The notes under the pieces were generated by a model. That model made no database searches. It was not told where the DNA came from and saw nothing but the letters and a program-made list of their open reading frames with translations. This document shows positions 1 through 18,129 of a DNA stretch of 18,129 nt, in pieces. The translations under genes and the position numbers were made by a program. The number at the start of each line of letters is the position of its first letter. Position 1 is the first letter of the stretch. This stretch comes from Thermodesulfobacteriota bacterium (GTDB lineage: Bacteria; Desulfobacterota_D; UBA1144; Nemesobacterales; Mycalebacteriaceae), in contig CBDAQI010000003.1 of assembly GCA_965198945.1 (NCBI GenBank), positions 1-18,129 of the forward strand. Reading direction: 5' to 3'.

Positions 1-746
1 CAGTAAACAATCCCACTGTCGCCACTGTGTTTTTCATTGATAAAATCAAGCAGAGCCCCCCTCGCCTCGCCGGACTCGTTTATGTTTATAGTGTAGAAAA
101 TGTTGGGTCGGTCGTAACCAGAAACATATTCTTCCGCTGAGCCCAGAACCAACCGGTCGGCAATTTCCCTCTGTGTCACTTTGTCGGCCGTTGCGGTGAG
201 AGCTATCCGCGGCACGGAGGGAAAACGGTCTGCGAGAACGGAAAGTTTCAAGTATTCGGGACGAAAATCATGACCCCAGCGTGATACACAGTGCGCCTCG
301 TCAATTGCGAAAAGCGCAACCGGTATTTTTTCAAGCTCCTCAAGTATCCCGCCGTTAAGCAGCCCTTCGGGCGCAACATATATCAAATCAAGATGTCCGC
401 CGAGCAGAGCTTTTTCGGTATCGCGGCGTTGCGTATATGACAGACTTGAATTCAGAAACGCGGCACGAACTCCGTATTGACGCAGTGAATCAACCTGATC
501 TTTCATAAGGGCAATAAGTGGGGAAATTACAACACCCGTTCCTTTGCGCACAATGGAAGGAATCTGGTAACAGAGAGACTTTCCGCCCCCCGTGGGCATA
601 ACAACAATGGCGTCTCTGCCTCTCAAAAGCGTTTGTATAATCTCCGCCTGACCGGGGCGGAAATCCGAAAAACCGAAATTCTCGCGCAAAATTTCAAGCG
701 CTTTCCCCAAACCGTCAGGCGGCGTCTGAGAAAAAACCGTTGACAT
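1..746 (-). CDS. recQ: ATP-dependent DNA helicase RecQ (5' part; runs off the window edge)
   Basis: Not in the ORF track; translated by hand from the ATG at 746: MSTVFSQ...FGFSDFRPGQAEII (motif 0), MPTGGGKSLCYQ (Walker A), SPLIALMKDQV (Ia), IDEAHCVSRWGHDFRPEY (DEAH + aromatic loop), ALTATA (III), GYDRPNI, SGIVY. Open to position 1. Confidence 0.97.
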   Translation of the reverse strand, partial: MSTVFSQTPPDGLGKALEILRENFGFSDFRPGQAEIIQTLLRGRDAIVVMPTGGGKSLCYQIPSIVRKGTGVVISPLIALMKDQVDSLRQYGVRAAFLNSSLSYTQRRDTEKALLGGHLDLIYVAPEGLLNGGILEELEKIPVALFAIDEAHCVSRWGHDFRPEYLKLSVLADRFPSVPRIALTATADKVTQREIADRLVLGSAEEYVSGYDRPNIFYTININESGEARGALLDFINEKHSGDSGIVY

Positions 747-817
747 AAACTTGATTCTACCCGCTTCGCATATTTTAGAACAAAACCTCACCGGCTTTAA
801 GGTAGAATAGAATTTTA

Positions 818-2375
818 ATGCCGCTATTTGACCATTTTGAACTGGAAATTTTCAACAACATCCTGGCGGGAATAGCCGAAGAAATGGGCAAGTGTCTGAC
901 GCGCTCATCTTTTTCTCCGAACATAAAAGAGCGGCGCGACCACTCATGCGCCATATTCAACTCACAGGGTGAAATGATAGCGCAGGCGGCGCACATTCCG
1001 GTCCACCTGGGCTCAATGTCTTTCTCCGTCGCGGCGGTTCTGCGGGAATGTGAAATTTCAGACGGTGATATTTTTATGCTGAACGACCCTTTCAAGGGAG
1101 GCACTCACCTGCCTGACATAACCTGTGTTCTTCCGGTTTTTACAAAAGGAAAACCGGAATTTTACATGGCCGTGCGCGCGCACCACACTGATGTGGGAGG
1201 AGAAACTCCCGGTTCAATGCCGCTTTCCACCGGCATACACGAGGAAGGAGTGATTATCCCGCCGACCCTGATTGCCCGAAAAGGAAAAATTGACAAACCC
1301 CTTTTGGAAAAAATCACTTCCGGCATGAGAAATCCGCAAGAGAGATTCGGAGACCTTAACGCTCAAATTGCTTCTCTTCAAACGGGCAGGAAAAGACTTC
1401 TTGAGACAATGGAAAAATACTCCGTGGAGACGGTTCGCGAGGCGGGCGCGCAGCTGCTTGACTATGGAGAGAAGATTATGCGGGAAGTTATCGGGGATGT
1501 TCCGGACGGTGAATACGAGTTTACGGATTTTCTTGATGATGACGGAGCCGGAACCGAAAATATACCGATAAAAGTCCGGTTGAAAATACAAGGGGACGGA
1601 GCGGAGGTAGATTTTTCCGGAAGTTCACCGCCTGTTAAAGGATGTCTGAACGCGCCTTTCAGCGTAACGGCATCAGCGGTTTTGTATGTTTTCCAATGCC
1701 TCGCTCCCGATGATATTCCCCTCAACGCCGGGCCGCTGAAAGCCATACGTATCATTACCGATAAAAGCTCAATACTGAACGCAAAATACCCGAGCGCAAT
1801 AGCGGGAGGCAATGTGGAAACCTCTCAAAGGGTTGCGGATACGGTGTTCGGCGCGGTTTCAAAAGCGGTTCCCGAAAAAATACAGGCGGCAAGTGCCGGA
1901 ACGATGAACAATGTGACTTTCGGCGGCAAGCGCGGCCGTGGGGAATTTGTATACTATGAAAACAATAGCGGGGGGAATGGGCGGAAGATTCGGGGCCGAA
2001 GGAGTTTCCGCCGTTCAGGACACATATGACAAACACACTCAACACACCAATAGAAGCAATTGAAAGAGAACTTCCTGTGAGAATTAAATCTTATTCAATA
2101 CGAAAAAAATCGGGAGGGAGAGGAAAGTTTAATGGAGGTGAAGGCATTGTAAGGGAATATGAATTTCTTGAAACCGGCCCACCGTTTCCATAATCACAGA
2201 GAGAAGAAAACACCGCCCGTGGGGAGTGAGCGGCGGCGAAGGCGGGAAAAGCGGAAAAAACTTCCTGATACGCGACGGAGAAAAAACCGAACTCAGCGCT
2301 AAGCGGAGTTTTGAAGCCGGGAAAGGCGATATCCTAAGAGTGGAAACTCCCGGAGGCGGCGGTTGGGGAAAATAA
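818..2375 (+). pseudogene. Hydantoinase B/5-oxoprolinase family subunit, interrupted by frameshifts near the 3' end (possibly consensus errors)
   Basis: Motifs SPNIKERRDHSCA, HIPVHLGSM, NDPFKGGTHLPD, HHTDVGG..PGSM, EEG, GGNVETSQR, GTMNN. The conserved tail continues in other frames: YYETIAGGMG (extra A in 1959-1962), QTHMTNTLNTPIEAIE (extra G at 2018-2019), TERR..PWG..GG (+2 near 2171-2180), ending VETPGGGGWGK-stop at 2375. Repaired length ~517 aa. Confidence 0.9.
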
Positions 2376-2992
2376 AGCGCGTATCCGCCCGCCTTTATTT
2401 TATAATTTTTCTGCTTTTTCTCGGTGGATGTGTCCCCGGTTATAAACCGCAGGATATCAACGATGCCTGCTCCATTCTCAAAAATAAAAGGGGGTGGTAT
2501 GGAGACGTTCTGAGAACGGAAAAGAGGTGGGGGGTTCCAATTTCCGTAACCATGGCTTTCATTCATCAGGAGTCAAGTTTCAGAAAAGGAGCCAAGCACC
2601 CGAGAAAAAAAATACTCTGGGTTATCCCATGGAAGAGAACCTCATCCGCTTCAGGCTACGCCCAGGCGGTTGACAAGACATGGAAACAGTATTTGAAAGA
2701 AACCGGAAAAGGCGGGCTTATGACGCGCCGGGGGGATTTCAAAGACGCAACTGATTTTATCGGCTGGTATAACAACAAAAGCTCAAAACTTCTCGGAATT
2801 AAAAAGGACGACGCCTATCGTCTTTATCTCGCCTACCATGAAGGATGGAACGGATACCGCAAAGGAAATTACAAAAAAAAGAAATGGCTTCTGGGAGTAG
2901 CAAAAAAGGTTGAAAAACGCAAGAAAACCTACCAGAACCAGCTAAACCGCTGCCGGAAAAACCTCAAAACAAAACGGTTTGGCATATTTTAA
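2363..2992 (+). CDS. Lipoprotein with lysozyme-like/transglycosylase SLT domain
   Basis: Basic N-terminus, hydrophobic stretch and lipobox LGG-C; WGVP..MAFIHQESSF (catalytic E-S motif), SSASGYAQA..TW, LYLAYHEG..GY. The start (TTG 2363) overlaps the upstream stop and is uncertain. Confidence 0.8.
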   Translation: MGKIKRVSARLYFIIFLLFLGGCVPGYKPQDINDACSILKNKRGWYGDVLRTEKRWGVPISVTMAFIHQESSFRKGAKHPRKKILWVIPWKRTSSASGYAQAVDKTWKQYLKETGKGGLMTRRGDFKDATDFIGWYNNKSSKLLGIKKDDAYRLYLAYHEGWNGYRKGNYKKKKWLLGVAKKVEKRKKTYQNQLNRCRKNLKTKRFGIF

Positions 2993-4185
2993 CTGTTTTC
3001 GCTGTCCGGCGCTTCAATCGCCATTGCCTCTATTTTATCCAGCGGTTTCTCAAGCGCCCGTGTGCGCGTTGTAACAAGCGTTTGGAAATCGCCGCTCAAC
3101 CCCTCAATACGCCGTCCGAGTTTGTCCATCTGTTCAACATACTTGCCCCACTGCTCGCGGAATTTTTCCACCAACGCCATTACCTCCGATGCGCGCTCAT
3201 TCAATACGAAGCTGCGTGCGGCTTGATGAATCAGCGACAACACTGCGTAAAGCGTCAAAGGGGAACACAGCAGCACGCGGCTTCTAAGGGCGTGGTCAAC
3301 AAGTTCGGGGGCGTTCTCGTTGATGAAACCGTAGACCGACTCATTTGGAATAAACAGCATTACATAGTCCAGTGTGCCTTCCGCCGGGTTGATGTATTCG
3401 CGCCCACACACCGTATTAACATGGTTGCGTACATCGCGTAAAAAACTTTTTTGTTCCTGCACCCGCGCCTCATCGCTTTCCGCGGACAGATAACTTCTGT
3501 AATGGTCCAACGGAAACTTGACATCCATGTTCAGCCGCTTGTCGCGCGGCAAAAGAAAGGTGTAGTCCGGGCGTTGCCCCGACTCCACGGACTCCTGATG
3601 GGTGTAGTTAATGCGCTCAACCAGACCCACCGACTGCAAAATATCCTTCACCATCCGCTCTCCCCACTGTCCGCGCTGTCGTGATGATGACAAAATCTCG
3701 CTCAGTTTTGCGGTGTTTTCGTTGAGGTTTTTTGTGTTTTCGCTGTGCGTGTCCATGCTTGTTTTCAGTTCGGTTGACTGTTTGTGCAGTCGGTTGAGCG
3801 TTTCCTTCATATTTGACAGGTTTTCGTCAATGAGTTTCTTTTTGGACTCCAACTCTTTTTCCGAAACTTCCTTCAACACCTTAAACTGCTCATTCGCCTG
3901 TTTTAAAAACTCCTCTGAATTGCTTTTTGCTATGTTCGCCGCCATCACCTTGAATGTGTTTTCCATCTGCTCGCAGATTTCATTCAGACGCGCTTTTTCC
4001 TCCTCAAACCGCAATTGAGCGTTTTCCAACTTTGTACGCACGACCGTTTCGGCTTCGCGCGACTCGCTTAATTCAGTTTCAAGATTGGCAATTTTTTCCA
4101 AATACGCCGCCGGTTCAGTCCGCGCCCGCCACAACCAGCCGAACGCAAAACCGGCAACCGCCGCAATGACTATCAATATTTCCAT
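2989..4185 (-). CDS. rmuC: DNA recombination protein RmuC
   Basis: N-terminal TM helix, long coiled coil, RGQWGE, RPD..LP..MDVKFP (PD-(D/E)XK), YI.P..TLDYVMLFIPNE, SPLTL.A.L. Confidence 0.93.
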   Translation of the reverse strand: MEILIVIAAVAGFAFGWLWRARTEPAAYLEKIANLETELSESREAETVVRTKLENAQLRFEEEKARLNEICEQMENTFKVMAANIAKSNSEEFLKQANEQFKVLKEVSEKELESKKKLIDENLSNMKETLNRLHKQSTELKTSMDTHSENTKNLNENTAKLSEILSSSRQRGQWGERMVKDILQSVGLVERINYTHQESVESGQRPDYTFLLPRDKRLNMDVKFPLDHYRSYLSAESDEARVQEQKSFLRDVRNHVNTVCGREYINPAEGTLDYVMLFIPNESVYGFINENAPELVDHALRSRVLLCSPLTLYAVLSLIHQAARSFVLNERASEVMALVEKFREQWGKYVEQMDKLGRRIEGLSGDFQTLVTTRTRALEKPLDKIEAMAIEAPDSENS

Positions 4186-4229
4186 TGTTTTGCCCTTTTA
4201 CTTTTCTGTTATTATATCGGCTTATCAAA

Positions 4230-5353
4230 ATGGACGAAAAAACGTGTTTCATTGCTCTCAGCTCCATCAAAGGGCTCGGCAACGTTCTTATAAGACGACT
4301 GGTGGAGGGGTGCGGTTCGGCCGGAAATGTTTTTGAGAAAGCGGGCGCCTCCGGGGCGCTTTCCGGGATTGACGGAATCGGGACCGAAACGGAAAACCTT
4401 GTCAGAAATTTTCTCCGATTGGAAAAAGGCGGAACAAAAAGCCGCAGAAGTAGTTGGTAAGGGTTTTTGAGCTTATTACTTTTTCGGATGACAACTATCC
4501 TGAAAATTTGAAACACATACACTCCGCCCCGCCCGTTTTATACGTTTTTGGAGAGATAAAAAAACAAGACATCCTTTCCATTGCGGTAGTGGGGTCGCGC
4601 TTCTCAAACAAATATGGAAATGACACCGCACACAACTTTTCATCAGAACTTGCCGCAATGGGCGTGTGCATAGTAAGCGGAATGGCAAGAGGGGTTGACT
4701 CCACCGCCCATAAAGCGGCCATTGATGCGGGCGGGCGCACAATAGCGATTCTCGGAAGCGGGCTTGATGTTATATATCCGCCGGAAAATCACGAACTCTA
4801 CGAAAAAATAGCGAAGAACGGAGCCGTAGTCTCAACTTTTCCACTTGGAACCGGGCCCGGAAAAACAAATTTCCCTGAACGCAACACCTTCATAAGCGGG
4901 CTTTCTCTCGGAACCGTTGTTGTGCAGGCCGCGGGAAAAAGCGGGGCGCTGCTTACCGCTTATCTGGCCCTTGAGCAGAACAGGCATGTGTTTGCCGTGC
5001 CGGGCAGAGTCGGAGATAAAATGAGCGCGGGAACCAATTTTCTTATCAAGGAAAGTCTTGCGAAACTTGTGGAAAACACGGATGACATAGTTAATGAAAT
5101 CTCCGACTTTCAGAAATTAAGAAGCGGTCGGGAGGAAGAAAAATCGGCAGAGTCACGCGGAAAGAAACTCGCCTCACTGCCGAAAGCAAAGAGAAGACTG
5201 CTTTCCCTTATAACGGAGAAGCCTCTGCATATTGATGAAATCTCAGAAAAATCCGGCGAAGCGGTGTCATCAATTTCCACGCAGATGCTTGAGCTTGAAA
5301 TTGAGGGCCTCGCCCAACAAATTGAAGGGGGACTGTATCAGGCAGAAATCTGA
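4230..5353 (+). pseudogene. dprA: DNA-protecting protein DprA (Smf), with two +1 frameshifts in the N-terminal part (possibly consensus errors)
   Basis: ATG 4230 gives a SAM/HhH-like N-terminus (LSSIKGLG..GIDGIG). Removing one T at 4409-4412 and one at 4464-4468 gives NFSDWKKAEQKAAEVVGKGFELITFSDDNYP, which joins the core (IAVVGSR, VSGMARGVDSTAH, GSGLDVIYP, FPERN..ISGLS, SGALLTA) and the C-terminal winged helix (LELEIEG). Repaired length 373 aa. Confidence 0.93.
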
Positions 5354-5367
5354 AAAACAGGCGTTGT

Positions 5368-5620
5368 TCACAAACGAAAGGTGATTTTCAGCAAACTGCT
5401 CTCTATTTTGACGCCCTTAAAAAGAGCCCGCAATCTTTTCTTTGATGCTGACTTCACCAAATTGGCAAATCAGACGGTTGTCCAAAAGTCTCGTCATCAC
5501 TTCTTTCCATTAAAGAAATATCGTTTTTGAATCAGTGTCGTAAGGAATCTCAGTCTCGGCGTAAACTTTGCTTTCAAGCATATCCCAGCAGAAAGAGCGC
5601 AACTATACAAATTAAAGATG
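5368..5620 (-). pseudogene. Decayed paralogue of the 6710..7249 DUF1439-like gene
   Basis: Hand translation gives LESKVYAETEIPYDTDSKTIF (vs LKSEVYAETKIVYDAESQTVS), then after a deletion LLDNRLICQF..KEKIAG and LFKGVKIESSLLKITF (vs LLDSRPIYRL..EERIAGALLKNIKVENGFLKIIF), broken by stops and frame changes. Confidence 0.75.
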
Positions 5621-5641
5621 CTTTTTATCAGATAGACCGCA

Positions 5642-6655
5642 TTAGAAAAGACTGTATTTGAAACTAACAGCCGCGCCCCAGAACTGTGTGTTGTCGATTT
5701 CGCTTCTGTATGTTATAAGATTGCTTCTGCCGCCAAGGTCGGGGTTGTCTTCGGGACTTACGGTTGAAGCATGGTCTCTGAGAACATCCCATGTCTCAGG
5801 GTCACCTTTAATCTTGCCGAAATAGGCCCAGCGGAGTTTCAGCCCCGCAGACAGCCTTTAGGACAGGGAGTAGTCGAATCCCAGCAGAACCTGGAAGCCA
5901 AACAGGCCGTCTTCGTGGTTTCTACGGGAATAAGATACCGTTCCTTCTAAAGGTCCAATCACACAGTCATTTGCAGGTGTCGGGTCATCATCTCTTCCGC
6001 ATAGAGCGGAAGAATTATCTCCGTTGTCGTTTCTTTGGAAGAAATTTAGCAGGTCAGCTTTTGTTTTTGACCATCCGACCCCGCCCCCCAGATACGGAGT
6101 GAACTTTGTATCGGTTTGCAAATCATAATACAGATTGGCAAAAATATTGTGCGACTGCACACCTCCGAACCGTCCATATGCCTGCCCGCCGGCCGAGGGA
6201 ACAAATTCGGATAATTTACCTCCTGAAACAGTGACCGGAGCACGTTTATCAAACTCATTGTTGCGGTAAAAATACTCAAACTCAGCCCTTACCGGAAGGC
6301 CCCATATGCGCCCATACCCAACTGTCAACCCAACCGTATGTCCCAAGCTTGTTTTGTTATAATCCTGCCTTAAGTGAGTGCCGGGAAAATCCACGCAACT
6401 GGGATTGCCCGAATCCGCACGAAAGGCGGATGCATCCGCGGGAAAGCCTGCCTGCCCAGCATAGTGTAAATCACATCGGGAAGGAATGCCGTTATTATGA
6501 TTATCAACCTTAATCCCAGTTGCCAGTGTCAAACCTGCGTCCAGACCTAAATACGGACCGCTCATTGTTTCACTGGACATCATTCTTTCGGCGCCTTGTA
6601 CCGCCTGAAAGGACAATAATACAAATAAAATCAATGATAAGACAACTCTTTTCAT
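5642..6655 (-). pseudogene. Outer-membrane beta-barrel protein (OmpA-transmembrane/opacity-like, 8-stranded) with an in-frame TAA at 5858-5860
   Basis: Signal peptide from ATG 6655 (MKRVVLSLILFVLLSFQAVQGA), GPYLGLDAG, VGYG..VRAEFEYFYR, FANLYYD..FTPYLGGGVGW, FGFQVLLGFDY. After the stop the same frame continues RLSAGLKLRWAYFG...FWGAAVSFKYSLF-stop (5642), with a terminal Phe typical of BAM substrates. Confidence 0.8.
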
Positions 6656-6709
6656 CCTGGAACTATAACACAAAAGCTGTGAGAAAAACTATAGGGGAAA
6701 ATCTGGAAG

Positions 6710-7249
6710 TTAAGGTCCGAAGATAATTTTCAGAAAACCGTTTTCCACTTTGATATTCTTTAAAAGCGCCCCTGCAATCCGTTCTTCGGTTTTTTCTGAG
6801 TTCAAGCGGTAAATGGGTCTTGAGTCTAAAAGTTCCGGTATCACCTTTCCGACGGTTTCACGGACAACTTTTCCCGCTTCGGGCGGAAGTCCCTGTATAC
6901 GCAACTTTCTCAGCCTGGTGTCCGAAAATGAGACTGTTTGAGACTCCGCATCATAGACGATTTTAGTCTCGGCATAGACCTCGCTTTTCAATTTTTCAAC
7001 ACCGGAGAGAAAAACGGATATGTCGCAGGAGAAACCTATGTGGTCGTTTCCTTTTTCAAGGTGAATTTGAGGATTTGAAAGAACAGTTTTTACAAAAAGA
7101 AGATTTGTCTTTTCATATGGAAACTCTTTTTCAATAAGACTTTGTATCTGCTCTTTTTTGATGCTGATTTCAAACTGAGGCTTTGCCAGAAACAAGTATG
7201 CCGCAACCGCAAACAGCAAAACAAGAGCAATTAAAAAGATTTTTTTCAT
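6710..7249 (-). CDS. DUF1439 (YceB-like) membrane-anchored/periplasmic protein
   Basis: N-terminal anchor, IS..QIQ..IEKEFPYEK, LSNPQI.L, YD, ..L..RPIYRL, I.VENG.L.I. Upstream TATAAT and GGAG Shine-Dalgarno. Confidence 0.7.
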   Translation of the reverse strand: MKKIFLIALVLLFAVAAYLFLAKPQFEISIKKEQIQSLIEKEFPYEKTNLLFVKTVLSNPQIHLEKGNDHIGFSCDISVFLSGVEKLKSEVYAETKIVYDAESQTVSFSDTRLRKLRIQGLPPEAGKVVRETVGKVIPELLDSRPIYRLNSEKTEERIAGALLKNIKVENGFLKIIFGP

Positions 7250-7334
7250 CTTGACTCCATTTGGAAAGAATGCGCATTATATCCCAACCCGTTTCTTCAC
7301 GCAAGGCTTCGGCCTATTGCAATCCAACCCGGTT

Positions 7335-8114
7335 TCACAGAAAGAAATTAAGAGATGTTGTGTATGTAAAGTTCGTCTTTTTAATTGAAGCGTTTGCCGG
7401 TTTATTTTCATAATCCAGACCGGCTGTAAGAGTCAAAGACAGGGTCTCGGTCAGAATAATTGAAAAAGAGGCTTCGTTTTCACTTCTAAAATCTTTTGTC
7501 TCCGTCGGGGGAAGAACAAATACGGAAGACACGGATATCTTCATGCCGTCCATTTCTTTGTCAGCCCCGGCTCTAAAGTGGAATGTGGCAAGGTTGGTGG
7601 TCGGGGCGGAAATGAAGTCTTCTCTCTCCCAGAAAAGAAGAACACTTGAATAAGCTTTCAGTGACGGAGAAAGAGAAAAATCCGCCGTCAGACCCCCTCC
7701 CAAACCGGAACGGAGAGAAATGAGGTCAATTTCATCACTTTCCAGAAAGGAACTCAGATTTAAAAACACCGATTCAACTTTGGGACTGGAATCAAAAGAC
7801 TTCAGTTTATGCAGATAAGCCAAATCCAGACGCCAGAGATCTTCATTTGTAACGCCGTCCACTTTGCCGAATTCATACTTGGCAGTGTTTGTAAACCTGT
7901 CCTTCTCACCCTCAATTTCATAGCAATATCGGAGCCCGATATCAGTTTTGTCCGTGGTGCCTTTTGAACCGGAAAAAGAAGCGCCCGTGGAAAATTCCCA
8001 GTTTCTCAAATCCGAATCGCCGATTTTGCAGGTGCCCGCAAGAACTTTCTGAGGCGGAAACATGAGAAACGAAACGAAAAGCGCTACAAAAAAAATGCTT
8101 TTGATAATTGACAT
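7335..8114 (-). CDS. DUF481 (YdiY-like) outer-membrane beta-barrel protein
   Basis: Signal peptide; GASFSGSKGTTD, YEFGKVDG, E.D..I.LRSGLGGGL, DFRSENE, LDYENKP..KKT..YTTSLNF; amphipathic beta strands throughout. Confidence 0.72.
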   Translation of the reverse strand: MSIIKSIFFVALFVSFLMFPPQKVLAGTCKIGDSDLRNWEFSTGASFSGSKGTTDKTDIGLRYCYEIEGEKDRFTNTAKYEFGKVDGVTNEDLWRLDLAYLHKLKSFDSSPKVESVFLNLSSFLESDEIDLISLRSGLGGGLTADFSLSPSLKAYSSVLLFWEREDFISAPTTNLATFHFRAGADKEMDGMKISVSSVFVLPPTETKDFRSENEASFSIILTETLSLTLTAGLDYENKPANASIKKTNFTYTTSLNFFL

Positions 8115-8836
8115 GGGGGTGGATTATACGCAATTTTTCAAGTTTCTTGCCGTCTTTAGTTTTGAGTTTGTTTTCGGCGCTGTCCGCGGCGGCGATAATA
8201 ACATCATCCCGCAACTCTGGCGGTATGTCCCGCAGGAAGGGAGCGGCAAAATTCTTAAGCCAGCCCGCAACATCGGTCGGAAGCGGCGTGTTTCTGTCAA
8301 AAACTTTTAATTCAACAACTTCAAATCCATTTCTCTCAAGCCGGTCGCAATAATCATCCCCGGCGGGAAAATCCCACGGGTTGTAATCATCGCCGTTGAG
8401 ATTGAATTTTTGCAGCTGCTCATAAACAGCGTCAACTATCGTCCGGACATTGTTTTTTGCCCCGAATTCGGCGCAAAAACGTCCACCCGGCTTCAAAGCT
8501 CTGTAAACATTGGATAGAACGGCGTCAGAATCCGGCATCCAGTGCAAAACGGCATTGGAAAAAACCGCGTCAAAATCGCCGCTGAATTCCATTTTTTGCG
8601 CGTCAACAACACGGGAGTCAAGCCCTTTTGCCCGTGGCGGAGACCATTTCCGGGCTGCTGTCAATCCCGACAACCTCACAGCCGTATTCGGCTATTTTGC
8701 TCATTAAAACTCCCGTGCCGCAGCCGACATCCAAAATCACCTCGCCCGCACGGGGCGCGAGCAAATTAAGAACCCCGTCCGCGCGCTGCCAGACATATGA
8801 GGCGTTGCGTTCGTAATCAGAGACGTTCCAGTCCAT
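7942..8836 (-). pseudogene. Class I SAM-dependent methyltransferase (Tam-like), frameshifted at ~8635; homology ends near 8147
   Basis: MDWNVSDY..ILDVGCGTG (motif I)..VGIDSSPEMV in one frame, then RAKGLD..FDAVFSNAVLHW..ALKPGGRF.AEFG..NV..PW.FP in another. The W-x-ADYVRLR-like tail I expect for this family is absent, and the frame runs on into the DUF481 gene to 7942. Confidence 0.85.
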
Positions 8837-8872
8837 AGTTTCAAGTTTGTAATTTACAACAATTTTTTAAGC
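8768..8872 (-). repeat. Methyltransferase 5' end plus upstream region, copy A (native)
   Basis: Aligns with 12264-12367 and 11346-11417; shared upstream TTGTAATT(T/C)ACA..TTTTAAG on the + strand. Confidence 0.9.
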
Positions 8873-8931
8873 TGGGAAACATAATTACTTCAATCGTTAC
8901 GGGGCGAAAGAATCAACCATTAGTGTAATTG

Positions 8932-9031
8932 TCAGGGCGACACAATTATTGTAACTGACAAGAAATTATCGACTAGCAGGCGTAAACAGTCATAATCTCT
9001 TAGGTTAGGATGAATTAAGTATTGTCCCCGG
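8932..9031 (+). repeat. ~100-bp intergenic repeat ending in recombination-site-like core 1 (TTAGGTTAGGATGAATTAAGTATTGTCCCCGG)
   Basis: Aligns end to end with 13446-13546 (GACACAA.TATTG.AACTG.CAA...ATTAT.G...TAAAC.G...AGGTTA.GATGAATTAAGTATT..GTCCCCGGA) and partly with 12387-12462. Confidence 0.88.
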
Positions 9032-9078
9032 AGTTCCCCCAGAATTCTGACGGGATATATCTTGAAGTTCCAACAAAC

Positions 9079-9109
9079 TTGAGTATGGTGAATCTGAGAA
9101 TACAATTCT
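9079..9109 (+). promoter_or_regulatory. Putative sigma70 promoter of bfr with an overlapping inverted repeat
   Basis: TTGAGT (9079-9084), 16 nt, TACAAT (9101-9106); the AGAAT-aca-ATTCT palindrome at 9097-9109 overlaps the -10. Confidence 0.4.
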
Positions 9110-9119
9110 ACAAAAAAGG

Positions 9120-9620
9120 ATGGAAATAATAGACAAAGAAACAACTCTTAAAAATCTTCAAACGGCTCTTGCTATGGAATTAACCTCCGTACATCAATAT
9201 CAGCTGCATGCAAGTGTTCTTGAAGGCTGGGGTCTCAATCGCCTTGCAGCGCAGATGCGCAAAGAAATGCAGGAAGAATTTAGTCATTCTGATAACTATA
9301 TCAACCGTATGATGTTTCTTAAAGGAGAGCCGAATCTTGTTCTTGCAAAACCTCCGATACTTGCCGACTCTCTTGCTCAAATGTTTGAGTCTGATTTGGC
9401 GGATGAGAAAGAAGCCGTTGCTTTTTACACTGCCGCGGCTCGCCAAGCCAATGAAGTGGCTGACATTGGCTCTCAATTACTTTTCGAGCGCACTGTTGCA
9501 GATGAGGAGGGGCATATGGGATGGCTTGAACTTCAACTCGACATTCTTAAGAAAATGCGTGAAGCTCTTTATATTTCTAAACATATGTCACCACCTCAAG
9601 AAGCAAATGATAGTGATTAA
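9120..9620 (+). CDS. bfr: Bacterioferritin (BfrA/FtnA-type, lacking the heme-ligand Met52)
   Basis: ELTSVHQY.LH...WGL..LA, EMQEEFSH, R.MFLKGEP, DLADEKEA..Y, DEEGH..WLE.QL; all ferroxidase-centre residues are present; 166 aa. Confidence 0.9.
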   Translation: MEIIDKETTLKNLQTALAMELTSVHQYQLHASVLEGWGLNRLAAQMRKEMQEEFSHSDNYINRMMFLKGEPNLVLAKPPILADSLAQMFESDLADEKEAVAFYTAAARQANEVADIGSQLLFERTVADEEGHMGWLELQLDILKKMREALYISKHMSPPQEANDSD

Positions 9621-9933
9621 TTTTCTGCGGCTTAAAAATATCAAAGCGAGGTTGAATTGCTTGTCTTTATTTAAGAGCTGCAAAGAATTTAGCAAGAATG
9701 AAAACCTTATTAAGAGAAAGTCTTTTAACAGTTAATAGGTGAAGGAGAAGACAAAAAATACTATAGCTACCCTGAAGATGAAACTAATTTTATCAAAATA
9801 CTTAAGGATTGTAAGGGATCTGTAAAAAGAATAAAGCGTAAAATTGATGCAGATTGAAAAAGTGAATAAAACCCCGGGTCGCAATATCAAAAAGAAAAAA
9901 CCAGGCTGAAAGCATCAACCATAAAGCGGGAAC

Positions 9934-11121
9934 TTATTTAGGCAAAGTCTTATACAATACCCAGTAGCCGAACATACAGGAAATAAAAGAACCTATCAGG
10001 ATGCCAAGACGATCGTCAAAGATCATATCGTGGGCACCGCTCTCGAAAGCCAGCGAGCTGATAAACAGGCTCATGGTAAAACCAATACCGCACAAGGCGC
10101 TGACTCCATACAGCCGCACCCAACCAATACCGTCGGGAAGGGTCGCCAACCCTGAGCGGATCACCGTAAAACACGCAAGCATAATACCAATTTGATTGCC
10201 CAGCACCAGCCCGGCGGCAATTCCCAACGGCACCGGATGTAAGATCATTTCCAGCGACAAGCCGGTCAGCGCAATACCGGTGTTGGCAAACGCAAAAACC
10301 GGCAAAATGAAAAACATCACCAAGCCATAGAGATCATGCTCCAATGATTCCAGCAATGTTTTCCTGGCGCCTTCCACGGCCACATGAGGGATGAAAAATG
10401 CGGCAATCACCCCGGCGAGGGTCGCATGCACACCTGATTTCAGCACAGAAACCCATAGTGCGACGGCAAGCAGCAAGTATGGCGAAAGTGATTTAACTCC
10501 GCGCCGGTTCAGGATGAACAACGCCAGAATAAAAAGGCCGCCCATGCCGATAGCTCCAAGTGATAAGCCTTTTGTATAAAAGAGAGCAATCACCAGAATC
10601 GCGCCAAGATCATCAATAATCGCCAGGGTCATCAGAAACAGCTTCAATGACTTTGGCACCCTGTCTCCCAACAAGCTCAGAATGCCAAGCGCGAAAGCAA
10701 TGTCGGTGGCTGATGGAATAGCCCACCCGACCATAGCTTCTGGATCACCATAATTGAAAGCCGTATAAATCAATGCCGGCCCCAACATACCTCCGACCGC
10801 GCCAGCGCATGGAAGAATCAGGACATGTCTATTGCTCAACTCACCTCCAAGAACTTCACGTTTGATCTCCAAGCCGACGAGAAAGAAAAAAATCGCCATC
10901 AGACCGTCGTTGATCCACAGCAGCAAGGGCTTGGAAATGCCCAAATCCCCGACACTCACAGAAAAATTCAAAGATAGCAGGGAATCGTATAACGCCGAAA
11001 ACGGCGAATTCTTGACTAACAGAGCGGCGAAAGTCGCCGCAATCAGCAATAAACTTGGAGCGGACTTACTCTGCAGAAAATCACTCATCAGACCAAATTT
11101 TGAACTGCCGGATGTTCGCAC
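9934..11121 (-). CDS. nhaA: Na+/H+ antiporter NhaA
   Basis: WINDGLMAIFFFLVGLEIKRE, GWAIPSATDIAFALG, LAIIDDLGAI (ion-binding DD), SGVHATLAGV, LCGIGFTMSLFI. Start is GTG 11121 or ATG 11088. Confidence 0.97.
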   Translation of the reverse strand: MRTSGSSKFGLMSDFLQSKSAPSLLLIAATFAALLVKNSPFSALYDSLLSLNFSVSVGDLGISKPLLLWINDGLMAIFFFLVGLEIKREVLGGELSNRHVLILPCAGAVGGMLGPALIYTAFNYGDPEAMVGWAIPSATDIAFALGILSLLGDRVPKSLKLFLMTLAIIDDLGAILVIALFYTKGLSLGAIGMGGLFILALFILNRRGVKSLSPYLLLAVALWVSVLKSGVHATLAGVIAAFFIPHVAVEGARKTLLESLEHDLYGLVMFFILPVFAFANTGIALTGLSLEMILHPVPLGIAAGLVLGNQIGIMLACFTVIRSGLATLPDGIGWVRLYGVSALCGIGFTMSLFISSLAFESGAHDMIFDDRLGILIGSFISCMFGYWVLYKTLPK

Positions 11122-11345
11122 TATGCTCTTGACCCCCGAAAAATAGGATGGCGGAATTTTCGGAAACTAACATAAAACCAATTAGGCACAGGTATTGAAT
11201 TCAGACACTCTATTTGTCCTTCATTCAGTATTTTACATCTAGCACAGCAAATAAGGAACAAGCAAAACCGGAAAAAGTAATTTTCAAAGCAAGTTCAGGA
11301 AAAACCTCATAAAAAACAAAAACCAAATACACAGCCATATAAAAA

Positions 11346-11417
11346 AGGTGTTGTGTCGGCAGTCGGAGACTTTCCAATCCGTATTTTGAGTTTGTAATTT
11401 ACATCAAGTTTTTAAGT
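11346..11417 (-). repeat. Methyltransferase 5' end plus upstream region, copy C (degraded; start codon now ACG)
   Basis: AGGTGTTGTGTCGGCAGTCGGAGACTTTCCAATCCGT aligns ungapped to AGGCGTTGCGTTCGTAATCAGAGACGTTCCAGTCCAT (27/37), followed by ATTTTGAGTTTGTAATTTACA..TTTTAAG. Confidence 0.8.
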
Positions 11418-11471
11418 CTGTAGCGTAAGTGAGACACAATTAATGCTCCACAACTTTGCGAAGTCGGAGCG

Positions 11472-12332
11472 TCAGAAGCGTCGCGAAAGACCCAAACCGA
11501 AAGTAAACTGATCTTTGTCGTGCGTAACCGGGCTGTTCGCGGCGTCATCAATCAGCCGGTCATATGAAAAGAGTGCTGTTGTGCTCCAGTTACGGTTGAA
11601 GCTGTAAGCAGTTAGCAGCCCGGCGCCGACTGTCTTGAAACCCGCGTCGGCGCTGAATGCCGGCAGTCCGGAACTGCGTGCCTGTCCCGGTGTAACGCCG
11701 AAATACGCATCCATGTATTCGCCACTTGCGTAGCTCGCCGACAGGCCCGGGATCAGGAACCAGCCATTTCGCAAATGACGGAAAACCTCAAACCCGAAAT
11801 CAAAAAAATAGCCGGTGTCGTCACCCGTAAACTGATGGCTGAACCGGGTCGAGAATGAAAATCCCCGGTGGCGGATATCCGCTTTCACAATACCGACCGC
11901 TCCGCCATCTATATCTCCCAGCCCTTTCAGATCATTGGATTTGTCGTGATCGCGGCCGAACATGTAGCCGACCGATGCGGACAGAGATAGCGTGCGGTCA
12001 TCCCAGACATACACGCCCAAACCGTCGAGGGTGTCAAGGAAGATACTATCGCGCCATTTGATGTATATTATAGGAAATCCTGTAACTTCGTAATCTTCTG
12101 AACCTTCATACTCCGGCTTGATGATGCCAAAGGCGCCAAGAGTAAATGACCAGTCCGATTTTGGTCCGTTGAGCGGACCGTATTCGGCACCTCCTGCAGT
12201 GGAGGTTGCCAAAAGCACCAGAGCAAACACAAGGGCAATGCTCCTTCCGCAGACTGTCCCAACAAGAAACCCATCAGCACGCTGCCAGACAGATGAGGCG
12301 TTGCATTCGTAATCAGAAACGTTCCAGTCCAT
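11472..12332 (-). CDS. MipA/OmpV family outer-membrane protein; the first 23 codons derive from the methyltransferase gene
   Basis: FTLGA..IKPEYEGSEDYEV..FP, LKGLGDIDGG, YASGEYMDAYFGVT..QA..SGLP.F.A.AGF, YDRL..DAANSP, terminal GLSRRF; signal-peptide h-region ALVFALVLLATSTAGGA. Confidence 0.92.
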   Translation of the reverse strand: MDWNVSDYECNASSVWQRADGFLVGTVCGRSIALVFALVLLATSTAGGAEYGPLNGPKSDWSFTLGAFGIIKPEYEGSEDYEVTGFPIIYIKWRDSIFLDTLDGLGVYVWDDRTLSLSASVGYMFGRDHDKSNDLKGLGDIDGGAVGIVKADIRHRGFSFSTRFSHQFTGDDTGYFFDFGFEVFRHLRNGWFLIPGLSASYASGEYMDAYFGVTPGQARSSGLPAFSADAGFKTVGAGLLTAYSFNRNWSTTALFSYDRLIDDAANSPVTHDKDQFTFGLGLSRRF

Positions 12333-12367
12333 ATTTTGAGCTTGTAATTCACACCGGGTTTTTTAAG
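12264..12367 (-). repeat. Methyltransferase 5' end plus upstream region, copy B (fused in frame to mipA)
   Basis: 62/69 nt identical to 8768-8836 over the coding part (MDWNVSDYECNASSVWQRADGFL vs MDWNVSDYERNASYVWQRADGVL), plus a similar upstream segment. Confidence 0.93.
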
Positions 12368-12386
12368 TGAGTAGTGTATAAAAACC

Positions 12387-12462
12387 ACAAAAAATTACCA
12401 CTTGGTAGACATAAACAGAAATAATACTTTAGGTTAAGAATGAATTAAGTATTGTGTCCCGG
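12387..12462 (+). repeat. Intergenic repeat ending in recombination-site-like core 2 (TTAGGTTAAGAATGAATTAAGTATTGTGTCCCGG)
   Basis: ACAAAAAATTA..TAAACAG..ATAAT..TTAGGTTA.GAATGAATTAAGTATTGT aligns with 8958-9031. Confidence 0.88.
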
Positions 12463-12507
12463 TAATTAACCGGAAATATCCTTTCTATGTGCCGATATAT
12501 TGAGAAG

Positions 12508-13359
12508 TCATTCTTGGATACTTGTTATCTTGTATTTGCCTTTCGTACGCACATAAATTATTACTTCGTCGGACGATTTGGATGAAACCTGATGTACCCA
12601 CTCTCCCTTTGAGCTAAAGTAGCTGCCGGGATTTAAGGTATCGGGTTGGGTTGCCAAATACTGCAGTTGCCCCTTGATTACAACAGCGCGGAAGGGCGAA
12701 GCGTTGCTATGTATTTTTCCCCTAAACCCGGCCGGAAGTTTGACAAAAGTTCCGTTAGGTTGATCATCTTGTAGTTTACCCCAAAGATAGGCTATCTCAG
12801 GCCCGTTGGTGGAATTTTGCATTCCGGGCGGGCTCAGCCAAACTATGTTTGATGCATCCACGTTGACCGGTCTTTCACCGCTATCAAAAGCCTTCTTAGG
12901 AGAAAGCACCAGATACGGCCCCTTGTCAATTTCGACAAGCGCCACGTTTTTACCACCTTTAGCGGCGGTAATATGGACTTCACCTTTGGGCTGGGTCCAG
13001 AAAGAACCCGCAGGCATCCACATTTTAGCGGCGCTGGGGTCATCATTGTGAATGAGGCCATCAATAACTACAGCACGATAAGTAGCATTGTGAATATGGG
13101 GAGGCGACGAGAAGCCATCCACAAACTTGACGAGAAAACCCGTAGGAGCGGAAGATTTGCGATCACCCCAGAGCGTTGCGGCTTGAGGGCTTTTGTCACC
13201 ACGGGCAGGGTTGAGTTGCTCCCACTTGACCTCGGACAACAGGACAACCTTGAAGGACGGCTCTATTCTCAAACCGGAGGGGGTGATGTTAGATAAGGTT
13301 TGCGGGCCGGCACAACCGGCGGCCACTATATATAATGAGAATGTTAATAATGCCCTCAT
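12508..13359 (-). CDS. DUF4437 cupin-domain lipoprotein
   Basis: [64 protein letters not shown]; lipobox AAG-C. ATG 13359 is preceded by GGAG (the ORF track starts at TTG 13374). Confidence 0.87.
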
Positions 13360-13387
13360 ATTTTTACTCTCCAATTATTGGGGAATT

Positions 13388-13410
13388 CCGGAAATAAGAT
13401 ACTTAACTCA
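13388..13410 (-). repeat. Inverted copy of the recombination-site-like core
   Basis: Reverse complement TGAGTTAAGTATCTTATTTCCGG matches TGAATTAAGTATTTTGTCCCCGG (13524-13546) at 18/23, and is followed by AATTCCCC like the AGTTCCCC after core 1. Confidence 0.7.
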
Positions 13411-13445
13411 ACTATAGCCCCAAAACGGCAAAACTTGCAAGTATT

Positions 13446-13546
13446 TCAAGAGACACAACTATTGCAACTGTCAAAAGATTATTGCCTGACGAAAATAAAC
13501 GGCACAACACTTCAGGTTAAGAATGAATTAAGTATTTTGTCCCCGG
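13446..13546 (+). repeat. ~100-bp intergenic repeat ending in recombination-site-like core 3 (TCAGGTTAAGAATGAATTAAGTATTTTGTCCCCGG)
   Basis: Full-length alignment to 8932-9031; 22-nt exact match AGGTTAAGAATGAATTAAGTAT with core 2. Confidence 0.88.
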
Positions 13547-13609
13547 ATTACCCGAAACCAGCCATATTACTTTACTTTTTATTAGTGCTAAATACCATTA
13601 AAGAGCATT

Positions 13610-14290
13610 ATGCCTCTCCCCGCCGACCCCTCCAGTCTGGTCGTGCTTGGTTTTGCACTTCTGTCACCGGCAGTGCTCCTCCTAATCCTCTACGGCGCTT
13701 ACCGCGTGCGGGCATTGCGTCCCACGGTTGTTGTCGGAGCCGTTCTCTGGGCGGGTCTTGGTGCCGGCCTCGCGGCATCGGGTGTTCTTGCCCACTTTGA
13801 CCCACCCCGCCTGCTCGTGCTCCTAGTGTTGGGCACGGCCCTCATGCTGTGGTTCGGTCTCAGGGGCCCCGGTCAGCGCATGGCGATGGAACTCCCCCTG
13901 GCGGCATTGATCGCCTTTCAGGTATTTCGCATACCGGTGGAAATCCTAATCCATCACGCCGGTATGGAAGGCATCGCGCCCATGGAGATGAGCTGGAGCG
14001 GTTACAATTTTGACATTCTCACCGGACTCACGGCGCCTATCGTGGCCATCCTCGCCAAGAAACTGCCGGTCCGGGCTCTCCACTTCTGGAACTTCACCGG
14101 CCTATTCCTGCTACTTTGGGTCGTGAGCATCGCGGTGCTGGCGATGCCTTCACCTTTCCAACAACTCGCCACGGACCCGCCCAACATCTGGGTCGTGCAC
14201 TTCCCCTTCGTTTGGCTGCCCACGATCCTCGTCTTGTCAGCCGGCCTCGGGCACCTTTTGGTCTACCGGCGCCTCAGCGCAACCAAGTAA
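13610..14290 (+). CDS. Uncharacterised multi-pass membrane protein
   Basis: About 6-7 hydrophobic helices; motif-like segments QVFRIPVE, P.EMSWSGYNFDILTGLTA, WN, P.PFQ, PN..V..FPFVWLP. Visibly GC-richer than the flanks, with C/G-ending codons. Confidence 0.82.
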   Translation: MPLPADPSSLVVLGFALLSPAVLLLILYGAYRVRALRPTVVVGAVLWAGLGAGLAASGVLAHFDPPRLLVLLVLGTALMLWFGLRGPGQRMAMELPLAALIAFQVFRIPVEILIHHAGMEGIAPMEMSWSGYNFDILTGLTAPIVAILAKKLPVRALHFWNFTGLFLLLWVVSIAVLAMPSPFQQLATDPPNIWVVHFPFVWLPTILVLSAGLGHLLVYRRLSATK

Positions 14291-14464
14291 CACCCACCGA
14301 CCGGGAAGCACTTCTGTTCAACCTTTTTCTGGACAGAGATAATGACCTCCTCAGTGCCCCGATTGAAATGGATTATCTTGAAATCCACCGTGGTCTCGGT
14401 GGTCTCCTCCCAGTTTGAGCGAAACAGTGACCATTGGACAAGTCGCGGACACATTACCCTTGAT

Positions 14465-14557
14465 ATTGTGAATTACGCTACGTATCCACTCATCTTTGAT
14501 AATCTGACGGTCGGAACGGCGTTTTCTAATGTGCTGAAAATAGCGGGAAAACTTCAT
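14465..14557 (-). pseudogene. Truncated 5' end of a small toxin-like gene (DUF4258/BrnT-RelE-like, tentative)
   Basis: MKFSRYFQHIRKRRSDRQIIKDEWIRSVIHN resembles the N-terminus of a small family I recall as MKxTxYF..RxRPDR..IK.EWI..V..P..Q.DGR.R.W...VHNAFFDR. The expected C-terminal half is missing. Confidence 0.5.
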
Positions 14558-14664
14558 TGATTTAATCAATCCAACCAAAAATACAACGGCAAACTCAAGG
14601 CAGGGGGAAATAATAAAACAAAAGACAAATATTTGGCAATCGGAAAACCATACAACTCAATGAC

Positions 14665-14698
14665 TTGGGTCAGGATGAATTAAGTATTGTGTTCCCAG
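14665..14698 (+). repeat. Recombination-site-like core 4 (TTGGGTCAGGATGAATTAAGTATTGTGTTCCCAG)
   Basis: Shares AGGATGAATTAAGTATTGT (19 nt) exactly with core 1. Confidence 0.85.
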
Positions 14699-14712
14699 AA
14701 ATCACTCAGAAC

Positions 14713-14868
14713 TTAAGACTTTCTGCCCCAAAACCAGACGGAGAGCCCTGAAGAAAGCGCTACCATAGCGCCAAAAAGCCAACCTGTTACAGCACCGCTT
14801 TTCATCAACATAAGAAGAAAGAAAACAAAGAAAAATACTATGACAGAGAATAATTTATTTTTATTCAT
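14713..14868 (-). CDS. Small two-helix membrane protein (51 aa)
   Basis: Below the ORF-track cutoff; MNKNKLFSVIVFFFVFFLLMLMKSGAVTGWLFGAMVALSSGLSVWFWGRKS-stop, with basic ends flanking two hydrophobic segments and TAAAAT just upstream. Confidence 0.55.
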   Translation of the reverse strand: MNKNKLFSVIVFFFVFFLLMLMKSGAVTGWLFGAMVALSSGLSVWFWGRKS

Positions 14869-14894
14869 TTACAGATTTATTTTATTGCAACAAC

Positions 14895-15024
14895 CCAAAT
14901 ACAAAAACTAAACGAATAAGAAACAACGTCCATCTTCCGGCTCATCTTTATTCCCGGCCCTTTTTCAAGGGGTATGCTTTCACGGGAAATGACAAGCGGA
15001 GTTTCAAGTGGTTTTAAGCCCCGT
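14895..15024 (-). promoter_or_regulatory. 3' arm of the pre-23S processing stem
   Basis: CGAATAAGAAACAACG (14913-14928) is the exact reverse complement of 18086-18101; 15001-15015 pairs with 18063-18076; 15018-15024 pairs with 18052-18058. Confidence 0.85.
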
Positions 15025-18050
<3,026 letters not shown>

Positions 18051-18129
18051 AACGAGGCATAAAAAACACTCGAAACAAGATGGCGCGTTGTTTCTTATTC
18101 GCTCAGCTATGTATTCAGTTGTCAAAGAA
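18051..18129 (-). promoter_or_regulatory. Spacer upstream of 23S: boxA-like antitermination element and 5' arm of the processing stem
   Basis: The minus strand begins TTCTTTGACAAC (boxA-like, 18118-18129), followed by sequence complementary to 14895-15024. Confidence 0.75.

Follow-up and report, generated by a model that had tools for sequence, protein, structure and literature searches.

Direct repeats between unrelated genes downstream of a 23S rRNA gene in a Thermodesulfobacteriota genome are probably orphan elements of the TIRYT family

Integrons are arrays of unrelated genes, and IS91/ISCR elements and Helitrons represent HUH-based one-ended capture. TIRtrons and the TIR repeats associated with TIRYT enzymes (Di Nocera et al., 2013, PMC3733652) correspond, according to the cited sections, to TnpA-Y1 subclass 2.1 (Quentin et al., 2018, PMC6006769) and to RAYT group 1 (Bertels et al., 2017, PMC5581495). 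The relevant part of PMC3733652 gives the repeat consensus as GGGGWSAS and raises the binding and cleavage of TIR repeats by TIRYT as future work. The motifs of subclass 2.1 are listed in Table 1 of PMC6006769, and an excerpt of the same paper places subclass 2.1 RAYTs in about 15% of strains. According to PMC10132070, a dif or pdif site has a pair of inversely oriented 11-bp Xer arms around a 6-bp spacer, and the sites at the two ends of a pdif module are likewise inverse to each other.

The DNA analysed here (the window) is the whole stretch of 18,129 nucleotides from the start of contig CBDAQI010000003.1 of a Thermodesulfobacteriota bacterium (genome G000), which we compared with six congeners. 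An earlier note, made from the sequence alone, had described an array of unrelated genes punctuated by a repeated dif-like site. This observation was confirmed in part. The 14-mer ATGAATTAAGTATT occurs on the plus strand at 9010, 12440, 13523 and 14675, as compared with a mean of 0.15 occurrences in shuffled sequences, of which 0/200 had four or more. All four strong copies are intergenic, and the genes between them (bfr, nhaA, mipA, a DUF4437 gene and a membrane protein gene) are unrelated, of mixed orientation and uneven in composition, with GC3 values from 0.33 to 0.73.

The 14-mer is only the right arm of a unit of about 100 nt with inverted ends and no gene inside (Table 1). The outer left arm, GGGGACACAATTATTGCA, is inverted relative to the right arm, and the consensus of 23 copies has GGGGACAC at both ends. 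The ends are asymmetric: the match to the canonical TIR is 11.9/14 for the right arm versus 9.1/14 for the outer left arm, in copies partly found through the right arm itself. The interior has decayed to a mean identity of 50% among 21 copies, and this lineage-specific interior, of about 60 nt, is common to 7 of 120 genomes of the phylum.

A fifth, inverted copy proposed in the earlier note was retained as probably a decayed arm. It scored 15.6 bits with a matrix built from arms of other genomes, against 11.8 bits for the control (the maximum in the reversed genome), and it is weak as a site, with E = 1.3; other scores gave E = 0.02 and an equally good match in 5 of 2000 shuffles. The site overlaps a 24-nt stretch (13408-13431) that resembles signal-peptide codons of the DUF4437 type found in congener G003. 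A left-arm breakpoint of the third element relative to G003 was dropped, as the local alignment was equalled by 88 of 300 shuffles, and only the 24-nt match stands.

Table 1. Features of the array and its surroundings, with positions in the window.
Feature	Positions	Strand	Remarks
Class I SAM methyltransferase, 5' end and upstream region	8768..8871	-	Pfam; gene start at 8836; template of the duplicated flank
Element E1	8933..9039	+	Left arm starts at 8935; interior; right arm (core 9010-9031) lacks 2 nt; tail resembles GGAATT; E = 2.7e-20
Bacterioferritin-like gene	9120..9620	+	Accessory; GC3 0.33; syntenic ortholog absent in G002 and G003
NhaA Na+/H+ antiporter gene	9934..11121	-	Accessory
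Decayed second methyltransferase 5' copy, then left-arm stump (11431-11446)	11346..11446	+	Self-BLAST
mipA	11472..12332	-	Begins with 23 codons of the duplicated methyltransferase start, fused in frame; start and upstream region captured
Third methyltransferase 5' copy, preceding E2	12264..12367		Self-BLAST, 85%
Element E2	12369..12470	+	Left arm decayed; right-arm core 12440-12462; E = 1.9e-18
DUF4437 gene	12508..13374	-	Same place in G003, elsewhere in G004
Weak solitary arm (fifth site)	13380..13423	-	Bits against control, E = 0.02, shuffles
Element E3	13448..13553	+	Best preserved; left arm from 13450; right-arm core 13523-13546; E = 1.8e-22
GC-rich membrane protein gene, family unnamed	13610..14290	+	GC 0.61, GC3 0.73
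Small-gene remnant	14351..14578	-	tblastn 68-83% over about 30 aa to G001 and G004
Element E4	14598..14706	+	Most diverged; right-arm core 14675-14698; E = 3.1e-18
23S rRNA gene	15023..18129	-	3' end at 15023 by Rfam on 8000-15100; BLAST to congeners

The right arm was found at no fewer than 120 loci outside the genome, in many phyla, and in 72 of 117 such loci it forms a palindromic doublet with an inverted partner within 150 nt. In other bacteria it is the terminal inverted repeat flanking transposase genes of about 220 aa with NHVH/YIExNP motifs. TIRYT/RAYT (HUH-Y1) sequence was present in 8/120 arm loci (five of which supplied the probes), in seven of them within 220 nt, and the arms lie on both sides of the TIRYT gene at loci L012, L016, L034, L060 and L076. 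By alignment the flanked enzymes carry NHVH or NHTH and Y---NP motifs, and the one at L034 is Pfam Y1_Tnp. The arm fits GGGGWSAS and the associated enzyme fits the motifs of subclass 2.1. The side remark in the earlier note on similar motifs beside Y1/RAYT genes was the right identification. In other families of the order, the TIRs of TIRYT relatives are of different types, GGGGACGC or GGGACAG. The exact arm sequence may already be in print in the TIR listing of PMC3733652; among the matches listed by a full-text literature search for the motif, all papers were unrelated.

The repeats are probably TIRYT-family elements (TnpA-Y1 subclass 2.1) that are non-autonomous and orphaned, mainly passengers and at most a homology anchor. 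It is part of this reading that the repeat is not the substrate of a dedicated recombinase. The wide occurrence of the arm, its flanking of TIRYT genes, the consensus fit and the result that the cognate type was not found are counted in its favor, as are the decayed interior, the lack of covariation in both helices and the left flanks shared among copies. The query detected no cognate TIRYT type in the six congeners, where the best matches were 30-33% identical and belonged to a different type, flanked by GGGTCAGG. The only Y1 gene of G000 has His in place of the catalytic Tyr; it was rejected as a driver because it is of another type, has another flanking motif and lacks this Tyr. G000 is 95% complete and a cognate transposase could lie in a gap, which counts against the orphan reading.

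Along with the repeat, a segment of about 100 nt at the methyltransferase 5' end has been duplicated, which the earlier note did not notice. Self-BLAST of this segment gave 85% identity to 12264-12367 and 79% to 11346-11416. The similarities indicate that duplication of the methyltransferase 5' end also generated at least two window copies and the stump. E1, E2 and the stump share left flanks, as do the two copies of a pair on contig C4 and of a pair on contig C9, and the one strong match of right flanks is between orthologous copies. The methyltransferase gene is frameshifted (pieces 8618-8836 and 7942-8679), and its G004 ortholog has no element. The membrane protein matched nothing in Pfam or NCBIfam; in the ESM Atlas it matched unnamed clusters, most commonly from Bacteroidota, with a score of 0.95 (a lead only). 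The small gene before E4, previously called a toxin remnant, likewise had no Pfam or NCBIfam match and resembles a G004 gene that precedes, and is the partner of, a DUF2283 gene; it is probably a fragment of a bacterial toxin-antitoxin system.

The array may have formed as follows. An ancestral TIRYT would have produced a gene-less derivative of about 100 nt, which would have spread through single-strand nicking followed by strand transfer, a reaction that TnpA-REP carries out in vitro. The enzyme would then have been lost and the copies left to decay. Foreign genes would have entered repeatedly at the 3' end of the 23S gene, an insertion hotspot across the genus. At least two of these entries would have copied the target (the methyltransferase 5' end with the element) through single-crossover or template-switch repair, multiplying the repeat in one orientation and fusing mipA to the methyltransferase start.

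The variable region starts directly downstream of the 23S 3' end, and the genes it contains vary across all six congeners. G001 and G004 do so without any element at the locus, and G001 has no copies at all. The repeat extends beyond the window, with at least five further strong copies on contigs C4 and C9. G000 has about 10 copies, 9 of them strong, and G005 has 8 strong ones. Their positions are mostly species-specific, and they lie between genes, as plain insertions in some cases and within variable islands in others. Searches of viral contigs with a 21-mer and of metagenome contigs with two element-specific patterns gave 0 matches each, and nothing matching E3 was found on plasmids.

Element-free variation in G001 and G004, three plain insertions without cargo, a module on C4 that lies between two copies yet has matches in congeners (below), and the presence of an element in only 6/87 accessory islands were counted in favor of a passenger role. 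This island total is rough and probably an overestimate, since simple ORFs were called on all of G003 but only on the initial 1.2 Mb of the 1.4-Mb G002. Counted against this role were the better-kept right arm and the placement of the element at the edge of two species-specific gains, which start at its left edge with the left arm 11-15 nt from the breakpoint and the cargo beyond the right arm. Breakpoints of gains and losses were compared across relatives only about 70-75% identical at the DNA level. In G003, too, the DUF4437 gene has an element directly at its 3' end, with a left neighbour that has changed relative to G000, and copies are enriched in island gaps (9/142 versus 1/157, Fisher p = 0.008; only 5 loci); both were likewise counted against a passenger role. 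The two gains are a remaining, weak hint that the element has a role in letting new genes in.

One form of such a role is possible, though unlikely. The conserved right arm would be a polar landing pad, at which a TIRYT (in the past or in trans) nicks the outer end and joins incoming foreign ssDNA; the far end would be repaired beside the nick, giving a simple gain, or upstream, duplicating the element and its left flank, so that the array would record repeated HUH-driven gene capture. The equal polarity of both clean species-specific gains (2/2), the enrichment, the conservation of the right arm as the best-kept part, and the sharing of left flanks in three within-genome pairs with the one strong right-flank match lying between orthologous copies all favor it. 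So does TnpA-REP, which in the cited part of PMC8266576 cuts ssDNA near REPs and joins a 3'-OH attacker. Against it stand the competent enzyme not found in the genus, the 81/87 islands that lack the repeat, the three plain insertions, and the stump junction at 11446, which breaks within the left arm and not at the right arm. The exonuclease-ATPase module between the two C4 copies is wholly or partly matched near the same place in all five congeners, with no element reported at this site in G001, G002, G003 and G005. At the level of loci, about 7/10 scorable ones are island-associated, while islands make up 54% of the gap length in G000. Contigs of 4 sequencing runs (one study; contigs drop rare variants) contained no empty or rearranged allele. 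A joint 9032->14676 (side 24 nt), present in X1 and X2, was dismissed as an excision event; it is best explained by the two C9 copies, which match E1 at 23/25 and E4 at 20/24 positions.

We also regard as unlikely the general form of this idea, according to which TIRYT repeats are polar entry points where HUH-Y1 enzymes ligate foreign ssDNA and build integron-like arrays without a recombinase. The window would be a fossil of this process, with the conserved arm facing the cargo and the element and left flank duplicated at some captures. Capture by TIRYT was absent among the matches listed in a literature search on HUH/RAYT gene capture.

It is quite improbable that the elements instead persist through an acquired regulatory role, as a terminator, an mRNA-end hairpin, a promoter or a site for protein binding, which their place near gene ends would reflect. 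Many copies are indeed found close to genes, within 0-75 nt of a stop or 12-90 nt ahead of a start codon, the arm is conserved although the transposase is missing, and the decayed resident Y1 protein keeps its HTH domain. However, the motif flanking the gene of this protein is another one, few copy positions are shared between species, G001 has no copies, and folding of the elements does not exceed that of shuffled sequences (z between -1.5 and +0.9), with no covariation in either helix. A structured RNA or ssDNA hairpin under selection was rejected on the same folding and covariation results and because Rfam found only the 23S on 8000-15100. No significant hairpin emerged by folding, in line with the earlier remark that integron attC hairpins are lacking.

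The earlier note had preferred XerC/XerD or another tyrosine recombinase acting in trans on dif-like targets, as in pdif modules. Unrelated genes are indeed separated by the repeat, and the genome encodes two tyrosine recombinases (its only PF00589 genes, neither on this contig). This reading fails because the true dif is elsewhere and different: the candidate (C13:40155-40174) is conserved in 6/6 congeners, lies near the GC-skew peak in the complete genome G003, and matches the window sites at only 12-15/28 positions. The 11+6+11 layout is absent, TAA-N6-TTA geometry occurs in 1/23 aligned copies and 0/4 window copies, the supposed left Xer arm is not conserved among aligned copies, and the strong window sites are direct repeats whereas pdif sites are inverse. 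With a tyrosine recombinase at 0/120 outside arm loci (41 of them shorter than 1 kb), a Xer drive is extremely improbable. A dedicated gene-capture array, as also proposed, is not borne out, given the 81/87 islands without the repeat, the two congeners that vary here in its absence and several plain insertions.

Such motifs are easily misread as dif sites. If the capture model were true, subclass 2.1 RAYTs would gain a function and an HUH-based route of gene acquisition would be added; this genome is a poor test bed for it, as no competent enzyme turned up and close strains were not available.

Among known systems, dif/pdif modules are alike in having short repeats between unrelated accessory genes, and differ in their 11+6+11 layout, inverse orientation and likeness to a genomic dif. 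Integrons share the array of unrelated genes; here integrase and attC hairpins are absent and gene orientation is mixed. One-ended HUH capture as in IS91/ISCR elements and Helitrons is resembled only if the arm is a landing pad, and no Y2 transposase was seen in the window. REPINs and REP doublets (RAYT groups 2 and 3) are likewise non-autonomous inverted-repeat doublets tied to an HUH-Y1 enzyme, whereas here the consensus has no GTAG/GTGG foot, the arms are not self-folding and there are about 10 copies instead of hundreds. Unlike an autonomous TIRtron, the units hold no transposase gene, and the query did not find the cognate type in the six congeners. The closest likeness is to TIRYT-associated TIR repeats as described in the sections cited above: a GGGGWSAS arm that flanks subclass-2.1-type genes as inverted repeats or dimers, and gene-less dimers or singles dispersed intergenically at moderate copy number. 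The present repeats differ from these in the lack of a detected cognate gene, the asymmetric ends, the shared interior of about 60 nt and the multiplication of copies by local duplication with a flank. The element is a lineage-specific new member of this described, barely studied class of TIRYT repeats.

The 14-mer at the core of the element's right arm occurs four times in the window on the + strand (starts at 9010, 12440, 13523 and 14675), as had been noted earlier; shuffled sequences contained 0.15 copies on average, and 0 of 200 shuffles reached four. Two further exact copies lie elsewhere in the genome (G000, 1.39 Mb in 14 contigs, 95% complete). Alignment of the flanks yielded a unit of ~100 nt in which the outer left arm GGGGACACAATTATTGCA and the right arm GATGAATTAAGTATTGTGTCCCC enclose a partly conserved interior, and a GGAATT tail follows. 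An inner left arm was hardly above chance (7.5/14 vs 6.6/14 in shuffles). The interiors of 21 copies were on average 50% identical, and covariation did not exceed that of shuffles in either of two candidate helices, both ~80% paired. The profile scan proposed for the genome and its relatives was run with a sequence-only model trained on 9 copies (5 from G000, 4 from congeners). It found 9 copies in G000 at E<1e-6 and, at E<=0.05, 8 in G005, 2 each in G003 and G004, 1 in G002 and none in G001; within the phylum, the model matched 7 of the 120 genomes scanned. The fifth, inverted copy is a weak match, yet exceeds an independent control.

We consider it fairly probable, and the best reading, that the array consists of orphan elements multiplied by target duplication within a pre-existing hotspot. 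The 5' end of the methyltransferase gene occurs together with the element three times in the window (see table), indicating that the first two copies (E1 and E2) and a truncated stump are products of segmental duplication and not independent transpositions. From the arrangement, the duplications would have taken place around incoming bfr-nhaA and mipA. The first 23 codons of mipA (11472-12332) are the duplicated methyltransferase start, fused in frame, which clearly exemplifies the capture of a start and promoter. Copies elsewhere in G000 also share left flanks (~75 nt for a pair on contig C4, ~40 nt for a pair on C9), and short local duplications without any element occur too, e.g. C1:59220/61709.

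Coordinates of duplicated segments and other repeat-related features
Feature	Location	Remark
Methyltransferase 5' end + element, copy 1	8768-9039	
Methyltransferase 5' end + element, copy 2	11346-11446	stops 16 nt into left arm (stump)
Methyltransferase 5' end + element, copy 3	12264-12470	mipA fused in frame to it
Resident RAYT-like gene, C-terminal HTH	G000:C11:6414-7259 (= L006:994-1839), minus	purD/ccmC site in five congeners
Palindrome-type repeat clusters	G000:C10:5917-26580; C11:24314-29700; C13:237500-241401; C9:1928-2521	

Gene content directly downstream of 23S, which the earlier note had proposed to compare, differs in all six genomes of the genus; G001 and G004 carry variable genes there and no element. 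The order is omp-element-DUF4437 in G003 and element-UDG-like gene in G005; any remnant in G002 is faint (E 0.21), and the methyltransferase of G004 lacks an element upstream. In the three complete relatives the array locus lies 52-81 kb from dif, within the terminus region, a part of the chromosome that is often variable. The 16S (G000:C4:~61300-63100) and 23S (15023-18129) genes are apparently unlinked, lying ~315 kb apart in the complete G003. Both genes are flanked by variable DNA in which the element occurs, and a 5S gene was not found within 7 kb after 23S.

An alternative, which we regard as unlikely, is active HUH-driven gene capture at the conserved arm. Two gains speak for it: in G003, the element and 2.6 kb (a YadA-like adhesin and a small gene) are inserted at a site that is uninterrupted in G000, G001, G002 and G005 (in G004 it coincides with a contig break), and in G005, the element and ~0.6 kb are inserted where the remaining five genomes are contiguous. 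In both, the breakpoint lies 11-15 nt from the left arm and the cargo past the right arm. However, three insertions consist of the element alone (G000 C4:10011-10115; in G005, after clpX and before a gene that we take to be UDP-glucose-dehydrogenase-like). Moreover, the exonuclease and zeta-like ATPase module between two C4 copies has a whole or partial match near 16S in all five congeners, and on C4 no element separates a methyltransferase gene, gained between tRNA-Lys and tRNA-Leu, from either tRNA. A comparison of G000 with the whole of G003 and with 1.2 of the 1.4 Mb of G002 gave 87 accessory islands, of which 6 contained the element. Gaps holding it were more frequent in islands (9/142) than in the core (1/157, p=0.008), but they represent 5 loci, and islands make up 54% of gap length.

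A search of the genus for an enzyme driving the elements found none: a query of the six genomes with a TIRYT (TIR-associated HUH-Y1 transposase) from another genome (locus L034) gave a single 30-33% match in five and none in G004. The match is a longer Y1 of different type that has an HTH domain and is flanked by GGGTCAGG; it lies in a fixed position between purD and ccmC, and is the sole Y1_Tnp match in G000. Of the five proteins, that of G002 retains the catalytic tyrosine, and the other four (G000, G001, G003 and G005) have another residue in its place. The gene may encode a Y1 that has lost catalysis and been domesticated as a DNA-binding protein. One GGGTCAGG-type repeat is retained upstream. 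In other genomes, the HUH motif of RAYT-like proteins is altered (G007 and G012), and in G012 the tyrosine is replaced as well.

Regulatory co-option of the elements is less likely than HUH capture, and we think it improbable.

All six genomes of the genus have a dif-like site with TAA-6-TTATGTTAA (on C13 in G000; at 686 kb in complete G003, where GC skew peaks beside it, in the 660-680 kb bin). A dif site is defined by an 11+6+11 layout, and the sites of pdif modules are inversely oriented (PMC10132070). Action of XerC/XerD, as the earlier note had proposed from a dif-like layout, is nearly excluded, since the window's sites agree with the G000 dif-like site at only 12-15 of 28 positions and are direct repeats, and Xer geometry was seen in 1 of 23 element copies. 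G000 has a second dif-like site (C1:238285-238304) with an intact XerD-type arm and a different spacer, and G002 has two, 6 kb apart.

The arrangement is not an assembly artefact, since one contig of sequencing run X1, possibly the source sample, covers 1-15186 without substitutions. Most of 7963-12827 is also matched by contigs of low depth from a second sample. Among contigs, the search for site-to-site junctions returned a single joint, between E1 and the fourth copy (E4), for which the two C9 copies are the best explanation. Six single-base indels separate the window from the X1 contig (1959, 2018, 2173, 2178, 4409 and 4464), and the frameshifts in hydantoinase B and dprA probably reflect errors of assembly. 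None of the six accounts for the methyltransferase frameshift (between 8618 and 8679), with which contigs of three runs agree.

Other features were observed as well. In G007, from another family, the element adjoins two genes 74-75% identical to G000 genes (L226:6344-8034), and other neighbors with a match are 44-68% identical; flank and element were possibly transferred together. The rmuC gene (2989-4185) shares only 22-28% identity with the rmuC genes in the corresponding position of four congeners (neighbors 65-78%), and possibly was replaced in place. Contig G000:C8:1-13402 is a tandem array of ~4-kb units that are nearly identical (99%), and other small repeat families (ATTCCCG...CGGGAAT-type palindromes) are clustered in G000.

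Outside the genus, the right-arm 21-mer matches at least 120 loci of the genome collection, and the following counts refer to the matches listed. They span Gamma- and Alphaproteobacteria, Omnitrophota, Elusimicrobia, Planctomycetes and others. Of the 117 loci with sufficient DNA upstream, 72 have an inverted partner within 150 nt. Conservation does not extend to the bases left of the arm, indicating that the supposed left Xer arm is nothing more than the spacer of this lineage. In 80 long loci, ORFs near the arm included one family that recurred in contact with the motif, a ~220-aa HUH-Y1 protein (5 loci), whose genes carry the arm on both sides; no other family did so. Such sequence was present in 8 of 120 loci (7 within 220 nt; 5 of the 8 are the probes themselves), bearing out the tie to Y1/RAYT genes that the earlier note had mentioned; a tyrosine recombinase was found in 0 of 120 (41 loci <1 kb). 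We are confident that the repeat is a TIRYT-type terminal repeat. TIRtrons, autonomous TIRYT elements, have a GGGGWSAS motif (PMC3733652), and the window repeat and the arm-flanked genes match this type. The motifs of the arm-flanked HUH-Y1 proteins likewise match those of TnpA-Y1 subclass 2.1 (PMC6006769).
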